Sequence record: PV357172.2
Source of the DNA: a phage
Reading direction: 5' to 3' (one strand)
Length of the DNA stretch: 64,000 nucleotides
This document shows, in pieces, positions 1 to 64,000 of this stretch. The translations under genes and the position numbers were made by a program. Within the stretch, counting starts at the first letter, position 1, and every line of letters begins with the position of its first letter. The notes under the pieces are model-generated. The model was not told the origin of the DNA. It did no database searches and saw only the letters and a list, made by a program, of their open reading frames with translations.

Positions 1-627
1 TATTTCTAGGAAGTTAGTGAAAGTTGTAGCCACACAATGGTGAACTTCATCAACTATAACAGTACCGAATACTTTAGAAAGATTATTCGCATGTTTATTC
101 ACTGTTTGAATATTACTGACCACAATTGGTGGATCAATATTGTATTTCCCAGAACCTATGATACCCGGTTCAAACCCAAACCATTTACGAACTTCTGCCG
201 CCCACATTTCACGAATAGATGTGTTAGTACAAATTACTAAAGTTTTCTGGCCAAATTTATACGCAAGTGCAAGGGCTAGGATAGTTTTACCAAATCCAGG
301 TTTACCATTAATAATACAGGTATCATCGCATTCTTCGTATATTGGAAGCTGATCTTCTTCACGCAGTTTGAACTTAGGTTTTGGTATATCTACCGGAGCT
401 AGTGTGCGTTTATCAACTAATTCGTATTTTACTCCTTTAGCATCTAGTAAGTCTAGACGTGTAATAGGAATCCACTTAATCTCTTTGGCAACAACACCAC
501 TATTCTTATACATAATAGGGTATTTACTAGTCATTGTCTCAATGTGATAAGTAGTTTGCTTACTACAATAATCCCAAAGTTCATCATCGGGCTTGAAATA
601 GGCTTTATTAGATATAACAACCTTCAT
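1..627 (-). CDS. SF2 DNA helicase, N-terminal part (gene continues beyond window start)
   Basis: Minus-strand ATG at 627, open to position 1; translation has Walker A GKPGFGKT and DEVHH box; ATGA overlap with upstream ORF stop. Confidence 0.6.
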   Translation of the reverse strand, partial: MKVVISNKAYFKPDDELWDYCSKQTTYHIETMTSKYPIMYKNSGVVAKEIKWIPITRLDLLDAKGVKYELVDKRTLAPVDIPKPKFKLREEDQLPIYEECDDTCIINGKPGFGKTILALALAYKFGQKTLVICTNTSIREMWAAEVRKWFGFEPGIIGSGKYNIDPPIVVSNIQTVNKHANNLSKVFGTVIVDEVHHCVATTFTNFLEI

Positions 628-1121
628 AATTTTATTCTAAGTCTAGGAATTTCAGGCTCCTCTTGATGGACTTGATAAATAACAGGGCTATTATTTACCA
701 GAATATAGCTTATATAAGCTGGAACATAGGATAATACAAATGGATAAGGGACTTTAGCCACATAGCATTGGTATTTTCCGTTATAAATTCTAGCTGAATG
801 CAAAACTTTAGAGGTGACAACATCATAGAACGTAGTTTTCTTCCAGTTAATAAGATTTCCATCAGAATCTATAAATTGGCTACGCTTTGACCCAACTAAT
901 TGAGACAACATTGATATTCTGCCCCTAATAGGATAGAGCTTGTAGGGTAATTCCTTCCGTTTCTCAAATAGAATAAGCCTACGTTGAGAAAACGTGCCAG
1001 GCAACTTCCTGTTATCTAGCACATATTTATTATACCTTGTTGTAATTACGGAATAATCACCTTCTTGCTCAATTGATACAAACGCCCGTAAAGCATATAC
1101 GGGCAATTTGAAATCAAGCAC
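624..1121 (-). CDS. hypothetical protein (165 aa)
   Basis: ORF track; 8-nt overlap with polymerase gene end suggests translational coupling. Confidence 0.45.
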   Translation of the reverse strand: MLDFKLPVYALRAFVSIEQEGDYSVITTRYNKYVLDNRKLPGTFSQRRLILFEKRKELPYKLYPIRGRISMLSQLVGSKRSQFIDSDGNLINWKKTTFYDVVTSKVLHSARIYNGKYQCYVAKVPYPFVLSYVPAYISYILVNNSPVIYQVHQEEPEIPRLRIKL

Positions 1122-3681
1122 CGAGAATCCTTCTCACGTTATCCAAATCTTTACATACAGCAATAAACTTATCATCCTTGTATTTGCTATGATCTGGATG
1201 CTCTTTATCCATTGCAGCTAGTTTCTTATACTCGAATTCTGCATCAAGTAATACACCCTTGACATAACGAGTATATTCATCATCATCAATACAAGCGATT
1301 GATGGATGCTGCTTCTTCATCTTACCACAGGAGTAGTCACGAGAACCTCCAGCCTCAGAATCAGAATCAATACCAATCGGACAGCCAGGAATACTGATAC
1401 CACGGTCTTTCTGAATATTACGAATCAGGATTTCATTGTATTGGTCGATCAAATCCTCACGAACAATAGCAACTACGGAGTCATGAACCAGCATAACAAT
1501 CTTCATCTCGTGTTCTAAGCCAAGAGAAATGATCTCATTATCTGCATCTACAGCACCTAAAAGGAGACTATCAGAAGAAGCAGACTGAATGATTGCGTTA
1601 AATCCAGAACGAATTTCTTCACCCTGAACGCCACGGTCTTCGGAGTGGATATTATGCAGACGACGTTTACGACCAAAGTGACTATAGATAAATCCATGAT
1701 TCTTGATCTGATCGTGGCACTTATCAATCCAACGCTTAAGCTGTGGGAATTGACCAAAGTAAGTCTCAATGTACTCTTTAGCATCTGCAACAGTACATTC
1801 AACAAACGGTTCCCCCGTTTTGGCTGCTTGTTCGAGCAATGCTTCGTTAACAGAATGTGCTACTTTAGCCGGGCCAGAACCGTACAAAATACCAAAGGTA
1901 ATTGCCTTAGCTGCCTGACGCAGAGCTGGGAACAGCTTCTTAACATCACGAGGTTCACATTGCAATTTAAATACCATGTGGGCGATGTTAGAGTGGAAGT
2001 CAGGGTATTTATCAGGTTCATTTCTCATGTTGATAAATACTTGTTGCATATTTCTATCACCAGATAGAACAGCAGCATAATAAACTTCCGCAGTTGTTAA
2101 GTCCCATGCGATTACACGGTATCCAGGTGGTGCAACTACACAACCCTTAATGATAGATTCATCACGAGGTAACTGTTGCAGGTTCAGTTTACCAGAAGAA
2201 CTCAGACGACCAGAAGTAGTCATATGCTCATGGAAGCCAGTACGAATGCAACCATCAGCATCAATGCTCAGAAGAATCTTCTCAACGTAAGTAGAGATCA
2301 GCTTAGTCAGCTTACGAATCTCTAGTAGGGTCTTAGCAATTGGATGCTGCGTAGACAATTCGTTCAGAGCTTCTGCATCTGTAGAGTCCGCTCCAGTATC
2401 TGTCAATTTACCTGTTGGAGTTAACCCAACATAATCAAACAGAAGAACACGTAGCTGCTTAACAGAGTTTGGGTTAAACGCTTCGTTCTGGTCTTTCTCT
2501 AGCTGAACGACTTCTGGATAAGTATACAGTTTCTCACGAGCTTTATTCAGATTATGGGTTAACTGGTACTGAGCTTCTTTTAAACGATCAATAGAAATAG
2601 GTACACCACGATCCTCAACACGTTGCAGGAACACGCAACCAGGCATTAGAACATCATAATACAGACTGCAAAGTTTTTCATTCTTCTCAATTTTTGGTAA
2701 GAAGAAGTTGTGCAAACGTATGGTGGCATCGGTATCTTTTGCAGCGTAAGGCCACATAATATCAAACGGAATTAAATCATAGGTGAAATCTTCTTTCTTG
2801 ATTTTATGTGCTTTGCAATAATCCTCCTTGAACTTATCTAGTTCAAAATCATAGTCACCCATATCGGTATACTTCATTGCTAGAGATTTCAAGCCATGAG
2901 TACCACGACGCTCATCTAGAACATAATGCTGCAACATTGTATCATGGAGCCTGCGTTCTTTATGTGCTTTATCAAAAGTAAGTCCCAGATGGTACTTATA
3001 AAAGTGCATATCAAACTTCAGGTTGTGAAAAACAATAGTGTGGTTTTCACTATCCAGAATTTTCTGGAGATAATATACTGCAACCTCTGTGAGACAATCA
3101 GAATCGATATATACACCCTGATATTCTTGGTGAGACATAGAAACACCAAGCAGATAACCATCTCGACAGTATAGTGCTGAGGTTTCGGAGTCAAATGCTA
3201 CAGGTCCGATAACCATATTATACACCATCTTGATATATTCTTCCGCCTCGTCAGGGTCAGTAATAGGACGGTAATCACCAGCTTTTGCAATCTTCTCACG
3301 ACCATTGATAATATCGTGGATATTCTCTACTGTTGCATCGAAAACTGGTTTCATTTCAGGTTTAAAGTGTAACTGGGCTGGGCTGATGCTCGCAATCCAG
3401 TTAGCATATCCATTATGCTCTACACGTTTACCAGTATAGTCACCAATGCCTTTCTTACCAGCAAAGTACAGGAAAGGTTCGGCACCTACCAGTATAACAA
3501 AATCATAATCATTCGGATCAAATGGGTTTTCCGGAGTCCCGATAGTAATATGCTTTTTGAGCAAACGACCGGATAACTTCTCATTACACATATGGAATAC
3601 ATCAACTTCCTCGCCGTATAGCTGGAAATGTTTATCGTAACGAGTGTTATTTAGAGCTTTATCAACTACTGCGATTTTCAA
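1114..3681 (-). CDS. DNA polymerase, family A (PolI-like)
   Basis: 855-aa ORF; motif B-like RQAAKAITFGILYG and motif C-like LVHDS; apparent TTG start 8 nt after GAGGAG. Confidence 0.8.
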   Translation of the reverse strand: MKIAVVDKALNNTRYDKHFQLYGEEVDVFHMCNEKLSGRLLKKHITIGTPENPFDPNDYDFVILVGAEPFLYFAGKKGIGDYTGKRVEHNGYANWIASISPAQLHFKPEMKPVFDATVENIHDIINGREKIAKAGDYRPITDPDEAEEYIKMVYNMVIGPVAFDSETSALYCRDGYLLGVSMSHQEYQGVYIDSDCLTEVAVYYLQKILDSENHTIVFHNLKFDMHFYKYHLGLTFDKAHKERRLHDTMLQHYVLDERRGTHGLKSLAMKYTDMGDYDFELDKFKEDYCKAHKIKKEDFTYDLIPFDIMWPYAAKDTDATIRLHNFFLPKIEKNEKLCSLYYDVLMPGCVFLQRVEDRGVPISIDRLKEAQYQLTHNLNKAREKLYTYPEVVQLEKDQNEAFNPNSVKQLRVLLFDYVGLTPTGKLTDTGADSTDAEALNELSTQHPIAKTLLEIRKLTKLISTYVEKILLSIDADGCIRTGFHEHMTTSGRLSSSGKLNLQQLPRDESIIKGCVVAPPGYRVIAWDLTTAEVYYAAVLSGDRNMQQVFINMRNEPDKYPDFHSNIAHMVFKLQCEPRDVKKLFPALRQAAKAITFGILYGSGPAKVAHSVNEALLEQAAKTGEPFVECTVADAKEYIETYFGQFPQLKRWIDKCHDQIKNHGFIYSHFGRKRRLHNIHSEDRGVQGEEIRSGFNAIIQSASSDSLLLGAVDADNEIISLGLEHEMKIVMLVHDSVVAIVREDLIDQYNEILIRNIQKDRGISIPGCPIGIDSDSEAGGSRDYSCGKMKKQHPSIACIDDDEYTRYVKGVLLDAEFEYKKLAAMDKEHPDHSKYKDDKFIAVCKDLDNVRRILGA

Positions 3682-3743
3682 ATTTAATCTCCTCTTGGTA
3701 AGTAAGTATAACTTCAGTGTTTCTTCTCTAACTTACCAATATA

Positions 3744-4634
3744 TTATACCAAATCTTTAAGCGATTCAGCAACTAAAATTTCAATACGTTTTGCTAACAT
3801 ATCAATTTCATCTTTGTTTAAATCACCCGGATCTTTGCCTTCGGGCAGAAGAAAGTTAGCAACTACAGGTGTTAAACGCGTTTTTGTACGAATTAACTTG
3901 GCCAATGCTTGTGCAGCTTTATTACCAGAAGCATCATTATCTAGTAAGATAACAACAACTTTTACACCGGCAATAATATAAGGACTGAACTTATCTGCAA
4001 TGTTATCCGAAGTAAACTGATGTGTACCAAAGCAGCAAGAAGCATAGTCTATACCATTATCCTCTAGGTTCAGCATATCAAAGATACCTTCAACTAGAAT
4101 AAGAACTGGAGTATTATATCGTACAGGGAAAATCGGTGGTGAAACTTGTTTTGGTTTTACTAAGTATTTAGGAGGGGCAGAACTGTTTATAGAACGACCC
4201 AAAAATAGGATATTGCGTCCAACAGCATCTGTGATTGGGAATACAATTCTGCCTTCCCAGTCTGCTTGATGTTGGAAAGCAAAATATTTCTTCAAGGTCT
4301 TAGAACTTATACCTCGGAAATCACCTTCGAAAAGGCAAGCAGATTCAGGAATTGCAAGATTCGTTGATCCATTCCTAATCTCTGAAATCTTTTTACGTAC
4401 TTGCGATAGTCTTGGGGACTGTCGGTACTGAGTCTCATTAAAATAATGGTAAATGCTCGGTATACCTTTACCGAAGCCACAACTCAAGCAGTGCATAATA
4501 CCTGTTTCAGGATCAATACGCAAACTTGGGTGTTTATCGTCATGATCTGGATTGAGACAACAGATGAGGATGTCCCCACCTGTGTCTTTATATTCAATGC
4601 CTTTCAGATCAAGTAGTTCTGTTATTCTACTCAT
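3744..4634 (-). CDS. DNA primase (zinc-binding domain plus TOPRIM)
   Basis: N-terminal Cys/His cluster (CCLNPDHDDKHPS...HCLSCG); TOPRIM-like LVEGIFDMLNLEDNG. Confidence 0.65.
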   Translation of the reverse strand: MSRITELLDLKGIEYKDTGGDILICCLNPDHDDKHPSLRIDPETGIMHCLSCGFGKGIPSIYHYFNETQYRQSPRLSQVRKKISEIRNGSTNLAIPESACLFEGDFRGISSKTLKKYFAFQHQADWEGRIVFPITDAVGRNILFLGRSINSSAPPKYLVKPKQVSPPIFPVRYNTPVLILVEGIFDMLNLEDNGIDYASCCFGTHQFTSDNIADKFSPYIIAGVKVVVILLDNDASGNKAAQALAKLIRTKTRLTPVVANFLLPEGKDPGDLNKDEIDMLAKRIEILVAESLKDLV

Positions 4635-6103
4635 ATATCGCTGGCCTGTTCACCTGTTGAATTTTCAGCTTTGTCTTTCTTAGCACGTTTAGGTTGAGCC
4701 GGCTTATCCTTCTCAATAGGGATAACGAACTCAGCTTCCATTTGAGATATATCTTCCATTGCTAGGTTGGTAGTGTTATCCATCTGCAGGGTTTCCCAGT
4801 TCATCTTAGGCATAAACTTCACGCTATCAGAAGAACGGGTCTTAACGAAGTCAAACATAATAGCACCTTGACCATTATCAGCTTTTGCAGCATTAAGATT
4901 AGCAGCCATGTCTGCGGAATCAAGAATCCCCTTTGACATACGTGTTCTACCATCTTGATCGATCTGGTAAGGAGCTACTCCAGCCACGTTATGTTTCTGG
5001 CAGATGGATTTGAAAGATGAACTAACAACCATCTGTTCTTTCCAGTCATACATATCAATGGTCTTTGAATCTGGAAGTCTTGTTTGGTTAATATAGTCTA
5101 GAAGAGCTACAGTAACCTTATCACCATATTTAGCAACTAGTTTATTTAATTCTACGTCAACCGTCGTAATAGACAGTTCAGGATCGTAAACGATGATCAT
5201 AGGAGTGTGAAGCTCATAGCCTTCAAGGAGTTTACTTTCCATATCATAGAAGTCACTCATTTTAGCCATAGTGTATTGCTTAACGAAGTTATCGAAAAGC
5301 TCTTCACCACCATTAAACATTCTAGCCCTAGTTCTGGCTAATCTCAACAGAGCAGCACCTTCAAGAGTGTTATTACGCATTGCTAATGCAGATACTCCAG
5401 CTAACATAGCCAGATTACGTCTAAACACTTCGTGCTCTTTCATCTCAATTGAGAAATATGGAGCAATGTCTCCATTCAAATATTGCTGAACCTGTATGTT
5501 TGAACAGATAATGGATTTACCAGTACCACGCCAACCACCAAGCAGTAACGTTTCTGTGCGAGCTAAACCAATTTGAGCGTCGAACTCATTACAAATACCA
5601 AGAGCGATTAAGTTCAGTTTGGTATCTTCTTCTCTCTGGAAAATACGCATTGTGTCTGCGTTGAATACCTTTCCAGTATTCGTTACTTTCTCTTCTAATT
5701 TTAAGTGAAGGGAGGCAACTCGGTTGAGAATTTCTCCCTGATCCAGCATTGTTAAATCTTGAAGCACGTCTGTTTCTAGAAGCTTCAGGAATAAATCCTG
5801 TGTATATTCGGCCTCTAGGACTTCAAGTGCCTGTTCCATGCTAACTTCTGGAATTTGAGTGTTAGCTAAAACGACTAGAGCTTGAGAAAGGCGGGCGTTC
5901 CTATTAGCCTCAAGCATCAGTGCGTCAATGGATGGCATTGTGTTATATTTTTTATAATAATTCTGGACGGCTTGGTAAATTGAGGAGAAAGCGTCATTAA
6001 AATGATCTTTATGCAGTTTTGAGAATGTTTCCAATGCTATTTGCTTCTGTTCGGAAGCTAGAAGCATCTTCAACACTACAGCTTGCACGTTAAACAAGGT
6101 CAT
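4631..6103 (-). CDS. replicative helicase-like P-loop ATPase (DnaB/RecA fold)
   Basis: Walker A GGWRGTGKS; start moved to ATG at 6103 preceded by AAAGGAGA. Confidence 0.55.
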   Translation of the reverse strand: MTLFNVQAVVLKMLLASEQKQIALETFSKLHKDHFNDAFSSIYQAVQNYYKKYNTMPSIDALMLEANRNARLSQALVVLANTQIPEVSMEQALEVLEAEYTQDLFLKLLETDVLQDLTMLDQGEILNRVASLHLKLEEKVTNTGKVFNADTMRIFQREEDTKLNLIALGICNEFDAQIGLARTETLLLGGWRGTGKSIICSNIQVQQYLNGDIAPYFSIEMKEHEVFRRNLAMLAGVSALAMRNNTLEGAALLRLARTRARMFNGGEELFDNFVKQYTMAKMSDFYDMESKLLEGYELHTPMIIVYDPELSITTVDVELNKLVAKYGDKVTVALLDYINQTRLPDSKTIDMYDWKEQMVVSSSFKSICQKHNVAGVAPYQIDQDGRTRMSKGILDSADMAANLNAAKADNGQGAIMFDFVKTRSSDSVKFMPKMNWETLQMDNTTNLAMEDISQMEAEFVIPIEKDKPAQPKRAKKDKAENSTGEQASDI

Positions 6104-6134
6104 TCTCCTTTGCACGCTTTCGTGCCTTCTAAAT

Positions 6135-6168
6135 GCAAAAAGGGGAAGGAGCATAGCCCCCTCCCCTT
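6135..6168 (-). terminator. rho-independent terminator (minus strand)
   Basis: GC-rich hairpin GGGGAGGGGG...CCTTCCCC followed by TTTTTGCATTT on minus strand, just downstream of gene ending at 6186. Confidence 0.55.
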
Positions 6169-6185
6169 AGGTTTAATTTACCAGA

Positions 6186-6953
6186 TTATTCAGCAGCCGC
6201 AGCTTTTGCATCCAGTTTAGCACGCTTAGCGGCACCATCATAGTCCTTAGCAACCAGACCACGACGAGACAGCATAGATTTAACACCGCGCTCAGATTTA
6301 CCAGTTTTCTCAGCGATCTCAGCAACAGTCATGTTAACCAGATCCAGACCTTCTAACAGATCTTCACGAGTTTTAGCACTCGAGGTTTCCTGTACCGGCA
6401 TAGCGGCGATACGACCTTCACGAAGCAGACTCAGAGCTTTACCACGGATCTGCTTGATATTACGACCGAAGTGAGCAGCGATAGCTTCAATAGTAGCACC
6501 AGCAACAACCTGATTAACAAAATCAGTTTCTTCATCCGGAGTGAAGGAACGAACAGCAGCAGCTTTTTCAGTTGGTTTAACAGAAGCGGTCATTTCCAGA
6601 CTCAGGATCTTACCCTGTACCTGCTTAGCACCGAACTGACCACCAGCTACAGCAGCAGCGATTTCAGCATAGGTATACTGACCAGCATGAGCGTTCAGGA
6701 AATCAACCAGTTCAGCTTCCTGCTCAGGAGTCCACGGAGATTTCTGCACTTCGTTAGCTTTCTGTACTTCAAAACCTTCTTTACGCAGTTTAGAGCCAAC
6801 AGAGCGGGCAGTAACATCTTTGCCAGTTTCAGCAGCCAGTTCAGCAGCAATAGCAGCTACTTGTTCTTGAGAGATTACAGCAACACCCAGAGCAGTGGCT
6901 TTTGCTTTCAGAGACTCGGTTACACCTTCTACGTTCCAGTTCAGTTTAGACAT
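6186..6953 (-). CDS. DNA-binding protein with three HTH-like repeats
   Basis: Three internal repeats (TYAEIAAAVAGG, TIEAIAAHFGRN, TVAEIAEKTGKS); GC-rich, strongly E. coli-like codon bias suggesting high expression. Confidence 0.5.
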   Translation of the reverse strand: MSKLNWNVEGVTESLKAKATALGVAVISQEQVAAIAAELAAETGKDVTARSVGSKLRKEGFEVQKANEVQKSPWTPEQEAELVDFLNAHAGQYTYAEIAAAVAGGQFGAKQVQGKILSLEMTASVKPTEKAAAVRSFTPDEETDFVNQVVAGATIEAIAAHFGRNIKQIRGKALSLLREGRIAAMPVQETSSAKTREDLLEGLDLVNMTVAEIAEKTGKSERGVKSMLSRRGLVAKDYDGAAKRAKLDAKAAAAE

Positions 6954-7728
6954 TATTATTTTTCTCCAATAGTTCTTTAATCGACAGGATTTCTATCCCA
7001 TTCGTTTCGGCTTTCTTATAAGATGAGGAAGAACGTTTTGATTCATCCTCACAGATCAGGTATTTGACGTCTTTGGTAACGGATTTCTTAACCGTATATC
7101 CTAGACCTTCTAAATAGTTTGTTGCATCCGTTCTATTTGCAAAATCTTGCAAAGATCCGGTAATACATACCGTTATTCCGTTTGGTTGGGCTACTAGACC
7201 ATCAGTGATGATGACCTCAGCTTTAGCACCTTTAATACCAGTTGTGAATTTCCACGGTAATTCGATAACATCCTTGCCTTGTGGGGAATTTAGCCAGGCT
7301 TTATAATTTTCTCCAGCCTTGCCGTCAGCCTTCACATCATGGAAGCTAGTGCAATTTTGGGATAATTTCTTTGCTGCAACCTCTCCGATTAGAGGGATTC
7401 CTAAAGAACCGAGAACTGAACCAAAGTCAATGTCTCCGCGAACTTTAGTATTTAATTCGCTAATTAACTTAGCGGCAACCTTGCTACCCACGGCTCTAAC
7501 CAAATCTTCTTCGGTTAGGTAAAATAGTTCTGAAATCTTCGTCAGCTCCAGCTTCTCAATAGTTTTTGGACCAAAGCCCTTTAACTTCATTTTTGAACAG
7601 AAGTTCTCAATTAACTTACTTGATTGCGCTGGACAGTTGGACTTATTCCGACAAAATAATTGTCCGTTGACAAGATCTAGCTTAGAACCACAAGAGGGAC
7701 ATTGTGTTGGAATTTCGATTTTCATCAA
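6946..7728 (-). CDS. NAD-dependent DNA ligase, C-terminal subunit (Zn finger, HhH, BRCT)
   Basis: N-terminal CPSCGSKL...CRNKSNC zinc finger, HhH-like GFGPKTIEKL, BRCT-like C-terminus. Confidence 0.75.
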   Translation of the reverse strand: MMKIEIPTQCPSCGSKLDLVNGQLFCRNKSNCPAQSSKLIENFCSKMKLKGFGPKTIEKLELTKISELFYLTEEDLVRAVGSKVAAKLISELNTKVRGDIDFGSVLGSLGIPLIGEVAAKKLSQNCTSFHDVKADGKAGENYKAWLNSPQGKDVIELPWKFTTGIKGAKAEVIITDGLVAQPNGITVCITGSLQDFANRTDATNYLEGLGYTVKKSVTKDVKYLICEDESKRSSSSYKKAETNGIEILSIKELLEKNNNV

Positions 7729-7929
7729 ATTTCTTCCTTATCAATTTATATAAATATTATAGCAAGTATTTAAGCATTTAGCAACTACAATTTTAACTAA
7801 CTTTGCTTACCCTCGCCATAACTTTCTATCCCTCAACTGAATGATAATAGTATATACCTAAGCGGCGAAAATGTCAATAACCACTTTATAATTCCGATAT
7901 GGTAGATGGGTAGCAAAGGGTTACATATA

Positions 7930-8904
7930 TTAATCGTATACTCGCTCTACTATGCACGGGATTACACCACCAGCACGAATCACTCGAATCTGGCAACCGA
8001 TCTCTAGATCAAGAGAGTTAATATAATCAACGTTATTAAGAGTCGCTTTAACAATTGTAGCGTCATCAATAATTACCGGTTCGAAATATCCAACAGGAGT
8101 TACTTTACCAGAAGCCCCTACCTGCCACTCAACTTTGAGAAGAGTTGTAATTTCGCCTTCTTCATCTTGTTTAATTGCATAAGCACCGCGAGGATGTTTA
8201 TTCGTCCAACCTTCACGGAAGAATTTATTGTTGTCATTAATACGAACAACTTTACCATCCGTTGGATACCAGTTGAAGTAGTTTTTAATGTTCATTACAG
8301 TGATGAAATCTTCGTTAGCCAACCAAGACATATCATCTAAATAAGAACCTGTAATACCTACAGAATCTTCTGAACACTGAATACCATAAGCTACAAAGAT
8401 TAATCCACCTTCCGCAATACGTTCGATGAAATCATCTTCTTCTTTTAAGTTAATAGCACCTGAAGCGTAGTTACGTTTGTTTTCTACTTCTTTAGTGATA
8501 AGAACTTCACCCGTGATTTGAGTTGGTACTTTTTGGGAAATCTTTTTCGGGATGTTCAGCAATCTAACGTTGCTTGTGACATCATTCCCTAGAATACCAT
8601 TACCACGAGTTAACGCTTGAACAAACGTTCCGTCGATGTACAACAGAGAAATTGCGCAACCGTCTAGCTTATCAGTTTCTACGTCTTCAAGAGTAGTGAA
8701 GGGGGCTTTATCACCACGATCGAAGTAAACTTTTTGTAAAGAATACATACGATACAGATGTGGGATATCACCTTTCGGGCCGATAGCATCTTCCGCCGTT
8801 GGGAAACGTTTTAACAGACGGTCATATTCTTCATCAGATATTAAAGACATACCCTGATAATATGCTTCTTGACAGCGTTTAATAAAGTCTTTTACATTAG
8901 TCAT
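7930..8904 (-). CDS. NAD-dependent DNA ligase, N-terminal adenylation/OB subunit
   Basis: KxDG adenylation motif TDKLDGCAISLLY; 324-aa ORF directly upstream of the Zn-finger/BRCT subunit. Confidence 0.75.
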   Translation of the reverse strand: MTNVKDFIKRCQEAYYQGMSLISDEEYDRLLKRFPTAEDAIGPKGDIPHLYRMYSLQKVYFDRGDKAPFTTLEDVETDKLDGCAISLLYIDGTFVQALTRGNGILGNDVTSNVRLLNIPKKISQKVPTQITGEVLITKEVENKRNYASGAINLKEEDDFIERIAEGGLIFVAYGIQCSEDSVGITGSYLDDMSWLANEDFITVMNIKNYFNWYPTDGKVVRINDNNKFFREGWTNKHPRGAYAIKQDEEGEITTLLKVEWQVGASGKVTPVGYFEPVIIDDATIVKATLNNVDYINSLDLEIGCQIRVIRAGGVIPCIVERVYD

Positions 8905-9177
8905 TTATTCTGCCTCATAGTACGTGGGCTGTCTAGTGGACCCGTGCCATGTATAATTTTTGCAAAGATGCAAATATGTAGTTTTTACTAGCCTATCTGA
9001 CAACGGAGAGTATATTTCAGCTGTTAATACTTCTTTTTCGTAATGAAGTGAAATCAGCTTATACCCACTTCTAGTTTTAGTATACTTTTCTCCATTAATC
9101 TTCTCCTCCCACATAAGTATAAGAGGCTGTCCGATACATGGGAAAGGTTTAAGTGTACTTATATTTATCTTTTTCAC
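8905..9177 (-). CDS. hypothetical protein (90 aa)
   Basis: ORF track; abuts ligase subunit start; promoter-like module upstream on minus strand. Confidence 0.45.
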   Translation of the reverse strand: MKKINISTLKPFPCIGQPLILMWEEKINGEKYTKTRSGYKLISLHYEKEVLTAEIYSPLSDRLVKTTYLHLCKNYTWHGSTRQPTYYEAE

Positions 9178-9263
9178 TTTGCAACCCTCTCATTAATTTA
9201 TATAAATATTATATAACAAAACTGAGTTGAAAGCAAATACATTTATAAAGAAAAAGCCAAGAA

Positions 9264-9572
9264 CTAGGCATTCTTGGCTTTGAGTTCTTCAGCTCGTTTC
9301 TGTACTTCATGTAAAACCTCAGATTCGCTAAGAATCTGTGTAAACGCATAGAAAAGCTGTGATGTTGTTTCTAGAGTGTAAGGAAAAGAGAAGCCAGATT
9401 TCGTTGGAAACCATTCATCATTAATATCAAGAAGCCAGTAACGAATACCCATGTATAGATTCCCACGAAATTCAGATACTGTTAATCTTACTTGTTCTCC
9501 CTCCTTCTCCCAAAGTATGATGGACTGGTCATCAACGTGTCCTTCATAGTTTTGATTTACCTGTTCGCTCAT
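9264..9572 (-). CDS. hypothetical protein (102 aa)
   Basis: ORF track; compact operon context. Confidence 0.45.
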   Translation of the reverse strand: MSEQVNQNYEGHVDDQSIILWEKEGEQVRLTVSEFRGNLYMGIRYWLLDINDEWFPTKSGFSFPYTLETTSQLFYAFTQILSESEVLHEVQKRAEELKAKNA

Positions 9573-9622
9573 TTACATATCCCAAATACACAAAAAGCCC
9601 CATATAGGGGCTAATTGGTTTC

Positions 9623-9919
9623 TTATCGGCCTACTGGAGAAGCACGATCTAACTCTGATTGGAGGCTAGTCACACGACGGACTTTCTCGACAGGAATAAA
9701 ACGGAAGCTATCATTAGTGCGAGAGAAGACAAGGATTTCATCATCTTTCGCTTTACGAATACGTTCACGTTTAATACGCTCAGCTAGATATTTATCTTGG
9801 GCTGGGTCAAATTCCATCGTACCCTGAAGGTACGTGGTTCCTTTCTGACGAAGTTTCTCGTAATGAAGATAAAACTCACCAAATTTTTCACATTGTGCGA
9901 TAATTTCAGCTTTGGTCAT
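9623..9919 (-). CDS. hypothetical protein (98 aa)
   Basis: ORF track; antisense ORF 9615-9827 judged spurious. Confidence 0.45.
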   Translation of the reverse strand: MTKAEIIAQCEKFGEFYLHYEKLRQKGTTYLQGTMEFDPAQDKYLAERIKRERIRKAKDDEILVFSRTNDSFRFIPVEKVRRVTSLQSELDRASPVGR

Positions 9920-9955
9920 AACTGTGTTCCTTTTGTTGGTGGATTTATCTAAAAA

Positions 9956-10366
9956 TTACTTAGTGATAGCTCGGATTGCTTCTGCCAGATGAGCAGCCGC
10001 TTTACCGGTCAGTTTGTCGATAATTGCATCATCCAGAAAATCTGGTGCTAAGCCAGCGTCAGAGAATGCTGCGCGAAGGTCGGCATGGGCTTGAGCTTTG
10101 GAGGTACGAGAACCACCGGAAGCTTTTTCTCCAGTAGATGCGCTAGATTTAGAAGTAGAACCAGCAGCTTTCTTGATATACAAACCTGCTTTAGTCAGCT
10201 TCATACGAAAACCGTTCGGAGTTACACCATTTTCCTGGGCAATTTCGCTAACAATTTCCATGCTAACACCCGGACGTTCATCCTCTGGGAATTGCTCCAT
10301 ACGAGCAACATATTCGGAAGACATTTTTTCAAACAGTTCATCAGTCCACTGAGTTGGAGTAGTCAT
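9956..10366 (-). CDS. hypothetical protein (136 aa)
   Basis: ORF track; Ser/Ala/Lys-rich low-complexity middle. Confidence 0.45.
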   Translation of the reverse strand: MTTPTQWTDELFEKMSSEYVARMEQFPEDERPGVSMEIVSEIAQENGVTPNGFRMKLTKAGLYIKKAAGSTSKSSASTGEKASGGSRTSKAQAHADLRAAFSDAGLAPDFLDDAIIDKLTGKAAAHLAEAIRAITK

Positions 10367-10472
10367 ATTTTATATTTCCTTAATTAAGAATTAAACAGAA
10401 TAGTTCTTTCAAACTATGAGAATATTATATCAAGAATTATAGGATTAAGCAACTGAAATTTTTCGGTAACTG

Positions 10473-10709
10473 CTACACATCTAGCTCAACAATCTCCCAA
10501 TCATCCGCTAGAGCTTCGTCTAGAGTTAATTCAACCTCTTCATCACTAGGCAGCAGCGTAGTATCTGAAGGCATCCACACATATTGGCGTACAGTATTGC
10601 TGTCTACATCAAATTTCAATAGTACAGTATACTCTTTATTATTTTCCCAGCTATCCCGCTGGAGATACTTTACATCTCCATCTTTAAGCAAGTCTGTTAG
10701 CTTACTCAC
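10473..10709 (-). CDS. small acidic protein
   Basis: Probable GTG start at 10709 after AAGGAAA, overlapping upstream stop; acidic C-terminus DEEVELTLDEALADDWEIVELDV. Confidence 0.4.
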   Translation of the reverse strand: MSKLTDLLKDGDVKYLQRDSWENNKEYTVLLKFDVDSNTVRQYVWMPSDTTLLPSDEEVELTLDEALADDWEIVELDV

Positions 10710-11406
10710 GGCGTTTTCCTTTTTCTTTATCAAGTTTCAGGGCAGCCTTAACAGCTTCGTTAATCAACGAAATTACTTCTTCCCGGGTCCATTTATACCC
10801 TAGAGATTTTACATCAACCCCCAGCTTTTCCAGATGTTTAACAGAGGCCAACTCGTAATTCATATAATGGACGTTCTGTTGTTTGCCTTCTGATAGGAGC
10901 CATACACGGTAACAACCAACAGGATTATCCATTGCTTTTTTGATTTCACCGATACACTGGTATCCAGGAACCCAAACAAGTTCACCAACTGCAAATTCTT
11001 CTGCTACAGCATCATCAGGAATAATTGGAGGATTCAATGGATCTACAATATCGTTCAAACGAAGCAGAGCACCATATCGTTCCAGAACAGATTTAACCAT
11101 TGCTACAGAGCGGTAATTACGATCGGCAATTTCTTCAAAAGAATCACCAGATAAATACTGCTCAATAACGTTAGCTAACTCAATACCTTCAATGAGTGTG
11201 CCACGTTTCTTTTTCTTCATTTCGGCAACTTGAATCTGGCGGTCTTGCCATTCTTCAATCATCCTTTCCATAGTTGGATTGGATGATACGCCGAGCATTT
11301 CACATGCTGCTTTCTTAGTACCACCGTTCTCCAGATGCTCTATAACTTTTTTAAAGACTTCATCCGGGATTTCATGGATATGTTTCTTTCTGCGAGAACC
11401 AGCCAT
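10702..11406 (-). CDS. putative HTH DNA-binding protein (234 aa)
   Basis: N-terminal GGTKKAACEMLGVSSNPTMERMI resembles an HTH. Confidence 0.45.
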   Translation of the reverse strand: MAGSRRKKHIHEIPDEVFKKVIEHLENGGTKKAACEMLGVSSNPTMERMIEEWQDRQIQVAEMKKKKRGTLIEGIELANVIEQYLSGDSFEEIADRNYRSVAMVKSVLERYGALLRLNDIVDPLNPPIIPDDAVAEEFAVGELVWVPGYQCIGEIKKAMDNPVGCYRVWLLSEGKQQNVHYMNYELASVKHLEKLGVDVKSLGYKWTREEVISLINEAVKAALKLDKEKGKRRE

Positions 11407-11474
11407 ATTTAAACTCCTCTCTCAAATTTATGAATCTATTATACAGAAAAATTTTCCTGAAAGCAAATAAATTT

Positions 11475-11933
11475 TTAATTTGGATAGAGTTCGGACTTAA
11501 AATTAGCCCTAACTTTTTTAGCCTCTTCTATAGTATTGCACTGCTGGTACTTACGAATAGATCCTTTCTGCATTAGCACACAATATTTATCGCCCCTCAT
11601 GTAGATATTAGGCTCGCCCAACTTATTGTCTTTACGCACATTAATATTGTGCATTTGCTTAGATCTATTGGAGTCTTCTAAATTCTCTATAAAGTTGCAA
11701 TCTTTAATCCTGTTTTTGTGGTCTATCTCTTCTGGTATGTACCCCTTATGATATAAGAATACCAGCTGATGCTCTCCCCAGTGCCTACGCTTAAACCCTA
11801 TTCTTATATACCCTTTATGTTTACCCCCGGCAAACTTACCTACTAGACTCTTCTGTCTTGTTTTCTTCCATTTAAGATGGCCTGTTTCAGGATCATACTC
11901 AAAAGCCTCTCTAACCTCTTCCTGTGTTATCAT
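11475..11933 (-). CDS. HNH homing endonuclease
   Basis: HNH motif region HKGYIPEEIDHKNRIKDCNFIENL; paralog of five other HNH genes in window. Confidence 0.7.
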   Translation of the reverse strand: MITQEEVREAFEYDPETGHLKWKKTRQKSLVGKFAGGKHKGYIRIGFKRRHWGEHQLVFLYHKGYIPEEIDHKNRIKDCNFIENLEDSNRSKQMHNINVRKDNKLGEPNIYMRGDKYCVLMQKGSIRKYQQCNTIEEAKKVRANFKSELYPN

Positions 11934-12171
11934 TTTCTTTAATCAATTCTCCTAATTCTCTATAGATTTGATCTAACTCAAAAGATATACGTAGTGATAT
12001 GCTTTGCTTTCTCTGCTTTAGCAACCATGCGCCTATGCCATTTATGGATGCTAGTCTAGCAGGAACCACCCTACATAGCTTCTCCGAAGTATCATAAACA
12101 GGAACTTTGCGTTCTTTTACTGGAAACTTCCTTGTTTCCCATTTTTTATTCTTCACTGTCATTTCTAGCAC
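11911..12171 (-). CDS. hypothetical protein (86 aa)
   Basis: ORF track; overlaps neighbours by a few codons. Confidence 0.4.
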   Translation of the reverse strand: MLEMTVKNKKWETRKFPVKERKVPVYDTSEKLCRVVPARLASINGIGAWLLKQRKQSISLRISFELDQIYRELGELIKENDNTGRG

Positions 12172-15013
12172 CTAGCTCTGACATTGCTTCCTCGTGCATC
12201 TGACGTTCTTCCTCTGTCATGAATTTGAAAGGAATTGGCATACACTCGATTTTACAATAGGTTCTGTACCAGTCTACGATATTCTCCGTGTTCATATCTT
12301 TACCAATACCCATCATACCAAGATACATTCTAGCATATTTTGGGTTAGCACTCTGACCTGTTTTAAGGAAGAAATCTTTCTTCTTACCTTTCAGAGCTTC
12401 TATGAAAGGTTTGATAGTGACATTTGAACACTTCTTAATATCTTCCCAGAACATCTCATGCATCTTATGGAAGAATGCAGCTCGATCATTCGGCTTATCT
12501 TTGATATATTGTTCAACATGCTCAACGGTTACATCTTTAATAGACTCCAGATGATAATAGCGAACAAGAAGTAGTTTAGCTTCATACGCATCCGCATGAC
12601 GTGGAGCACAATAATCAGGAGTTGAGTGCAGAATAGCTTTGATTCGCTCTTCTGTATACTCTTTACCAGCACCTTCAATAGTTCCCCAGCTTTCACTGAA
12701 AATATCAATAGTTGCACCCTGATCAAGTAAGTAATAACGTAAAGTACTAGTATAGTTCCTAGATTCCAGCTCCCTGCGACGTGCGTATAATTGCTGTGCT
12801 AACTCCAGCCAACCCTCATCAATATTATATTGTTCAGAACCTGCGGAGAATCCACTAGTGGATTTATCAATAAAATAATAGATATTCTGAGCACCACGGT
12901 CGCGCCTGATTGCTTGGAAACGCATGTTTGGCGCTTGATTACTGGTTCTAGTAATAACAAATACGTTATCAAAATAGTTGAAGTCAACTCCACTCGTTAC
13001 GGATGGACTACATAATAAGCAATCAATTTGTTGATCAATTAGCTCATTAGTTGTATAATCCAGAATACGTCGAATATCCACATCTGAGGTAGAGTTTGAA
13101 TGGATTTCCTTAACTAACGCACCCGTATTACGACGCAGTGCCATACCCTTCTCATTCAGTTCATCCGGTCCACAGTCAGATACTAGGATAGATTTTTCAC
13201 CCATCTCTAGAGATGTCTGAAGTGCAACCCAAATACTGGATTCATCCGGGAACTCATAAGCATGAGCTTTTGATAGCATTTTACGGTGATGATTATAGAA
13301 TGCAACTGGTTTATCGAACTCAATCAAAGAACCATATGCTTCAATTGTTTCAGCACTAATATCACCATCTGATAGTATAATGATTTTTGCAGTTGCAAGA
13401 ATATCACGAAGAACCTGAATACACTCACGACGTTGTTTAACAACCGGGGCGAATAATAGGTCATTCATTACTGCATCACATTCATCGATAAAGATTGCAT
13501 CAATTTGACCAATAAAACTCTTGAACTTATGCAAAGAGTGAATAGTTGTGGACATACGGTCAATAGCACCACGCTTAAAATTAAGCATATCTACAGACTT
13601 ATCATATTGTCCTGCACTAAATTTCTTGGCATTTGAAGACACCAGTGCTCTAGTATTGGTAATTGCTAAGAAATTACCTTTAATAACTCCTGAATCCAGC
13701 CAACGAACAACAGCCGTTGTTTTACCTGTGCCTAGACTTGCTTTTACAAAAGTCATATAGCCTTCTGGTGGTACAGTATTTAATTTCAAGAAGTTGTCGG
13801 TCTCTAGTGAATTAGTTTCTAGCTTTTTAAGTGGAATACCTTTTAAAATATCCGGTATATCACGTTTAGAATTATTAACAAACGCTTTCAGAGCCTGCTT
13901 ACGACCGTTGTTAAAGTAATCTTGAATATTACGACTATTATCTTTAGTTGCAATATATTCTGATAAGGCTGGACGGATTTCTTTTTCTAGCCATGCGAAG
14001 TCAACACCATCCTCTAAAGCTCTGTGATAGAGTTTAGGTATGATACGTAGGTACACTCCATCCTCAGCTTCTTCTAGTTCGCTGATAGTTTCCTCTACTT
14101 TATCAGAGGCAGCTTTTTTACCTTTAATTTGATCGAGTAAAGAGTAAAACTCCTCTTTAAACTCACCTCTAGTTGTTTCATAATCAACTAGATTATTGGG
14201 TAAGTTTACCTTAGAACCCTTAACAAATACCAGACGTGAAGCACCCTCCGCTTTAAACGGATCTACTATACCATCATTAAATAACGGATCTGCAAAATAA
14301 TGGAGCTGTACGGAAGAGTAATAAGCTAAGTCGGCAATATCAAAGCCATACTTTTGTCTACTACTTTCGTTGATAGATGTAAATAAGAATTTGATTTGAC
14401 CCTGAGTCACTTTAATATTAGATTCTAGTATTAAGTGCATTCGGATACCTGGTTTTAGCCCGGCCGAAGACGATGCATGAGCGATAAACCCTGCATCAAG
14501 AGGAAACATATCCTCACTAATACTATTTAACATTCTAATAATATGTCGAGCCATGCCAACAAGATCAAACTTGTTACAACCACCTGTATCTACAATACCA
14601 TCCACGTCCATTGCGATTATATGACTTGGGTTAGATACATTAAAGTTGCCCTTCTTACGTCGCACATTATTTTTAGGTGCAAGACATCGACCTCGTACCG
14701 CAACGATATGAGGGTCAGACGTTAAACGTCTCATAAGAGGAAGCATTTCTACTAGGGTTTGAGGATCAACTTCATCAATTACATCAAACTTGAAGGGCAT
14801 TGAAGCTGGTTTACCTTCAGGATGCTTTGAGGAAAATCTTTTAGCAAAAAGATAATCTTCTGCTTTAACTTCTCGCCAATTACCTGTGGCTAAATCGCGA
14901 TGAAATCCTGCATGACCTTGTAGGATTGAGAACACAACAATACTCCTGTGTTGGAAATGAAATAAGTTTTCTTTAGGACTATTCAGAAAGAATAGAACAA
15001 CTGTTACTGTCAA
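12146..15013 (-). CDS. large helicase-like ATPase, candidate replication initiator (start uncertain)
   Basis: 955-aa ORF (track start is TTG); Walker A SLGTGKTT and Walker B-like FIDECD; adjacent to TCAC-repeat noncoding region. Confidence 0.55.
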   Translation of the reverse strand: MTVTVVLFFLNSPKENLFHFQHRSIVVFSILQGHAGFHRDLATGNWREVKAEDYLFAKRFSSKHPEGKPASMPFKFDVIDEVDPQTLVEMLPLMRRLTSDPHIVAVRGRCLAPKNNVRRKKGNFNVSNPSHIIAMDVDGIVDTGGCNKFDLVGMARHIIRMLNSISEDMFPLDAGFIAHASSSAGLKPGIRMHLILESNIKVTQGQIKFLFTSINESSRQKYGFDIADLAYYSSVQLHYFADPLFNDGIVDPFKAEGASRLVFVKGSKVNLPNNLVDYETTRGEFKEEFYSLLDQIKGKKAASDKVEETISELEEAEDGVYLRIIPKLYHRALEDGVDFAWLEKEIRPALSEYIATKDNSRNIQDYFNNGRKQALKAFVNNSKRDIPDILKGIPLKKLETNSLETDNFLKLNTVPPEGYMTFVKASLGTGKTTAVVRWLDSGVIKGNFLAITNTRALVSSNAKKFSAGQYDKSVDMLNFKRGAIDRMSTTIHSLHKFKSFIGQIDAIFIDECDAVMNDLLFAPVVKQRRECIQVLRDILATAKIIILSDGDISAETIEAYGSLIEFDKPVAFYNHHRKMLSKAHAYEFPDESSIWVALQTSLEMGEKSILVSDCGPDELNEKGMALRRNTGALVKEIHSNSTSDVDIRRILDYTTNELIDQQIDCLLCSPSVTSGVDFNYFDNVFVITRTSNQAPNMRFQAIRRDRGAQNIYYFIDKSTSGFSAGSEQYNIDEGWLELAQQLYARRRELESRNYTSTLRYYLLDQGATIDIFSESWGTIEGAGKEYTEERIKAILHSTPDYCAPRHADAYEAKLLLVRYYHLESIKDVTVEHVEQYIKDKPNDRAAFFHKMHEMFWEDIKKCSNVTIKPFIEALKGKKKDFFLKTGQSANPKYARMYLGMMGIGKDMNTENIVDWYRTYCKIECMPIPFKFMTEEERQMHEEAMSELGARNDSEE

Positions 15014-15029
15014 TTTCTCAACAAATTAA

Positions 15030-15250
15030 TCGCAAATACTGAAGTGGGGTGGCAACTTCCACTTTCACGCTACACTGCCGCTTCACTATACCGCACAAAT
15101 CCTTGAGGATGGCCGCTAAGCCAGATTTGCTCACCTAATGCTTCATGTACTAGCTCATACTAGATGCAGTATACCTTACGTCATCACTTCTCAGAGTTTT
15201 TCACTCTTCCCGTCTCACTTCACAACCACCTCACACTAGGTTGCTTCGAG
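15030..15250. promoter_or_regulatory. candidate replication origin or regulatory region with iteron-like TCAC/TTCAC repeats
   Basis: ORF-free, GC-richer than surroundings; at least 8 copies of TTCAC/TCACTTCAC-like motifs read in sequence. Confidence 0.35.
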
Positions 15251-15470
15251 GCCTTACCAGGGTTCCTACGGGGTGTAGATCGCTAAGTATTCTATTAACT
15301 ATTTGTTTAAAAACTAACACGTAACAGTTAAAACAACCCTTAATGGGGCAGCCTAACTGTTCCGTATCGCGGATTGTAAACAAGAAAAATTAGCAAAATC
15401 AGTTTTTACTAATGTCTCTCAATTATGGGAATATTATACTATAAAATAATACTCCCTTGCAAATGAAATT

Positions 15471-15923
15471 TTACTGGATTGATTCCCTACCGTATAATTG
15501 ACCTCTAAACATCTTGGCCATAGAACATGCAACCTCATAGTTATCATATGTTCCTTTAACTATACGTTTACGGTTAATAGTAAATACTACTTGCCAGTTC
15601 TTACTACCAGAAGGGTAAACATGCATTCCTTTCTTATACTTGATATTTCTTAGATTACCGGATACTGTCTGCTCTCTAAGATTTTCAATACGATCATCAC
15701 CTTTTACAGTATTCACATGATCTACTAAATCAGGTAAGTATCCGTGATGCATTAAGAAGATAGCTCTGTGTCGGAGCATAGTTCTACTCCCTAGAGAAAT
15801 ACGGTAATAACCATTTCCCGTTGAAACACAACATTCCTTGCCTGCATTTCTTCCTGTAGTTCTAAATAATTTTCCATCTTCATATCGGAAATTATCTAAA
15901 AGTTCCTGTTGTGTGAGCGACAT
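15471..15923 (-). CDS. HNH homing endonuclease
   Basis: HNH motif HHGYLPDLVDHVNTVKGDDRIENL; start set at ATG 15923 preceded by GGAGG. Confidence 0.7.
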   Translation of the reverse strand: MSLTQQELLDNFRYEDGKLFRTTGRNAGKECCVSTGNGYYRISLGSRTMLRHRAIFLMHHGYLPDLVDHVNTVKGDDRIENLREQTVSGNLRNIKYKKGMHVYPSGSKNWQVVFTINRKRIVKGTYDNYEVACSMAKMFRGQLYGRESIQ

Positions 15924-16062
15924 CTTTACCTCCAATACATATATTATTACATAATCCACCCAATTTGTCAATGACAATTTATTCATACTGTCAATTAACT
16001 GGAAAGATTATATAATAATCCGAGCCAAAATGACTCGGTAGTCAGAGTTCAGCTAATAAAAA

Positions 16063-16455
16063 TCATTCATCATTCAGACCTGGAACATAGATCCCAACAT
16101 GGTTTAACTGTTCTTTAGCTTCTTTGAGAATATCTGGAGTGTACTCCCAAATATCATCTTCCACCTGTAAAAGATGGGGCGAACAACCATCATCAGGCAT
16201 ACGACATATAGCCAAACCACGTGGATGGAACAAAGAGAAATTTAGGGCAACAATTAAACCCATAGCAGACAACTCATTCCAATCCAATTCCCATTCCCTA
16301 GCGTAGCCTGATAGGAAAACACCAATACAGGGATCGTCTATTTGCTGCTCCGGAAAAGTGAAGGAGGCTTGTCTTACCCCCAACCAACGTTGTAGCAGCT
16401 TCTCCGCACGCTTCACCAAACTAGGATCAATCTGACGCCAATATACTTGTTCCAT
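16063..16455 (-). CDS. hypothetical protein, tandem paralog A (130 aa)
   Basis: Shares PCIG...ELD...MGL..ALN..LF.P motifs with adjacent ORF. Confidence 0.5.
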   Translation of the reverse strand: MEQVYWRQIDPSLVKRAEKLLQRWLGVRQASFTFPEQQIDDPCIGVFLSGYAREWELDWNELSAMGLIVALNFSLFHPRGLAICRMPDDGCSPHLLQVEDDIWEYTPDILKEAKEQLNHVGIYVPGLNDE

Positions 16456-16464
16456 TCTGCCTCC

Positions 16465-16893
16465 TTAAGCAGTTAAATCTGGGATCATATACCCGAAACG
16501 TCGAAGTTTCTGAATCCCCTCATTTACTTCTTCCGGTGAATAAGACCAACCATAACGTTCATTAACCTGAAAACCAGGAGATTCACTAGTTTTATAGTTA
16601 ACAACTAGGCGATGCTTAGCAGGCATAAACAGCTTATAATTTAACGCAAAAACTAAGCCCATTTCATCTAACTCTTTCCAGCCTACAATCTCTTCAAGAC
16701 CCTCCTCTACCTGAACAATTAAACCAATACAGGGGGCCTCATCAATATCATCTTTAAAAGCAAAGGAGATTTCATTATTCTCACACCATATTTTCAAGGA
16801 GTTAATAGCCTCATTATACAGGCTAGCTGGGAGAGTACGCCAAAAGTTAATCAAAATTGGATTAGCTTCTTTAGAGAATACATTATTGAACAT
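16465..16893 (-). CDS. hypothetical protein, tandem paralog B (142 aa)
   Basis: Paralog of 16063-16455. Confidence 0.5.
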   Translation of the reverse strand: MFNNVFSKEANPILINFWRTLPASLYNEAINSLKIWCENNEISFAFKDDIDEAPCIGLIVQVEEGLEEIVGWKELDEMGLVFALNYKLFMPAKHRLVVNYKTSESPGFQVNERYGWSYSPEEVNEGIQKLRRFGYMIPDLTA

Positions 16894-16895
16894 AT

Positions 16896-17402
16896 TTACA
16901 CCTTAAATTGTTGTAAGGATTTACACATTTCAAGATCTGGGCTAAATTCTAGCATATAGCTAACAGCTTTTAAATCTTGAAGATTTATCCCAGTCCTACC
17001 GTTGACTATAACCGTTGGATACTGATACATCATAGCACCCGCATCATCAAGCACACACCAATGTTTGAGCTTATGCTTTTCAACGAAACGAAGAACAGAA
17101 TTACCCCTAGATAATCCACCCCCCGTAAAATCCGTTGTACCAAGAAAACGATCGATAAGACCTAATCCGGTCATAATCTGAACGTTCTCCATCTCATTTC
17201 TAACAGAGAACCAAGATGATACCCCAACAATCATTATCGGAGAAGGACGAATAAAATCCTGAAAAGCCTTGAGAAGCGGTTTGAAAACCCAGTCACTTCC
17301 AAAGAAAATCTTTTCATTATCAGGTGCATGATGGTGGGAGATGCTCGAATTGAGCACCCCATCAATATCTAGAAAAATAATTGGAGTATTACTTATTTCC
17401 AT
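16896..17402 (-). CDS. HAD-superfamily hydrolase-like protein (putative phosphatase/nucleotidase)
   Basis: HAD motif I IIFLDIDGVL near N-terminus. Confidence 0.5.
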   Translation of the reverse strand: MEISNTPIIFLDIDGVLNSSISHHHAPDNEKIFFGSDWVFKPLLKAFQDFIRPSPIMIVGVSSWFSVRNEMENVQIMTGLGLIDRFLGTTDFTGGGLSRGNSVLRFVEKHKLKHWCVLDDAGAMMYQYPTVIVNGRTGINLQDLKAVSYMLEFSPDLEMCKSLQQFKV

Positions 17403-17571
17403 TTTTGTTCCTTTCTAAGAACGTATCATACTCAACCGTATCAACATATATGACGCCATAGTCATCGGATTTATAGTCCATTTCCCATAACTCACATCGA
17501 TAGCACCAACTACCATCTGCCCATACAAATATATCATCGGGATGTGTATATACAGATTTAACTATGGACAT
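17389..17571 (-). CDS. hypothetical protein (60 aa)
   Basis: ORF track; overlaps flanking genes by 14 nt. Confidence 0.35.
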   Translation of the reverse strand: MSIVKSVYTHPDDIFVWADGSWCYRCELWEMDYKSDDYGVIYVDTVEYDTFLERNKNGNK

Positions 17572-18394
17572 ATCTGTTTACCTTGCTTCTCGACACATAA
17601 GGTCTACCCTCTAAATGAGCTTCTACACGAGCAATAAAATCAGGATCACTGAAAGCATCTACCGCACCTTTACTCCAGTAAGGGATACCACGTTCTTCCA
17701 GCTGGTACATCTCACTACGAGTCATACCTTGATAGCCCGGTTCTGCCGCTAGGCCACTATCATAGTAGTTAACAACCATAAGTTTCGCAGCAGTCAAATT
17801 AAGAACAGGAAATAATTCCCAGTAGAAGTTAATTACTTGGTTAGAGCAACCAACCACAATGATCATATCTTGACTGGTAATACCATCAAAAACATTATAC
17901 ATTTCTGCGTATGCAGGAGCATGTTCTCCAAAGAAGATTACATTAGGTTTAACCCATTTATAATCATCTGGATCAATAGAATTATACCCTACATCAATAA
18001 TCCGTTTATTGCTACTATTGTAGCTATCAGCTACAACAACCTCTTTTAAATATCCGTGAATGTGCAGAATGTCACTATGTGGAACACCAGCACGCTCAAT
18101 AAGGTCATCAACGTTGGTAGTCAAGTTTACTACTTGACCTGGGTATTGTTTATACCATTCACCAATACGCAAATGCGCAAGATTGGGTTCAACAGTTTTT
18201 AGCTCTTCACGACGCTTGTTGTAAAACATATGGGTTTTATGATAAAAATTACCACGAAAGGCATGAATATTACATACTTCTTCTAGATCATAATCATCCC
18301 ACAATGCTTTACCACTAGCAGTATCAGTACGGAAGGCTCGTACACCACTTTCAACGCTCAAACCTGCACCGCTAATAATAATTAATCTACGCAC
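17558..18394 (-). CDS. Sir2-family (sirtuin-like) NAD-binding protein
   Basis: Sirtuin motifs ISGAGLSVESGVRAFR, TTNVDDLIERAG, HIHGYL, FFGE, VVGCS; no obvious Cys4 zinc ribbon. Confidence 0.65.
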   Translation of the reverse strand: MRRLIIISGAGLSVESGVRAFRTDTASGKALWDDYDLEEVCNIHAFRGNFYHKTHMFYNKRREELKTVEPNLAHLRIGEWYKQYPGQVVNLTTNVDDLIERAGVPHSDILHIHGYLKEVVVADSYNSSNKRIIDVGYNSIDPDDYKWVKPNVIFFGEHAPAYAEMYNVFDGITSQDMIIVVGCSNQVINFYWELFPVLNLTAAKLMVVNYYDSGLAAEPGYQGMTRSEMYQLEERGIPYWSKGAVDAFSDPDFIARVEAHLEGRPYVSRSKVNRYVHS

Positions 18395-18588
18395 TATACG
18401 ATTCCTCGCTTAAATCCTTCGATAATATTTCGGAGTAAAATTGCTTCCTCCGGGCGTACCTTTTCTTGCTTAATAAGCATATCCAATCCAGCAATACAAC
18501 TAGTTACACCAGCATTATAACCAGAGTTCCATTGCTCAATGAGCATGTTTTCTAGATTACTTTTTAGATTCTGATTCAAGAAGTCCAT
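18394..18588 (-). CDS. hypothetical protein (64 aa)
   Basis: ORF track. Confidence 0.35.
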   Translation of the reverse strand: MDFLNQNLKSNLENMLIEQWNSGYNAGVTSCIAGLDMLIKQEKVRPEEAILLRNIIEGFKRGIV

Positions 18589-18760
18589 AAAGTCTCTCCT
18601 CTAATTCCATAATACGATTTTCATAAGAGGCACGCAACTTTTCAATTGCCAGCGCACGCACTGTAACCTCATTAGAGTTAATAGCTAATTGGGCCAGATC
18701 TTCTGTTTCCATACGTCCGTTGTAAATTAAGCGATATTTAAGATGTTTTACGTTTTTCAT
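18557..18760 (-). CDS. hypothetical protein (67 aa)
   Basis: ORF track. Confidence 0.35.
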   Translation of the reverse strand: MKNVKHLKYRLIYNGRMETEDLAQLAINSNEVTVRALAIEKLRASYENRIMELEERLYGLLESESKK

Positions 18761-18769
18761 TCTTGTTCC

Positions 18770-19051
18770 TTAGTTCTGTACTGTAAATTCATTCTTATCA
18801 CAGTGAGCGTAATAATACCCATACATGCGATAAATTTTCACAGCCTTAGTAGACCCCTTCGATTCTTCATAATCAATCCAGAGCCACTTGTCTTTACCTA
18901 CATAATGTACCCGAAACTTCTTAACTTTCTTATCATTCCATGTTGCAACAACACGACGATAATCAAATCCACCCAACCAATCTAGAGCCTTACGTTCTTC
19001 ACTAGGCCCTCCAAGATGGGAGACATCTACTTTAGGAAGCAACTCGCTCAT
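18770..19051 (-). CDS. hypothetical protein (93 aa)
   Basis: ORF track; promoter-like module upstream at 19052-19150 on minus strand. Confidence 0.45.
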   Translation of the reverse strand: MSELLPKVDVSHLGGPSEERKALDWLGGFDYRRVVATWNDKKVKKFRVHYVGKDKWLWIDYEESKGSTKAVKIYRMYGYYYAHCDKNEFTVQN

Positions 19052-19150
19052 AGCTTTCTCCTCTCAAATTTATAAATCAATTATACATAAATTTTTGGCT
19101 GAAAGCAAATAAAATAAAAGCCAGGTCGACTAGCAACCTGGCTGATTAGC

Positions 19151-20977
19151 TTACTTAAGATTTAAGTGTTTTACTCTACCAAGTACTTCTTTTTGTTTCC
19201 CAGAATTGAAAGGCCTACTGCCCGGGGATCCCAGGTACCCGCAAACCCTACGTGTAACCTCTATTTCTTCAGATCCACAACTCGGACATACAAACCCACG
19301 TTCAGAGGCAACAGATTCACCCATATACCCACAGTTGAAGCACTCATCAATTGGTATATTAACACCAATATAATGACTACATTCTAGTCCCTTATCTACT
19401 ACGTATTCAAGAGCTTTATGGAACTTTTTCATTTGTGGTAGTTCCACAAACGATATATTACCACCATTAGCTATTTTGGTGAAATGAGCTTCATACTCAA
19501 ATTTAGTATCCGGAGCTACCTTCTCCCTTACGTCCAAATGATGACTATTAGTGAGATAGCCTTTATCTGTTAGCCAAGAATACTCAGGGAACCTACGTTC
19601 CAGTAGTTTATTAAAGCGATTACATAGAGACTCACTAGGAGTAGCATACAAGCTAAACCCAAGATTAGTCTCATTAGCTTTAACTTCGCAACGATTTTTT
19701 AGGTGAGTAAGAACTTCCTCTGTAAATTCAATACAGTCCCTATGAGTCTGCGGTAAACTAAACATTATTTGGCACATCTCATAGACCCCAATATACCCAA
19801 GAGATACAGAAGATCTACCCTCAAAAATTGGCCATACATACTCTTCCCTATCTAAACGCACACCAAAACCACCGTGCATATAAAGAATAGGGGCTTGTTT
19901 AGCCTTCACTTTCTTAAGTCTATCCAAGAAAAAATCATGAGCTTCAAAAGCCTCATCCACATATTTGTCCAGAATATCCCAGAAATCTTCAAAAACCCCA
20001 TCTGCCTCAGCAGCAACCATAGGTAGATTAATAGACACTACACCTAAATTATTGCGCCCTGCAATTTCTCCGGAGGGGATAGCAGATAAAAAGCTACGAC
20101 AACCCATAGGGGCTTTAAAATCACCAGTAACAGCTATAACTTTCTCATAGCTTAAATAGTCTGGGTACATACGGGTAGCAGAACACTCAAGTGCTAGCTG
20201 TTTTATATCATAGTTAGGATCGCCTGGATTTTTATTTAACCCTTCTTTAACTGAGAATACTAGTTTAGGGAAGATAGGGGTTGACTCGGCAGCACCTAAA
20301 CCTTTAATACGATTTTGGAGGATGGCTTTCTGAATCATCCTTTCCTCCCACTCCTGACCTAATCCAAAGCCAAGCGTAACAAAAGGGGTCTGCCCGTTAG
20401 AGTTAAATAATGAATTAGTTTCATACTCTAGAGCTTGGAATGCATCATAACACTCTTTTTCAGTAAGCTCAGTAGCATACACAGCAGCTTTTCTTTCATC
20501 CTTGAGCCAACGTAGCCCACGACCCAGATGTTTATTGTAAGACTTTCTGACATACGGGGCTAGAACCTCGTCGATACGATCAATAGAGGTACCACCATAC
20601 TGAGCACCAGATACTTGGGCAATAATCTGAGCAGTGATTGCACATGCAGTAGTTATGGATTTAGGAGTTTCAATATTTGCATTACCGATTTTAGTACCAT
20701 TCTTCAGCATGCCCCCCAGATCTACTAAACAACAGTTGGTGTACCCTTGTGCTCTGTAGTCCATGTCATGAATGTGTATTTTACCTAGATTATGCGCGTC
20801 TAACAGGTGTTTAGGTAATTCTTGCGATACTAAATACTTGTTAATTTCCCCAGCTAATAAGTCCCTTTGAGTATGGAACATCTCACTAGGCTTATTAGCA
20901 TTATTATGTTGTAAGTCTTTATCCGCAGTTAGAGTGAGCAGACCTTTGCAATTTTCAATTAATTCATTCTCTGTCAT
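19151..20977 (-). CDS. nrdD: anaerobic ribonucleoside-triphosphate reductase (class III)
   Basis: 608-aa ORF; C-terminal glycyl radical motif RVCGYLGS; Cys cluster CFNCGY...CPSCG. Confidence 0.85.
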   Translation of the reverse strand: MTENELIENCKGLLTLTADKDLQHNNANKPSEMFHTQRDLLAGEINKYLVSQELPKHLLDAHNLGKIHIHDMDYRAQGYTNCCLVDLGGMLKNGTKIGNANIETPKSITTACAITAQIIAQVSGAQYGGTSIDRIDEVLAPYVRKSYNKHLGRGLRWLKDERKAAVYATELTEKECYDAFQALEYETNSLFNSNGQTPFVTLGFGLGQEWEERMIQKAILQNRIKGLGAAESTPIFPKLVFSVKEGLNKNPGDPNYDIKQLALECSATRMYPDYLSYEKVIAVTGDFKAPMGCRSFLSAIPSGEIAGRNNLGVVSINLPMVAAEADGVFEDFWDILDKYVDEAFEAHDFFLDRLKKVKAKQAPILYMHGGFGVRLDREEYVWPIFEGRSSVSLGYIGVYEMCQIMFSLPQTHRDCIEFTEEVLTHLKNRCEVKANETNLGFSLYATPSESLCNRFNKLLERRFPEYSWLTDKGYLTNSHHLDVREKVAPDTKFEYEAHFTKIANGGNISFVELPQMKKFHKALEYVVDKGLECSHYIGVNIPIDECFNCGYMGESVASERGFVCPSCGSEEIEVTRRVCGYLGSPGSRPFNSGKQKEVLGRVKHLNLK

Positions 20978-21635
20978 TGATTATTTCCTCGATAAACCTT
21001 GCTACTATTTCTGGCTCAATACTAAAAAATTCTGTAGCACCATCAAAATCTTTGTACTGACAATTATATTCCTTAAACTGTAAATGGGCCTCTCTTTCAA
21101 TACGCATAGCTTTTGATCTATCTGAAAAGCTATATTCCTTAAATATTTTTAAATCATGTATGTTAGAAGAAGTTTTAATATCTCTGAGTCTATCTTTAGT
21201 TCTGCTAGACACCCCTATTTTGGTTCCCACACTACTTATTAAAATATATACGTTAGTAGGATAATTATCCTTCTCTAATAAACATATAGGACAACCAGAA
21301 TTATGATTTCTAACACTATCAAGTGTAGACTCCCATCTATGATTATTCTCACAGCTGAACATAATTTTACTCTTAGAATTGATGTATTTACCTTCCATCT
21401 TTATTCCACGAGCAGCTAAGGATTCATTTACCTCTTTAAGATCTAAAGTACGACTAGCACAATAAGGGCAACCTCTCCCACCTTTTACATTATCTACTCT
21501 AGCCTCCCAGATATGTCCATTAGAGCACTTAAATACAGCATTGGATTTAGCTGATATATACGTGCTTAGCATAATTATTCCTCTGGGAGCAAGTGTTAAG
21601 TTCACATCTTCTGTAGTTATTTTCTTTCTTACCAT
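20964..21635 (-). CDS. T5orf172/GIY-YIG-like domain protein with tandem zinc-ribbon repeats
   Basis: Two N-terminal repeats (FKCSNGHIWEARVDNVKGGRGCPYC / FSCENNHRWESTLDSVRNHNSGCPIC); C-terminal VYILISSVGTKIGVS...R...E GIY-YIG-like core. Confidence 0.5.
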   Translation of the reverse strand: MVRKKITTEDVNLTLAPRGIIMLSTYISAKSNAVFKCSNGHIWEARVDNVKGGRGCPYCASRTLDLKEVNESLAARGIKMEGKYINSKSKIMFSCENNHRWESTLDSVRNHNSGCPICLLEKDNYPTNVYILISSVGTKIGVSSRTKDRLRDIKTSSNIHDLKIFKEYSFSDRSKAMRIEREAHLQFKEYNCQYKDFDGATEFFSIEPEIVARFIEEIINDRE

Positions 21636-21953
21636 TAAATTCTCCTTAATTCACATATTATACACAATTCCACCCCATAAGTCAACTACATTTTTCTAAT
21701 ACTATTTGACTTTTGATTTTTATCAATTTTTATTGATGCTATACAGCATAATATCTTTACATATAAATAAATGATTATCTAGTATCATATTTTTACCTTT
21801 ATAAGCAAGTAAATTTTTTACTTAAAAGCAATATCATAGGTTTATTTAAAATTATACTTGCTTTTTGCTGTAAACCTTGTTATAATATATTTGTAAGTTG
21901 ATAAACAAGATCTCTTTGTTGATCCTCTGTTAGAAGCGAAGTACACTATAGGA
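21636..21953. promoter_or_regulatory. divergent promoter region between leftward and rightward gene blocks
   Basis: AT-rich 318 bp; plus-strand TTGCTT...TGTTATAAT upstream of 21963 and reverse-complement TTGCT/TATAAT elements for the minus strand. Confidence 0.55.
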
Positions 21954-21962
21954 GTGTTATTT

Positions 21963-22715
21963 ATGGGAAAAGCACGTCAAAAAAGAGAGAACCGCAATGG
22001 TTCAAGAAAGCGTGGCAACAAATATGAGAATAACGTAATTCAGGCTGATTTTTCTAATGATTACGCTAACCCAGTTGCTAAATCCCTAGTAGGTAAAAAC
22101 CGCGAGCAAAAATCATATATCAATATGATCAAGAACAACACAGTGACTGTGGGTATCGGTGAGCCAGGTACTGGTAAAACCTTTATTCCGTCCGTTCTTG
22201 CAGCTCAGGAACTCGTAGACATTCACTCAGATATTGAGCAAGTGATTCTCGTACGTCCTAATGAACCTCTAGGTAAGTCTCTTGGTATGCTTCCTGGTGA
22301 TCTGGCGGAAAAGCTAGAGCCTTGGTTAGAGCCAATAGCTGATGGTATGAAATGGGCCATCGGCGATCATGCCTATAAGGGATATGTCGAACGTCAGAAA
22401 ATTAAATTTTTGGCTGTCGAACATGCTCGTGGCAGAACTTTCAACAACTCCTATGTAATTGTCGATGAAGCTCAGAATATTTCCGTTGAGGCAATGATTT
22501 GTCTCCTAACTCGTGTAGGGCAAGACTGCCGTTTAATTATCTGCGGAGATATAGCTCAGAAAGACATTAAAGGTGACTCAGGTCTAGCACTCCTTATGGA
22601 AGTCTATGAGAAATATGAAAATGCCCCATTCTCAATGATCGAATTGATTGATAACGTTCGTTCTGTTGAGTCTAAAGCATTCTATGATATTTTTAAAGAT
22701 ATGGGAAAGGTGTAA
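21963..22715 (+). CDS. phoH: PhoH-like ATPase
   Basis: Walker A GEPGTGKTF; ATG at 21963 after GGAGTG. Confidence 0.7.
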   Translation: MGKARQKRENRNGSRKRGNKYENNVIQADFSNDYANPVAKSLVGKNREQKSYINMIKNNTVTVGIGEPGTGKTFIPSVLAAQELVDIHSDIEQVILVRPNEPLGKSLGMLPGDLAEKLEPWLEPIADGMKWAIGDHAYKGYVERQKIKFLAVEHARGRTFNNSYVIVDEAQNISVEAMICLLTRVGQDCRLIICGDIAQKDIKGDSGLALLMEVYEKYENAPFSMIELIDNVRSVESKAFYDIFKDMGKV

Positions 22716-22716
22716 T

Positions 22717-22959
22717 ATGGGAAACGTCGTTCATCTGAGCCGTAAAACTAAAATACATCGTACTTCACTGAGTGCTGCTAATATGATTACACGTAAGGAA
22801 GGGGAAGAAAGTCCTAAGACAGCCCTAGCGTGGAAAATTGTAACCTCAAATCCAAATAAACCATTCAATTATAACGAGCTGAGCACCTCTATAGATATTC
22901 TATTAAAAGAAGTAGCTAGAGCTAAAGTAATTGAACAAGCTAAAAAGCTAGACTGGTAA
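22717..22959 (+). CDS. hypothetical protein (about 81 aa)
   Basis: ATG at 22717 after GGGAAAGGTG; track ORF begins at upstream TTG. Confidence 0.45.
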   Translation: MGNVVHLSRKTKIHRTSLSAANMITRKEGEESPKTALAWKIVTSNPNKPFNYNELSTSIDILLKEVARAKVIEQAKKLDW

Positions 22960-23080
22960 TATACAGGGCCTGGGTATGAAAATACTCGGGCCTTTTCTAT
23001 CAGAAAATTTTATTTGCCTAATGACAGATAATAAAGTAGAATATTCCTTAAATCCTGATAACTATAAAAAGGAAAGCCAA

Positions 23081-25411
23081 ATGAGCCATCGCATTGAAAA
23101 AGTAATTAAACGTGACGGTACTGTAGAAGACTTTGCTCCTGAAAAACTCAATGGTTGGGCAGAGTATGGTTGCAAAACAGTTGATGTAAGTTGGTCAGCC
23201 ATTACTATGGCTGCTCAAAAAACTCTGCCTAAGGGGGTTGTAGATTCCGACACTCTGATGGACGCATTAATTAAAGCTGCTGAAAGTCTTATCAAAGATA
23301 ACCCAGCATACGATGTGCCAGCAAAGGAATTACGTCTTGCGCAAATGCGTAAACGCCTTTACGACTCTTTCGAACCACCTTCTCTACGCTTCTTCCATGA
23401 CCATATGGTTAGCGTAGGTGCATGGGAAGACATGAGTGCATGGATTACCGATGAGCAGTTCGAAGCTCTGAATCAGGTTATCGACCATGATCGTGACCGT
23501 CTTTTTACTAGTGGTGGACTGAAACAGTTCTTTGATAAGTATTCCCGTCGTAACATAGCCACTGGTGAAATTTATGAAACTCCGCAGTTTGCCTACATGG
23601 GTATGGCAATGGCGATGTTATCTCAACCTAACTGGACAATTCTAGATGCAATCGACCTCTACAACGCAATGTCACTCCACAAAATCAACGTTCCTACGCC
23701 GCCACTGGTTGGTCTGCGCTCTAGTGACCGTGGATTTGCTAGTTGCTGCCTCGTGGATTCCACTGACACGTTGGATTCAATCGACACCGCCGAGCACATC
23801 GTCTTCAAAATGGTCGCAGCCAGAGCGGGAATCGGGTATCATCTTGAAAGCCGATCAATTGCTGATCCGGTGCGAAATGGGGCATTCCCGCATTCCGGAA
23901 AACTGCCATATTATCGACACATTGACCGCTCAGTAAAGGCCAATACTCAGCAAACTCGTGGTGGTTCTGCCACAGTGTCTTATCCGTACTTCGACCCTGA
24001 AATCATTCAATTGATGCAGGTTAAGCAACAACGTGCTACAGATGAGAATAAAATCGATAAGATGGATTATTCTCTGAGCTTCAACAATCTTTTGTTAAAA
24101 CGTTATCTGAAAAATGAAGATATTACGCTAATGTCATACTTCTATGCTCCAGAAGTTCATGAAGCGTTTTATAGTGATGACGAGGCTAAATTTGAAGAAA
24201 TCTATGTGGCAGCGGAGAAACGTGTGGCATCTCTTACAAAGATCGACCATGAAGGAAAAACAGTTCCAGCAGCTCCTAAAGTCTCTGCAAAAGAAATCCT
24301 AGATACTTGGCTACGTATCCGAATGGAAACAGGACGTATGTATGCCCACCACATCGGGGAATCTAATCGTCACGGTAACTTCCTTGATCCGATCCGTATG
24401 ACAAACCTTTGTGTTGAAATTACTCAGCCTACGCGCCCGTTCCACCACATTACAGAGTTGTATAAGACAAAAGAACAACTTGATCAAATGAAGCCGGAGG
24501 ATATTGGTGAAGTATCTCTGTGTAACTTAGGTGGTGTTGTACTTGGACGCATGGAATCTCTGGCTGAGTGGGAAAAAACTTGCTACATCCTCCTGAAATT
24601 CGTTGATACAATTATTGAAATTCAGGATTACCCATTCCCAACTATGGAATATACGGCTAAGAAACGTCGTAATGTTGGTATTGGTCTGATGAACGCAGCA
24701 GGTGCAATGGCAGCAGAAGGTCTGGCTTACGAAGGTATTGAAGCACGTAACTGGATTCATCGTGAAGCTGAAAAATTGTCCTACTTCCTGCATAAAGCCT
24801 CTGTACGTCTAGCCAAAGAGCAAGGTGCATGTGAGTGGTTTGATCGTACTAAACCATCTAAAGGAATTCTGGTAATCGACACGTACAAGAAAACTGTTGA
24901 TGAACTGGTATCCGTAGGTCTAGAAATGGATTGGGAGTCTCTGCGTGCAGATATTCTGAAATACGGTATGCGTAACTCTGTTCTGACTGCGCAGATGCCG
25001 GGAGAAAGTTCTTCCGTTCTATTAGGGGTTACTAACTCTATTGAACCACCTCGTAAGATTGTATCTATCAAGGGTAGTGCAGTGAATAAAGTAATTGCAA
25101 TTGCTCCAGGTGCAACCGACTGGGAAACGTTAATGAGCTATAAACTGGCTTATGATATTGATCGCACTGAGTGGATCAAGTGGAATGCCGTTTACCAAAA
25201 ATTCTTGAGTCAGTCATCAAGTTTCCAGATGTATTATGATTACTCTAAATTCGAGAATGAAATCATCCCTGGCCCAGTAGTAATTCGTGATTTTATGACT
25301 GCGGTTAAGTATGGCATAAAAACCTGGTATTATGCTAACTTTAACACTGCGAATGGTGGAGGAGCTGGTGAGGAAGCAGCGGGTTGTGCTTCTGGTGGTT
25401 GCCAGTTATAA
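23081..25411 (+). CDS. nrdA: ribonucleotide reductase class Ia large subunit
   Basis: ATP-cone-like N-terminus; catalytic region NLCVEIT; ATG at 23081 after AAAAGGAAAG. Confidence 0.85.
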   Translation: MSHRIEKVIKRDGTVEDFAPEKLNGWAEYGCKTVDVSWSAITMAAQKTLPKGVVDSDTLMDALIKAAESLIKDNPAYDVPAKELRLAQMRKRLYDSFEPPSLRFFHDHMVSVGAWEDMSAWITDEQFEALNQVIDHDRDRLFTSGGLKQFFDKYSRRNIATGEIYETPQFAYMGMAMAMLSQPNWTILDAIDLYNAMSLHKINVPTPPLVGLRSSDRGFASCCLVDSTDTLDSIDTAEHIVFKMVAARAGIGYHLESRSIADPVRNGAFPHSGKLPYYRHIDRSVKANTQQTRGGSATVSYPYFDPEIIQLMQVKQQRATDENKIDKMDYSLSFNNLLLKRYLKNEDITLMSYFYAPEVHEAFYSDDEAKFEEIYVAAEKRVASLTKIDHEGKTVPAAPKVSAKEILDTWLRIRMETGRMYAHHIGESNRHGNFLDPIRMTNLCVEITQPTRPFHHITELYKTKEQLDQMKPEDIGEVSLCNLGGVVLGRMESLAEWEKTCYILLKFVDTIIEIQDYPFPTMEYTAKKRRNVGIGLMNAAGAMAAEGLAYEGIEARNWIHREAEKLSYFLHKASVRLAKEQGACEWFDRTKPSKGILVIDTYKKTVDELVSVGLEMDWESLRADILKYGMRNSVLTAQMPGESSSVLLGVTNSIEPPRKIVSIKGSAVNKVIAIAPGATDWETLMSYKLAYDIDRTEWIKWNAVYQKFLSQSSSFQMYYDYSKFENEIIPGPVVIRDFMTAVKYGIKTWYYANFNTANGGGAGEEAAGCASGGCQL

Positions 25412-25492
25412 TAAAAACAAGGAGATCTTCGGGTCTCCTTTTTCTTTGAAATTTTACTTGCTAATCGCTACCTGATTTGCTATAATATCTAT

Positions 25493-25990
25493 ATGAAATT
25501 AACACAGAGTAGATTAAAAGAGCTAATCTCCTATGACCCTGAAACTGGCGAATTTACCTGGCTCCCAAGAAAAACTTTAGCAAAGCATTTATGGAATGCT
25601 AAAGCAGGAACCTACGATAAATTAGGGTATCTTCGTATAAAAGTTGAAGGAGTTCAATATTTAGCTCATCGCCTAGCCTTCTTGTATATGACTGGAGAAA
25701 TACCGGAAGGAAAAATCGACCATAAAGATACTAATCCGTCTAATTGTGCCTGGGATAATCTCCGTGAAGCCACGAGTTCTCAAAATTCTATGAACTCGTG
25801 TGCAAGATCGGATAACCAGCTTGGAATGAAAAATATTCGTGTAAAAGGCACTTCATTTCAGGTTAGGATAGGCAAAGACGGCAAATCTTATACAAAAACT
25901 TTTAAAACCCTAGAAGAAGCTATAGAATGGAGAGACACCAAACTACTAGAACTTCATGGGGACTTTGCAAACAACGGAGAAGCTAAATGA
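25493..25990 (+). CDS. HNH homing endonuclease (between nrdA and nrdB)
   Basis: HNH motif GEIPEGKIDHKDTNPSNCAWDNL; own promoter-like element upstream. Confidence 0.7.
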   Translation: MKLTQSRLKELISYDPETGEFTWLPRKTLAKHLWNAKAGTYDKLGYLRIKVEGVQYLAHRLAFLYMTGEIPEGKIDHKDTNPSNCAWDNLREATSSQNSMNSCARSDNQLGMKNIRVKGTSFQVRIGKDGKSYTKTFKTLEEAIEWRDTKLLELHGDFANNGEAK

Positions 25991-27132
25991 CTACTTTACT
26001 TAACTTAGAATGGGATCATACTAACGCTGACCTTTTCCTGGGAGATTCTCTTGGTATCGCAGACTATGTTCGTGTTGCTCATCCCGAGCTAGAACGACTC
26101 GCCCTACTGCAGAGGAGCCAGTTTTGGACTGAGACAGAAATCAGTTTAGAAGCTGATAAAAAGCAGTGGGGTAATCTCCCGCGTGAAATTCAGGAAATTA
26201 CACTCCTGAACTTAGCATGGCAAACTCAAACTGATTCCTTTATCAGTCGTGCTCCTGAAGCAGCTATTATGCCACTTGTAAGTCGCCCAGAATTGGAAGG
26301 TATGCTCAAGCAGTGGAGCTACTTCGAAGATCTGCATAGCCGTGCATATAGTAATATTATTCGTAATGTGCTGACTGATCCAGCAGAATTTATTGATTCT
26401 GTAACCAAAAACCAGGAAGCATTCGCACGCATCGCTGATTCTGTTGAGCTATTTGATGAGCTATATCAGTTAGGTCAGTATTTCCTAGCAGTACGTGATC
26501 ATCGTGGCGATAATACTTACCCAGAAACCGAGTTTCCTGAAGTTAAACGTGAAACTCAGGCTAAGCTATTAGACGCTTACTTTGCAATCTACGGTCTGGA
26601 AGCAATGCAGTTTTACGCATCCTTTGCATGTACCTTTGCATTAGCGGAGAACGATATTCTGCAAGGTATTGCTAAAAACCTGCAATTAATCGCTAAAGAT
26701 GAAGCTCTGCACACTCAGATGTCCAAAGCAATCATCCAGATTATGTTTCAGCAATTTGACAAAGATCTGGTAGATGAAGCAGTGGCTAAAGCACCAGCAC
26801 AGCTCCTGAAAACTCTGAAAACTGAAATTGAATGGGGTCATTTCATTTTCAAAGGTCGTAGTCTGATTGGTTTAAATGCAGAACTTCTAGAAGAATATCT
26901 GTATTTTGTGGGACGTAATGCATTTATGCACATCGGTGTAGAATGGCCTAGTCATTTACCAGTAATCACCAAAAACCCTATTCCGTGGATCATGAACTGG
27001 TTGGATACCACTTCTTTACAGCCTGCTCCACAAGAAATCCAGATTGGTGCAGCATATCGTGTAGGTCAAGTCACCGAAACCTCTACTGATACTCTGAAAG
27101 ATCTGGGTAATGAATTTGGAGATTTCTTATGA
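25987..27132 (+). CDS. nrdB: ribonucleotide reductase class Ia small subunit
   Basis: 381-aa ORF following nrdA; helical ferritin-like sequence with conserved E/H positions. Confidence 0.75.
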   Translation: MTTLLNLEWDHTNADLFLGDSLGIADYVRVAHPELERLALLQRSQFWTETEISLEADKKQWGNLPREIQEITLLNLAWQTQTDSFISRAPEAAIMPLVSRPELEGMLKQWSYFEDLHSRAYSNIIRNVLTDPAEFIDSVTKNQEAFARIADSVELFDELYQLGQYFLAVRDHRGDNTYPETEFPEVKRETQAKLLDAYFAIYGLEAMQFYASFACTFALAENDILQGIAKNLQLIAKDEALHTQMSKAIIQIMFQQFDKDLVDEAVAKAPAQLLKTLKTEIEWGHFIFKGRSLIGLNAELLEEYLYFVGRNAFMHIGVEWPSHLPVITKNPIPWIMNWLDTTSLQPAPQEIQIGAAYRVGQVTETSTDTLKDLGNEFGDFL

Positions 27133-27662
27133 TTACAGCAATGTATGCAGTTGGGCCGAATGGGGAGTTCGGCCTCCGCGGTAAACTTCCATGGGGTTCC
27201 TTCAAAGAAGAACTAGATGCTTTCTATTCTCAACTGGACGTGTTGAATCCAGATAACATCATCATTGGTGCGGGTACTTATTTAGCACTTCCAGAAGTTG
27301 TTCGGCAACGTATGATTGGAGAATCAGACCTCTTTATTCGTGCGGATCGTCCTCTGCCTGATGATATTAAACAGGGTATCTATACCCCAATTTCAAAGAT
27401 TGGGGATACATTACCTACATTCTTAAAAGATCAGCAAACAGTAGTTCTAGGCGGTGCAACATTACTGTACGAAATGTATATTCATGGGCATATTGAAAGC
27501 GCTTTTGTATCCACAATCTTTAGTAATCAAAAACTAGAGGCAGATGTACATCTGGATAATACGATTCTAGATTACAACTATGAATCTACTCGTTTAGTTT
27601 ACGCAACTGGCGCAAACAGTGATAACAGCCTGCGATTTGTACAGGAATTGGTTACTTATTAA
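27129..27662 (+). CDS. frd: dihydrofolate reductase
   Basis: N-terminal [22 protein letters not shown] motif. Confidence 0.75.
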
Positions 27663-28516
27663 TGGATCAGTATATCGAAGTTGGAAAACGTATTCTATCA
27701 GAGGGTCAGTGGGTAACGAATCCCAGAACAGGGGTTCGTTGCCTCACCATTATTAACGCAGATTTTACTTTTAATGTAGGTGCAGGTGAATTTCCACTTA
27801 TTACTACCCGTAAGGCGTTTGCAAAACAAGCAATAATGGAAATGATTGGGTATCTACGTGGGTATGATTCAGCAGCACAATTCCGCGCTATTGGTGTTAA
27901 CACATGGAATGCTAATGCAAATGAAAACTTAGCTTGGCTAGACAATCCATACCGTAAAGGTGAGGATGATATGGGACGAGTCTATGGTGTTCAAGGACGT
28001 CAGTGGACTAATTCCGATGGTCTTATGTTTGACCAACTAGCCAAGATTTATCATAACCTGAAGAAGGGCATTGATGATCGTGGGGAAATTCTAACGTTCT
28101 GGAATCCTGGAGAGTTCTCGAAAGGTTGCTTACGTCCATGTATGCACACTCATCAGTTCTCTATTTTGGGGGATACATTATACCTGAACTCTTTCCAGAG
28201 ATCTAATGACTTCCTGTTAGGCCAAGTATTTAACATGGTTCAGTGCTACACGCTTCTAGCATTAATGGCACAGATTACAGGCCTTAAACCAGGGATTGCA
28301 CGCCAGAAGATTATCAATCTTCATATCTATGAGGATCAGTATAATGTTTTGATGGAGCATAAGCAATTCGATCGTGAACCTTTTGCACCTCCTACTCTAG
28401 AAATCAACCCAAATATCCGAACTCTAGAGGATGTATTGACCTGGGTAAGCAAGGATGACTTTACTGTTCGTGGTTACGAGCACCACCCTGCTATTGCATA
28501 TCCATTCACTGTGTAA
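27662..28516 (+). CDS. thyA: thymidylate synthase
   Basis: Catalytic region [10 protein letters not shown] and QRSNDF motifs. Confidence 0.85.
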
Positions 28517-28595
28517 TTCAAATAAAATATTACTTGCTTGATGTCTAAATTTATAATATAATATTTCCTATATGTATATTATAGGGGATTTACTT

Positions 28596-29150
28596 ATGAT
28601 TATAAAAGAAGGATGGACAAAAGAGTCCGCACGAGCTAGATTTATATACAACCCTGATACAGGGGAGATTTTTAACAGAGTAAATAGCGGACGTGCTAGA
28701 AAAGGAGAATTAGCCGGGTATATTGATAAATCTACGGGGTATGTTAGACTAGTATTATCTGGTAAAAGGATTAAAGGACATCAGCTAGCCTTCTTATATA
28801 TGGAAGGCTATATACCTGATACCATAGACCATATTAATAGAATAAAATCAGATAATAAATGGACTAATCTAAGGGAATCATCGGCTCAAGAAAATGCTAG
28901 AAATATTAGGGCAAGAAGTAAATCGGGCTATTTAGGTGTTGGTTGGTATAAGCCAACCCAAAACTGGTGTGTTTATACTAAGGATAAAGATGGAGTCCAA
29001 GTTAACGGAGGCTACTTTGCATACAAAGAACTAGAGTTAGCAGTTCAAAAGGCTAATGAACTTCGCTTACAGTTACATGGAGAAAACGCTGTTATAGAAG
29101 CTTTTGATTCCACAAAACCACTTCCCACATTAGAGGATCTTAATAAATGA
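28596..29150 (+). CDS. HNH homing endonuclease (between thyA and RNase H)
   Basis: HNH motif EGYIPDTIDHINRIKSDNKWTNL; start at ATG 28596 after AGGGGA. Confidence 0.7.
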   Translation: MIIKEGWTKESARARFIYNPDTGEIFNRVNSGRARKGELAGYIDKSTGYVRLVLSGKRIKGHQLAFLYMEGYIPDTIDHINRIKSDNKWTNLRESSAQENARNIRARSKSGYLGVGWYKPTQNWCVYTKDKDGVQVNGGYFAYKELELAVQKANELRLQLHGENAVIEAFDSTKPLPTLEDLNK

Positions 29151-29626
29151 GTACATTCCACGTTTACACAGATGGTGCTTGTAAGTCTAATCCGGGTTTA
29201 GGTGCTTGGGGATTTATTGTCTATGATGATAATGATGATCGTTTAGGTTCTAAATCTGGCTATAACCCTAAAACCACAAATAACGAGATGGAACTCACGG
29301 CTATTGTAGAGGCTCTTCGCTGGTCTGTTAAAAAAGATAATAGACCAATTGCTATCTATACTGATTCTGCTTATTGCAAAAATGGTATGGAAAGTTGGAT
29401 GTTTTCTTGGCAAAGGAAAGGCTGGAAGAAAGCAGATGGTGAAGTTCCTCTTAATCTAGAACTTTGGCAGGAAGCATTTAAATTAACACAGCAGTATATC
29501 AACTTTCATAATACTAATCCTACCTTTATTAAGGTTAAAGGACATTCTGGTATTAGTGGTAATGAAGCTGTAGACGCCTTATGTAATACAGTTATTACTG
29601 AAGCTGAAATGGCTGAGATGTTATAA
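29147..29626 (+). CDS. rnh: ribonuclease H
   Basis: RNase HI signature VYTDGACKSNPGLGAWGF...ELTAIVEAL...IYTDSAYC. Confidence 0.8.
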   Translation: MSTFHVYTDGACKSNPGLGAWGFIVYDDNDDRLGSKSGYNPKTTNNEMELTAIVEALRWSVKKDNRPIAIYTDSAYCKNGMESWMFSWQRKGWKKADGEVPLNLELWQEAFKLTQQYINFHNTNPTFIKVKGHSGISGNEAVDALCNTVITEAEMAEML

Positions 29627-29699
29627 ATAAATTAAAAATTTTCTTGCTTAAAGCCCTCTAATTTAGTATAATATTCGTATTGAAAGTGAGGAGGGCTTT

Positions 29700-29978
29700 A
29701 TGCGAATTTATAACTCAAATTCATTAGGATTTAAACCATTGAGAAAACGTGCACAATCACCTCGTCAAATAAGAAAGGCTAATATTGGTGAGCCAGAGAC
29801 ACGCCTTCCACCTCCTCCAGAACAACGTTTAGTTTATCTGGACGAAGAATTAGCTGAACGCGAAAGAAAAGCTCAAGAAGAGATTGAGCGTAAGAAAATG
29901 TGTACTGCTCCAGCGTATAATAAAGGGGCGTATCAATACGTCTCAGATGCCGAACAAGCTAAGATGGTTGGTAGATAA
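29700..29978 (+). CDS. hypothetical protein (92 aa)
   Basis: ORF track; GAGGAGGG RBS; promoter module upstream. Confidence 0.5.
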   Translation: MRIYNSNSLGFKPLRKRAQSPRQIRKANIGEPETRLPPPPEQRLVYLDEELAERERKAQEEIERKKMCTAPAYNKGAYQYVSDAEQAKMVGR

Positions 29979-29984
29979 TTTTTA

Positions 29985-30030
29985 AAAAATTCATTTGCTA
30001 AACGCTTCAAATTCTTGTATAATATACTTC
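29985..30030 (+). promoter_or_regulatory. sigma70-like strong early promoter
   Basis: TTGCTA at 29995-30000, 17-nt spacer, TGTATAAT at 30016-30023, A/T-rich upstream. Confidence 0.6.
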
Positions 30031-30061
30031 ATAAATTGATAAACAAAAAGGAAAACAAATA

Positions 30062-30577
30062 ATGGCTAAGCAGAAAAACGCAAAAACTCAAGCAGCTCCG
30101 GCAGTTAAAACTTTCCCGAAGACTGAGGCTAATCGCAAAGCTCGGCTGGAACGTCACCTGCGTAAGCATCCTACCGATGCTCAGGCTGCGCAAGCACTGA
30201 ATAATCCGGCTCCGATTCGTAAGAAGCCTAAAGCTAAAAATGCCACCCGTAAATCCTACAAAATGGTTATGTATGTAGAAAATTACGGCCACAAATCTGT
30301 CCCAGTTTCCCTGAGCTTCAACGCTGGAGCTGAATTGTTCTCTCGTAATGGTATGTCTATGAAAGACTATGAGAAGGCAGTTAACCAGAAGCGTAAACCA
30401 ACAGCAGATGTATTGCGTGATACTCGTGGACAGTTTGGTTCTGTTAAGCCAAATATCTTTGGCGTAGAGTATAGTAAAGATAATGTTCGTGCTCTGTGTT
30501 ACGGTGTAGGCATTAAGTTCACGGGTGATTCTGCTCGTAAATCTGCTAAACCAGCTCGTAAACGTAAAGCGAAGTAA
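30062..30577 (+). CDS. basic Lys/Arg/Ala-rich protein, possibly nucleic-acid binding
   Basis: 171-aa ORF; strong codon bias; basic termini. Confidence 0.5.
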   Translation: MAKQKNAKTQAAPAVKTFPKTEANRKARLERHLRKHPTDAQAAQALNNPAPIRKKPKAKNATRKSYKMVMYVENYGHKSVPVSLSFNAGAELFSRNGMSMKDYEKAVNQKRKPTADVLRDTRGQFGSVKPNIFGVEYSKDNVRALCYGVGIKFTGDSARKSAKPARKRKAK

Positions 30578-30641
30578 TAGATAAATAGGGGCAGAAGCCC
30601 CTACAATCTACTAATTCTCTAACTAATCAAGGATATTTTTT

Positions 30642-30857
30642 ATGTTCTCTAAGAAACCACGTTCCGTTACTGAAATCGTTGCTTCCTTTACCACTATCAC
30701 TGATGAGCTTCAAGCTCGTATTGAGGCTGATCAAAAAATTGCGGCGGATATTCAGAAACAGCAGGAAGAACTCGCTTTAAAGTTGGCTGAAACCAACAAG
30801 AGTGAAAAATCTGCCCAAACTATTATGGAAAATATTCTTAAACTGCTGGGCGAGTAA
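30642..30857 (+). CDS. hypothetical protein (71 aa)
   Basis: ORF track; flanked by GC hairpins. Confidence 0.45.
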   Translation: MFSKKPRSVTEIVASFTTITDELQARIEADQKIAADIQKQQEELALKLAETNKSEKSAQTIMENILKLLGE

Positions 30858-30899
30858 TTTAAGTTAGGGGGCGAAAGCCCCTCTTAGTTTGGAGAAACT

Positions 30900-31136
30900 A
30901 TGCGTAATTTTGTAGCAAAGAATGATTTTAACCGTGCTAGCACTCATAAGTCCGCTAGAGATTATACACGACTTTCTAGTCACGAGGTAATGGATACCTG
31001 TTATGAAGAGCTGGAAGGTAGCTGGGATGAATGGCCCGACTTCTCTATGGAAGAGAACTGGGATGTCAGTGAGGATATGCTTCCTGGTTTTAAAGACCCC
31101 AAGAAGTGGGAGTCTATTAAAGAGACAGCTCTTTAA
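30900..31136 (+). CDS. hypothetical protein (78 aa)
   Basis: ORF track; GGAGAAACT RBS. Confidence 0.45.
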   Translation: MRNFVAKNDFNRASTHKSARDYTRLSSHEVMDTCYEELEGSWDEWPDFSMEENWDVSEDMLPGFKDPKKWESIKETAL

Positions 31137-31164
31137 TAGTTTTCTACACAGTAAAGGATAAGTT

Positions 31165-31866
31165 ATGAAAGTAAAACCATTTGGTATGCTAGATATTGAA
31201 TCTCTAGGAACTCCAGGAGATTGTGGTACTACTCATATCGTAATGCCTTCTTTCGCTTTTGTGGCTATGCATGGGGTTGATAAAGACCCTGATCTAGTAT
31301 TTGTTACTTTGGATGTGCAGGATCAGCTTAATTCTGGTGCCAAAGTTACAGCATCTACTCTAGCATTCTGGATGGATCAAGCTAAAAATAGCCCGTCTGC
31401 TATCCACATTATGGAAGCTATGAAGGAACGTAATCCAAAACTGATTGCCTTCCAAAATGGTAAACATCATTGCACTAATAAATTAGGCTCAAACTATGCT
31501 GCCTTCTCTATGGCTCAAAATATTATGGAGTTGGCTCTAGGCGAAAATGCTTTGTATTATGGCAATGGCCCAGAGTTTGATATGACTATCTACTCTGCAA
31601 ATACGTTCCATGCTGGAACCAATGAAGAGGTAGTTCCGTGGAAATTCTGGAATTTGGGCAATGTTCGATCTCTTCGTAATCTCTGGATGCAAGCTGGATA
31701 CAGTTATAAGGCTCTAGAGACCGAAGGTATTAGCTGGGCAATAGCTAAAATGGAGAAGATGGACACTATTCGTTATGGGATATATCCGGTTAAGCACGAC
31801 CCAGCATTCGATGCCTTAGTTGAGAGCTATTGTGTTGCGGCTATGATCGAAAAAATGAAAATTTGA
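31165..31866 (+). CDS. putative DEDDh-family 3'-5' exonuclease
   Basis: Exo I-like MLDIESLG and Exo III-like HDPAFDALVESY motifs. Confidence 0.5.
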   Translation: MKVKPFGMLDIESLGTPGDCGTTHIVMPSFAFVAMHGVDKDPDLVFVTLDVQDQLNSGAKVTASTLAFWMDQAKNSPSAIHIMEAMKERNPKLIAFQNGKHHCTNKLGSNYAAFSMAQNIMELALGENALYYGNGPEFDMTIYSANTFHAGTNEEVVPWKFWNLGNVRSLRNLWMQAGYSYKALETEGISWAIAKMEKMDTIRYGIYPVKHDPAFDALVESYCVAAMIEKMKI

Positions 31867-31936
31867 TTTGCTTCCGGCTCCAAAATTCTGTATAATATAT
31901 TCATAAATTTGAGAAAACAATAAAAGGAAAACAAAT

Positions 31937-32119
31937 ATGCCAGTATCTAAAAATGTTCGTAAAAATGGTAAGAAAGCTACTCGTAATCTGGGTATCCGTC
32001 GTATGGCTGAACGTCAATCAGGTATCCAGAAAATCTTTGATCTGTTAAATCGTGCTAATCCTAAAATTGATAACAGTAAAGATACTGTTCTGCGTACCTT
32101 ACTGGCAATGGGTCTGTAA
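31937..32119 (+). CDS. small basic protein (60 aa)
   Basis: ORF track; promoter module and AAAAGGAAAACAAAT leader upstream. Confidence 0.45.
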   Translation: MPVSKNVRKNGKKATRNLGIRRMAERQSGIQKIFDLLNRANPKIDNSKDTVLRTLLAMGL

Positions 32120-32171
32120 TAGACCAACTTTAAACAAATTCAAATCTTAAACTTCATATAAGGAAGAAACA

Positions 32172-32810
32172 ATGACTACTCGTATTTCTAAAACTCGCGA
32201 TCTGGCAACTATCAAATCTCTGGAAGCTAAAATCCGTAAAGCTACTGAACAACAGCTTCTGATCGCTGTTGGTGAAGGTAAGGATAAAAATAAGGTTGTA
32301 GTTGGCGCTGCAATCGAAGTAGACGATCTGTCTGCTCGTATTAAGGCAGATTTCCAATCTCTCCTAGATATGATGTCCCAGCGTGATCGTATCAAAGCTG
32401 CTCTGATTAAGAGCAATGCGGAAACAGTAGTTGAGATTGGTTCTCGTAAAATGACTGTTGCAGAAGCAATTGAAGCTAAGCGTTCTATGGAGCTTAAAGC
32501 TCAGTTGCTGGCTAATATGCGTAAGCAGTTCCATGCCGCTACGGTTAAGTTTAATACGCAGAAAGCACAGTTTGATGCTAAATATGAGCGTTTGCAGGAT
32601 AGCATGGCTACCCGCGATAAGAAAACTTCCGAAGATGAAGTTAAAATGCAGCTCAACCTGCTGGAACTCAAGAATACTCCATTCTTGATTGATCCGCTGG
32701 AGCTGGAGAAGCTGATCAAGCAGCACGACGAAGAATATCAGGACTTTGCAACTAATGTTGACTTTGTTCTGTCTGAGTCTAATGCCTCTACTTTCATTGA
32801 AGTAGAGTAA
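32172..32810 (+). CDS. coiled-coil protein of unknown function (212 aa)
   Basis: ORF track; strong codon bias; heptad-like sequence. Confidence 0.5.
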   Translation: MTTRISKTRDLATIKSLEAKIRKATEQQLLIAVGEGKDKNKVVVGAAIEVDDLSARIKADFQSLLDMMSQRDRIKAALIKSNAETVVEIGSRKMTVAEAIEAKRSMELKAQLLANMRKQFHAATVKFNTQKAQFDAKYERLQDSMATRDKKTSEDEVKMQLNLLELKNTPFLIDPLELEKLIKQHDEEYQDFATNVDFVLSESNASTFIEVE

Positions 32811-33252
32811 TAATTTAAAAGCTAGTAAATCGGTAGACGAAAGCCCAAGCATCTTACCTCGCAGCAGCGGTTGAAATACGAGGTTAAATAAGACCGCTGA
32901 CCATACTATAAAGTATAATCTATTGGAGATTATGTTTATTACATCAGACATTTAATCTGACACGTAAAAACAAAGAGTCGTTGATATTACCGACACAACT
33001 TCAAAGATCAACATTTAAGTATGAAAGCTGAAAAGTTTAAAGAACTCAAACTTCTAAACTTCTAAAGCTAAAAGATGCAAAGTATTCGTTGATGATTCAA
33101 ACCCTAGATCAAAGGTACATGGCTCATAAGATATGGCCTGTGGCGCCTCTAGGCTGTTTATCGGTTTACTAGTTTCACAATTTAAAAATGTATTTGCTAA
33201 TCTACTAAATTATATGTATAATATATTTTTAAATTGATGAAACGAGGCTATT

Positions 33253-34074
33253 ATGGGTAAATTACAAAAACAAATACTACCACATATAGATTATATTCGA
33301 GAAATTATAGAGTATAATCCTTATACTGGTAAATTATTTTATAAGCCTAATAAATACAAGAATAAAACTTGGCACACCCTATATGCTGGGAGAGAAATAT
33401 GTAGTAAGAACTCTGATGGGTATATCAGAGTTAGTTTGCTCTTAGATAATAAACCCACAATTATTTATGGACACCGAATAGCGTGGTTGCTCCATTATGG
33501 TGAAGAGCCTCCTTATATGATCGACCATATAAATACCATACCGTGGGATAACAGAATTGTTAATCTAAGAGAGACAAATTTTAAGTTAAATAGGATTAAT
33601 ACTAATAAAACCGTAGGTGTAGAACTCCTCCCCGAGGGTTTTGTGTATAGCATTACATTAGGTGGAAAGTTTTTCGTATCTCCTGGCTTCACCACTTTCG
33701 AACAAGCTAAAGGGGAAAGAGAAAAACTAGTAAATGGTTTATGTAATGCAGAAATTGGGAAGCAGACCAATATTCTAATAGACGATGTTAGAGATCTACC
33801 TGAAATGTCCATTATTTGTCGTACAGTTATAGGTGCGCTGGAACTATCAGATATGTTTAGTTTTACTGGTTCCTACCTATTTATGGACTCAGATCTAGGA
33901 GACCCAGAAGTACAAGGAAAAGACTTATTAGATTATATACTCTTTTTAGGTCAAAGACCTTTGAAAGTAGTTCTAGTAACATCCAACCCTGTTGACGCAG
34001 AGTACATGAGAGGTACTCTTACGTCTTATGGTTATCGAGAAAATCCCAATAGGTTAGAATATGACCTATTTTAA
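33253..34074 (+). CDS. HNH endonuclease with C-terminal extension
   Basis: HNH motif YGHRIAWLLHYGEEPPYMIDHINTIPWDNRIVNL in N-terminal half. Confidence 0.65.
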   Translation: MGKLQKQILPHIDYIREIIEYNPYTGKLFYKPNKYKNKTWHTLYAGREICSKNSDGYIRVSLLLDNKPTIIYGHRIAWLLHYGEEPPYMIDHINTIPWDNRIVNLRETNFKLNRINTNKTVGVELLPEGFVYSITLGGKFFVSPGFTTFEQAKGEREKLVNGLCNAEIGKQTNILIDDVRDLPEMSIICRTVIGALELSDMFSFTGSYLFMDSDLGDPEVQGKDLLDYILFLGQRPLKVVLVTSNPVDAEYMRGTLTSYGYRENPNRLEYDLF

Positions 34075-34086
34075 GGAGTAAAAAGA

Positions 34087-34536
34087 ATGAAGGCAGCTTT
34101 GCTTTTAGTAGCTGCCCTTACCTTCAGCTTTAGTAGTCAGGCATCGCACGATGCAAAAGAAATAGATTGCATTGCTAAAAATATCTATTTTGAAAGTCGT
34201 GGTGAGGGCATAAATGGAATGATGGCGATTGCACATGTTACTAAAAACCGTGTAAACTCCGGTAAATTCCCAGATTCCTACTGTAAAGTAGTATATCAGT
34301 CTACCCAGTTCTCTTGGGTATCTAAGAGACCAAAAGTTGATAAAACGGATGAGGCTTGGCAAACCGCTAAGAATTTAGCTAGAGTGATATACTACGTTGA
34401 TTTACCACAAGATCCAACACATGGAGCACTATACTTCCATAGTGGTAAAGATAAACCTTACTGGACAAAGAAGTTTAAGAAAACAACGAAGATTCAAGGC
34501 CATACGTTCTACAAGCCTGCGGTCACTAAAACTTAA
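34087..34536 (+). CDS. secreted SleB-like cell wall hydrolase
   Basis: Signal peptide MKAALLLVAALTFSFSSQA; motif NIYFESRGEG...AIAHVTKNR typical of the SleB/Hydrolase_2 family. Confidence 0.55.
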   Translation: MKAALLLVAALTFSFSSQASHDAKEIDCIAKNIYFESRGEGINGMMAIAHVTKNRVNSGKFPDSYCKVVYQSTQFSWVSKRPKVDKTDEAWQTAKNLARVIYYVDLPQDPTHGALYFHSGKDKPYWTKKFKKTTKIQGHTFYKPAVTKT

Positions 34537-34605
34537 AAATTTATTTGCTTAAATACTTAAACTTCTGTATAATACTTTCATAAATTAATGAGAGGAAGCG
34601 AAATA

Positions 34606-34776
34606 TGAAGAACTTGATCGTCATTGGTGTTAACACTCGCGGTATTCGTACTACGAAAACTATTAAAACTTCTAACGTTGCTGAAATCACTACGAACCCT
34701 AAAAAGTTTGATTTCGCCAAAGTCTCAGCAGTTATGACGGAGCAATCTTTTAACCAAGCGTTAGGACTGAAATAAT
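34606..34776 (+). CDS. small protein (about 56 aa)
   Basis: Below track threshold; ATG at 34606 directly after promoter module and GAGAGGAAG RBS. Confidence 0.4.
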
Positions 34777-35218
34777 GGAAGAGAATATTTTAGATGTTTT
34801 GCGTAGAGCTTTGCAGGATTCTAAGTTTAATGGTTCTGATAAAGAAGTCGCTAAAAGCTATCAGACCATAATCGGGGATCTTCAGCGTATTGATAAAGAT
34901 TTCATCACTTCTGAACAATTTGTGTCTTATCTCAAAGCTCAACTAAAAAGCATTAACCAGATGAAAGCTAAACTTCATGGTCAAGATCTTGATAGTTATA
35001 GCTTGCAGTCCGCTCAGTATGAATACATTCTAAATAAGTGGTTGCAGGAGTATCTGCCTCCTCAGTTATCTGATACTGAGATTCGTAAATACTTTGCAGA
35101 ATTAGTTAAGCTAAACCCTGGAATTACAAAAGGTATGCTGATGAAAGCGATTAAGGAAGAATTTCCTGGGCGTTATGATGGTGGTACTGCTGCTCAGATT
35201 GCTGGCGAATTTAATTAA
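34775..35218 (+). CDS. hypothetical protein (147 aa)
   Basis: ORF track; ATGA start-stop overlap with preceding small ORF. Confidence 0.5.
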   Translation: MEENILDVLRRALQDSKFNGSDKEVAKSYQTIIGDLQRIDKDFITSEQFVSYLKAQLKSINQMKAKLHGQDLDSYSLQSAQYEYILNKWLQEYLPPQLSDTEIRKYFAELVKLNPGITKGMLMKAIKEEFPGRYDGGTAAQIAGEFN

Positions 35219-35478
35219 AAATTTACTTGCTAAATGCTTATAAATTCTGTATAATATATTCATAAATTAGGGAACAGCGAGCCGATTACGCTGAGTGCAG
35301 AATCCCAACCGGAGCGCATTGAATAGAGTCGGTGGGTTAGTTGTAAAACTAGTACACAGGGGGCGGCAATCCCGGTTAGTGGCTAGAACGTGTAAAATGA
35401 GGCGTCTGAAACCTCTCCCCTAAACTCTTCTCTAATTTATAAATAGTGGGGTGTGGAAATCACTTATGTAGTAACACT

Positions 35479-35550
35479 GCCGTCCTAGTATAATTGGTAT
35501 TATCAAGCCGTAACTGGTGGAAGATGTAGGTTCGAATCCTACGGTCGGTA
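35479..35550 (+). tRNA. tRNA-like element (possibly degenerate; anticodon not resolved)
   Basis: T-arm GTAGG-TTCGAAT-CCTAC and a 7-bp acceptor with one mismatch; anticodon stem does not fold cleanly. Confidence 0.3.
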
Positions 35551-36052
35551 AGAACTGGATAACTGATGCTTTTAACGTAAAAGCTTCCGAGGTTAGTTGC
35601 GCACTGCCTAAACCACGCGGTAGTTGGTTCCAGACTAACCAACCAGTCTGCTGAATAGTTTTATTACGATTTAACTATGCCCAGGCTAAAGAAGAACTTT
35701 AGAAGGTATTCTAGGATAGTGAAGTTCTTTCTCCATATCGGAGTAGTTTTTCAAGCTATCCACAAAGTGGGAAATGCTGACATGAGAGATGTCACTAATG
35801 GTGCACAATAGCACAGGTAATTCGCGATAACCCCTGTTGAGTAGCAGCAAAAGGCGGGAAGTCATGACCCCAAGCCTAACCGAGTCCTCAATATACCGCA
35901 GGACATAACCACTAAGTCCCCCTGACTTAAACTGGAAAATAATAGACGTTACTGTATTTTGTCTTGAAATACTTAATGAGTGAGACTTATGACTCTCCCG
36001 GTATCGTCTGTATTTTTAAGAGTTTTTACGAGAGTTCTTAAAAATACTTAAA

Positions 36053-36127
36053 CGGGGTGTAGTCTAAGGGAGAGGCAGGAGTCTTCTAAATTCCTTTATG
36101 CAGGTTCGAATCCTGTCACCTCGGCCA
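36053..36127 (+). tRNA. tRNA-Arg (anticodon TCT)
   Basis: Hand-folded cloverleaf: acceptor CGGGGTG/CACCTCG, anticodon loop CTTCTAA, T-arm GCAGG-TTCGAAT-CCTGT, encoded CCA. Confidence 0.65.
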
Positions 36128-36161
36128 ATTTTATTAACTGTAGCTAAAACAAAGGAAATAT

Positions 36162-37109
36162 ATGTTTAATACTAAAAATATGAAAGAACTGACTTCTGAG
36201 CAGAAAGTAATTCGTACTATTAAACGTTGGGGTATTGGTGCTGTAGTTGGTTTAGCAGGTTTAATCCTAGCTTTTAATTCATATACTGTTGTTCAAGACG
36301 GTACTGTTAAAACCCAGACTTTCCTGGGTAAAGTTGACCCTAGCCCAGTATTACCCGGCTTTCATATTGTAAATCCTTTTGCTTCTTTCGATACTTTTAG
36401 TACTAAAGATATTGCCCTAAAATTAGATAAACTTCAGGTTCCTAGCCAGGATAAGTTTAAATCCACTGTTGACCTGACTGTTATGTTGCAGTTTGATGGT
36501 TCTAAGGCACCAATTAACCGTATTAACGCAGGTACTCAGGATCAGGCGTTAGACAAGTATGTAACTGAAAAATTACTGTCTACTATTCGTGAGTTTGGTA
36601 AGTCTGTACCTAAAGCACAAGATTTGTTTGATGCTAAAATTCAGGCTCAATTGCAAACTGCAATTCAACAGGAAGTTGAAGAGTATGCACGCCCATATGG
36701 TTACACAGTTAAGCAGGTATTCCTTCAGGATATTACTTTGCCACCGGTAATCATGGAACAGGTACAGAATACCAAAGTTCGTGAAGAGCAAGTTAATGCT
36801 GCGAAAGCTGAACTGGCCCGCGTTGAACAAGAAGCGCAGCAAAAGGTTAAACAAGCAGAAGCAGACCGTGAAGCTCGCAACAACCAAGCTATTGCTAATG
36901 AACGTGACGCAGATGCTAAACTGTACGCAGCTAAGAAAGAAGCTGAAGCTAACGCCGCATTGCAACGTACCATTACTCCTGAGATGATTCGCTGGAAGCA
37001 ACTGGAAGTTGAAATGCTTCGTGCTGAAAAATACCAAGGTGGTGTACCGCAAACAGTAGTGGGAACTGGTTACGATGGCCAGATGATCATGGATATGCGT
37101 AATAAGTAA
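36162..37109 (+). CDS. SPFH/band-7 (prohibitin/HflK-like) membrane protein
   Basis: N-terminal TM segment, SPFH-like core, Ala/Glu/Gln-rich coiled-coil tail. Confidence 0.55.
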   Translation: MFNTKNMKELTSEQKVIRTIKRWGIGAVVGLAGLILAFNSYTVVQDGTVKTQTFLGKVDPSPVLPGFHIVNPFASFDTFSTKDIALKLDKLQVPSQDKFKSTVDLTVMLQFDGSKAPINRINAGTQDQALDKYVTEKLLSTIREFGKSVPKAQDLFDAKIQAQLQTAIQQEVEEYARPYGYTVKQVFLQDITLPPVIMEQVQNTKVREEQVNAAKAELARVEQEAQQKVKQAEADREARNNQAIANERDADAKLYAAKKEAEANAALQRTITPEMIRWKQLEVEMLRAEKYQGGVPQTVVGTGYDGQMIMDMRNK

Positions 37110-37145
37110 TATCCGCATGTAATCTCTGAAGTAAGCCCTGTGTTC

Positions 37146-37175
37146 CCTGGAGAGCGCAGGGCTTTTCTGTATTTA
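37146..37175 (+). terminator. rho-independent terminator
   Basis: Hairpin CCCTG-GAGAGCG-CAGGG followed by CTTTTCTGTATTT. Confidence 0.55.
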
Positions 37176-37299
37176 AGGCAAAAGAAAAAGCCCATAAGTT
37201 ATTCAACTAAGGTCTTTAGTATTTAATTCTTTAGAATCATATAATATTATTGCAGCAACAACGTGCTAACCTTAAGTGCCCTGCAATTTTCCTCTAAAA

Positions 37300-37350
37300 A
37301 GTTAAAAAATTCGATTGCTTGAATGCTAAATTCTCTGTATAATATATTTA
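37300..37350 (+). promoter_or_regulatory. sigma70-like strong early promoter
   Basis: TTGCTT at 37315-37320, 17-nt spacer, TGTATAAT ending at 37343. Confidence 0.6.
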
Positions 37351-37373
37351 TAAATTTGAGAGAGGAATCAAAT

Positions 37374-38429
37374 ATGATTAAGACTGGTCTAGTAATTGGT
37401 AAGTTCGCACCATTAACGCGTGGTCATATTAACCTAATAAACACAGCAGCAACTATGTGTGAACGAGTTATTGTTGTAGTTAGTCATGATAATCGTTGGC
37501 TGGATAAGCAGAACACACGTGATCAGGAAGTATTACAGTTAAAGAATCGACTTCGTTGGTTAGAACAAACTTACGCGGATATTGAGCACATTTCGGTAGA
37601 GTACATTATTGAAGATGATATTCCTGAATATCCGAATGGTTGGCCGGAATATGCTAGAATCCTTAATGAAAATTACGGACATTTGCCTGAGATCACCGTT
37701 TTCTCTAGCGAACTAGACTATGATGCAGAATATAAGAAATATCTGCCGAAGTTTGGTCATTATATTGTAGATTCTGATCGGACTCGTGTTCCAATCTCAG
37801 CTACAATGATTCGTAATGATCTTATGAAGTATTGGGAGTTTCTTCCTAGCTTAGTTCGTAAAGATTACGTGCGTAAGGTTGTAATCATTGGGACTGAAAG
37901 CTCGGGAAAGACTACTTTAACAAAATACCTTGCGAAGCTATACAACACTTCGTGGGTAGAAGAATATGGCCGAACGTATTGTGAAGTTGATCTAGTTGGT
38001 AACGAAAATCTACTTACCAGTGAAGATTACAGTAAAATTGCGTTCAGACACAAAGAGCTAGAGTTTGAAGCAGAACGTACTGCAAATAAGATCATGTTTG
38101 TGGATACAAATGCTTTTATTACTGAGTTCTACCACAGACTTTATGAACATAGTAAGAACCCTGTGGTTACAGCAATTGCAAAAGTAGAACATTACGATTT
38201 AGTAATTGTTCTAGCGCCTACTGTCAAGTGGGTAGATGATGATTTACGTATTAACTCCGATCGTTCAATTACTTCTGAACTGTTCGAGCAGATGAAGAAA
38301 GAATTTCCAAATCAGTTCCCTGAAGGGCGTACTGTTTACATCGACTCTCCGGACTACAAAGTTCGTATGGACGAAGCAGTAAACGCAGTAGACTGGCTGA
38401 TTCATCACTTTAACGTTGGAGAGTTTTAA
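37374..38429 (+). CDS. NadR-like bifunctional NMN adenylyltransferase / ribosylnicotinamide kinase
   Basis: N-terminal nucleotidyltransferase motif GKFAPLTRGHINLI; C-terminal P-loop IIGTESSGKTTL. Confidence 0.65.
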   Translation: MIKTGLVIGKFAPLTRGHINLINTAATMCERVIVVVSHDNRWLDKQNTRDQEVLQLKNRLRWLEQTYADIEHISVEYIIEDDIPEYPNGWPEYARILNENYGHLPEITVFSSELDYDAEYKKYLPKFGHYIVDSDRTRVPISATMIRNDLMKYWEFLPSLVRKDYVRKVVIIGTESSGKTTLTKYLAKLYNTSWVEEYGRTYCEVDLVGNENLLTSEDYSKIAFRHKELEFEAERTANKIMFVDTNAFITEFYHRLYEHSKNPVVTAIAKVEHYDLVIVLAPTVKWVDDDLRINSDRSITSELFEQMKKEFPNQFPEGRTVYIDSPDYKVRMDEAVNAVDWLIHHFNVGEF

Positions 38430-38430
38430 T

Positions 38431-39108
38431 ATGACTAACTATCTCGTAAATGACTTTAAAAACTGGAAACCTCTGGAATATCTGTGGCTGCTCATAGCGG
38501 TTGTCTTCATTAGTTTAGCAAACTATAATGGTACAGCTCTAGATTGGGCTACTGCAATAACCAATGTGGTTTGTGTTATTCTGGTTGCAAAAGGACGTGT
38601 TTCCAACTATATTTGGGGCTTAGTGGGTGTTCTTACATATGGTATTACAGCTTTAAACGCAGATCTTTATGGTAACGCTGCACTAAACCTGCTATACTAC
38701 GTTCCTATGCAGTTTTATGGAATGTACTTATGGCATAAAAATAAACCAAGTAATCTGCCAGACGTTCCAACTAAGGTTCTGACTAAAGCTCAGGCTTTAT
38801 TAACTCTTGGGATTCTAGCAGTAGCTACTCTAGGCTATGGCAGCTTCCTCGCTACCACAGCAGATCCGTTCCCAATGCTCGATGCATTTACTGCGGTTGG
38901 TAGTGTAATTGCTATGTGGCTTATGGTCAAGCAGTATGCTGAACAATGGCTAATCTGGATTGCCATTAATATTGGTACTGTATACATTTGGTTTGTAACT
39001 GCTCAGTCTACAGGTGCTTCTTATGCAATCCTAGCAATGTGGCTGGTATTCTTTGGTAACTCTGTACTTGGAGCCTATAAAGGGTACTTTGTACGCGTTA
39101 ACAAATAA
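38431..39108 (+). CDS. PnuC-like nicotinamide riboside transporter
   Basis: Multi-TM protein immediately downstream of NadR-like gene; ATG at 38431 after GGAGAG. Confidence 0.55.
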   Translation: MTNYLVNDFKNWKPLEYLWLLIAVVFISLANYNGTALDWATAITNVVCVILVAKGRVSNYIWGLVGVLTYGITALNADLYGNAALNLLYYVPMQFYGMYLWHKNKPSNLPDVPTKVLTKAQALLTLGILAVATLGYGSFLATTADPFPMLDAFTAVGSVIAMWLMVKQYAEQWLIWIAINIGTVYIWFVTAQSTGASYAILAMWLVFFGNSVLGAYKGYFVRVNK

Positions 39109-39116
39109 AATAGTTA

Positions 39117-39150
39117 TAGCCCTCAAAGCGAGGGCTATTATCCAGAAAAT
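39117..39150 (+). terminator. rho-independent terminator (weak U-tract)
   Basis: Hairpin AGCCCTC-AAAGC-GAGGGCT followed by ATTATCC. Confidence 0.4.
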
Positions 39151-39151
39151 T

Positions 39152-39192
39152 TCACTTGCTAAATGCCGAGATTTTCTGTATAATATATTTAT
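39152..39192 (+). promoter_or_regulatory. sigma70-like promoter driving tRNA transcription
   Basis: TTGCTA at 39156-39161, 17-nt spacer, TGTATAAT ending at 39184; tRNA-Ser begins about 15 nt downstream. Confidence 0.6.
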
Positions 39193-39198
39193 AAATTC

Positions 39199-39290
39199 GG
39201 AAGATTAACCCTAATTGGTAAGGGAGCATCTTGCTAAGTTGCCAGTAGCTGTGGAAACACGGTGTATCGGTTCAAGTCCGATATCTTCCT
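39199..39290 (+). tRNA. tRNA-Ser (anticodon GCT), long variable arm
   Basis: Perfect acceptor GGAAGAT/ATCTTCC, anticodon loop TTGCTAA, variable-arm hairpin, T-arm ATCGG-TTCAAGT-CCGAT, encoded CCA. Confidence 0.7.
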
Positions 39291-39298
39291 CCAAATTT

Positions 39299-39373
39299 GG
39301 TTCTCAAGCTCATTTGGTATGAGCCGTCGCCTCATAAGCGAAAGGTAGGTAGGTTCGAATCCTCCGGGAGCCA
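39299..39373 (+). tRNA. tRNA with CAT anticodon (Met or Ile2)
   Basis: Acceptor GGTTCTC/GGGAGCC with G-U pairs, D-stem GCTC/GAGC, anticodon loop CTCATAA, T-loop TTCGAAT, encoded CCA. Confidence 0.65.
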
Positions 39374-39393
39374 CCAGATAACTAGGAGACTTT

Positions 39394-39582
39394 ATGTCAC
39401 GCTTTCACGAAATTAAGCAAGAACTGGAAGAACTCGCCTGTCCTGAATGCTTTGGGACAGGTGAATGGAATGATGCTGAACCCGGGGATACGCGGTTTAA
39501 CACTTACGTTTGCACTCACTGTGAAGGTACTGGTGTAAACCCTCTTTACACTATTTCTCTTTTTGTAGGGGTTGCTAAATAA
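39394..39582 (+). CDS. small zinc-ribbon protein (62 aa)
   Basis: CPECFGTGEW...CTHCEGTG DnaJ-like Cys motifs. Confidence 0.45.
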   Translation: MSRFHEIKQELEELACPECFGTGEWNDAEPGDTRFNTYVCTHCEGTGVNPLYTISLFVGVAK

Positions 39583-39588
39583 TGCACT

Positions 39589-39936
39589 TTGAAGATGATG
39601 AAAAAAGAAGCGTTCTACACTGTCCCAGCAATTAATCTGCTCGGTACTGTACTATTTCAGATTAAGTTCTACCTGCGAGACGACTACACTGAAGTGGTAA
39701 ACGCTATTGTACCTGAGTTCTTCGTAAATAATTTCCAAAAGGACTTTAAGTTCTTTATTGATGATGTTTACGATGGTGTGGTTGATCCGGCAGTAGCTCC
39801 AGCTATATACAATGTATTTAATTCTCTGCCAGATCTAGATTTTGATCTAGGACTTATTGAGTCTGGTGAGATTATCTGGGCACTTAATGTTCCAGTGACT
39901 GGATTCCCTGGTTGGCTGCAAGGTTACGAACTCTAA
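39589..39936 (+). CDS. hypothetical protein (115 aa)
   Basis: ORF track. Confidence 0.45.
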   Translation: MKMMKKEAFYTVPAINLLGTVLFQIKFYLRDDYTEVVNAIVPEFFVNNFQKDFKFFIDDVYDGVVDPAVAPAIYNVFNSLPDLDFDLGLIESGEIIWALNVPVTGFPGWLQGYEL

Positions 39937-39944
39937 CAAAATTT

Positions 39945-40027
39945 GGATCTGTGGTGGAATTGGCAATACACACCATGCTTAAAACGTGGCGCTTAAATGA
40001 TTGAGGGTTCGAGCCCCTCCAGATCCA
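39945..40027 (+). tRNA. tRNA-Leu (anticodon TAA), long variable arm
   Basis: Perfect acceptor GGATCTG/CAGATCC, anticodon arm CCATG-CTTAAAA-CGTGG, T-arm GAGGG-TTCGAGC-CCCTC, encoded CCA. Confidence 0.7.
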
Positions 40028-40182
40028 CCAAATTAAGGAAGTAAAAATGAAATCTATTAAGAAAGCACTGCGTAAATTTATGTATTGTCGTTTTCATAGC
40101 ATCAAGGCTTCAACTAATGGTACTACTTACGATCGCTATGATCCTAAGTTTGGCTTACATTCTAAATAACTGGAGAAAACAA

Positions 40183-40389
40183 ATGGCTAATCCTGAAATT
40201 ACGGCACAACGCTTTATGCTGAAAGGAATTATTGCTGAAGCAGGCATGACAGAAGAAGTTGCAGATTTTCAAAAGCAATTCCTCAATATTCTCACTCAAG
40301 CCAAAGAGCTAGGAGAGAAAGAACATGGCGCGGCTATTATGGCAATCACATTGGTTGGGCTTGATCTGGCTGAAGAATCAGGAGTTTAA
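40183..40389 (+). CDS. hypothetical protein (about 68 aa)
   Basis: ATG at 40183 after GGAGAAAACAA; track ORF starts upstream. Confidence 0.45.
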   Translation: MANPEITAQRFMLKGIIAEAGMTEEVADFQKQFLNILTQAKELGEKEHGAAIMAITLVGLDLAEESGV

Positions 40390-40478
40390 CTCCTCCAAGC
40401 AGAAATTTTAAAAATGTACTTGCTTTTTACTTAAGATTTCTGCTATAATAGTTATATAAGTTGATGAGAGGAATCAGA

Positions 40479-40754
40479 ATGTTAAAACGTTTTGCAGCAA
40501 CTGGTATTGAAAGCTCAGTATGTAAATCCTGGGGTGGTTGGGAAGGTGAGATCGAGTGGCTTTATTTCTACAATGTAGAACTTCTTCCAGAGATCAAAGC
40601 TCAATGTATTGAGGCTGGTATGGCTCCTGATGCTACGGCTGATGTTGAAATCAGCATGAATAAGCTAGAGGGTCGAGTAGTCACTGTTACTGATGAAGGT
40701 GAAGAGGTATTCGAACTTCCATTCACTTTGAAAGTCACTCCTTCATTTGATTAA
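40479..40754 (+). CDS. hypothetical protein (about 91 aa)
   Basis: ATG at 40479 after promoter module and GAGAGG. Confidence 0.5.
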   Translation: MLKRFAATGIESSVCKSWGGWEGEIEWLYFYNVELLPEIKAQCIEAGMAPDATADVEISMNKLEGRVVTVTDEGEEVFELPFTLKVTPSFD

Positions 40755-40882
40755 CTGATACAGCACTGAGCAAGTTCTTTAAAATTTGACTTGCTCAGTA
40801 CCTTAAAACTTGGTATAATAGTTATCTAATTTGGAAACATATTTAAAAGTATTCAAATACTAGTTTAAACACTTTTAAATGT

Positions 40883-40966
40883 ACATCGTTGGCAGAATGG
40901 CTATTGTAGCGGTCTGTAAATCCGTGCCCTTCGGGATTGGTGGTTCGAATCTTACACGGCCCGCCA
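40883..40966 (+). tRNA. tRNA-Tyr-like element (GTA anticodon loop), possibly degenerate
   Basis: D-arm and anticodon arm (loop CTGTAAA) fold, variable-arm hairpin GCCC-TTC-GGG, TTCGAAT T-loop, CCA present; T-stem and acceptor pair poorly in my reading. Confidence 0.3.
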
Positions 40967-41068
40967 AATTCTGTGTAGAGTTAAGTAAACCGGTAGCCAA
41001 CCAGCTATCATTGCTGACATCGAATTCAGCCACAGATACCATTTTCATTAATAACTGAGGAAATAGAT

Positions 41069-41254
41069 ATGACAACTCGTGCAATTGCTCGACTAGAAGC
41101 TGATCGTGATAATCTGATTAATAATATTAAGGTTCGTGGTAATATTATTAAGGCTCTGAAAGCTGAACTTCTTGAAGAACTTCAAGGTCAAGTAGAGCGT
41201 CGTGAAGCTCTAAAAGAGGTTGAGGAAGCTATCGAAAAACTCAAAGCTGAGTAA
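41069..41254 (+). CDS. small coiled-coil protein (61 aa)
   Basis: ORF track; GAGGAAATAGAT RBS. Confidence 0.45.
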   Translation: MTTRAIARLEADRDNLINNIKVRGNIIKALKAELLEELQGQVERREALKEVEEAIEKLKAE

Positions 41255-41257
41255 ATT

Positions 41258-41839
41258 ATGCACGGAATATCCTTACCAATTCCAGGGTTTGAGGAGTACT
41301 TAGTAAGTTTGGATGGGTTAGTATTTAGTATCAAATCAAACAAAATACTAACCCCAATAACCAGTAATTACGGATACTTATCTATACGTCTCCATAAAAA
41401 TGGTCAACAGAGAAATACCGGTGTACATAGGATTTTAGCATGTGCATTTAAGAAATTACCAAGTCTAGACTCTGAACTAGAAGTTGACCATATTAACACA
41501 GACATTACTTATTGGGGTCTTAATAACTTACAAGTGCTCACAAAAGAGCAGCATCTAGAAAAGACTTTAAAAGATAAAGGATTTAGTAAACTAAACCATG
41601 ATAATTGTTGTAAGGATTGTGGTAAAGCTATTTCTTTAAAAGCTGAAAAATGTCAGGAGTGCTCTTCACATAAACCAAAAGATATCTCTATAACTAAAGA
41701 AATAATCGAGGTTACAGTAAGAGAGCTAGGCTGGTCAGGTGCAGGGAGAAAGTTAAGTTATTCAGATAATGGGTTGCGTAAAAGATACACTTCTTTAGGA
41801 GGCAATCCTAAAGAACTTAAAAAGTTAAAGGTACTATAG
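41258..41839 (+). CDS. HNH endonuclease with zinc finger and C-terminal HTH
   Basis: HNH region ELEVDHINTDITYWGLNNLQVLTKEQH; CKDCG...CQEC zinc finger; paralog of 43929-44513. Confidence 0.65.
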   Translation: MHGISLPIPGFEEYLVSLDGLVFSIKSNKILTPITSNYGYLSIRLHKNGQQRNTGVHRILACAFKKLPSLDSELEVDHINTDITYWGLNNLQVLTKEQHLEKTLKDKGFSKLNHDNCCKDCGKAISLKAEKCQECSSHKPKDISITKEIIEVTVRELGWSGAGRKLSYSDNGLRKRYTSLGGNPKELKKLKVL

Positions 41840-41901
41840 TCTAACGGTTAGGATACTCCCCTGTCACGGGAGAGGTAGGGTTTCGATTACCCTTAGTACC
41901 G
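41830..41901 (+). tRNA. tRNA-Asp (anticodon GTC)
   Basis: Perfect acceptor GGTACTA/TAGTACC, anticodon arm CTCCC-CTGTCAC-GGGAG, T-arm AGGGT-TTCGATT-ACCCT, CCA; 5' end overlaps HNH stop codon. Confidence 0.7.
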
Positions 41902-41910
41902 CCAAATTAT

Positions 41911-41984
41911 ACATCCATAGCTCAATTGGTTAGAGCTACCGCCTCTTAAGCGGTAGGTTCTAGGTTCAAGTCCTAGTGGGTGTA
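41911..41984 (+). tRNA. tRNA-Lys (anticodon CTT)
   Basis: Acceptor ACATCCA/TGGGTGT, D-stem GCTC/GAGC, anticodon arm ACCGC-CTCTTAA-GCGGT, T-arm CTAGG-TTCAAGT-CCTAG, CCA. Confidence 0.7.
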
Positions 41985-41987
41985 CCA

Positions 41988-42200
41988 AACATCAGAGCAG
42001 CGTGATGTACTGCAAAGACCCAAAGTCCGGGGTGGACTTCTTGATTCAAAGGAGCAGGCACTAATTATCATTCTAGCGTGGTGGAGAGGGGACACCAGCT
42101 TGCCGAGGGTAGAAGCTCGTTCGATTCGAGTGAAAGAATGGTTCTCGTAAATCCGCACAAGTGATAGCAGGTTCAAGTCCTGCCTAGATTGACTTATTAT
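41988..42200 (+). ncRNA. structured noncoding segment with two orphan T-arm-like hairpins (pseudo-tRNAs or small RNA)
   Basis: GCTCG-TTCGATT-CGAGT and GCAGG-TTCAAGT-CCTGC T-arm-like elements with no pairing acceptor stems found; no credible ORF. Confidence 0.3.
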
Positions 42201-42271
42201 GCGTTCGTAGTTAAAAGGTATAATTTTTGGTTGCCAACCAGAAGTTGAGGGTTCGATTCCCTCCGACCGCA
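42201..42271 (+). tRNA. tRNA-Gly (anticodon GCC)
   Basis: Acceptor GCGTTCG/CGACCGC (one mismatch), anticodon arm TTTGG-TTGCCAA-CCAGA, T-arm GAGGG-TTCGATT-CCCTC, CCA. Confidence 0.65.
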
Positions 42272-42587
42272 CCAAATTTAGGTTTCTGCTTCCTAGAGAA
42301 CGGACTCCTAGATAAACAAGGCGATGAGTTTCCGGCCGGTTCTAGTCGCTGAAAATCCTCCCGACCAGGTAGGTGTAAGTAAATGAAAGTTTACTTATTG
42401 AGTAGGTTCCGATAGACCGGCGGGTCTATTCTGGCATTTAAGAGAGGTCTCGCAAACTTCTTTGTCAGCCGTGGGGTTGGTAGCCTCCAGGTGGCCTACA
42501 CAATAAGTAAATTTATTAAAAATTCATTTGCTATTCTGCTTAATTCTCTGTATAATATATTTTATAAAGTGAGTTAACAAAAATTAA

Positions 42588-42660
42588 CAGTGCGTAGCGC
42601 AGTTGGTAGCGTGGGAGCCTTGGGTGCTTCGGGTCGCAGGTTCGAGTCCTGCCGCACTGA
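42588..42660 (+). tRNA. tRNA-Pro (anticodon TGG)
   Basis: Perfect acceptor CAGTGCG/CGCACTG, anticodon arm GGAGC-CTTGGGT-GCTTC, T-arm GCAGG-TTCGAGT-CCTGC, CCA; directly after promoter module. Confidence 0.7.
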
Positions 42661-42669
42661 CCAAACAAT

Positions 42670-42744
42670 TGCGGGTTAGATCTCTGGTAGAGATCGCTAG
42701 TCTCATAAGCTAGAAAGAGGTAGGTTCGATTCCTGCACCCGCTT
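42670..42744 (+). tRNA. tRNA with CAT anticodon (Met/fMet or Ile2)
   Basis: Anticodon loop CTCATAA, T-arm GTAGG-TTCGATT-CCTGC, CCA; position 1-72 appears unpaired (U-U) in my fold. Confidence 0.6.
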
Positions 42745-42767
42745 CCATTTTAATAGAGGATTTCGAA

Positions 42768-42931
42768 ATGAAAGTATTTCGATTAGTAGTAAGTGACAAA
42801 CGGTTAGGTAAGAATACATCAAAATCCTTACTTGCTCATTATGGTAAAAATTGGGATGAAGTAATGGCAGAGTTTAATACTAATCACCCTTACTTGAAAG
42901 TTCACTCTATTAAGGAAGTTTATGCTTATTA
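42768..42931 (+). CDS. small protein (about 54 aa)
   Basis: Below track threshold; ATG at 42768 after AGAGGA; overlaps start of next gene. Confidence 0.35.
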
Positions 42932-43395
42932 ACAGGGTGCTTCAAGCTCTAGATCTTCCAGAGCTCTTTACTATTACCGACCCCTTAATACATCGGTATA
43001 TGGAAAAGTATAATGAAATCTCTGGTAAAAAAGGGAAACTAAAATCCTCAGAATTTAAGTTCTGTTATAGAATGGCAGCATTAAACCTCTTAAAGTACAA
43101 GAGGGAGCATAAAATCCCTATAACAGAAGGATTTGTCTATGTAATAGGTAGTCCAGCATGGCCTGGACTATATAAGATAGGTATGACAGTAGATGTGAAT
43201 GAAAGACTGTCTAGTTATCAAACATATTCGCCTTATCGTGATTACAAGTTATACCATTTCAGATTCTCCTCGGACAAGAGAAGAACTGAAAAAGCATTAC
43301 ATAACCTTCTGAAGGACTACAAAGTATCAGGAGAATGGTTTGAAGTACCTCTGTTAGACGCCTTCAAACTATTAGTAGAAAATTTGGATTGCTAA
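42922..43395 (+). CDS. T5orf172/GIY-YIG-like domain protein
   Basis: Motif GFVYVIGSPAWPGLYKIGMT...R...E; AAGGAAG RBS. Confidence 0.5.
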   Translation: MLINRVLQALDLPELFTITDPLIHRYMEKYNEISGKKGKLKSSEFKFCYRMAALNLLKYKREHKIPITEGFVYVIGSPAWPGLYKIGMTVDVNERLSSYQTYSPYRDYKLYHFRFSSDKRRTEKALHNLLKDYKVSGEWFEVPLLDAFKLLVENLDC

Positions 43396-43460
43396 CTCAA
43401 CTGGATAAGAGTACCGGACCTTTAATCCGTCAGTTCTGGGTTCGAATCCCAGGCAATCCA
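43386..43460 (+). tRNA. tRNA-Lys (anticodon TTT)
   Basis: Perfect acceptor GGATTGC/GCAATCC, anticodon loop CCTTTAA, T-arm CTGGG-TTCGAAT-CCCAG, CCA; 5' end overlaps last codons of upstream CDS. Confidence 0.65.
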
Positions 43461-43748
43461 CCAATTTCAAGAAAAACTCAGTTGCTTGATGCTTAATTTC
43501 TTGTTATAATATTTATATAAATTGATGAGGAGAAATCCTCATCATAGTTCACTAAGGTATTAGCTCGACCTAGGACTGGCTGCCAAAAAGCACGATCCCT
43601 ACGATTTGGGAGAAGTTCTAGATTAGTCCACTAGATTCAGCGGCAACTGAATAGTGTATCGGTTTTGCGAGATGACGCGGTTCCTTCCGCTCGAAGCGAA
43701 GGTGCTGTAGTTACGCCGAGCTAATAGCCTTAGTAAACTAAGGAATTT

Positions 43749-43819
43749 GGGGATATAGTTTAATGGTAGAACATCTGCTTTGCACGCAGAAGACGAGGGT
43801 TCAACTCCCTCTTTCTCCA
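43749..43819 (+). tRNA. tRNA-Ala (anticodon TGC)
   Basis: Acceptor GGGGATA/TTTCTCC (one mismatch), anticodon arm TCTGC-TTTGCAC-GCAGA, T-arm GAGGG-TTCAACT-CCCTC, CCA. Confidence 0.65.
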
Positions 43820-43827
43820 CCAAATTT

Positions 43828-43909
43828 GGGGCTATGCTGGAACTGGTAGACAATACGGCCTTAGATTCCGTAGCTTAAATGCGTGGGAGTTCGAGTCTCC
43901 CTAGCCCCA
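43828..43909 (+). tRNA. tRNA-Leu (anticodon TAG), long variable arm
   Basis: Perfect acceptor GGGGCTA/TAGCCCC, anticodon loop CTTAGAT, T-arm GGGAG-TTCGAGT-CTCCC, CCA. Confidence 0.65.
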
Positions 43910-43928
43910 CCAACTTATAGGGTAATGT

Positions 43929-44513
43929 ATGCAGTTTGTACCAATAAAAGATGCACCAGGGTATTTAGTAAATGAAACAGGGGATGTGTTATCTACATTT
44001 ACTAATAAAATCTTATCAAGATATATAGTTGATGGGTACCCTGCTGTAAAATTACAGATAAATGGTAAGCAAACTTCGGTACTTATACACCGAATTATTT
44101 CTCATGTATTTGGGGACTTATATAATCTATTTGACCCTGAATTAGAAGTAGATCACAAGGATAGAGATAGGCTGAATCTATCTAAAGATAATCTTCAAGT
44201 TTTATCAAAAATAGAACATCAGAAGAAAACTAATAAAGATAATGGATGGTCTGATAGTAGAGTACCTTGCCCCTTATGTGGAAATCTAATGCTTCAGAGA
44301 TCAGTAACATGTACAAATTGTAAGCCAAAACCTACAGGAAAGTTAATAAAACCAGAATTGTCCTTAGAAGACATAACTGAAAAGGTTTTATTAATGGGGT
44401 GGGTTAAGGCAGCTAAAGATCTAGAAGTATCAGAGTCCACTTTACGTAGACGATATACTAAACTAACCGGATTAAGCCCGAAAGTATTAACAGAACAACG
44501 GAAAAGCAAATAG
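43929..44513 (+). CDS. HNH endonuclease with zinc finger and C-terminal HTH
   Basis: HNH region ELEVDHKDRDRLNLSKDNLQVL; CPLCG...CTNC zinc finger; paralog of 41258-41839. Confidence 0.65.
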   Translation: MQFVPIKDAPGYLVNETGDVLSTFTNKILSRYIVDGYPAVKLQINGKQTSVLIHRIISHVFGDLYNLFDPELEVDHKDRDRLNLSKDNLQVLSKIEHQKKTNKDNGWSDSRVPCPLCGNLMLQRSVTCTNCKPKPTGKLIKPELSLEDITEKVLLMGWVKAAKDLEVSESTLRRRYTKLTGLSPKVLTEQRKSK

Positions 44514-44590
44514 ACTGGTGACTAAACCCGATTGGAAATCGGTTGAGTGGTAGCAATACCGCCTTATGGGTTCAACTCCCATCTTTTCCG
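44500..44590 (+). tRNA. tRNA-Ser (anticodon GGA), long variable arm
   Basis: Perfect acceptor GGAAAAG/CTTTTCC, anticodon loop TTGGAAA, T-arm ATGGG-TTCAACT-CCCAT, CCA; 5' end lies inside last codons of HNH gene. Confidence 0.6.
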
Positions 44591-44605
44591 CCAAACAATT
44601 TATAT

Positions 44606-44697
44606 GGTAGGTCAATCCAATGGCTGGCGCTGGACTCCGACTTGAAATCGGTTGATCGTAGTGATACGGTGTAAGGGTTCGATCCCCTTACCTACCT
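44606..44697 (+). tRNA. tRNA-Ser (anticodon TGA), long variable arm
   Basis: Perfect acceptor GGTAGGT/ACCTACC, anticodon loop CTTGAAA, T-arm AAGGG-TTCGATC-CCCTT, CCA. Confidence 0.65.
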
Positions 44698-44955
44698 CCA
44701 AATCTTGAAGTATGCCGGAATCGGTAGACGGGGCTGCCTAAAAGGTTTATAGGGAACATCCACTCCCTGCAACATACCTCATAAAGCGGCTGAGATAAAT
44801 GGTCTATCTCGTGAAGGTTCAAGTCCTTCTGCTTCTTGATACATCTATGGCTCAAAGTGTAACGGTGCTATTTGATGCTCTTGGTAAGACTTCCCCGACA
44901 TGCGTTCGGGAGTAAGCTGCTAAGACTAGAGTAGAAGAGTTTCTGAGAGCCGCCA

Positions 44956-45070
44956 CAATTGAAAATTCGTACTCGTCTTGAGCTGCGTGCAATAGGAGAT
45001 AACTTGATTAGTATTCTAGAACATGCTAATTGAGGATGGTTTCGCTAACCCTGCGAGTTTTCAATTGTGG
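44956..45070. repeat. 14-bp perfect inverted repeat GCCACAATTGAAAA / TTTTCAATTGTGGC separated by about 88 nt
   Basis: Read directly; distal arm overlaps the 5' acceptor of tRNA-His. Confidence 0.5.
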
Positions 45071-45140
45071 CTATATCATAATTGGTTAATGATCCTGATT
45101 GTGAATCAGGCCTATGTGGATTCGAATTCCACTAGCCACC
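45067..45140 (+). tRNA. tRNA-His (anticodon GTG)
   Basis: Perfect acceptor GTGGCTA/TAGCCAC, anticodon arm CCTGA-TTGTGAA-TCAGG, T-arm GTGGA-TTCGAAT-TCCAC, C discriminator, CCA. Confidence 0.65.
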
Positions 45141-45168
45141 CCAAATTAACTTAAATAGGAAATAAAAT

Positions 45169-45369
45169 ATGGCTGATTTCTGCAAGCAATGCTCCCTTGA
45201 TATGTGGGGCAGAGATACTGGTGACTTATCTGGTCTGATTACAGAAGCCGAAGTCAAAGAAGGTTATAGTGCAGTTGTGATTTGTGAAGGCTGCGGTGTT
45301 ATCCGTGTAGACCACACCGGTAAGCGTTTGGAAGAACCAGTTCCAATTGCGCAAGTTCCTGTAGAATAA
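45169..45369 (+). CDS. hypothetical protein (66 aa)
   Basis: ORF track; Cys pairs CKQC...CEGC suggest a zinc ribbon. Confidence 0.45.
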   Translation: MADFCKQCSLDMWGRDTGDLSGLITEAEVKEGYSAVVICEGCGVIRVDHTGKRLEEPVPIAQVPVE

Positions 45370-45377
45370 AAAATTAT

Positions 45378-45450
45378 TGGAGTGTAGCTCAACTGGCAGA
45401 GCGACGGTTTCTGACACCGTAGGTTTCTAGTTCGATCCTAGACATTCCAG
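45378..45450 (+). tRNA. tRNA-Gln (anticodon CTG)
   Basis: Acceptor TGGAGTG/CATTCCA, D-stem GCTC/GAGC, anticodon arm ACGGT-TTCTGAC-ACCGT, T-arm TCTAG-TTCGATC-CTAGA, CCA. Confidence 0.65.
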
Positions 45451-45459
45451 CCAAACAAT

Positions 45460-45534
45460 TGGGGATTAGCTTAGCTTGGCCTAAAGCTTCGGCCTTTGAA
45501 GTCGAGATCATTGGTTCAAATCCAATATCCCCTG
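45460..45534 (+). tRNA. tRNA-Gln (anticodon TTG)
   Basis: Anticodon arm TCGGC-CTTTGAA-GTCGA, T-arm ATTGG-TTCAAAT-CCAAT, CCA; first acceptor pair mismatched in my fold. Confidence 0.6.
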
Positions 45535-45545
45535 CCAAACAATAA

Positions 45546-45618
45546 GCGATTAAGCACACGGGTTGTGCCGCAGGCCTTCCAAGCCCCGCTGAGTAGGGTT
45601 CGATTCCCTCTAGCCGCT
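45546..45618 (+). tRNA. tRNA, anticodon uncertain (possibly TCC, Gly)
   Basis: T-arm with TTCGATT loop, acceptor with one mismatch, CCA; anticodon stem weak in my fold. Confidence 0.4.
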
Positions 45619-45638
45619 CCAACTTTAAGGAAACATTT

Positions 45639-45860
45639 ATGCACGTTTTTGAGTTTCGTGATAAAAGTAACAATAAACGAGTTATTGTTATTGGAGAAAC
45701 ATACCTAGCATACGAACAAACTGATGGCTCTGTTATCTTGAATGATGAGAAAGCAAATTTTAGCTTTTATCCAGAAGAACCTTATGAAGAGTTTCGTACT
45801 AAGTTTCTTTTACCAGACTGGCTAGCAGTAGCCGAGCAACGAGAATCCGAAGATGGCTGA
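45639..45860 (+). CDS. hypothetical protein (73 aa)
   Basis: ORF track; AAGGAAACATTT RBS. Confidence 0.45.
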   Translation: MHVFEFRDKSNNKRVIVIGETYLAYEQTDGSVILNDEKANFSFYPEEPYEEFRTKFLLPDWLAVAEQRESEDG

Positions 45861-46014
45861 TAACCTAAAATTAAGGGTTGACAAACAAAAGAAATACGTT
45901 GAGGTTGAATTAGGCGAAGAACGCTTAAAGCTAACTTTCGAGTTTCTTCAGCAGTTGGCTATGACAGTCATGACTGATAAGTCTCCTGTTATTGAAAAAG
46001 AAATCCCGTTGAAA
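45853..46014 (+). CDS. small protein (about 53 aa)
   Basis: Below track threshold; ATG overlaps upstream stop (ATGGCTGA). Confidence 0.35.
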
Positions 46015-46025
46015 TAGGAAGCAAC

Positions 46026-46418
46026 ATGGAGTTTACTTGTTTAAATTGCGGAATCACAAAACCTAAAAGTAGGGGTTCCGCAGGTAAGTATTGTGGTGCT
46101 GCTTGTCAGCAGGAGTACCAGACAAAGCAAAAAGTATTAAAGTGGCTGGCAGGTGAAGAACCTGGTTATACTGGTAAAGCTGCACAATTAAAACCTTTTG
46201 TTAGGAAGTGGCTGTGGGATACTCGTGGTACTGCTTGTGAAGTATGTGGTTGGGATGGGAAACATCCAATTGACGGAGCAGTTTTAACTGAGGTAGATCA
46301 TATAGATGGAGATGCAACTAACTGTTCTCCAGAAAATCTAAAGATTCTCTGCCCTAACTGTCACTCTATGACACCTACGCATAGGGCCAGAAATAGAGTT
46401 TCAACAAGACAACGATAG
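46026..46418 (+). CDS. small HNH endonuclease (130 aa)
   Basis: HNH/zinc motifs TEVDHIDGDATNCSPENLKILCPNCH. Confidence 0.6.
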   Translation: MEFTCLNCGITKPKSRGSAGKYCGAACQQEYQTKQKVLKWLAGEEPGYTGKAAQLKPFVRKWLWDTRGTACEVCGWDGKHPIDGAVLTEVDHIDGDATNCSPENLKILCPNCHSMTPTHRARNRVSTRQR

Positions 46419-46489
46419 CTCTTAAAGCATTGCTGGCGATGCAACGGTCTTGTAAACCGTGGAACCGGGTTCGATTCCTGGTGGGAGCA
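46418..46489 (+). tRNA. tRNA-Thr (anticodon TGT)
   Basis: Acceptor GCTCTTA/TGGGAGC, D-stem GCAT/ATGC, anticodon arm ACGGT-CTTGTAA-ACCGT, T-arm CCGGG-TTCGATT-CCTGG, CCA; first base is last base of HNH stop codon. Confidence 0.7.
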
Positions 46490-46567
46490 CCAAAATTAAA
46501 AAATTCATTTGCCTTCTCTCTTATTTCTTGTTATAATATTTATATAAATTAATGAGAGGGAAACCAA

Positions 46568-46861
46568 ATGAAACGTTATCTTTCTGTCGTGTTCCAAACT
46601 GGTGGTCAACGCTACACTTATGAATTTCCTGAGTCCTGGAAAATTAAAGAAGGTGATCAAGTTGTTGTATTAACACCTCGTGAAGGCTTCAAAGTAGTAA
46701 CGGTTAAACAAGTATTTCCAAAAGATCACGAACCATCTAAGGCTATTCAGTACAAGATGATTCATGGTCTGGTACGAAAAGTACCTAGAACAGAAGTCGA
46801 AGTAGATAAAACTGGGGAAGCTAAATACCAGTATACCTCTTACTTAGATGAAATGATGTAA
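46568..46861 (+). CDS. hypothetical protein (97 aa)
   Basis: ORF track; promoter module and GAGAGGGAAACC RBS upstream. Confidence 0.5.
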   Translation: MKRYLSVVFQTGGQRYTYEFPESWKIKEGDQVVVLTPREGFKVVTVKQVFPKDHEPSKAIQYKMIHGLVRKVPRTEVEVDKTGEAKYQYTSYLDEMM

Positions 46862-46862
46862 T

Positions 46863-46935
46863 GCTCTGATAGTTCAACAGGTTAGAACAGACGACCGATA
46901 ATCGTCAAATCTTGGTTCGATCCCAAGTCGGAGTA
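46863..46935 (+). tRNA. tRNA-Ile (anticodon GAT)
   Basis: Acceptor GCTCTGA/TCGGAGT, D-stem GTTC/GAAC, anticodon arm GACGA-CCGATAA-TCGTC, T-arm CTTGG-TTCGATC-CCAAG, CCA. Confidence 0.7.
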
Positions 46936-46944
46936 CCAAATTAT

Positions 46945-47017
46945 AGTTAGTTGGCAGAGTGGTTATGCACCTCCTTCATACGGAGCGACTACAGTGGTTC
47001 AAATCCACTACTAACTA
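46945..47017 (+). tRNA. tRNA with CAT anticodon (Met or Ile2)
   Basis: Perfect acceptor AGTTAGT/ACTAACT, anticodon loop TTCATAC, T-arm AGTGG-TTCAAAT-CCACT, CCA. Confidence 0.6.
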
Positions 47018-47023
47018 CCAAAC

Positions 47024-47062
47024 AGAGGATCTGGTCATTGTACCAGATCTCTGTGTTTATTA
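47024..47062 (+). terminator. rho-independent terminator closing the tRNA cluster
   Basis: Hairpin GATCTGGT-CATTGT-ACCAGATC followed by TCTGTGTTTATT. Confidence 0.55.
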
Positions 47063-47203
47063 AACTGAATGGGACTATCAATCCACAAGCCGGACTACGA
47101 GCGATTATCGGGTATTCACTTAATAAACAGCCTGCCCCCCAGTTTTTATCTTGCTTCTGGGTTAACAAAAAGCTGAGCCAAATTCTAATATCAGGGAGAT
47201 CTA

Positions 47204-47572
47204 ATGAAAGCATATCAAAATCTTAAATCCGGCGTAATTAACCTTGTTCATGAAAATCAGATCATTCAGCTATACTCTAAAGACGGTGAACTTAAACAGA
47301 AAGTTCTAGTTGAAGATCTAGAAGGTATCACACCTCACTTTGACCCTGAAGCCTTTCGCATTGTAGATGTGGAAGTGGTTCCCCAAGTCGAGGGTGGTCA
47401 GCACCTAAATGTCAATGTGTTAAGCCGTGATCAGCTTTTAGATGCACAGAAACATCCTGAAAAATATCCTCAGTTGACCATCCGTGTCTCTGGCTATGCT
47501 GTTCGATTTAACGCATTGACGCGTGAACAACAGAACGACGTTATTAGTCGTACATTTACTCAGGCGATATAA
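47204..47572 (+). CDS. autonomous glycyl radical cofactor (GrcA/YfiD-like)
   Basis: C-terminal glycyl radical signature [29 protein letters not shown]; size 122 aa. Confidence 0.65.
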
Positions 47573-47653
47573 TGGGGTTTGGATACGATTTCTCCCAGCT
47601 ACGCAAGGTAGTCGAGCAAACTCCGTTTATCTCCCAAGTTTTAGGAGAAATGT

Positions 47654-47968
47654 GTGGATCGAGCATTAAGACGCCATCACCGGCAACGTGTGAAGAACAA
47701 CCGCAAGAAGTATTGGACAGTCTTTCCACATGAAGAAAGCCCTAAGCGATTAGGTATTATCACTACTACTCCTTGCATCTGTTCTTGCTGGATGTGTGGG
47801 AACCCTCGCAAATATTATAAGAATAGTAAAGCAGGTATGAAAACCTCGGAGATCAGGAAAATGGGAGCAATGATTATGGGCATCTCAAATGATGAATTTG
47901 ATGGCTTTGTAGGATTCGGAGAAGGAACTAGCTCAGGCTGTTTCGAATATGAACTCCCCGATCTGTGA
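47654..47968 (+). CDS. Cys-rich hypothetical protein (104 aa)
   Basis: ORF track (GTG start); my reading differs from the track by 2 nt here, so boundaries follow the track. Confidence 0.4.
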   Translation: MDRALRRHHRQRVKNNRKKYWTVFPHEESPKRLGIITTTPCICSCWMCGNPRKYYKNSKAGMKTSEIRKMGAMIMGISNDEFDGFVGFGEGTSSGCFEYELPDL

Positions 47969-48089
47969 TTAACAACAAACCCCAGCTATGGAATAAGTAG
48001 TCTGGGGTTTTTCTATATACAGGTAAATAATTTATGTATAATAAAATTCACCCACATTAGGTTAATTCAAAAGACTTAATGGAGGTAAT

Positions 48090-48437
48090 ATGAGCCGTAC
48101 TTATCGTAGACAAACTGGTGATCAGTGGTGGAAGTCTAAAGCTAATTACACCCAGGGGTATACTTTCCTCAAAGCAAGTGGCTACTGGATTCGTGTTATT
48201 TATGCTAAATCCTGGGATGATGTAGAACAGGAAATGAAGGAAGCAACTGTTCGTAATGAGAAAAAGGATGGTTATAACTGGAATTCTATTAGTAAGAATG
48301 TTAAGTGGCATTCTAATAAAATGGTTCGTCAAGGGAATCGTCAAGAACTCCACCGCGTGATGAAAGATCCAGAAAATTATGATTATAATCGCGATCATGA
48401 CATGCGTAAGCGTGGATTATGGTGGTGCTATGACTAA
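48090..48437 (+). CDS. hypothetical protein (115 aa)
   Basis: ATG at 48090 after GGAGGTAAT. Confidence 0.5.
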   Translation: MSRTYRRQTGDQWWKSKANYTQGYTFLKASGYWIRVIYAKSWDDVEQEMKEATVRNEKKDGYNWNSISKNVKWHSNKMVRQGNRQELHRVMKDPENYDYNRDHDMRKRGLWWCYD

Positions 48438-48513
48438 ATTCTGAAATAATTCATTTGCTAAACCTCTCTTTTCTTGCTATAATATATTTATAAATTGATG
48501 AGAGAGGTTTGAA

Positions 48514-48795
48514 ATGAAAACTCGTCTAGACTGTGCTGTTCATGTTCTTGAACATGATGTTGTGGGAACCTGTATGTCTTACCACGAAGCAGGTCGTTTA
48601 ATTAAAGAACGTGTGGCAGATGTGTGCGGATTGAAGATTACTGCTGAGGAAGCTGATGATCTTTTAGGTCAAGCACTAGAGAAAACCGAAATGTTTCTCT
48701 GCGATTCTTGTTCTTGGTGGTGTGAAGCTCACGAACGTTCTTTCAACGATTATGATGTATGTCGTGATTGTAGTGGGGAGGATGAAGATGAATAA
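48514..48795 (+). CDS. Cys-rich small protein with acidic tail (93 aa)
   Basis: Promoter module upstream; CDSCSWWC...CRDC motifs; tail GEDEDE. Confidence 0.5.
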   Translation: MKTRLDCAVHVLEHDVVGTCMSYHEAGRLIKERVADVCGLKITAEEADDLLGQALEKTEMFLCDSCSWWCEAHERSFNDYDVCRDCSGEDEDE

Positions 48796-49087
48796 GTTTA
48801 TTATTGCACTGATGATCTCCGCAGTTAGTTTCGGTTCTCTGGCATCTACCAAAGTTTCTATGAAAAATGGTAATGTTAAAGTCCAACAGAACGGCATTAT
48901 TACTGAGTATGGTAAAGTTCGTGATGTTAAGGAACGTAACGGCAGAGTAGAAATATATACTAATAAAAACTTCTCTACTCCGGCTGTTACTGTTAGCAAA
49001 CGTGGTGAGATAACTACTCAACGTACTAATAGCTCTAGTTCTTTTACTTGTCGTTATGATTGCGACTTTGAAGGTGAAGATGAATAA
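48782..49087 (+). CDS. secreted small protein (about 101 aa)
   Basis: ATG after GGGGAGG; signal-peptide-like MKMNKFIIALMISAVSFGSLAS; tail FEGEDE. Confidence 0.45.
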   Translation: MKMNKFIIALMISAVSFGSLASTKVSMKNGNVKVQQNGIITEYGKVRDVKERNGRVEIYTNKNFSTPAVTVSKRGEITTQRTNSSSSFTCRYDCDFEGEDE

Positions 49088-49475
49088 TTTAGATCCTAGA
49101 ATTAAATTTGCAATTACAGAAATCCAAGATCAAATTGATGAGGATTTCACTGTTTGGTCAAGGTCTGGTAATGGAGAATATTGCCAGCTTTATAGCATGA
49201 AAATGGGTATCTCAATTGAGCTTAATATCAACTCTGAAGGTAGAGTAGAAGCCCAACCCATGTTCAGTGTTCCAGGCTTCTCTGGGTTTGTTGCGGGTAT
49301 GAAATTATGCCTACCAAATAACCATCTTCATCGAGTTATTTGTCAGCTAGAGACTATTAAGCATTTCTTGCCAGAAGATAATATTAATGACTACTATCAT
49401 GAAGTTGTAGCAGCTCATATGATGAAAGAATGCAAACGTCGGAGAGAAGAGCGTGAAAAAGCTAAACATCAATAG
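49080..49475 (+). CDS. hypothetical protein (about 131 aa)
   Basis: ATG at 49080 after GAAGGTGAAG; overlaps upstream stop. Confidence 0.45.
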   Translation: MNNLDPRIKFAITEIQDQIDEDFTVWSRSGNGEYCQLYSMKMGISIELNINSEGRVEAQPMFSVPGFSGFVAGMKLCLPNNHLHRVICQLETIKHFLPEDNINDYYHEVVAAHMMKECKRRREEREKAKHQ

Positions 49476-49749
49476 CACAGTGCAGATTCCAGCAACTAAG
49501 GACATCTTAACATTCCTGCGTAGTGAGAATGCACAATTTTGGCATGATCATGTTACAAAGAATGGTAGCACTCCAGATGTAGTTGCCTTTGCTAAAAAAC
49601 GTATCGAGGAGTATAAAGATCCAGAGATTAAAGATGGCATGATTACTATGCAGTTGTGGGTAGCTATGCAAACTTTTGGCCCCACCATGTGTTTAGGAAA
49701 TACTCCATTATTTACAAATATTTTAATTAATGAAAAGGATCTGAAATGA
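49453..49749 (+). CDS. hypothetical protein (98 aa)
   Basis: GTG start after GGAGAGAAGAGC. Confidence 0.4.
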   Translation: MKKLNINSTVQIPATKDILTFLRSENAQFWHDHVTKNGSTPDVVAFAKKRIEEYKDPEIKDGMITMQLWVAMQTFGPTMCLGNTPLFTNILINEKDLK

Positions 49750-50030
49750 TTGTTTCTCCATTTGCTCTTTGGTTCGTCATTGGATCTGTGGTTGCTATTT
49801 ACAGTCTAATAGATGATTTATTCATCTCCAAGAATAAAGATGTAATATTATACGTTATACATAAAACTCGACCGTTAGATCTGCCACCTCTTGATGACAA
49901 AACATTACTCAGATGTGCTAGATCTGTGATATTTATTGTGGATATTCTTCTAGGCCCAACATCTGTGTTTTTCTTTTATAGAAAAACTCGTAATATGAAA
50001 AAATTTAAAGCTGAAATGCAGAATACTTAA
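49746..50030 (+). CDS. small membrane protein (94 aa)
   Basis: Hydrophobic N-terminus; ATGA overlap with upstream gene. Confidence 0.45.
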   Translation: MIVSPFALWFVIGSVVAIYSLIDDLFISKNKDVILYVIHKTRPLDLPPLDDKTLLRCARSVIFIVDILLGPTSVFFFYRKTRNMKKFKAEMQNT

Positions 50031-50140
50031 AGAACTCGCGTAGGACCGAGTTGCGTCACCTGCAACTGTTACGGATAAGGGAGTCGTGCCCCTTAGTGCG
50101 GTAAGTGGTGAGGTGGCTGCTAGCCCTAACTGGAGATAAT

Positions 50141-50485
50141 ATGACTATATTACTAATTCTTGTTACAACTTGGTTTTTAATCGGTGCTGGATATGCAATA
50201 GCTATTATTAGACATTTGGATGAACATTCTGCTGAATGGTTTGTTAAATATCTACGCATTGATGATCAAGAACAGAAGTTTAAAGATGAAAAGCAGAAAA
50301 AAGCAGTAAATAATATGACAGCCAAAGAATGCTTGTTCTACATGCGTATTGTAGGGTTCTTTGGACTATTAGTTGCTGGCCCAATTGGTTCTACCATTGC
50401 TCCATATAAAGAAACAGTTGCTGACATCAAGTTGTGGAGAAATGCAGGGGTACTACGCAAAGCTAGAGAAACTAATATTACATAA
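50141..50485 (+). CDS. small membrane protein (about 114 aa)
   Basis: ATG at 50141 after CTGGAGATAAT; predicted TM helices. Confidence 0.45.
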   Translation: MTILLILVTTWFLIGAGYAIAIIRHLDEHSAEWFVKYLRIDDQEQKFKDEKQKKAVNNMTAKECLFYMRIVGFFGLLVAGPIGSTIAPYKETVADIKLWRNAGVLRKARETNIT

Positions 50486-50527
50486 GATTGACACTAAGTC
50501 AGCTTACTAGCAAAAGCAAATAATGAC

Positions 50528-50570
50528 AAAGCCCAGCCTGCACTTTTGCGACTGGGCTATTTTTATAATA
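50528..50570 (+). terminator. rho-independent terminator
   Basis: Hairpin GCCCAGCC...GACTGGGC followed by TATTTTTA. Confidence 0.45.
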
Positions 50571-50639
50571 AAATTTTAGTTGCTTAGATGCCCAAACTTT
50601 TGTATAATATGTTTATAGATTGAGGCAAGAGGATTAAAT

Positions 50640-51338
50640 ATGAGGATTATTTCTAAGTTCGCCGATGTGTATGATTTGCAGAACAGTTTGTTCGACCCAG
50701 ATCGTGTGTGGGAACGTAAAACTGAGGAGTTGCTGGTTAAAGTAACCGATGATGCAGAAAAGAATATTGTGCATACTCGCCAGGTATTTCGTGATGGTTC
50801 GCTATCTTTCCGTGGTGATTTCGAATACTTCGTAAACCCCCTATTTGTTGCAGGTGAAGTTTACTGGTTACATGAGCTGTACTGCTGGCATCCAGCATTT
50901 AGCTTCAAAACGTTCGACCTCGACACTATGTTCGATAAAATGGAAGAGATGGGATTGCATGCTCGCTCTTACTTAATGGATAAGAGTCGTGGAGATGTTC
51001 GTGAAACAATGCGTGATCTGCTCGCTGAAGCAAAACCTAAAGCAGAACGTATCTTATCCGAACTGCGTGTACCGATTGCATATGTGAAAGGTATTAAAAA
51101 GAACGATAACGATGATGTTCGTAACTTCGTAATTCAGACTAACATTCGTTTCCATCAGTCCGGTATTCCGTGGCAGGAAATTGAAAGTAACTTATACCGT
51201 TTACACCAAGTTCTCGAACAGTATATCTTCGGTGTACTAGGAACTGGTGAGCCTGATATGATTAAAGTATCAGATAAAGACAGGTTAGCAGCGCATGGAT
51301 TTGATACAAAAACTTCTTTCAGGAATATGGCACGGTAA
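50640..51338 (+). CDS. hypothetical protein (232 aa)
   Basis: Promoter module and GAGGATTAAAT leader upstream. Confidence 0.5.
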   Translation: MRIISKFADVYDLQNSLFDPDRVWERKTEELLVKVTDDAEKNIVHTRQVFRDGSLSFRGDFEYFVNPLFVAGEVYWLHELYCWHPAFSFKTFDLDTMFDKMEEMGLHARSYLMDKSRGDVRETMRDLLAEAKPKAERILSELRVPIAYVKGIKKNDNDDVRNFVIQTNIRFHQSGIPWQEIESNLYRLHQVLEQYIFGVLGTGEPDMIKVSDKDRLAAHGFDTKTSFRNMAR

Positions 51339-51744
51339 GTGGTATATCCTGGGAGCAGGTCTAGCGATAGGCATCGGGTTCGGTGCTTATCACTTAGTAG
51401 ATAAAGTGGAGACTTTAGCAGGAGATCTTGCGGTAGCTACTAAAAAGATTTCTTCTCTAGAGACTTCCCTCAATAAGGTGAAAGCTGAAAGCGAACTTCG
51501 TGAGACTAGAATGAATCAGTATTTCACAATGAATAATATTTTGCAAGCAGATCTAGACAAAAAGATTAAGCAGTTAGACAAAGCTCTTAGTCGCCAAGAT
51601 ATTATAGCTGCAAAGCCTGGATTGGTAACATTAATTGCTAAAAAGCAGAGTAAAGAGTTCGAGGAAAGATTAGCGTGTTTAACTGGAAACTTGGAATACT
51701 GCTCGCAGCCGCAATCACAATCACAGGCTGTGCAGAAGAAATAA
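51295..51744 (+). CDS. putative i-spanin (inner-membrane spanin component)
   Basis: N-terminal TM WYILGAGLAIGIGFGAYHLV followed by coiled coil; overlaps downstream lipoprotein gene; start uncertain. Confidence 0.45.
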   Translation: MDLIQKLLSGIWHGKWYILGAGLAIGIGFGAYHLVDKVETLAGDLAVATKKISSLETSLNKVKAESELRETRMNQYFTMNNILQADLDKKIKQLDKALSRQDIIAAKPGLVTLIAKKQSKEFEERLACLTGNLEYCSQPQSQSQAVQKK

Positions 51745-52028
51745 AACCAGAGCCATCTCATGAGTTAAAGCAAGCTCATGTAGACTGGCCTAAAGGACTT
51801 CAGCCTTGTAGCTTTGATTTCAAATTCGAAAAGAAATTAGCTACAAATGGCGAAGATGGCGTAGTAGTTGTTGTACCATATAAAGATTGGAATGCAAAAG
51901 CAAAATGTGAGGAAGCAGTTTACTCTTACATTTCACGACTGACTGGTATGGTCTGCTTCTATCGTCAAGATTTACAAGAAAAACGTTGCTTAGTTTACTA
52001 TCCACCCATTACAAATAGGAAAGATTAA
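51675..52028 (+). CDS. putative o-spanin (outer-membrane lipoprotein)
   Basis: Signal peptide with lipobox ITGC (LLAAAITITGCAEE); overlaps 3' end of preceding gene in another frame. Confidence 0.5.
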   Translation: MFNWKLGILLAAAITITGCAEEIKPEPSHELKQAHVDWPKGLQPCSFDFKFEKKLATNGEDGVVVVVPYKDWNAKAKCEEAVYSYISRLTGMVCFYRQDLQEKRCLVYYPPITNRKD

Positions 52029-52699
52029 TGTCAGTATTAGTCGGTTTACATGGTGAAGCTGGTTCGGGAAAAGATACCGTTGCAAAATTAATTATCGATT
52101 GGTGTAATGACACGTATCCAACGTGTTTACCCCGTCGTTACAGTTTTGCTAAGCCCGTTTATGAACTTGCATCCGTAATCCTCGGTGTAACTCCAGAGTT
52201 TCTAGGAGAGCGCAGGGGAAAAGAGATTGATCAATGGTTTACGGTCACACAATCTCAATTGGAGCGAGCCAGAGATGTGTGGTTTAAGTACGGTATCGAT
52301 AAGTTTGAAGACTTCTCGTACGTTTGGCCTATTTTTGAGGAAAAATATCTTAATCCCCAACAACTTATCTCAGAGAGTAAAGAAGACGGACTTTATAGTT
52401 TATTTATTTCTCCGAGAAAAATGTTACAGCTCGTAGGAACAGAGCTAGGAAGGCAGCTGGTGCATGAACGCATTTGGCTCATAATTCTGGAGCAATCCAT
52501 CGCTAAAGACGACCCAGACGTCGCCGTAATAACAGATGTTAGATTCCCCAATGAAGGAAAGCTACTCAGAGAAACAAACCATTTAGATATGGATTCTTTG
52601 ATAGTAAATGTAGTACCGCTGAGCAGAAGTTTACTATTAAATCAGATCATCCATCTGAAAGTGGTATTCCTGCAAATATATTACTCACGAATTAGTTAA
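52028..52699 (+). CDS. deoxynucleoside monophosphate kinase-like P-loop kinase
   Basis: N-terminal P-loop GLHGEAGSGKDTVAKL. Confidence 0.55.
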   Translation: MSVLVGLHGEAGSGKDTVAKLIIDWCNDTYPTCLPRRYSFAKPVYELASVILGVTPEFLGERRGKEIDQWFTVTQSQLERARDVWFKYGIDKFEDFSYVWPIFEEKYLNPQQLISESKEDGLYSLFISPRKMLQLVGTELGRQLVHERIWLIILEQSIAKDDPDVAVITDVRFPNEGKLLRETNHLDMDSLIVNVVPLSRSLLLNQIIHLKVVFLQIYYSRIS

Positions 52700-52790
52700 T
52701 AAATTCGATGGTATCAATAACCTTAAACTAGAAGTTTATAACTTCTGTGACTTAGAGCTAGAACCACTAGTTGGATAATCAAGGATCGCT

Positions 52791-53390
52791 ATGACTAATA
52801 AAAAAGAAGAAAAGACTAACCTGTTTCACTCCATTCGCCAATCTAACGAGTATACCTTTTTCTTTGATGAAGAGTTAGGCCCGCCGGATGAATACCGTGA
52901 TTTATCAATGGTACTTATGCAGGCACATGAGGACGACGAAATTAATCTGATGATTAATGGCCCGGGTGGTTATGTTGATACTGCTGCACAGTTATCTAAC
53001 TTAATTGCTAATTGCCGTGGAACAGTTATAGGACACCTGATTGGTCCTAGTGCTTCTGCTTACTGCACAATTTTCCTATCCTGTCATGGATGGGTAGTAC
53101 ATCCACATGCTACGCTAATGGGACACACGTTCTCTGGCGGATTCTGTGAGAAGGGTCAAGAAATCAAGAAAGCCTATGAATCTTACAACAAGTTCGTAGA
53201 AGATATGATGCTAGATGTCTACTATCCGTTCTTCTCAATAGACGAAATCGACGAGATGGTAAAAGACAACAAAAATATCTATCTAGATAGCAAAGAAATC
53301 CATAAGCGTATTGAAATCTTGGCAAAATATCGATCTGAGCAATATAATAAAGCCCAGTTACCTCAATCAGAGGAGCATAACGAAGAGTAA
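52791..53390 (+). CDS. ClpP-like (S14 family) serine peptidase
   Basis: ClpP-like core INGPGGYVDTA...IGPSASAYCTIF...HPHATLMGH. Confidence 0.45.
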   Translation: MTNKKEEKTNLFHSIRQSNEYTFFFDEELGPPDEYRDLSMVLMQAHEDDEINLMINGPGGYVDTAAQLSNLIANCRGTVIGHLIGPSASAYCTIFLSCHGWVVHPHATLMGHTFSGGFCEKGQEIKKAYESYNKFVEDMMLDVYYPFFSIDEIDEMVKDNKNIYLDSKEIHKRIEILAKYRSEQYNKAQLPQSEEHNEE

Positions 53391-53401
53391 GTAATTTTAA
53401 G

Positions 53402-53436
53402 CCAGGGTTTAACGACCCTGGCTTTTCTTTTATCTA
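53402..53436 (+). terminator. rho-independent terminator
   Basis: Hairpin GCCAGGGTT-TAACGA-CCCTGGC followed by TTTTCTTTT. Confidence 0.6.
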
Positions 53437-53546
53437 AAATTCTTCTTGACAACGACAAAATTTTATGCTCCAGAAGTGATCTTTAAAAACACATTGTAAT
53501 TTTCCTCCAAAATTAGTATAATGGTACTGGTTAGAGGAGGTTACAA

Positions 53547-54203
53547 TTGGAAAAGTTCTTACAATTATTAACGGTACTGCTCCAAGAAGCGAAAGATCCA
53601 GCATCGCTTCTTAAACGTCTGCTAACTATCTTAGTTGCTGTCATTATTTTCTTATTTGTTAGTAATACTAGCGAGGTGATGTCATTCTTAAAGACTTTCT
53701 CCACGTCTGCGGTTCTACAGGATGTTCAAACTCAAAGGATAGATAACTTTCCTAATGTAGCTAGAGAAAAGAGCATGGTACTTTTTTCTCAAACGGGTGC
53801 GGATGCTGTTTTTGTCGTCAAGTATAAACCAGATGCTATTAATGATTATTCTAACATTATTGCATGGGAAAGCAATGCGCAATTAGATAGGGCTGACTTG
53901 GCCGATAAAGCGGTAAATAAAACGTCTGAGCTATATAGACGTCACTTGGAGGGCTTTAACTACGCATCGGATTTAAGTGTAAAAGTAAATAAATACATGG
54001 GGTTAAATATACCTGCGTTTAAGAACGTTACTTTTAATTACATATACACTTGTCCGTATTTCAATCTAAACAATATCTATGCTGGATATATTGGTATTGC
54101 TTGGAAAGATAACCCTGTAGATGCAGCCGATTCTGAGAAATTTAAGGAATATTTAACAAAGCTCTGTTCACCACAACAGAGATCTTTAGGTAGATCAATA
54201 TGA
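53547..54203 (+). CDS. putative T-type holin (single N-terminal TM, large periplasmic domain)
   Basis: 218 aa, one TM (LLTILVAVIIFLFV); TTG start after GAGGAGGT; immediately precedes endolysin with ATGA overlap. Confidence 0.5.
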   Translation: MEKFLQLLTVLLQEAKDPASLLKRLLTILVAVIIFLFVSNTSEVMSFLKTFSTSAVLQDVQTQRIDNFPNVAREKSMVLFSQTGADAVFVVKYKPDAINDYSNIIAWESNAQLDRADLADKAVNKTSELYRRHLEGFNYASDLSVKVNKYMGLNIPAFKNVTFNYIYTCPYFNLNNIYAGYIGIAWKDNPVDAADSEKFKEYLTKLCSPQQRSLGRSI

Positions 54204-54613
54204 GTTTTAAATTTGGTAAAAATAGCGAAAAACAATTAGCTACCGTTAAGCCAGAGCTACAAAAAGTAGCTCGTAGAGCTTTAGAATTATCTCCATATGA
54301 TTTCACGATCGTACAAGGTATTCGTACAGTAGCACAAAGTGCCCAGAATATTGCTAATGGTACTTCATTTTTAAAAGATCCTAGTAAAAGTAAGCATATT
54401 ACTGGGGATGCCCTTGATTTTGCTCCATACATTAATGGCAAAATTGATTGGAATGACTTAGAAGCATTTTGGGCAGTTAAAAAGGCTTTTGAACAGGCCG
54501 GTAAAGAACTAGGCGTTAAACTTCGTTTTGGTGCTGATTGGAATGCTTCGGGAGATTATCACGATGAAATAAAACGTGGTACCTATGATGGCGGTCATGT
54601 CGAACTAGTTTAA
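54200..54613 (+). CDS. endolysin, zinc L-alanyl-D-glutamate peptidase (M15 family)
   Basis: 137 aa; metal-binding motifs SKHITGDALDF and DGGHVE. Confidence 0.7.
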   Translation: MSFKFGKNSEKQLATVKPELQKVARRALELSPYDFTIVQGIRTVAQSAQNIANGTSFLKDPSKSKHITGDALDFAPYINGKIDWNDLEAFWAVKKAFEQAGKELGVKLRFGADWNASGDYHDEIKRGTYDGGHVELV

Positions 54614-54623
54614 TTAATAACTG

Positions 54624-54648
54624 AGGCGGGAATACTCCCGCCTTTTTA
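54624..54648 (+). terminator. rho-independent terminator
   Basis: Hairpin GGCGGGA-ATAC-TCCCGCC followed by TTTTT. Confidence 0.65.
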
Positions 54649-54690
54649 GGCAAAGGGGGCTTTAATAATTTTTAAAGATAGGAGAAAGCC

Positions 54691-55107
54691 ATGTTTGCAG
54701 AACTATTCACTATGATGCTGCTAGGTATCTGGAAAATAAGTCTAGTAGTATTCGTTTTAATGATAGTCTTTACTATCCTTGCATTAACTACCCGAAATAG
54801 CTTATTAATAAAGGTTATTCACGGACTAGAGTATATAATTATGGGTTCATTCGGCGTTTGTAAATGCAATTGCCATAGAGATACGAAATATTGTTGGTTA
54901 TGGATGGAACTAGAGAATCCTATATCCATAGCTTTGGCTGTTTCATTCGGTATGATTCTTATGGCCCTTACTCTAGCATTAATACCTTTGATGTTAGCTG
55001 GGGGAGTTACAGCGTATTTCACCCTTTTCTCCCCGATACTTATGTACTCAATTTACCCAATAACTATGTATCTAGTTAGGAAAAGATTTATACATGCAGT
55101 AGATTAA
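54691..55107 (+). CDS. multi-pass membrane protein (138 aa)
   Basis: ATG after AGGAGAAAGCC; three to four hydrophobic segments. Confidence 0.45.
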   Translation: MFAELFTMMLLGIWKISLVVFVLMIVFTILALTTRNSLLIKVIHGLEYIIMGSFGVCKCNCHRDTKYCWLWMELENPISIALAVSFGMILMALTLALIPLMLAGGVTAYFTLFSPILMYSIYPITMYLVRKRFIHAVD

Positions 55108-55182
55108 GATAAAAAAGTAGTTGACTTTTAGCCCTAGTTATTATATAATATATACATAAATTAGTTAAGAGAGGTATATATT

Positions 55183-55614
55183 ATGTCTGATCGTTTCTAT
55201 ACTCAAATGGCGGAACATTTTCGTATACCACATTACGAGCTAAACATTGCACTCCGTGATCATGACTCTCCTGAGTACAAAAAGCTCGAAAAGAAAGCGG
55301 AAAAATCTATTGATACAAAGGTAGGTGCATCTATGTCTAAGGGCAAAAAGTTAACTCGTCTTGATCTTAATAAAATTTTAACTGAACTTTTGGGTACTGA
55401 TATTGAAGGTGCTAAATTACCGCTTCTTGTACTAGAGACTATGATTAAAAAGGTCAAAAATAAAGAGTATAAAAAGGTAGAAGTCCCAGAAGGCAGATTG
55501 AAAGCTCCTTATCAGGAGGCATTAACCGAGTGTTTGGGTGTAAATCTTGATCTAAGCACCGCAACCGTAAAAACTATGAGAAACTTCTTAGAGGCCATTA
55601 ATAACTATGAGTAA
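55183..55614 (+). CDS. hypothetical protein (143 aa)
   Basis: TTGACT/TATAAT promoter upstream; GAGAGG RBS. Confidence 0.5.
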   Translation: MSDRFYTQMAEHFRIPHYELNIALRDHDSPEYKKLEKKAEKSIDTKVGASMSKGKKLTRLDLNKILTELLGTDIEGAKLPLLVLETMIKKVKNKEYKKVEVPEGRLKAPYQEALTECLGVNLDLSTATVKTMRNFLEAINNYE

Positions 55615-55897
55615 ATTAGTATATCTATTAAAAGGTTCCACCTGTAACCCGTGTAAACTTTTCGAGCCAGTATTTGATAAAGTAGTCAATGAATATAATT
55701 TGGAAGTCCATAAAGAGACTGATAATACAGAATTAATGCAGAAATTTGGCGTACGCCAAGTTCCTGTAGTAGTTCTGGCGGATCGCTTACCTAATGGTCG
55801 AGTAGAAGCTAATCATATTTTGATTGGACGTCAGCTTCGTAAAGAAACTATGCACGAAGCTATTAAAAATTTCCTGGATGATAATCCAGAGGATTAA
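55607..55897 (+). CDS. thioredoxin/glutaredoxin-like redoxin
   Basis: CxxC active-site-like CNPC near N-terminus; 96 aa. Confidence 0.5.
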   Translation: MSKLVYLLKGSTCNPCKLFEPVFDKVVNEYNLEVHKETDNTELMQKFGVRQVPVVVLADRLPNGRVEANHILIGRQLRKETMHEAIKNFLDDNPED

Positions 55898-55928
55898 TAA
55901 ACCAAGCCTGATCTTAGCGGATCAGGCT
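55894..55928 (+). terminator. rho-independent terminator
   Basis: Hairpin AAGCCTGATC-TTAGCG-GATCAGGCTT followed by TTATTTT. Confidence 0.6.
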
Positions 55929-55994
55929 TTTATTTTACTTGCTTTCAGCTAAAAATTTTGGTATAATACTTATATAAATTGATAGGAGGATTAA

Positions 55995-56240
55995 ATGTTA
56001 GCGGAACAAGCAAAACGTTTAGCTAGGATAAATAGAGCCGCGTCCCTCAAGAGCCGAAAGAAAACGTATAGATGGGTTAAGCGGAGGATAGTATCTTCTG
56101 TCGAGATTGGAGGTTCTTTTGTACAGCTTAATCGTGACGAAATTAGTTATGAAGCTATAAAAGCCCTCAATAAAGAGGGTTATACTCTCAAACTATCAAA
56201 TAATTATGGTACAACTATTTTAAATGTTATTTGGGAATAA
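55995..56240 (+). CDS. hypothetical protein (81 aa)
   Basis: Promoter module upstream; GGAGGATTAA RBS. Confidence 0.45.
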   Translation: MLAEQAKRLARINRAASLKSRKKTYRWVKRRIVSSVEIGGSFVQLNRDEISYEAIKALNKEGYTLKLSNNYGTTILNVIWE

Positions 56241-56242
56241 TT

Positions 56243-57106
56243 ATGAAAAAAGAATTTAATGTGCATAAAACACTAGTAGTACCTGATGATGTTAACTTAT
56301 TCTTTGTTGGTGATATTCATGGATGCAACGATTTACTAGAAGATGCACTACAATTAGCTGGCTATAACGGCAAGAAAGATTGCGTTGTATGCGTGGGAGA
56401 TTTAATTGATCGAGGCACGCAGAACCTACAAGTTTTAGCCAAATTCCTGTATAATCCACGCTTTATCAGTGTACGTGGTAATCATGACCAATTTATGATT
56501 GTGGGAGATTGGGCTAACTGGATGTATAACGGTGGTATGTGGGCCATGAATGAACTAGATGCAGATACCATTAAAAATATTGCTGAAGACATGGCTGAAA
56601 AAATGCCAGTATTTCTGACTGTATTGCATCGTGGTAAAAAGTATGGTGTTGTTCATGGTGGTGTACCTTTTACGTACAAAGAATGCGGTAACGAAGTAGA
56701 AACCCCAGTATGGGATAGCCTTATTGCACAAGTAGAAGCAGCTAAGGAAGACCCACATGACCATCCTGGATACCATGTTGAGCCATACTTATGGGATCGA
56801 GATGTAATCCAAGAAATAGGTTTTCACTTAGCTAAAAATGGTGAAGAACACTCACATTTCCAGCGTTATGCAGGGTTTAAAGAGAAATACATGGTAGAAG
56901 TACCTCCGGTTAATGGAGTAGACTTTGTATTTCATGGGCATACCGGAGTACCTTACCCGATTTTATACCAGAACCGTGTTTACCTAGATACTGGCGGTGT
57001 TTTCAACGGGCAGTTGACGGTTGCGCAGGTTAACGATGAAACTGGCAAAATCACCACATTTACCACAGACAAAAATGATAGCTGCGGTGTACAGAGGATC
57101 CTTTAA
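56243..57106 (+). CDS. Ser/Thr protein phosphatase (calcineurin-like metallophosphoesterase)
   Basis: Motifs GDIHG, GDLIDRG, GNHD; ATG at 56243. Confidence 0.7.
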   Translation: MKKEFNVHKTLVVPDDVNLFFVGDIHGCNDLLEDALQLAGYNGKKDCVVCVGDLIDRGTQNLQVLAKFLYNPRFISVRGNHDQFMIVGDWANWMYNGGMWAMNELDADTIKNIAEDMAEKMPVFLTVLHRGKKYGVVHGGVPFTYKECGNEVETPVWDSLIAQVEAAKEDPHDHPGYHVEPYLWDRDVIQEIGFHLAKNGEEHSHFQRYAGFKEKYMVEVPPVNGVDFVFHGHTGVPYPILYQNRVYLDTGGVFNGQLTVAQVNDETGKITTFTTDKNDSCGVQRIL

Positions 57107-57393
57107 TGAATGATAGAATGAAAGAAGTACAAGAAGAATTACGAGCAATGCGTATTGATGCCCTTCGTTGGAGGGCATTAGTTAATGCTTTCGTCAAAGG
57201 AGATACCGGAGTAATATATTCTGGAATAGCAGTCAATTTTTGTTTTAATTCTCCTGCTGAAATAGAGATAGAAACAAGGCTTACTACCTACCTTAATGAG
57301 GTAGACCTTAAGGAAGGAGAGACTCCCGAGGAGTTTAAAACTAGAGTATTAACTACCTGGGTTGATAATTTAATACAAAAAAGGAGTAAGTGA
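57106..57393 (+). CDS. hypothetical protein (95 aa)
   Basis: ORF track; start and stop overlaps with neighbours. Confidence 0.4.
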   Translation: MNDRMKEVQEELRAMRIDALRWRALVNAFVKGDTGVIYSGIAVNFCFNSPAEIEIETRLTTYLNEVDLKEGETPEEFKTRVLTTWVDNLIQKRSK

Positions 57394-57983
57394 TGAAGGT
57401 TAAATTCTGGTCAGACTTGCACTTAGACCACCCTGGAGCACTACGTTTCCGTCCGTGGTTTAAGAACATGAAAGAGCACGATGAGTATATTCTAGATACT
57501 TTGTCCAAGCATATTGGTAAACGAACAAAACTTATTTTGCTAGGAGATATTGCAGTAGGTCGTGAAGGTCTGGCCAAATTAAAGTCGGTTATCCACAATG
57601 TCCCTAATCAACTCATTATGGGTAATCATGATGCGGAGCGTCAAGGACTGAGTATTAGGGACTTAGCGGAAGTTTATGATGATATTCAGGCTCTAGGTAA
57701 ACAGACTGGAGGTGGCAAAAAGTTTTGGCTATCTCACTGCCCTTTGCATCCCAATGAACTTCGTGGCAAACTAAATATTCATGGACACGTACATACTACT
57801 TCTCTACGTGATCCACGTTATATCAATGTTTCATTTGAAATGAGTAAAACTCCAATTCCTCTAGAGGATATTGTGTCTGGTAAGTTTACTAGCTATGATA
57901 AAGTAGTTAATTGTACTACCGGCGAGGTATTACAAATAGGGGAAGACGTAGCTGCTGTATTACGTGGGGATATAAATGTCTGA
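57393..57983 (+). CDS. calcineurin-like metallophosphoesterase (second copy)
   Basis: Motifs DLHLDHP, GDIAVG, GNHD, GHVH; ATG at 57393 after AAGGAG. Confidence 0.6.
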   Translation: MKVKFWSDLHLDHPGALRFRPWFKNMKEHDEYILDTLSKHIGKRTKLILLGDIAVGREGLAKLKSVIHNVPNQLIMGNHDAERQGLSIRDLAEVYDDIQALGKQTGGGKKFWLSHCPLHPNELRGKLNIHGHVHTTSLRDPRYINVSFEMSKTPIPLEDIVSGKFTSYDKVVNCTTGEVLQIGEDVAAVLRGDINV

Positions 57984-58150
57984 GTATATAGCTGAGGCTA
58001 TTATTAAACGAATCATACAAGCGATAGCAATACTTATAATCATTTGTATTGCTATTGGTACAGGATTAGGCATTTTAATTAAAAGTTTTATTTGCTAAAA
58101 TGCTTAAGTTTCTGTATAATTACTTTATAAATTGATGAGAAGGAATCAAA

Positions 58151-58582
58151 ATGAACAAAGTTGATAAAGCTCTAGTTTTCGCAGCAGCAGATAAGTTTGA
58201 ACAAGTTAAGGCAACTTTCCGAACCTTGTTCCAGTCTTACGTTCAGGATAAGTCTAATCCTATCTCTGAACGTTTGATGGTCTGGGAATGTCATGCTTGC
58301 AATGCCCTATTAATTGCGGATTATCGTAGCGATATAGATAAAGATCTGTGCGAAATTCTTATCGCTGAGGAGGCAGAACGTTATCAGTTAATCTCTTTCC
58401 AAGATTTGGCGGAGCATATCATTCCTGATGATCTTTGGGATAAATACTACGGTGATCCTGAGGACGAAGGATTGACTCCAGAAGCCTGTATTGAGCTAAT
58501 CTGCAAAGATCATCCTGAAATTGCAGAGAAATTTGAAAAAGTTTTTGCTTCTGAGTTCTCCGGCGTTGTTAACGATTGGTAA
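58151..58582 (+). CDS. hypothetical acidic protein (143 aa)
   Basis: Promoter module and GAGAAGGAATC leader upstream. Confidence 0.5.
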   Translation: MNKVDKALVFAAADKFEQVKATFRTLFQSYVQDKSNPISERLMVWECHACNALLIADYRSDIDKDLCEILIAEEAERYQLISFQDLAEHIIPDDLWDKYYGDPEDEGLTPEACIELICKDHPEIAEKFEKVFASEFSGVVNDW

Positions 58583-58660
58583 GTAATTAAAAAATTCAGT
58601 TGCTTTAAGCCTTAAAATTCTGTATAATAAGTTCATAAATTAATGAGAGAGGAAATTCTA

Positions 58661-58939
58661 ATGGAAAACATGACTAAAGACTTCGACGCCTCTAACCTTA
58701 CCAAGACTGAAATGGCCAATGTATTAGCAATTCTCCTCGACATGCAAGGATTTGAGGGGCAACTGATGAAAATGTCTATTCCGGCGATGAAGAAGATGTA
58801 TGATTCTCTTAACAAGAACGCTATGGCCTTTAACTTAGCAAAACAAGAGGCACGCTTTGCTAAGGAGCATCAAGCAGTGGCAGAACGCCGAGCAGCTAGC
58901 TTTGAGCGTGAAGTCAAGCAATTAAAGAAAAAATGCTAA
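58661..58939 (+). CDS. hypothetical protein (about 92 aa)
   Basis: ATG at 58661 after GAGAGAGGAAATTCT. Confidence 0.45.
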   Translation: MENMTKDFDASNLTKTEMANVLAILLDMQGFEGQLMKMSIPAMKKMYDSLNKNAMAFNLAKQEARFAKEHQAVAERRAASFEREVKQLKKKC

Positions 58940-59466
58940 CACAAGAAAGATTAAAAGAGTTATTTGAATACCGCCCGGAAACGGGCGAGTTTATAAGGAA
59001 AGTCAGTAGAGGACGAGGTAAAGCAGGTAGTATTGCTGGTAGTCCTGATAGGGATGGTTATATATTTATTGGGATAAATAGAAAAAGATATGCAGCCCAT
59101 AGGTTAGCCTTTTTGTACATGGAGGGGTATATTCCAAATCTAGTACACCACTTAAATAATATAAGAAAAGATAATAGATGGTGTAATTTAAAAGATTGTA
59201 CGTCCCAAGAAAATAATCGTAGCAAAATCGCTCAATCTAATTCGGGGTACTTAGGAGTTACCTGGAAAAAGATCGACAACAATGGAGAGTCCAGGCCAGA
59301 AGCGCCGAAAGCATTACAGTACACGGAGGCTATTTTAGGTATCTAGATTTAGAGTTGGCAGTTCAAAGAGCTAATGAACTACGTTTAGAACTACATGGGC
59401 CTAATGCTGTTATAGAAACTTTTGATCATACAAAACCCTTACCTACTTTAGAGGACTTAAATAAAT
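58933..59466 (+). pseudogene. HNH homing endonuclease, frameshifted
   Basis: Residues 1-113 match the HNH paralogs in one frame; the conserved C-terminus GGYF..LELAVQ.ANELRL.LHG.NAVIE.F..TKPLPTLEDLNK continues in a different frame from about 59290 to 59463. Confidence 0.55.
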
Positions 59467-59746
59467 GATTACAGAAATTCTCATTGGATTGCTAGTTCTT
59501 ACTACACTAGTAGCGATTGGCGGAGTTATTGGGATTGTGAATGCACGAAAAAGCATGGAAAATATGCTTATTACTAATGATGGACTACACCACCGTTTGC
59601 TAGAGCAAGAGCAGGATATTGAATTAGCACAAAGACGCTCGGATATTCTTAAGGAAAAATTAAATAATATAGAAGCAATAGTTGGGAATAATAAATTACC
59701 TGCTAAAGTAATGCGTACCCAGATAATCACGGAGATTAAAAAATGA
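59465..59746 (+). CDS. small membrane protein (93 aa)
   Basis: N-terminal TM; coiled-coil C-terminus. Confidence 0.4.
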   Translation: MITEILIGLLVLTTLVAIGGVIGIVNARKSMENMLITNDGLHHRLLEQEQDIELAQRRSDILKEKLNNIEAIVGNNKLPAKVMRTQIITEIKK

Positions 59747-59988
59747 TGATGTTTATTCTAGCACTTTACCTAATCGTGGTGGGAGTTCTAGTTACTAAGT
59801 ATCACACATGGACACCAAAGAATATAGCTAAGGTAGCATTATTTGTTATTCCAGTACCACTTATTATCTTTTCTATGTTACTGGTGATGTTAATTGGTAG
59901 AGTAACAAAGACCGATGTTAAGCGCATTGCTGACGAATTGCAACAGTCCTGTGATATGATTGAGGATATTATTAAAGATGAAACTTAA
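59743..59988 (+). CDS. small membrane protein (81 aa)
   Basis: Two hydrophobic segments; ATGA overlap. Confidence 0.4.
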   Translation: MMMFILALYLIVVGVLVTKYHTWTPKNIAKVALFVIPVPLIIFSMLLVMLIGRVTKTDVKRIADELQQSCDMIEDIIKDET

Positions 59989-60304
59989 TTTCAATGAGTT
60001 AAATACTTTGCATGAGCTGTTACAGTTTGTAAATAATAATATTAGTATTCCAGATGATACACTAGAAGTTCTCATGTTAATCGAGAAAAAGGTAGGGGTT
60101 GAAATTGAGGATTCTTGGAAACCACTTTCTACATTAACACCTCTTAATATGAAAGTGATTGTTAAAAATATTCATACTGGTGAAGAGTATGAAATGACTC
60201 GTAAAGAATTAGCTAACAGCTATTCACCAGAGTCTGTAGTGATGCACCATAGTGATACCCCTACGGTTCTACAGACAGCTAATTACGTATGGCGTCTCCC
60301 ATGA
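59978..60304 (+). CDS. hypothetical protein (about 108 aa)
   Basis: ATG at 59978 overlapping upstream stop. Confidence 0.4.
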   Translation: MKLNFNELNTLHELLQFVNNNISIPDDTLEVLMLIEKKVGVEIEDSWKPLSTLTPLNMKVIVKNIHTGEEYEMTRKELANSYSPESVVMHHSDTPTVLQTANYVWRLP

Positions 60305-60403
60305 TTGATTTAGTACCAATTACTGCGGGGCTAATAGCACTATTAGTGCTCACAGTTTTCATTATTGTGGAGCAGGCCAAAGTAATAAGGAGACTTAAAA
60401 ACA

Positions 60404-60604
60404 ATGATAAAACGTCTTGTTTATCAGGCACCAAAGATTGTAACTGAGTATTTTGTATTACTGCCTCAGATTGTATTTCTAACAGCGTTATTTAACATAC
60501 TTTTTCGACATCTAGGAATAACGGAAAATATATTCTATACTTCTGGGTTACTTCCTTTTATGTATGAAGGCATTATCATGGCAATTAACGGGGTTCGTAA
60601 ATGA
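60404..60604 (+). CDS. small membrane protein (66 aa)
   Basis: ORF track; AAGGAGACTTAAAAACA RBS. Confidence 0.4.
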   Translation: MIKRLVYQAPKIVTEYFVLLPQIVFLTALFNILFRHLGITENIFYTSGLLPFMYEGIIMAINGVRK

Positions 60605-61062
60605 CAGCACTACAACAACTACAGAATTACTGGTTTGATAACCAATTTAACGATCTTTTCATCCAGTTGTTTGTCGAAACGAACGGACGCTTCAACTACC
60701 GATTCTTTAATAAGTTTCATGAAACAAAATTCTCACATACGGAAATTAACGCAGCGATCCAAGACCTAACTGGTTCTAAAGTAGTTCAATATCGCGAAGT
60801 AGACTTTACTCCAGATTGTTTTGGATTTGAATTGTTTAAGAAAGCATATAAATTTGGTAAGTTTGAAGATGCTCGTCAATGGGTTCACGATTTTTGGTAT
60901 AACACCGATATTGTTCCTAGTCGCGTGCTGATTCTTAACTGGATTGCTAAGCAACATCCACCTAAAACGCAATCATCCTTCTTACCGACTGACACAGGAA
61001 ACCTCTACCATGACAGAAAAGAAAAATCCATTATTGGAGCAGATGAAGGAGTGGGAGAGTAA
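60601..61062 (+). CDS. hypothetical protein (153 aa)
   Basis: ATGA overlap with upstream gene. Confidence 0.45.
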   Translation: MTALQQLQNYWFDNQFNDLFIQLFVETNGRFNYRFFNKFHETKFSHTEINAAIQDLTGSKVVQYREVDFTPDCFGFELFKKAYKFGKFEDARQWVHDFWYNTDIVPSRVLILNWIAKQHPPKTQSSFLPTDTGNLYHDRKEKSIIGADEGVGE

Positions 61063-61381
61063 TATTGAAACTGGTCTAATAGACGGTGAAGATATTGTCA
61101 ACTCCATGCTAGAAGTAACAGTAGATAATATTAATCCTATTTTGGCCGGAGAAACCTCAGATCTTATAGGACTCTCTAGCACATTTGATTCTTTGGCTAA
61201 ATTAGCTTTAGACGATGAAGAGATAACCAAAGAAGATCTCGCTACAGCTATGAATATGGCTATTAATGCTTACATCAGTAAACGTACTGATGAACTTGGT
61301 AAACAGATCAATAAGCGTGATGCTACGCTAGGTCTTATGGAAACGGCCACTATGTTAAGAAGTGGTAAACAACTTCATTAA
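61010..61381 (+). CDS. hypothetical protein (about 123 aa)
   Basis: ATG at 61010 after AGGAAACC; overlaps previous gene in another frame. Confidence 0.4.
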   Translation: MTEKKNPLLEQMKEWESNIETGLIDGEDIVNSMLEVTVDNINPILAGETSDLIGLSSTFDSLAKLALDDEEITKEDLATAMNMAINAYISKRTDELGKQINKRDATLGLMETATMLRSGKQLH

Positions 61382-61388
61382 TTTTAGG

Positions 61389-61425
61389 AGGCCAGGACTT
61401 ATTTGTTCTGGCCTTTTATGTTTTC
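61389..61425 (+). terminator. rho-independent terminator
   Basis: Hairpin GGCCAGGAC-TTATTTGTT-CTGGCC followed by TTTTATGTTTT. Confidence 0.55.
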
Positions 61426-61437
61426 AAGGAACTTCAA

Positions 61438-61641
61438 ATGCAAGTATATGTCCTTACCAGAGATATAAATGAGTATAATCAGGATGGTGAGTATTTTGTA
61501 AAAGTATTCGCTGAAAAGCCAAGTAAACAACAGTTATTAGATGCTGGAGTACCGGAAGACCAAGCTAAGTGTTTACTACAAGATAAAGAGTTTACTGGAG
61601 ATGCTTACGAATGCTTCTACCTTAACTGTGAGACTATTTAA
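61438..61641 (+). CDS. hypothetical protein (67 aa)
   Basis: ORF track; AAGGAACTTCAA RBS. Confidence 0.45.
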   Translation: MQVYVLTRDINEYNQDGEYFVKVFAEKPSKQQLLDAGVPEDQAKCLLQDKEFTGDAYECFYLNCETI

Positions 61642-61642
61642 T

Positions 61643-62089
61643 ATGAGAGAGAAAGTAAATGAATTATTAATCGAGGAAGCTAACAACTTTCCAATAAATA
61701 GGTTCATTAAATCGGATGGTTCTATTAATAGAACTAAGATTAAGCAGCTACATCCCGACTTTCAACAAGAAGCGCTAAACCTTATATTTATCAAGAAAGC
61801 TGTTGCAGCTCATGGGGCTTTCTTCGGGTATGAGCGTGTAAATTATAAGACAATGCAACAGCAAGTCGAGATCTATTGTCCAGACCATGATGGCTATTAC
61901 TGGCAAACTGCTAGATCTCATTTAGAAGGGCATGGTTGTCGACTGTGTGCACACAAGGTTGTGCAGCGTGTCACGGATTATGGAACTTATACCGTACCAG
62001 CATGTTACCATAAATTTGTAATTGACGATAATCACATAGTTTGGTATAATAAGTTTTCAAAGCTAAGAATGGAGATAAGTAGTGAGTAG
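61643..62089 (+). CDS. zinc-finger protein (about 148 aa)
   Basis: ATG at 61643; Cys/His cluster CPDHDGYYWQTARSHLEGHGCRLCAHK. Confidence 0.45.
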   Translation: MREKVNELLIEEANNFPINRFIKSDGSINRTKIKQLHPDFQQEALNLIFIKKAVAAHGAFFGYERVNYKTMQQQVEIYCPDHDGYYWQTARSHLEGHGCRLCAHKVVQRVTDYGTYTVPACYHKFVIDDNHIVWYNKFSKLRMEISSE

Positions 62090-62372
62090 CTATATTATAT
62101 GGTCAAATCCATTAGCAGCACTTAGTAACAAACTATTTAAAACAACGTGGGGGTATAATGAAATAGACTTAGGTAGTCGCCCAATACCAAACAAACACCC
62201 CTTAGTTCCAGAGCTGTATAGGGTAGTAATAAATGACACAGAGTATTTGGTTGATAAATTTGACAGAAAACGTTTACTAGAGGGTATCTACGATAATTCT
62301 ATATCGATAAATGAATTAGTAGAACATGCCCAAATATACGATAAGAGCTGGATGTTAATATGGAGATCATAG
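62082..62372 (+). CDS. hypothetical protein (96 aa)
   Basis: ORF track. Confidence 0.4.
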   Translation: MSSYIIWSNPLAALSNKLFKTTWGYNEIDLGSRPIPNKHPLVPELYRVVINDTEYLVDKFDRKRLLEGIYDNSISINELVEHAQIYDKSWMLIWRS

Positions 62373-62593
62373 TAATTATTTTAGCAGTTATGTTATTTAT
62401 TGTAACATTAGTATCGTTTGCTATTATGCGCAGAGCTAAAGAACTAGCGGAAGATCTAACAAAATTACGCGGTGAGTTAGCTGCTCTTAAATTACAGCGT
62501 GAGGCTTTAAAGTTGTTTGTGGTTCAGGGTAGCGTAGAACATACAACGGAAGACTTCATCACGTATCTCAAACGTTACATGGGAATTAAATAA
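62360..62593 (+). CDS. small membrane protein (77 aa)
   Basis: N-terminal TM IVIILAVMLFIVTLVSFAIM. Confidence 0.4.
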   Translation: MEIIVIILAVMLFIVTLVSFAIMRRAKELAEDLTKLRGELAALKLQREALKLFVVQGSVEHTTEDFITYLKRYMGIK

Positions 62594-62778
62594 TGGAAAC
62601 TCTTTTTCTTTTAATGCTAGTAGGTTCCTTGCTAGTTATATTAGCACTTCTACTGATCTGCAATATTCTTAATAATAAGAATCTAGAGCTAAAGTGTGAA
62701 AACCAAATCCTTAATCGTGAACTTAAACAATATAACATAGCAGCGCACAAGCTACTAGACAAATTGGAGAATAAGTAA
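62593..62778 (+). CDS. small membrane protein (61 aa)
   Basis: N-terminal TM LFLLMLVGSLLVILALLLI; ATGA overlap. Confidence 0.4.
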   Translation: METLFLLMLVGSLLVILALLLICNILNNKNLELKCENQILNRELKQYNIAAHKLLDKLENK

Positions 62779-63383
62779 TGACTTTATATGCACAACAACC
62801 TGTTCAAGTAGTACCAGACCATGAATTAAATACATGGGATTATGATTTTAAAGACTTAACTGCCACTGTACAGTTCAAATCTATGAAATTAACCTTTGCG
62901 CACACTGATATTAAAGCCTGTAAAGATCTTGAGCATAAATTAAAAGAAGCTCGTAAGATCTTTGGCAAGGCTCGGATTCCAGCTGATAACCTTATTAACG
63001 CATTAATAGATGCTGGTTATAAACTCGTAAAGACTGAGGTGAACCGCCCTAGTACTCCTGTGACTGTTGGAGGTTCCTGGACCAAAAGTGGTATCGCATT
63101 TAATCCTAAAATAACGTCGGATTTGCACAATGTTCCATGTGGTGGCGTTATAGAAAATAATTCCTCATATCGAGTTGGTGAAGATTACGGCCCTTCTGTA
63201 CAGTTGCAACATACTCAAGAAGCTTTTGAATCTGATATGCGAAGCGTAGCACCTGTGGATACTGAAGGTTTTAGAAGTCCCAGCTATGTTACTCACTTTA
63301 ATAATCTTAGGCCTGGGAGTATAAATGATACTATCCTTGAGGCGTTGGGAGCTGCTCTTAACGAAGATAAGAGAGGTAGTTAA
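62778..63383 (+). CDS. hypothetical protein (201 aa)
   Basis: ORF track; ATGA overlap with previous gene. Confidence 0.45.
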   Translation: MTLYAQQPVQVVPDHELNTWDYDFKDLTATVQFKSMKLTFAHTDIKACKDLEHKLKEARKIFGKARIPADNLINALIDAGYKLVKTEVNRPSTPVTVGGSWTKSGIAFNPKITSDLHNVPCGGVIENNSSYRVGEDYGPSVQLQHTQEAFESDMRSVAPVDTEGFRSPSYVTHFNNLRPGSINDTILEALGAALNEDKRGS

Positions 63384-63460
63384 TCCTCTAATACATGAGC
63401 CTCTACAGAGGCTCTAAAATAAAAAGAAGGTCGTCCAGACCTTAAAAACGGGAGATAATA

Positions 63461-64000
63461 ATGTATAACTTTAAAGATAAACTAAGACAAAATGCTGGTA
63501 AAACAAAACCTAAAGAGAACAATAATGTTCCTAATGCCAAAGTATTACCATTTCCAGAACTATCCCAAGAAGAAAAAGATAAGTTAGCATTTATGTTTGA
63601 TGCACTTATAGGGCTAAATGGACGTTTATATTCCTCTCTCAATATTAATGAGAAACGTTTAGTAGAGATGTTTTGTAAACGTTACCAAGTTACTTCAAAG
63701 GGCAATTCTTATAAAGAAGGTGAGAAAGCATTTACAGTCTTAAAGATTAGCGCATATGCACATCGTTTCTTAGTTTATGGGTTGCAAATGGAATACTTTA
63801 CTATCCCATCATTTAGCTCTTTCCATATCTTTGAAGATGAACGAATGAATATTGATGATCTCTACGGGGATACATACAAATACTCAGGAAGTCCATTCCA
63901 CGATGCATTAAGGAGTTACCCATCTAACTATTTACCCATTAGAGCATCTCAAGGTAAAGCTAGCATCTTTGCTGTATACTCAGGATCTAAAGCATCGGAT
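63461..64000 (+). CDS. hypothetical protein, 5' part (continues beyond window end)
   Basis: ATG at 63461 after GGGAGATAAT; open frame with no stop to position 64000. Confidence 0.45.
   Translation, partial: MYNFKDKLRQNAGKTKPKENNNVPNAKVLPFPELSQEEKDKLAFMFDALIGLNGRLYSSLNINEKRLVEMFCKRYQVTSKGNSYKEGEKAFTVLKISAYAHRFLVYGLQMEYFTIPSFSSFHIFEDERMNIDDLYGDTYKYSGSPFHDALRSYPSNYLPIRASQGKASIFAVYSGSKASD

What the first reader, a model, noticed from the sequence alone, without database searches (positions are those of the whole stretch)
36162..37109. SPFH/band-7 (prohibitin-like) membrane protein encoded beside the NAD salvage operon
The protein has an N-terminal transmembrane anchor, an SPFH-like core and a long Ala/Glu/Gln coiled-coil tail, with strong codon bias suggesting high expression. 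SPFH proteins organise membrane microdomains and regulate membrane proteases; in a phage it could modulate host membrane proteases or cooperate with the adjacent PnuC-like transporter.
Basis: partly seen in the sequence, partly recalled or inferred. Interest (0 to 1): 0.5.

Follow-up and report, generated by a model that had tools for sequence, protein, structure and literature searches.

The report
Known T5-family SPFH membrane scaffold gene
This gene of a T5-like phage does encode a membrane-anchored SPFH (prohibitin/HflK-like) protein, but it matches phage T5 gene T5.080, is already annotated this way in many phages, is transcribed separately from the neighbouring NAD-salvage genes, and still has no tested function.

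Summary

The gene is the orthologue (97% aa identity) of T5.080. It occurs in about 439 of 441 E. coli/Salmonella T5-like genomes. Copies 60-80% identical occur in unrelated T4-like, roughly 90-kb and roughly 153-kb phages. The SPFH domain was reported in the T4-like homologues in 2006.

It is not part of the NAD operon. It sits in its own unit (promoter, RNAX, tRNA-Arg, gene, strong terminator), and nadR-pnuC has its own promoter. That cassette is absent from T5 and most relatives and is published as a self-sufficient two-gene module, NARP3.

Charge distribution and lipoprotein-signal variants in relatives place the SPFH domain in the periplasm, like HflK/C. The viable T5 st0 deletion mutant lacks the gene, so it is dispensable in the laboratory. 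The most likely role is an accessory, cage-forming membrane scaffold with an unknown client. Already known; low to moderate interest.

The parts
35227..35255 (+). Sigma-70-type early promoter (TTGCTA-17-TATAAT) that heads the transcription unit containing the SPFH gene. It corresponds to T5 promoter 'P 16-17'.
   Evidence: Promoter scan scores 10 of 12. The region aligns to T5 41562-41772, which holds the annotated promoter P16-17.
35260..36052 (+). About 0.8 kb without a long ORF, homologous to T5 'RNAX' (stable RNA of unknown function). It contains a tRNA-like element at 35479-35550.
   Evidence: 91-93% DNA identity to T5 40848-41566, annotated as misc_RNA RNAX. Rfam tRNA model scores 35.5 bits at 35479-35550. 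ARAGORN does not call it.
36053..36127 (+). tRNA-Arg (anticodon TCT), 34 nt upstream of the SPFH start codon and in the same unit.
   Evidence: ARAGORN. Rfam tRNA 49.3 bits. T5 has the same order, tRNA-Arg then T5.080.
36162..37109 (+). SPFH/Band-7 protein gene, 315 aa, orthologue of T5.080.
   Evidence: ORF. Pfam Band_7 E=2e-17. PHROG 200 E=2e-85. 97% aa identity to the T5 locus. dN/dS 0.034.
36162..36227 (+). Residues 1-22: basic N-terminal tail (6 K/R, 2 D/E), predicted to be cytoplasmic.
   Evidence: Charge count. In 197 of 243 family members the N-terminal flank is more positive than the C-terminal flank. The location follows from the positive-inside rule and is an inference.
36228..36284 (+). 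Residues about 23-41: the single transmembrane anchor. There is no cysteine, so no lipobox.
   Evidence: Hydropathy, and a cysteine count of 0. AlphaFold helix 12-39.
36285..36737 (+). Residues 42-192: SPFH alpha/beta core, predicted to be periplasmic.
36744..37031 (+). Residues 195-270 and 273-290: a long Ala/Glu/Gln-rich helix and a second helix. These are the counterparts of the wall and roof helices of SPFH cages.
   Evidence: Secondary structure in the model. Alignments of 270-320 columns to subunits of prohibitin, erlin, HflK/C and QmcA assemblies. Homologues carry indels of 11 and 22 residues inside this helix.
37032..37106 (+). Residues 291-315: conserved C-terminal tail (Y..GGVP.TVVG..Y.G). 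It is not modelled in the monomer and probably folds only in the oligomer.
   Evidence: Invariant columns Y291, G293, V295, P296, T298, G301, Y304, G306. pLDDT below 50 for residues 298-315. The oligomer interpretation is an inference.
37133..37173 (+). Intrinsic terminator that closes the SPFH unit: a 13-bp stem followed by a T-run.
   Evidence: Terminator scan. RNA fold gives -22.9 kcal/mol, z = -2.7. It lies within the block aligned to T5 39640-40985, which includes T5's 'efficient bidirectional rho-independent terminator'.
37316..39108 (+). Neighbouring unit, not part of the SPFH unit. Promoter TTGCTT-17-TATAAT at 37316-37344; nadR-like gene with probable true start at ATG 37374, ending at 38429; pnuC from 38416 or 38431 to 39108. 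Together these form the NARP3 NAD+ reconstitution module.
   Evidence: Sequence. The promoter stretch aligns to the T5 P15a region. Family hits for NadR and PnuC. The PHROG match for NadR starts at residue 18 of the ORF. NARP3 paper PMC13464706.

Best explanation
The gene is the T5.080-family SPFH protein of a T5-like (Markadamsvirinae) phage.

Shown:
- It is a single-pass membrane protein with an SPFH core, two long C-terminal helices and a conserved tail.
- This is the same overall architecture as the subunits of prohibitin, erlin, HflK/C, stomatin and QmcA assemblies.
- It lies in its own early transcription unit (sigma-70-type promoter, RNAX, tRNA-Arg, gene, terminator), separate from nadR-pnuC.
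- It is under strong purifying selection and is near-universal in E. coli/Salmonella T5-likes.
- It has been exchanged among unrelated virulent phages, has chromosomal relatives in some Gammaproteobacteria, and is dispensable for T5 growth in the laboratory.

Inferred:
- The basic N-terminus stays in the cytoplasm and the SPFH domain faces the periplasm. This is the HflK/C and prohibitin orientation, and the opposite of QmcA.
- Copies of the single gene product assemble into a ring or cage on the outer face of the inner membrane and fence off a membrane patch or a client protein during infection.

The client is unknown. By analogy with HflK/C, host FtsH or its membrane substrates are the leading candidate (my estimate about 0.2). 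General stabilisation of the infected cell's inner membrane is the next candidate.

The position next to the NAD-salvage cassette reflects a variable insertion spot, not a shared function.
For: Identity and fold:
- Pfam Band_7 E=2e-17.
- Family profile against PDB sequences: QmcA 1e-15, prohibitin-2 2e-15, prohibitin-1 3e-14, HflC 1e-11.
- AlphaFold model with pLDDT 90 and pTM 0.67.
- Foldseek full-length matches to cage subunits, including HflK/C in complex with FtsH.

Topology:
- N-terminal flank net +4, C-terminal flank net 0.
- 197 of 243 relatives show the same bias.
- 15 relatives replace the anchor with a lipoprotein signal peptide ending in a lipobox cysteine. That is only compatible with an exported domain.

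Transcription unit:
- Promoter, terminator and the separate nadR promoter.
- The same layout is annotated in T5.

Conservation and spread:
- SPFH at 80% identity or more in 439 phage records, against 441 records with the T5-type origin-binding protein at 80% or more.
- dN/dS 0.034.
- 73-81% identity in RB43-like T4-likes and in roughly 90-kb and 153-kb phages.
- Chromosomal relatives in Morganella/Providencia (57-59% identity) and in Methylophagaceae, where the order trpA-accD-folC-SPFH is conserved.

Other points:
- Dispensability: the T5 st0 deletion covers NC_005859 33681-41878 and removes T5.080; tblastn finds no SPFH match in the 20-kb st0 stretch spanning the deletion junction.
- Only one SPFH gene was found in the window.
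- Independence from the NAD genes.
Against: - No oligomer was modelled or measured.
- The last 18-25 residues, which would close a cage, are unmodelled.
- Topology rests on charge bias and on relatives, not on an experiment.
- Nothing links the protein to FtsH. NCBIfam HflK/HflC models do not match this protein and match only 16 and 6 of 50 relatives at E up to 0.001.
- No defence or counter-defence model matches it (PADLOC).
- In RB43-like phages the gene is always directly upstream of an NMN adenylyltransferase-Nudix gene (10 of 10 loci). A link to NAD metabolism is therefore not fully excluded.
- Viability of T5 st0 shows that whatever it does is conditional.
Confidence: 0.7

Rival explanations
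1. The SPFH protein is a working partner of the adjacent NAD-salvage genes, for example by scaffolding or stabilising the PnuC transporter in the membrane.
For: It is immediately upstream of nadR-pnuC in this window. In RB43-like T4-likes the SPFH gene is always directly upstream of a different, NadM-type NMN adenylyltransferase-Nudix gene. In Aeromonas T4-likes that gene lies about 6 kb downstream.
Against: - A terminator and a separate promoter lie between the units.
- T5 has the SPFH gene but no nadR-pnuC.
- Only 2 of roughly 30 T5-like IMG/VR loci carry the cassette within 8 kb.
- The roughly 90-kb and 153-kb phages have no NAD gene nearby.
- RB43-like loci show no PnuC match within 8 kb of the SPFH gene.
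- NARP3 is sufficient as two genes in E. coli (PMC13464706).
- The periplasmic SPFH domain would sit on the opposite side of the membrane from NadR.
Confidence: 0.06
2. It is a counter-defence or superinfection-exclusion factor. A periplasm-facing cage would shield the inner membrane from membrane-acting immune effectors or sensors, or from DNA entry by a second phage.
For: - In two lineages it lies beside NAD+ reconstitution counter-defence genes: NARP3 here, and an NMNAT-Nudix gene (the enzyme type of NARP2's second step) in RB43-likes.
- It is dispensable on a laboratory host yet strongly conserved and horizontally spread among virulent phages. That is the usual signature of host-interaction genes.
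- In the Vi01-like phage PhiSH19, a 263-aa SPFH-domain protein (not shown here to belong to this subfamily) is listed next to a 'superinfection exclusion protein' (PMC3220722).
Against: The evidence is association only. There was no PADLOC hit. No paper in the library links SPFH with anti-defence. Cellular homologues sit in housekeeping contexts rather than defence islands.
Confidence: 0.12
3. It tunes envelope events linked to lysis, for example by holding back a holin or a secreted cell-wall hydrolase until the right time.
For: - In RB43-like phages it lies two genes downstream of the rI antiholin.
- In T5-likes a signal-peptide-bearing SleB-type cell-wall hydrolase lies 1.6 kb upstream.
- Hydrolase_2 genes also lie 0.4-1 kb downstream of the SPFH gene in the roughly 153-kb and 90-kb phages.
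Against: The hydrolases are only 30-35% identical across these lineages while the SPFH proteins are 75-78% identical, so they did not move together. The tk-rI region of T4-likes is known to me as a variable gene region, which is recollection and was not tested. T4-like loci have no such hydrolase within 8 kb. T5 st0 lacks the gene and is a standard viable strain.
Confidence: 0.08
4. It is a lipoprotein, as the PHROG 200 label and many RefSeq records state.
For: PHROG 200 'lipoprotein' matches at E=2e-85. T5.080 is labelled 'lipoprotein' in RefSeq. 15 of 243 relatives do have lipobox signal peptides.
Against: This protein and its close T5-like orthologues contain no cysteine, so they cannot be lipid-modified at a lipobox. 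The label is carried over from other members of the family.
Confidence: 0.01

Closest known systems
Phage T5 gene T5.080 and its orthologues in Markadamsvirinae. GenBank annotations vary: 'SPFH domain protein', 'modulator of FtsH protease', 'lipoprotein', 'hypothetical protein'.
   Same: 97% amino-acid identity and the same length. The same unit order: promoter, RNAX, tRNA-Arg, gene, terminator.
   Different: In this window the slot downstream of the terminator holds nadR-pnuC. In T5 it holds T5.077-079 on the opposite strand.
RB43ORF139c, 44RRORF098c and Aeh1ORF064c of T4-like phages. The SPFH/Band 7 Pfam hit for these was reported in 2006 (PMC1524935).
   Same: Same family at 60-81% identity, with the same architecture.
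   Different: Different phage family and different neighbours: rI antiholin, DUF5856 and NMNAT-Nudix.
E. coli HflK/HflC (FtsH-enclosing SPFH cage; PDB 7vhp, 7wi3, 9cz2).
   Different: About 13-14% identity. NCBIfam HflK/HflC models do not match. There is one gene rather than a K/C pair. No evidence of FtsH binding.
Prohibitin-1/2 and erlin-1/2 (PDB 9o9z, 8rrh, 9o9u, 9vvj).
   Different: These are eukaryotic heteromers at 12-20% identity. They are no closer in sequence than bacterial QmcA.
E. coli QmcA with its NfeD partner YbbJ (PDB 8z5g).
   Same: Best sequence match among solved structures: 2e-6 for the single sequence and 1e-15 for the profile.
   Different: QmcA has no basic residues before its anchor and, from my own knowledge, faces the cytoplasm. 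The phage protein has the opposite charge bias. No NfeD-type partner gene lies next to the phage gene or its homologues.

Membership tests
SPFH / Band-7 superfamily | Match to the Band_7 (PF01145) profile above the curated threshold | tested here: met
   64.3 bits against a cut-off of 23.6, E=2e-17, residues 52-225.
SPFH / Band-7 superfamily | SPFH alpha/beta fold | tested here: met
SPFH / Band-7 superfamily | Membrane anchor at the N-terminus followed by long C-terminal helices | tested here: met
   One hydrophobic segment at about residues 23-41. Helices at 195-270 and 273-290.
SPFH / Band-7 superfamily | Assembly into a high-order ring or cage on a membrane | not testable with these tools
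   Only single-chain prediction was available. The conserved but unmodelled C-terminal tail is consistent with a fold that depends on the oligomer.
   A family HMM finds only one SPFH ORF in the 64-kb window. The rest of the genome was not seen.
HflK/HflC | Match to the HflK or HflC equivalog models | tested here: not met
   No NCBIfam hit for this protein. Hits at E up to 0.001 in 16 (HflC) and 6 (HflK) of 50 relatives.
HflK/HflC | N-in/C-out topology with a periplasmic SPFH domain | tested here: met
   This is met by inference only. N-flank net +4 against C-flank 0. 197 of 243 relatives show the same bias, and 15 have lipoprotein signal peptides instead of an anchor.
HflK/HflC | Binds and encloses FtsH | not testable with these tools
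   No interaction prediction or experiment was possible.
Stomatin/QmcA-NfeD pairs | Adjacent NfeD-family partner gene | tested here: not met
   Flanking ORFs in T5-like, RB43-like, Aeromonas, roughly 90-kb and 153-kb phages and in Morganella show no NfeD domain. Apart from one pilin-like ORF in Aeromonas phage, they have no membrane segment. The ClpP-like protease at 52791-53390 is 16 kb away and is not distributed together with the SPFH gene.
Bacterial lipoproteins (PHROG 200 label) | Signal peptide ending in a lipobox cysteine | tested here: not met
   The protein has no cysteine.
NARP3 NAD+ reconstitution module | Co-transcribed and co-inherited with nadR-pnuC | tested here: not met
   Terminator and separate promoter. 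The cassette is absent from T5 and from most T5-like loci that carry the SPFH gene. The module is defined as two genes (PMC13464706).

The most novel reading that the evidence does not exclude
The phage makes its own HflK/C-like cage on the periplasmic face of the host inner membrane. The cage either captures FtsH or shields the membrane from membrane-acting immune effectors or from superinfecting phages. This would make it a structural counter-defence or host-takeover factor that virulent phages of several families trade among themselves, and that tends to sit near NAD+ counter-defence genes.
Probability: 0.12. Interest if true: 0.65.

Novelty: already known. Interest (0 to 1): 0.28.

Why it matters
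No virus-encoded SPFH protein has a tested function in the literature I could search. Yet this one is kept in nearly every E. coli/Salmonella T5-like phage, evolves under tight constraint, and has moved between unrelated virulent phages. SPFH proteins also occur in giant viruses and many other phages. Finding its client would show what these phages need to change at the host inner membrane, and would give a simple one-gene model for SPFH cage assembly. As a scan finding it adds nothing new: the gene and its domain are already annotated, and the suggested tie to the NAD genes does not hold.

Tried and rejected
- PADLOC defence models gave no hit.
- NCBIfam gave no hit for this protein.
- Literature searches for 'T5.080', 'phage T5'+SPFH, SPFH+T5-like genus names and SPFH+anti-defense returned nothing relevant. 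A broader defence-term search returned only unrelated papers.
The close alignment A1 worked.
- I considered that the ClpP-like protease at 52791-53390 (weak NfeD1b_N similarity, E=0.002) is the stomatin-type protease partner. I rejected this. The protease is spread across all T5-family phages, including the many Vibrio ones where SPFH matches are far fewer (28 versus 384 Vibrio records). RB43-like organism names do not appear in its hit summary.
- I considered that a small neighbouring ORF is a conserved partner. I rejected this because the flanking small ORFs differ between lineages.
- I considered that the NAD genes are functionally coupled. I tested this by transcription signals, by co-occurrence and against the NARP3 paper, and rejected it as the main explanation.
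- The lipoprotein label is rejected because the protein has no cysteine.
- The listing of cluster members on ten distant representatives returned no names, only contig sizes. One contig is 6.5 Mb, so cellular relatives exist.

Full report
**What the window is.** The 4-kb stretch around the finding matches 458 phage records, nearly all Salmonella and Escherichia T5-like phages. The best match is Salmonella phage MET_P1_179_112 at 95.8%. The window carries 19 tRNA genes downstream of the finding, as T5-like genomes do.

**The observation.**
- ORF 36162-37109 (+) encodes 315 aa, with an AGGA ribosome-binding site 5 nt before the ATG.
- There is one hydrophobic segment, about residues 23-41. It is preceded by a tail with 6 K/R and 2 D/E and followed by a neutral stretch. 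The protein has no cysteine.
- Pfam Band_7 matches residues 52-225 at E=2e-17, well above the curated cut-off.
- Residues 206-270 are 54% Ala, Glu or Gln.
- A first AlphaFold model built from 11 sequences reached pLDDT 76. A second, built from 50 family members, reached pLDDT 90 and pTM 0.67. It shows a helix at 12-39, a beta/alpha core at 41-192, one unbroken helix at 195-270, a second helix at 273-290 and an unmodelled tail.
- Foldseek against the PDB aligns 270-320 columns to subunits of prohibitin, erlin, stomatin, HflK/C, QmcA and flotillin assemblies.
- The codon-bias remark is only partly right. The gene ranks 5th of 62 by fraction of E. coli optimal codons and 14th by effective number of codons.
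- The downstream genes are a NadR-type enzyme and PnuC.

**It is a known gene.**
- In the T5 reference genome the orthologue is T5.080, at 97% aa identity.
- Those T4-like homologues and RB43ORF139c were listed with an SPFH/Band 7 Pfam hit in 2006 (PMC1524935).
- GenBank records call the gene 'SPFH domain protein', 'putative SPFH domain-containing protein/band 7 family protein', 'modulator of FtsH protease', 'PHB domain-containing protein', 'lipoprotein' or 'hypothetical protein'.
- The 'lipoprotein' label comes from PHROG 200. It cannot apply here because there is no cysteine. However, 15 of 243 relatives do carry a lipoprotein signal peptide in place of the anchor.

**Transcription.**
- A TTGCTA-17-TATAAT promoter at 35227-35255 aligns with T5's annotated promoter P16-17.
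- The roughly 0.8 kb that follows aligns with T5 'RNAX', a stable RNA of unknown function. Then come tRNA-Arg and the SPFH gene.
- A 13-bp-stem hairpin with a T-run at 37133-37164 folds at -22.9 kcal/mol. It lies in the block homologous to the T5 region that contains the annotated 'efficient bidirectional' terminator.
- A second promoter, TTGCTT-17-TATAAT at 37316-37344, aligns with the T5 P15a region. It precedes a good ribosome-binding site and an ATG at 37374, which is where the PHROG match to NadR begins.
- The SPFH gene and nadR-pnuC are therefore neighbouring but separate units.

**Distribution.**
- tblastn finds the protein at 80% identity or more in 439 phage records. A T5-type origin-binding protein is found at 80% or more in 441 records. 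The gene is thus close to universal in E. coli/Salmonella T5-likes.
- By contrast, only 162 of 458 records cover at least 80% of the 4-kb query that includes nadR-pnuC. Only 2 of roughly 30 T5-like IMG/VR loci have NadR and PnuC within 8 kb. T5 itself has three unrelated genes on the other strand in that slot.
- The same protein family, at 73-81% identity, sits in RB43-like T4-likes and in phages of about 90 kb and 153 kb. In Aeromonas T4-likes it is about 60% identical.
- Median dN/dS among T5-like orthologues is 0.034.
- A search of 1.84 billion cluster representatives found 948 relatives at E up to 0.001 and 170 at E up to 1e-10, so this is a narrow subfamily.
- Chromosomal relatives exist. 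Morganella and Providencia carry copies at 57-59% identity in non-prophage contexts. Methylophagaceae carry copies at 35-41% identity in a conserved trpA-accD-folC-SPFH arrangement.
- SPFH proteins are also predicted in many other phages and in giant viruses.

**Relation to the NAD genes.**
- The NadR-PnuC pair is the published NARP3 module. It was exemplified by Bas30_86/87 of Escherichia phage TrudiRoth and shown to import nicotinamide riboside. It rebuilds NAD+ and overcomes Sir2-HerA when just those two genes are expressed in E. coli (PMC13464706).
- Together with the separate transcription signals and the lack of co-inheritance, this argues against the idea that the SPFH protein works with PnuC.
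- One observation keeps a small doubt alive. In all ten RB43-like loci the SPFH gene is directly upstream of a different NMN adenylyltransferase fused to a Nudix domain.
- Because the 90-kb and 153-kb phages and T5 itself lack any such neighbour, I read this as accessory genes clustering in variable regions.

**Topology and likely mechanism.**
- The positive-inside rule (my own knowledge) places the basic N-terminus in the cytoplasm. The same charge bias holds in 197 of 243 relatives.
- The lipoprotein-signal variants can only be exported.
- The SPFH domain is therefore most likely periplasmic, as in HflK/C and prohibitins, and unlike QmcA. The QmcA sequence in the alignment begins directly with the hydrophobic segment.
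- Only one SPFH gene is present in the window. No NfeD-type or other conserved partner flanks it in any lineage.
- The C-terminal tail is highly conserved but unmodelled in the monomer. I take this as a sign that it folds only in an oligomer.
- My best reading is a homo-oligomeric ring or cage on the outer face of the inner membrane, made early in infection. The client is unknown. FtsH is the obvious candidate by analogy, but nothing here tests it.

**Dispensability.** The T5 st0 deletion mutant record joins T5 coordinates 33681 and 41878, which removes T5.080 at 39791-40738. No SPFH match remains in that region, while the flanking hydrolase gene is intact. T5 st0 is a viable laboratory strain, so the gene is accessory under laboratory conditions.

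**Verdict.** The SPFH call is right. The protease idea is plausible but untested. The PnuC idea is not supported. The feature is already annotated and was reported at domain level years ago. Its function remains open, which gives it some residual interest.

Noticed in passing
window 35260-36052: About 0.8 kb with no long ORF between an early promoter and tRNA-Arg. It is homologous to T5 'RNAX', annotated as a stable RNA of unknown function. It contains a tRNA-like element at 35479-35550 that passes the Rfam tRNA threshold (35.5 bits) but is not called by ARAGORN.
   Followed up: partly
window 37316-39108: The nadR-pnuC pair is the recently published NARP3 NAD+ reconstitution counter-defence module. 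The listed nadR ORF start at 37323 lies inside the promoter, and the real start is probably ATG 37374.
   Followed up: partly
L001 4971-7120 (phage RB43) and L035-L044: In RB43-like T4-likes the SPFH gene is always immediately followed by an NMN adenylyltransferase-Nudix gene, a different enzyme family from NadR. The rI antiholin and a DUF5856 gene lie just upstream.
   Followed up: partly
window 33253-34536; L033 9194-10015: An ORF fusing an HNH endonuclease domain to a cREC_REC (cyclic-phosphate processing receiver) domain is followed by a signal-peptide-bearing SleB-type cell-wall hydrolase. The cREC_REC plus Hydrolase_2 pair also sits just downstream of the SPFH gene in roughly 90-kb phages, where RtcB and an AAA ATPase lie upstream.
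   Followed up: partly
window 52791-53390: A ClpP-family protease (T5.042 orthologue) with weak similarity to the protease domain of long NfeD proteins (E=0.002). It is found across all T5-family phages and many others, so it is not tied to the SPFH gene.
   Followed up: yes
window 53679-54203: The holin of this T5-like phage is a clear homologue of the T4 T holin (Phage_holin_T, E=1e-93).
   Followed up: no
alignment A1, columns 255-291 (within the long helix): Homologues carry insertions of 11 and 22 residues inside the long helix. These are whole multiples of an 11-residue repeat and would change the height of any cage without breaking the helix register.
   Followed up: no
L057 (Flagellimonas marina contig, 178,077 bp); proteins P0027 and P0059: Some 'bacterial' or 'plasmid' records that hold close homologues are contigs of 174-178 kb. 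Examples are labelled Flagellimonas marina, a Klebsiella pneumoniae 'plasmid' and Enterobacter asburiae. That is the size of the T4-like phages carrying this gene, so they are probably phage genomes filed under bacterial names.
   Followed up: no
L058-L070: The chromosomal homologues of Morganella and Providencia are 90-99% identical to each other across the two genera. Flanking genes are shared only within Morganella, which hints at recent horizontal spread.
   Followed up: partly
L002 6026-6253 (Aeromonas phage 60AhydR15PP): The ORF just downstream of the SPFH gene begins with a type IV pilin-like N-terminal methylation motif (GFTLIELM). The 2006 paper lists the same kind of ORF next to the SPFH gene in phage 44RR.
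   Followed up: no
L030 5341-7961: In a roughly 153-kb phage the genes upstream of the SPFH gene encode TelA (toxic anion resistance family) and a ComF-like phosphoribosyltransferase.
   Followed up: no

What the first reader, a model, noticed from the sequence alone, without database searches (positions are those of the whole stretch)
37300..39150. Phage-encoded NAD salvage pair: NadR-like enzyme plus PnuC-like transporter in one operon
One promoter-to-terminator unit encodes a bifunctional NMN adenylyltransferase / ribosylnicotinamide kinase-like protein and a PnuC-like membrane transporter. Together these would import nicotinamide riboside and convert it to NAD+. The same genome segment carries a NAD-dependent DNA ligase and a Sir2-like protein. 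A phage-borne NAD+ rebuilding route is a plausible counter to NAD-depleting host defences or a way to sustain NAD-dependent ligation; I cannot tell from sequence whether this exact pairing has been characterised.
Basis: partly seen in the sequence, partly recalled or inferred. Interest (0 to 1): 0.75.

Follow-up and report, generated by a model that had tools for sequence, protein, structure and literature searches.

The report
Phage NadR–PnuC NAD salvage operon
A T5-like phage carries a two-gene unit for a vitamin B3 (nicotinamide riboside) importer and the enzyme that turns that vitamin into NAD+; the genes are real, but the pair is already annotated in hundreds of related phages and was already proposed in 2024 as a phage NAD+-rebuilding route.

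Summary
Window 37309-39138 (+) is one compact transcription unit in a T5-like phage (Epseptimavirus-like). It has a T5-type early promoter, nadR (37374-38429, 351 aa), pnuC (38431-39108, 225 aa, starting 1 nt after the nadR stop) and a hairpin.

NadR has an NMN adenylyltransferase domain and a ribosylnicotinamide kinase domain, with all catalytic motifs present. It lacks the N-terminal DNA-binding domain of enterobacterial NadR. PnuC passes the curated nicotinamide riboside transporter models. The Sir2-like gene and the split NAD-dependent ligase are also in the window.

The most likely mechanism is that PnuC lets nicotinamide riboside in, the kinase domain traps it as NMN, and the adenylyltransferase domain makes NAD+. 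This would happen early in infection and free of host NadR regulation. That mechanism is inferred from homology.

The pair is not novel:
- About 200 Epseptimavirus genomes carry it at over 95% protein identity, already annotated as such.
- Osterman et al. 2024 named the phage NadR–PnuC operon as a likely but unexamined NAD+ reconstitution pathway.
- PDB entries 9X6F/9X6H hold a protein 99% identical to this NadR.

Phage T5 has the ligase and Sir2 but no nadR–pnuC, so the cassette is accessory. Its role against host defences is still untested in the literature I could search.

Interest is low to moderate.

The parts
37133..37164 (+). Intrinsic terminator that closes the upstream SPFH/Band7 lipoprotein gene (36162-37109) and isolates the nadR-pnuC unit.
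   Evidence: Terminator scan. RNA fold gives -22.9 kcal/mol, z -5.2, followed by UUUUCUGUAUUU. The stem keeps pairing through compensatory changes relative to beppo, 1-23 and bobsandoy.
37315..37356 (+). T5-type early promoter: -35 TTGCTT (37315-37320), 17-nt spacer, -10 TATAAT (37338-37343), then a conserved A/T-rich downstream block.
   Evidence: Sequence read directly. The 24-mer TTCTGTATAATATATTTATAAATT matches at 37333-37356 with 1 mismatch and occurs 11 times in the window against 0 expected. The region is 100% conserved in three relatives.
37374..38429 (+). nadR: a 351-aa bifunctional NMN adenylyltransferase / ribosylnicotinamide kinase with no HTH domain.
   Evidence: Family matches: Pfam PF01467 and PF13521; NCBIfam NF005988 at 250 bits (cutoff 201), aligned to model positions 54-407 of 411; PHROG 3462 at 1e-151; PDB 9X6F/9X6H about 99% identical and 1LW7 at 6.8e-53. 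Motifs in alignment A1: GKFAPLTRGH, YPNGW, ISATMIR, GTESSGKT, FVDTN, R292 and R297.
38431..39108 (+). pnuC: a 225-aa nicotinamide riboside transporter, probably translationally coupled to nadR (TAA, 1 nt, ATG; GGAG 9 nt upstream).
   Evidence: Family matches: PF04973 at 2.6e-43; TIGR01528 at 118 bits against a cutoff of 42; PHROG 1880 at 1.7e-74; PDB 4QTN at 1.2e-31 over nearly full length. Hydropathy shows 7 clear hydrophobic segments. The KGRVSNY and WLIWIAIN motifs are present. The gene junction was read directly.
39116..39138 (+). Hairpin ending the unit. It is a probable, possibly leaky or bidirectional, terminator. The next early promoter (39156-39197) and tRNA-Ser follow.
   Evidence: -14.8 kcal/mol, z -5.1, weak U-tract on the + strand. 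The stem is conserved and the loop varies in relatives.
17558..18394 (-). Context only: Sir2 family protein, an NAD+ consumer.
   Evidence: PF02146 at 8.2e-25. It is 94% identical to T5.102.
6946..8904 (-). Context only: split NAD-dependent DNA ligase. The adenylation and OB-fold part is at 7930-8904 and the HhH and BRCT part at 6946-7728. The enzyme consumes NAD+ and releases NMN.
   Evidence: PF01653, PF03120 and PF00533. It is 87% identical to T5 ligA.

Best explanation
This is the nadR-pnuC accessory cassette of Epseptimavirus-type T5-like phages, a self-contained nicotinamide riboside (NR) salvage route to NAD+.

Proposed mechanism:
1. A strong phage early promoter transcribes both genes as one mRNA, with no riboswitch and no HTH-based feedback.
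2. PnuC inserts in the inner membrane and lets NR diffuse in.
3. The C-terminal kinase domain of NadR phosphorylates NR with ATP to NMN, trapping it in the cell.
4. The N-terminal adenylyltransferase domain joins NMN and ATP into NAD+ and PPi.
5. The same adenylyltransferase step can also re-use NMN released by the phage's own NAD-dependent ligase.

Net effect: the infected cell's NAD+ pool is topped up at a time when the host can no longer de-repress its own NAD genes. This would help when NAD+ is drained by phage enzymes or by NAD-depleting defence systems, provided NR or NMN is available.

Shown here: the gene identities, motifs, operon anatomy, conservation and accessory status. Inferred: the substrates, the flux, the consequences of lost regulation and the selective benefit.
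For: Family membership of both proteins at curated thresholds.

Near-identity of NadR to a solved protein named nicotinamide-nucleotide adenylyltransferase (9X6F/9X6H), plus clear homology to H. influenzae, L. lactis and other NadR structures and to the N. mucosa PnuC structure.

All catalytic motifs of both NadR domains are conserved across 18 homologues.

Operon anatomy:
- Dedicated early-type promoter repeat, 11 copies against 0 expected.
- Terminator upstream and hairpin downstream.
- 1-nt stop-start junction between the genes.
- No Rfam riboswitch in the region.

The same NadR-next-to-PnuC arrangement recurs in unrelated phages:
- A T4-like contig, L007.
- Yersinia jumbo phage fHe-Yen9-03, Erwinia phage pEp_SNUABM_01 and 114-kb Vibrio phages (coordinates).
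- By contrast, the closest cellular NadR is not next to pnuC.

G+C content equals that of the phage. About 200 Epseptimavirus records carry the pair at over 95% protein identity.

The same hypothesis appears in Osterman et al. 2024 and in the survey by Iyer et al. 2022.
Against: - No experiment on this pair was found in the searchable literature.
- TIGR01526 (nadR_NMN_Atrans) scores 266 bits, below its strict cutoff of 341.
- This window's allele has G290D at a nearly invariant glycine at the start of the kinase lid. This could weaken the kinase step.
- The route cannot use nicotinamide or ADP-ribose, the products of NAD-depleting defences, so its value as a counter-defence depends on external NR.
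- Pnu-family transporters with other substrates exist (from my knowledge of the family: thiamine, riboflavin).
Confidence: 0.8

Rival explanations
1. Housekeeping role rather than counter-defence. The cassette would exist mainly to feed the phage's own NAD consumers (split LigA/LigB ligase, Sir2), chiefly by recycling ligase-derived NMN directly to NAD+. NR import would be a supplement.
For: The ligase and Sir2 are in the same genome. From established enzymology, NAD-dependent ligases release NMN, which is the direct substrate of the NadR adenylyltransferase domain. T5-type DNA is nicked and replicates massively (T5 annotation).
Against: Phage T5 carries the same ligase (87% identity) and Sir2 (94%) but no NadR or PnuC anywhere in its genome. 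The cassette is therefore dispensable for these enzymes. It sits in a variable slot that holds other genes in T5. This role is not mutually exclusive with the main explanation.
Confidence: 0.3
2. The allele in this particular phage is impaired or decaying. G290D in the kinase lid would cripple NR phosphorylation, leaving at most the NMN adenylyltransferase activity.
For: Glycine occupies this position in 16 of 17 aligned relatives, in beppo, 1-23 and bobsandoy, and in the PDB protein. Only this window has Asp (codon GAT against GGT/GGG). The position maps to the start of the lid region defined for L. lactis NadR (PMC7221760).
Against: One natural homologue (P0043) has Lys there. The reading frames of both genes are intact and all catalytic residues are present. 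PnuC is also intact.
Confidence: 0.1
3. Different substrates. The Pnu-type transporter and the kinase/adenylyltransferase would handle another riboside or vitamin, such as nicotinic acid riboside, thiamine or a deoxynucleoside, rather than NR/NMN.
For: From my knowledge of the Pnu family, it includes transporters for other vitamins. Substrate cannot be read from sequence alone. TIGR01526 is below its cutoff.
Against: The equivalog-level PnuC model is passed about threefold over its cutoff. The NR-type motifs are conserved against 4QTN. The operon partner is NadR-type with a YPNGW nicotinamide-recognition region. The PDB depositors named the protein an NMN adenylyltransferase.
Confidence: 0.05
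4. Regulator. As some GenBank records label it ('NadR transcriptional regulator'), the protein would repress host NAD biosynthesis genes.
For: Annotation in records such as phage 1-23 and SE3.
Against: The protein starts 8 residues before the GKFAP motif. It aligns only to positions 54-407 of the 411-position NadR model, so the HTH domain is absent.
Confidence: 0.02

Closest known systems
nadR-pnuC cassette of Epseptimavirus phages (EPS7, bobsandoy, beppo, SE24, and the BASEL phages GreteKellenberger, IrmaTschudi and SuperGirl)
   Same: Same genes, order, promoter and position between the SPFH lipoprotein gene and tRNA-Ser. NadR is 98-99% and PnuC about 97% identical at the protein level.
   Different: The DNA is only about 92-93% identical overall. 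This window has private substitutions, including NadR G290D. It also lacks the small 98-aa gene that follows pnuC in beppo and bobsandoy.
Bacterial NR salvage: PnuC plus NadR of Haemophilus influenzae, Salmonella and E. coli (structures 1LW7, 4QTN, 6GYE)
   Same: Same two-step chemistry and same domain architecture for the enzymatic part. Both proteins are full-length homologues.
   Different: There is no HTH repressor domain. The phage PnuC is not the enterobacterial subtype (NF011926 scores 67 bits against a cutoff of 335). The two genes are fused into one early phage operon. The closest cellular NadR (56% identity) is not next to pnuC.
NARP2 / Vibrio phage KVP40 NadV-NatV (Nampt plus Nmnat)
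   Same: It is a phage-encoded two-gene route ending in an NMN adenylyltransferase step that makes NAD+.
   Different: NARP2 makes NMN from nicotinamide and PRPP, so it can reuse a defence cleavage product. The NadR-PnuC route makes NMN from imported NR. The unit contains no Nampt.
NARP1 (Adps plus Namat; Osterman et al. 2024)
   Same: The proposed purpose is the same: restoring NAD+ during infection.
   Different: The chemistry is unrelated (ADPR to ADPR-PP to NAD+ using nicotinamide) and so are the protein families. NARP1 has been experimentally shown to counter SIR2-HerA and other systems. NadR-PnuC was explicitly 'not examined'.

Membership tests
NadR (bifunctional NMNAT/RNK enzyme) | N-terminal nucleotidyltransferase domain with the GxFxPx[H/T]xGH and ISxTxxR motifs | tested here: met
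   GKFAPLTRGH (residues 9-18) and ISATMIR (141-147) are present. G9, K10, F11, P13, G17, H18 and R147 are invariant in 18 homologues. Pfam PF01467 at 3.8e-07.
NadR (bifunctional NMNAT/RNK enzyme) | C-terminal P-loop kinase domain: Walker A, Walker B Asp and a lid with Arg residues | tested here: met
   GTESSGKT (173-180), FVDTN (D244), R292 and R297 are present. PF13521 at 6e-31. Motif positions follow L. lactis NadR. Caveat: G290D at the start of the lid.
NadR (bifunctional NMNAT/RNK enzyme) | Curated whole-protein HMM thresholds | tested here: inconclusive
   NF005988 scores 250.2 bits against a cutoff of 201 and is met. TIGR01526 scores 266.1 bits against a cutoff of 341.15 and is not met. 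PHROG 3462 at 1e-151.
Trifunctional enterobacterial NadR (repressor) | N-terminal HTH DNA-binding domain | tested here: not met
   The alignment covers model positions 54-407 of 411. The protein begins 8 residues before the GKF motif.
NadR (bifunctional NMNAT/RNK enzyme) | Measured NR kinase and NMN adenylyltransferase activity | not testable with these tools
   The only pointer is that a 99%-identical protein is deposited as 'Nicotinamide-nucleotide adenylyltransferase' (9X6F/9X6H). No paper was found for it.
PnuC (nicotinamide riboside transporter) | Curated HMM thresholds | tested here: met
   PF04973 scores 148.4 bits against a cutoff of 27.3. TIGR01528 (equivalog) scores 118.4 bits against a cutoff of 42.45.
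PnuC (nicotinamide riboside transporter) | Polytopic 7-8 TM fold homologous over its full length to solved PnuC, with conserved KGxxSNY and WxxWxxxN motifs | tested here: met
   4QTN at 1.2e-31, with residues 14-220 aligned to 12-225. Hydropathy shows 7 strong hydrophobic segments, and both motifs are present. That these motifs line the NR site is recalled from the structure paper and was not tested here.
Enterobacterial (host-type) PnuC subfamily | NF011926 threshold | tested here: not met
   67.1 bits against a cutoff of 335. The gene is not a recent copy of the host gene.
PnuC (nicotinamide riboside transporter) | NR as the transported substrate | not testable with these tools
   Inferred from the equivalog match and from the NadR operon partner.
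NARP1 / NARP2 phage NAD+ reconstitution pathways | Adps plus Namat (NARP1), or Nampt plus Nmnat (NARP2) | tested here: not met
   The unit contains only NadR and PnuC. Osterman et al. treat NadR-PnuC as a separate, unexamined pathway.

The most novel reading that the evidence does not exclude
The cassette would be a third, environment-dependent phage NAD+ restoration strategy. Its benefit would appear only where nicotinamide riboside or NMN is available, for example in the gut. Together with the phage ligase it would form a closed NMN-to-NAD+ loop that makes replication independent of the host NAD pool. The G290D allele in this phage would then mark a lineage shifting from import-dependent salvage towards pure NMN recycling.
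Probability: 0.15. Interest if true: 0.45.

Novelty: already known. Interest (0 to 1): 0.25.

Why it matters
NAD+ depletion is a widespread bacterial anti-phage strategy, and phage routes that rebuild NAD+ decide the outcome of infection. If the NadR-PnuC pair does counter such defences, it would do so by drawing on an external vitamin rather than on the cleavage products. Phage success would then depend on the nutrient environment. That is relevant to choosing therapeutic Salmonella/E. coli phages of the Epseptimavirus group.

The idea is already in print and the genes are routinely annotated. This window adds only a clean anatomical description and a few allele-level details.

Tried and rejected
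- **Literature.** I looked for a paper behind PDB 9X6F/9X6H and for any experimental test of phage NadR-PnuC, using seven full-text searches. None was found. 'NARP3' returns only unrelated uses.
- **Riboswitch.** I looked for an NAD+ or pnuC-motif riboswitch or other RNA element in 35200-40200. Only tRNAs were found, and the 5' UTR is only about 24 nt.
- **Longer ORF start.** I considered the 368-aa ORF start at 37323 and the TTG start at 38416 for pnuC. I rejected both because 37323 lies inside the promoter, and because relatives and the PDB construct use the downstream ATGs.
- **Repressor label.** I considered the 'NadR transcriptional regulator' label and rejected it because there is no HTH domain.
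- **Link to the SPFH gene.** I considered linkage to the upstream SPFH/Band7 gene. I rejected it because a strong terminator and a separate promoter lie between them, and T5 keeps SPFH without nadR-pnuC.
- **Recent host capture.** I considered recent capture from the host. I rejected it because PnuC fails the enterobacterial subfamily model, the closest cellular NadR is only 56% identical, and G+C content is phage-like.
- **Structure prediction.** I did not run it, because a 99%-identical solved structure exists.

Full report
**What the window is.** The window has about 39% G+C and a strand switch near 22 kb. It carries 19 tRNA genes, HNH endonucleases, ribonucleotide reductases, a split NAD-dependent ligase and a Sir2 gene. 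The region 36100-39400 is 92-93% identical in DNA to Salmonella and E. coli phages of the genus Epseptimavirus (Demerecviridae), such as KKP 3953, bobsandoy, SE24 and EPS7. It is therefore a T5-like lytic phage that is not itself in the phage collection searched.

**Observation.** Two co-directional ORFs lie at the stated coordinates.
- The first matches Pfam CTP_transf_like and AAA_28. It also matches the NCBIfam NadR model NF005988 at 250 bits (cutoff 201), aligned to model positions 54-407 of 411, and PHROG 3462 'nicotinamide-nucleotide adenylyltransferase' at 1e-151.
- The second matches Pfam NMN_transporter at 2.6e-43. It also matches the equivalog model TIGR01528 'nicotinamide riboside transporter PnuC' at 118 bits (cutoff 42) and PHROG 1880.
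- Against solved structures, NadR hits H. influenzae NadR 1LW7 (6.8e-53), 8X7F and L. lactis 6GYE. Most tellingly, it hits 9X6F/9X6H, 'Nicotinamide-nucleotide adenylyltransferase', which differs at only 4 of 351 positions.
- PnuC aligns over nearly its whole length to Neisseria mucosa PnuC 4QTN at 1.2e-31.

**Anatomy.**
- The upstream SPFH/Band7 gene (36162-37109) ends in a strong intrinsic terminator at 37133-37164 (-22.9 kcal/mol, z -5.2, U-tract).
- A promoter follows: TTGCTT, 17 nt, TATAAT, then a conserved A/T-rich block.
- Its 24-nt core occurs 11 times in the window with up to 3 mismatches, against none in 100 shuffles. It is identical in three relatives. It belongs to the phage's own early-promoter family. 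T5 annotates many such promoters in the syntenic region.
- The ATG of the 368-aa ORF (37323) lies between the -35 and -10 elements. The true start is therefore ATG 37374, behind a GAGG ribosome-binding site. This gives 351 aa, as annotated in bobsandoy and beppo and as used in the PDB construct.
- The nadR stop codon (TAA, 38427-38429) is followed after one base by the pnuC ATG at 38431, with GGAG 9 nt upstream. This suggests translational coupling.
- After pnuC (stop at 39108) comes a hairpin at 39116-39138 (-14.8 kcal/mol, z -5.1). Its U-tract on the + strand is weak, so termination may be partial. The next copy of the promoter repeat (39156-39197) and tRNA-Ser follow.
- No Rfam family other than tRNA is detected.

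**Protein features.** An alignment of the phage NadR with 17 homologues of 47-98% identity shows the following conserved elements:
- The nucleotidyltransferase signature GKFAPLTRGH. The Thr/His alternative at the first position is normal for this superfamily (from my knowledge of the family).
- YPNGW and ISATMIR.
- Walker A GTESSGKT and Walker B FVDTN.
- Two invariant arginines, R292 and R297, in the region that corresponds to the lid of L. lactis NadR (PMC7221760).

The protein has no N-terminal HTH, so it cannot be the repressor that some GenBank records call it. PnuC has seven clear hydrophobic segments and the KGRVSNY and WLIWIAIN motifs shared with 4QTN. It fails the enterobacterial PnuC subfamily model (67 bits against 335). 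The closest cellular NadR found is only 56% identical and is not next to pnuC. G+C content equals the phage average. The pair is therefore an old resident of phage genomes, not a recent copy of host genes.

**Distribution.**
- NadR homologues occur in 789 of 50,697 phage records and PnuC homologues in 501.
- About 200 Epseptimavirus records carry each protein at over 95% identity.
- The adjacent arrangement recurs in unrelated phages: a T4-like metagenomic contig, Yersinia jumbo phage fHe-Yen9-03, Erwinia phage pEp_SNUABM_01 and 114-kb Vibrio phages (coordinates).
- Phage T5 itself has the SPFH protein (97% identity), Sir2 (94%) and LigA (87%), but a tblastn of its whole genome finds no NadR or PnuC. 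The slot between the SPFH gene and tRNA-Ser(GCU) holds T5.076-T5.079 instead.
- The cassette is thus accessory, while the NAD consumers are core to the group.

**Mechanism.** What is shown is the anatomy and the family membership. From the established biochemistry of PnuC and NadR I infer the following steps:
1. NR enters by facilitated diffusion through PnuC.
2. The kinase domain traps it as NMN.
3. The adenylyltransferase domain converts NMN to NAD+.

The enzyme lacks the HTH domain and is driven by an early phage promoter. The route is therefore uncoupled from host NadR regulation, which matters in a cell whose transcription the phage has shut off. The adenylyltransferase step could also re-use NMN released by the phage's NAD-dependent ligase.

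The route cannot use nicotinamide or ADP-ribose. As a counter to NAD-depleting defences it would therefore work only where NR or NMN is available. This distinguishes it from NARP1 and NARP2.

**What is known.**
- Iyer et al. 2022 list phage NadR among NAD+ synthesis domains.
- Osterman et al. 2024 state that phage NadR genes usually share an operon with PnuC and may form 'yet another pathway'. Their Fig. S3B lists BASEL phages with the operon as 'not examined'.
- A jumbo-phage survey reports pnuC-nadR clusters.
- I found no experimental test and no paper for 9X6F. The deposited structure nevertheless shows that the protein is being studied.

**Verdict.** The finding is already known. The small additions from this analysis are:
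- The corrected start codons.
- The promoter-family assignment.
- The accessory-slot comparison with T5.
- The private G290D substitution at a nearly invariant lid glycine.

Noticed in passing
window 38241-38243 (NadR codon 290): This phage's NadR has Asp (GAT) where 16 of 17 homologues, three close relatives and the PDB protein have Gly (GGT/GGG). The position is in the WVDDGLR motif at the start of the kinase lid. L160 and V271 are also private substitutions. The change could alter kinase activity or could be a sequencing error.
   Followed up: partly
window 39108-39199, compared with L002 3235-3690 and L001 23004-23460: Relatives beppo and bobsandoy carry an extra 297-nt gene between pnuC and tRNA-Ser. 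It encodes 98 aa with a signal-peptide-like N-terminus and has its own copy of the early-promoter repeat. The window lacks it, and the junction falls inside the promoter repeat. This suggests deletion by recombination between promoter copies.
   Followed up: partly
window 11425, 19067 (- strand); 31886, 33212, 34563, 35245, 37333, 39174, 50598, 58110, 58618 (+ strand): A 24-nt promoter core, TTCTGTATAATATATTTATAAATT, occurs 11 times with up to 3 mismatches, against 0 expected by chance. Its orientation follows the strand switch near 22 kb. This is a T5-type early promoter family.
   Followed up: partly
L004 15280-17721 (T5 record 37279-39720), compared with window 37110-39200: In phage T5 the slot between the SPFH lipoprotein gene and tRNA-Ser(GCU) holds T5.076 (Toprim/'primase'-like) and the oppositely transcribed T5.077-T5.079 instead of nadR-pnuC. 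It is a variable accessory slot. T5 has no NadR or PnuC anywhere in its genome.
   Followed up: yes
window 35479-35550 (+): An Rfam tRNA match (35.5 bits, E 7.6e-05) lies here that ARAGORN did not call. It may be a tRNA-like stable RNA or a degenerate tRNA, as annotated in T5.
   Followed up: no
window 16465-18394 (-): Close downstream of the Sir2 gene, on the same strand, lie a HAD_SAK_2 protein (the HAD domain of 'Swiss Army Knife' RNA repair proteins, 7.4e-20) and a DUF7415 protein (5e-36). They may form an NAD/ADP-ribose-linked RNA repair or modification module.
   Followed up: no
phage record OR847496.1 (hit H76): A 2.7-kb record named 'Listeria phage LM 4-11-1' encodes a PnuC 98.7% identical to this one. 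It is probably a mislabelled fragment of an Epseptimavirus and is the closest PnuC match found.
   Followed up: no
window 41258-41839 (+) and 41830-41904 (+): An ORF that lies at the position of a 'hypothetical protein' in bobsandoy, not scanned against any family here, ends 10 nt inside tRNA-Asp. T5 annotates HNH endonuclease genes that overlap tRNA genes in this way.
   Followed up: no

What the first reader, a model, noticed from the sequence alone, without database searches (positions are those of the whole stretch)
39299..47017. Three distinct tRNAs with CAT anticodons
CAT-anticodon tRNAs occur at 39299, 42670 and 46945, probably covering initiator Met, elongator Met and lysidine-modified Ile2. 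The copy at 42670 has an unpaired 1-72 position in my fold, which is reminiscent of initiators. A phage-encoded initiator tRNA would be a notable translation-takeover feature.
Basis: partly seen in the sequence, partly recalled or inferred. Interest (0 to 1): 0.35.

Follow-up and report, generated by a model that had tools for sequence, protein, structure and literature searches.

The report
T5-type phage fMet, Met, Ile2 tRNAs
The window comes from a T5-like phage, and its three CAU-anticodon tRNA genes match the initiator-Met, elongator-Met and AUA-reading Ile tRNAs already annotated in phage T5, so the finding is real but already known.

Summary
ARAGORN and Rfam both find exactly three CAT-anticodon tRNA genes on the + strand, at 39299-39376 (tA), 42670-42747 (tB) and 46945-47020 (tC).

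The window is a T5-like phage (Demerecviridae). tB and tC are 100% identical to the T5 genes annotated tRNAfM(CAU) and tRNAM(CAU). tA is 86% identical to T5 tRNAI2(CAU).

Identity positions agree with those labels:
- **tB (initiator-like):** U1xU72 mismatch, G2-C71, C3-G70, G4-C69 and A11-U24. It lacks the three consecutive G-C pairs (A29-U41, G30-C40, U31.G39) and has U73. It keeps only the middle pair, which published E. coli work finds essential.
- **tC (elongator Met):** paired 1-72, and the tRNAMet-type U4-A69 and A5-U68 pairs that reject lysidine synthetase.
- **tA (Ile2):** closest to E. coli ileX, with an anticodon arm almost the same as T4 tRNAIle. It has only one of the two E. coli TilS acceptor determinants.

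ATA makes up 17.6% of Ile codons in the window, and no phage TilS was found.

A T5-coded fMet tRNA was reported in 1975, so the trio is not new. One side result: tB belongs to a widespread family of "U1" initiator-like tRNAs that was almost entirely virus-borne in the samples examined.

The parts
39299..39376 (+). tA: tRNA(CAU), Ile2-type (presumed lysidine-modified, AUA-reading). Ortholog of T5 tRNAI2(CAU). CCA is encoded, and the T-stem has a bulged U.
   Evidence: Found by ARAGORN and Rfam at 40.0 bits. It is 85.9% identical to NC_005859 tRNAI2(CAU). Features: G1-C72, U4-A69, C5-G68, U12-A23, G27xA43, C29-G41, loop CUCAUAA, A73. Its closest E. coli tRNA is ileX at 68% identity, and its anticodon arm is close to T4 tRNAIle. 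Compensatory changes against the T5, SEL21 and My1 orthologs occur at 2-71, 28-42, 30-40, 31-39 and 49-65.
42670..42747 (+). tB: tRNA(CAU), non-canonical initiator (fMet) type. 100% identical to T5 tRNAfM(CAU). CCA is encoded.
   Evidence: Found by ARAGORN and Rfam at 43.6 bits. Identical to AY543070/AY692264 tRNAfM, which the T5 record notes as 'initiator tRNA fMet'. Features: U1xU72, G2-C71, C3-G70, G4-C69, G5-C68, G6-C67, U7-A66, A11-U24, A29-U41, G30-C40, U31.G39, U73. Its closest E. coli tRNA is tRNAfMet at 58%. For the family it belongs to.
46945..47020 (+). tC: tRNA(CAU), elongator Met type. 100% identical to T5 tRNAM(CAU). CCA is encoded.
   Evidence: Found by ARAGORN and Rfam at 51.5 bits. 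Identical to the T5 tRNAM gene. Features: A1-U72, U4-A69, A5-U68, C30-G40, G44, loop UUCAUAC, A73, C27xC43. Its closest E. coli tRNA is elongator tRNAMet at 65%. Acceptor-stem compensatory changes are seen in the SEL21 and My1 orthologs.
39199..39293 (+). tRNA-Ser(GCU), 5 nt upstream of tA. The same Ser-I2 pairing occurs in T5.
   Evidence: T5 gene order; bux gene order.
42588..42663 (+). tRNA-Pro(UGG), 6 nt upstream of tB. The same Pro-fM pairing occurs in T5.
46863..46938 (+). tRNA-Ile(GAU), 6 nt upstream of tC. The same I1-M neighbourhood occurs in T5.

Best explanation
The window is part of a T5-like (Demerecviridae) phage genome. Its tRNA island carries the standard T5 trio of CAU-anticodon tRNAs, and each does a different job using host enzymes.

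tB (42670) is an initiator. Host MetRS charges it through the CAU anticodon. Host formyltransferase formylates it because of the unpaired 1-72 position together with G2-C71, C3-G70 and A11-U24. The same mismatch keeps it away from EF-Tu. It enters the ribosomal P site through G30-C40, the one pair of the usual three G-C pairs that E. coli needs.

tC (46945) is an ordinary elongator tRNAMet. It has a paired 1-72 and the U4-A69/A5-U68 pairs that stop lysidine synthetase from acting on it.

tA (39299) is a tRNAIle2. Host TilS converts C34 to lysidine, after which IleRS charges it and it reads AUA. The phage uses AUA much more than E. coli does.

Shown here: the genes, their folds, their identity positions, their orthology to the annotated T5 genes, their conservation and covariation, and the AUA usage. 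Inferred, not shown: charging, formylation, lysidine formation and the benefit to the phage.
For: - **Genes are real.**
- **T5-like phage.** 613 related phage records; best is Salmonella phage bux (Epseptimavirus) at 92% identity, with the same gene order.
- **Orthology to curated T5 genes.** T5 tRNAI2(CAU), tRNAfM(CAU) 'initiator tRNA fMet' and tRNAM(CAU). tB and tC are sequence-identical to T5.
- **tB determinants.** U1xU72, G2-C71, C3-G70, G4-C69 and A11-U24 are the formyltransferase determinants listed in PMC7949028. G30-C40 is kept, and the middle pair alone is essential in E. coli; an au/GC/gu variant sustains growth (PMC5389676).
- **tB family.** Among 74 distinct family members, G30-C40 is 95% conserved, against 67% in 680 other viral tRNAs. 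A11 is 68% against 6%. The flanking stem pairs covary freely.
- **Independent label.** A separate pipeline labels tB tRNA-fMet.
- **Nearest E. coli tRNA by identity.** tA to ileX 68%, tB to fMet 58%, tC to Met 65%.
- **tC determinants.** It has the TilS negative determinants U4-A69 and A5-U68, plus C30-G40 and G44 (PMC2500205).
- **tA determinants.** It has C5-G68, U12-A23, C29-G41 (invariant in four orthologs while neighbouring pairs covary), A38 and A73. It has no C27-G43, and its anticodon arm is almost identical to T4 tRNAIle (PMC9976931).
- **T5 record notes.** The anticodon swap makes tRNAI2 an amber suppressor but not tRNAM. That fits an anticodon-dependent MetRS identity for tC only.
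- **Codon usage.** ATA is 11.7 per 1000 codons and 17.6% of Ile codons in 62 window ORFs. From my own knowledge, E. coli K-12 is roughly 4 per 1000 and about 7%.
- **No phage TilS.** None in the window or in T5-like genomes.
Against: - **tB is not a canonical initiator.** It lacks two of the three G-C pairs and has U73 instead of A73. A73 contributes to MetRS and formyltransferase recognition in E. coli (own knowledge). Its mismatch is UxU, not CxA.
- **tA is only half Ile2-like in the acceptor stem.** It carries U4-A69, which is the tRNAMet-type negative determinant for E. coli TilS (PMC2500205). Nearly all automated annotations call it tRNA-Met. ARAGORN failed to call the T5 ortholog at all.
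- **tC has oddities.** It has a C27xC43 mismatch and an unusual U32/C38 loop. Its MFE fold is not a cloverleaf, and a few records label it pseudo or 'OTHER'.
- **Weak classifier.** The pairwise-identity margins are small (4-10 points).
- **Missing tests.** No isotype covariance models could be run. The 1975 biochemical paper could not be read here, so the link between its fMet species and this gene rests on the T5 annotators.
Confidence: 0.75

Rival explanations
1. tA is a second elongator tRNAMet (or a dual-use tRNA), not a lysidine-modified tRNAIle2. AUA would then be read by the host's own tRNAIle2.
For: tA has U4-A69, the tRNAMet-type negative determinant for E. coli TilS (PMC2500205). Most database records label it tRNA-Met. 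Its identity to E. coli tRNAMet (64%) is only 4 points below its identity to ileX (68%).
Against: C5-G68 is Ile2-type. There is no C27-G43, so TmcA-type tRNAMet recognition is unlikely. C29-G41, U12-A23, A38 and A73 fit IleRS. The anticodon arm is nearly identical to T4 tRNAIle. The curated T5 annotation calls it I2. tC already supplies a cleaner tRNAMet. The phage uses ATA about 2.5 times more than E. coli.
Confidence: 0.2
2. tB is not an initiator. It would instead be a defective or elongator tRNAMet whose 1-72 mismatch is incidental.
For: tB has no 3-GC run and has U73. Its Rfam score is among the lower ones in the island (43.6 bits). One record labels it tRNA-OTHER.
Against: It is 100% conserved between this phage and T5, and 204 records are at least 99% identical. 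The U1 mismatch or weak pair, G2-C71, C3-G70, R11 and G30-C40 are kept across unrelated phage families, with strong stem covariation: 15 of 18 pairs show double changes. The formyltransferase determinants are all present. T5 was reported to encode a formylatable Met tRNA (1975 paper title).
Confidence: 0.08
3. The class assignment is the same, but the selective reason is different. The phage copies would exist mainly as nuclease-resistant replacements for host tRNAs attacked during infection, rather than for codon supply. For tB the example would be VapC/MvpT, which cleaves host tRNAfMet in the anticodon stem-loop.
For: The anticodon stem of tB differs from host tRNAfMet at 4 of 5 pairs (27-43, 28-42, 29-41 and 31-39), including position 39 at the 3' edge of the loop. 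Salmonella and Shigella hosts carry VapC that targets tRNAfMet, and phage tRNAs have been proposed to evade such enzymes (PMC10264068). The U1 family was almost entirely virus-borne in the samples examined.
Against: No cleavage data exist for tB. PMC10264068 states that phages generally avoid encoding tRNA-fMet. The determinants VapC recognises are not known to me. The difference could equally reflect drift under relaxed 3-GC selection.
Confidence: 0.2

Closest known systems
Bacteriophage T5 tRNA genes tRNAfM(CAU), tRNAM(CAU) and tRNAI2(CAU) (NC_005859 / AY543070)
   Same: tB and tC are identical in sequence to the T5 genes, and tA is 85.9% identical to T5 I2. The immediate neighbours are the same (Pro-fM, Ile(GAU)-M, Ser(GCU)-I2). 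All have an encoded CCA.
   Different: tA differs from T5 I2 by compensatory changes in the anticodon stem and T-stem. It matches the Epseptimavirus (Salmonella phage) version exactly.
E. coli initiator tRNAfMet (metZWV, metY)
   Same: CAU anticodon and loop CUCAUAA. Unpaired 1-72. Identical acceptor positions 2-6 (GCGGG/CCCGC). A11-U24. G30-C40. Encoded CCA.
   Different: UxU rather than CxA at 1-72. U7-A66 rather than G7-C66. U73 rather than A73. A29-U41 and U31.G39 replace two of the three G-C pairs. Overall identity is only 58%.
Natural and engineered 3-GC-variant initiators (mycoplasma and rhizobial types; the au/GC/gu mutant of Shetty et al., PMC5389676)
   Same: They retain only the middle G30-C40 with a weakened first and third pair. 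Such tRNAs are formylated and can sustain E. coli.
   Different: In tB the third pair is U31.G39, not G31-U39. tB is encoded by a virus and acts alongside the host's canonical initiator.
E. coli tRNAIle2 (ileX/ileY) and phage T4 tRNAIle(CAU)
   Same: tA shares the loop CUCAUAA, C29-G41, U12-A23, A73 and C5-G68, and has a non-Watson-Crick 27-43. G27xA43, U28-A42, C29-G41 and C31-G39 are as in T4 tRNAIle. T4-like phages are known to carry lysidine-type Ile(CAU) tRNAs (PMC1524935).
   Different: tA has U4-A69 where E. coli and T4 have C4-G69. It also has a bulged U in the T-stem.
E. coli elongator tRNAMet (metT/metU)
   Same: tC shares U4-A69, A5-U68, C30-G40, G44, A73 and a paired 1-72, with 65% identity.
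   Different: tC has A1-U72, a C27xC43 mismatch instead of C27-G43, and loop UUCAUAC (U32, C38) instead of CUCAUAA.

Membership tests
T5-group (Demerecviridae) tRNA island trio fM / M / I2 | Sequence orthology to the annotated T5 genes | tested here: met
   tB and tC are 100% identical to the T5 genes, and tA is 85.9% identical.
T5-group (Demerecviridae) tRNA island trio fM / M / I2 | Conserved gene neighbourhood (Ser(GCU)-I2, Pro(UGG)-fM, Ile(GAU)-M) within a T5-like genome | tested here: met
Bacterial initiator tRNAfMet | CAU anticodon with an unpaired (or weak) 1-72 position | tested here: met
   U1xU72 in tB. Among 46 parsed family members: UxU 24, U-A 19, UxC 3.
Bacterial initiator tRNAfMet | Formyltransferase helpers G2-C71, C3-G70 and A11-U24 (PMC7949028) | tested here: met
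   All are present in tB. A11 occurs in 68% of the family against 6% of other viral tRNAs.
Bacterial initiator tRNAfMet | Three consecutive G-C pairs: G29-C41, G30-C40, G31-C39 | tested here: not met
   tB has A29-U41, G30-C40 and U31.G39. Only the middle pair is present, which is the essential one in E. coli (PMC5389676). tB is therefore filed as a non-canonical, initiator-like variant and not as a canonical member.
Bacterial initiator tRNAfMet | A73 discriminator | tested here: not met
   tB has U73. Among family members, A73 occurs in 36 of 46 and U73 in 9 of 46.
Bacterial initiator tRNAfMet | Methionylation, formylation and P-site initiation activity | not testable with these tools
The paper itself is not held.
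tRNAIle2 (lysidine, CAU) | E. coli TilS acceptor determinants C4-G69 and C5-G68 (PMC2500205, PMC11947777) | tested here: inconclusive
   tA has U4-A69 (Met-type) and C5-G68 (Ile2-type). T4 tRNAIle has both.
tRNAIle2 (lysidine, CAU) | IleRS elements A73, U12-A23, C29-G41 and loop A37/A38 (PMC9976931) | tested here: met
   All are present in tA. C29-G41 is invariant in the window, T5, SEL21 and My1 orthologs. The C4-G69 element is absent.
tRNAIle2 (lysidine, CAU) | Absence of the TmcA/tRNAMet determinant C27-G43 | tested here: met
   tA has G27xA43, as in T4 tRNAIle.
tRNAIle2 (lysidine, CAU) | Best score with an Ile2 isotype covariance model (tRNAscan-SE 2.0) | not testable with these tools
The surrogate was pairwise identity: ileX 68%, Met 64%.
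tRNAIle2 (lysidine, CAU) | Lysidine at C34, Ile charging and AUA decoding | not testable with these tools
   No TilS is encoded by the phage, so the host enzyme would be required.
Elongator tRNAMet | CAU anticodon, A73, Watson-Crick 1-72 | tested here: met
   tC has A1-U72 and A73.
Elongator tRNAMet | TilS anti-determinants U4-A69 and A5-U68 | tested here: met
   Both are present in tC (PMC2500205).
Elongator tRNAMet | TmcA determinants C27-G43, C30-G40 and G44 | tested here: inconclusive
   tC has C30-G40 and G44 but C27xC43. C27-G43 is restored in the Klebsiella SEL21 ortholog.

The most novel reading that the evidence does not exclude
tB may be one member of a largely virus-restricted class of 'U1' initiator tRNAs. 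Its features are U1xU72 or U1-A72, G2-C71, C3-G70, R11 and only G30-C40 conserved in the anticodon stem. The class is spread across unrelated phage families: Demerecviridae, Straboviridae (KVP40, where it is unannotated), Grimontviridae and many uncultivated viral contigs. In this reading, phages keep it because it still initiates when the host initiator is attacked or limiting, for example by VapC-type cleavage of tRNAfMet, or because it loosens IF3 proofreading on phage mRNAs. The existence of the family is shown here. The adaptive function is not.
Probability: 0.2. Interest if true: 0.6.

Novelty: already known. Interest (0 to 1): 0.15.

Why it matters
For this window it matters mainly as correct annotation. 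Most pipelines label all three genes tRNA-Met. In fact the phage appears to bring its own initiator, elongator Met and AUA-reading Ile tRNAs, as T5 does.

T5-coded Met and fMet tRNAs were described in 1975, and the genes are curated in the T5 reference genome, so nothing new about T5 biology follows from the finding.

The wider point concerns this initiator itself. It violates the 'three G-C pairs' rule yet keeps exactly the one pair that E. coli genetics says is essential. It also has many relatives in other viruses. That would make it a natural test case for what an initiator tRNA minimally needs, and for whether phages carry initiators to escape host tRNAfMet-targeting toxins.

Tried and rejected
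- **Papers not held.** I tried to read Chen et al. 1975 (PMC432352) and Winther & Gerdes 2011 (PMC3088637). Neither is held. The biochemical evidence for T5 fMet-tRNA and the VapC cleavage details are therefore cited only second-hand.
- **Loop-motif scan.** A scan for YTCATR across the window gave 151 matches against about 178 expected by chance. It was useless for finding further CAT tRNAs. ARAGORN and Rfam are the relevant detectors.
- **Rfam-only hit.** The hit at 35479-35550 was checked as a possible fourth CAT tRNA. It has no CAT anticodon and has a broken anticodon stem.
- **RNAfold MFE.** It reproduces the cloverleaf for tA and tB but not for the AT-rich tC. I did not treat this as evidence against tC, given its 51.5-bit covariance-model score and the compensatory changes in its orthologs.
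- **Genome-collection scan.** The U1 pattern in the bacterial and archaeal collection returned mostly chance matches: 107 of 120 loci had no tRNA. It served only as a control.
- **Home-made isotype models.** I considered building my own isotype covariance models. I rejected this because the only annotated cellular tRNAs available are from E. coli, so the models would be circular or too narrow.
- **Phage-encoded TilS.** This was considered and rejected.

Full report
**Observation.** ARAGORN finds 19 tRNA genes in the window, all on the + strand between 36 and 47 kb. Three carry a CAT anticodon, at 39299-39376 (tA), 42670-42747 (tB) and 46945-47020 (tC). Rfam's tRNA model finds the same three independently, at 40.0, 43.6 and 51.5 bits against a gathering score of 29. 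Each gene encodes its own CCA end. There is no fourth CAT tRNA. The single extra Rfam-only hit at 35479-35550 is a tRNA-like element with a disrupted anticodon stem and no CAT. The three share only 46-61% pairwise identity.

**Where the window comes from.** The 8.2-kb tRNA region matches 613 phage records. The best is Salmonella phage bux (Demerecviridae, Epseptimavirus) at 92% identity over 84% of the query. bux has the same local order: Ser-Met, Pro-Met and Ile-Met. The window is therefore a T5-like phage. Searched alone, tA matches 504 phage records, tB 395 and tC 540.

In the curated T5 reference (NC_005859 / AY543070) the orthologs are annotated as follows:
- tRNAI2(CAU), a tRNA-Ile, for tA.
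- tRNAM(CAU) for tC.

tB and tC are identical base for base to the T5 genes, and tA is 85.9% identical. [quoted passage not shown] I could not read that paper.

**Independent check of tB (initiator).** By direct reading and by RNAfold, tB has U1 opposite U72, which is unpaired. It then has G2-C71, C3-G70, G4-C69, G5-C68, G6-C67 and U7-A66. It has A11-U24 in the D stem, loop CUCAUAA and discriminator U73. Positions 2-6 are the same as in E. coli tRNAfMet.

The formyltransferase determinants given in PMC7949028 are the 1-72 mismatch, G2:C71, C3:G70 and A11:U24. All are present. The anticodon stem is A29-U41, G30-C40, U31.G39, not three G-C pairs.

Shetty et al. (PMC5389676) showed that in E. coli only the middle pair G30-C40 is essential. 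They also showed that an au/GC/gu variant is formylated and sustains growth, with reduced fitness. tB keeps exactly that pair. I therefore call it a non-canonical initiator: it should work like tRNAfMet, but it does not meet the canonical definition. U73 is a further departure.

**The tB family.** Close relatives with the same 5' end (UGCG[G/A]GUUA), the U1 mismatch and CAU occur in several other phages:
- Erwinia phage KEY
- Proteus phage 2
- Pectobacterium My1
- Salmonella pSal-SNUABM-01 (Grimontviridae)
- Vibrio KVP40 (Straboviridae), where the gene is unannotated

ARAGORN called 94 U1-type CAU tRNAs in them. An alignment of 63 sequences gives a cloverleaf in which 15 of 18 predicted pairs show double compensatory changes.

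The pattern fixed only the first 9 bases and the loop, so the following are free observations:
- Position 72 is U in 24, A in 19 and C in 3 of 46 parsed sequences. The 1-72 position is therefore always a mismatch or the weak U-A pair.
- G30-C40 is 95% conserved, against 67% in 680 non-CAU tRNAs of the same loci and 58% in other CAU tRNAs.
- 29-41 and 31-39 vary freely.
- A11 is 68% (purine 82%), against 6% A11 in other tRNAs.

These are initiator hallmarks. As a control, I ran the same pattern on the bacterial and archaeal genome collection. It gave almost only chance matches. Of 120 loci, 107 had no tRNA, and only 3 held U1-type tRNAs, two of them inside 10- and 14-tRNA arrays that look phage-like.

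**tC versus tA.** E. coli TilS recognises C4-G69 and C5-G68 in tRNAIle2. It is repelled by U4-A69 and A5-U68 of tRNAMet. TmcA, which acetylates tRNAMet, needs C27-G43, C30-G40 and G44, and G27.U43 blocks it (PMC2500205; PMC11947777).

tC has U4-A69 and A5-U68, C30-G40, G44, A73 and a paired A1-U72. That is a tRNAMet pattern, apart from a C27xC43 mismatch that is repaired to C-G in the Klebsiella ortholog.

tA has U4-A69 but C5-G68, G27xA43, U12-A23, C29-G41, A38 and A73. The last four fit the IleRS identity set (PMC9976931). C29-G41 stays fixed in four orthologs, while 28-42, 30-40 and 31-39 covary. The tA anticodon arm and variable loop are almost the same as those of T4 tRNAIle(CAU), a class described as lysidine-type in T4-like phages (PMC1524935).

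The nearest E. coli tRNA by identity is ileX for tA (68%, against 64% for Met and 52% for fMet). It is fMet for tB (58%, against 51% and 54%). It is Met for tC (65%, against 55% and 49%). The T5 record notes that an anticodon swap turns I2 into an amber suppressor, but does not do so for M. This is expected if only M depends on the anticodon for MetRS identity.

The Ile2 call for tA is the weakest of the three because of U4-A69.

**Context for function.** In 62 ORFs of the window, ATA is 11.7 per 1000 codons and 17.6% of Ile codons. From my own knowledge this is about 2.5 times E. coli usage, so an extra AUA reader is plausible. No TilS homolog is present in the window, and no T5-like genome appeared among the listed TilS hits in the phage collection. 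Lysidine formation, methionylation and formylation must therefore be done by host enzymes. Why the phage carries its own initiator is not established. Possible reasons include supply after host shut-off, resistance to VapC-type cleavage of host tRNAfMet (a hypothesis in the spirit of PMC10264068, which however says phages generally avoid encoding tRNA-fMet), and altered start selection.

**Verdict.** This is the T5 trio tRNAfM / tRNAM / tRNAI2. Limits of this analysis: tRNAscan-SE isotype models could not be run, and no modification or charging data are available.

Noticed in passing
window 42670-42747; L012 301-376 (KVP40 NC_005083.2 177260-177335); L008 5546-5621; L009-L011; L014-L133: tB belongs to a large family of 'U1' CAU tRNAs. 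Their features are a 5' UGCG[G/A]GUUA, U1xU72 or U1-A72, R11 and a near-invariant G30-C40. The family occurs in unrelated phage families and in at least 120 IMG/VR contigs. It was almost absent from the sample of cellular genomes, where 3 of 120 pattern hits were tRNAs, two of them in phage-like tRNA arrays. The KVP40 copy is not annotated in its RefSeq record.
   Followed up: partly
window 35479-35550 (+): A tRNA-like element is found by Rfam (35.5 bits) but not by ARAGORN. Its acceptor, D and T arms are good, but the anticodon stem does not pair and there is no CAT anticodon. It may correspond to the 'tRNA-like stable RNAs' annotated in T5.
   Followed up: partly
window 39299-39376 and orthologs (L002 11087-11164, L007 10001-10078, L008 11999-12076): The tA (Ile2-type) family has a conserved single bulged U in the 5' strand of the T-stem, with a compensatory change at 49-65 (G-C in the window, C-G in T5). 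ARAGORN failed to call the T5 ortholog, possibly because of this bulge (not checked).
   Followed up: partly
window 46945-47020; L007 13479-13555; L008 12082-12159; several IMG/VR loci (e.g. L032, L052, L054, L056, L122): The tC-type elongator Met tRNAs share an unusual anticodon loop, UUCAUAC (U32, C38), in place of the bacterial CUCAUAA. This loop recurs in CAU tRNAs of many viral contigs that also carry a U1-type tRNA. The loop change might relate to anticodon-nuclease evasion or to modification.
   Followed up: no
window 40031-41829: Compared with Salmonella phage bux and T5, this phage has no tRNA genes for Tyr, Glu, Trp, Phe, Cys or Asn between tRNA-Leu(UAA) and tRNA-Asp. No tRNA-Val was found in the window either. 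The tRNA island is therefore a reduced version, with 19 genes called. In recent literature (own recollection, not checked here) some T5 tRNAs have been linked to defence evasion.
   Followed up: no
window 36053-47020: Every one of the 18 tRNA genes called by both ARAGORN and Rfam extends 3 nt beyond the Rfam end. Encoded CCA was read directly only for the three CAT tRNAs and their three upstream neighbours (tRNA-Ser, tRNA-Pro, tRNA-Ile). The pairs Ser-tA, Pro-tB and Ile-tC are separated by only 5-6 nt, which suggests co-transcription and processing as dimers.
   Followed up: no
L002 (NC_005859.1 26000-40000) feature notes: The T5 RefSeq notes say 'replacement of the anticodon with 5'-CAU-3' sequence converts this tRNA into amber suppressor'. 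This is presumably a typing error for CUA. The notes record per-tRNA suppressor tests that are otherwise hard to find.
   Followed up: no
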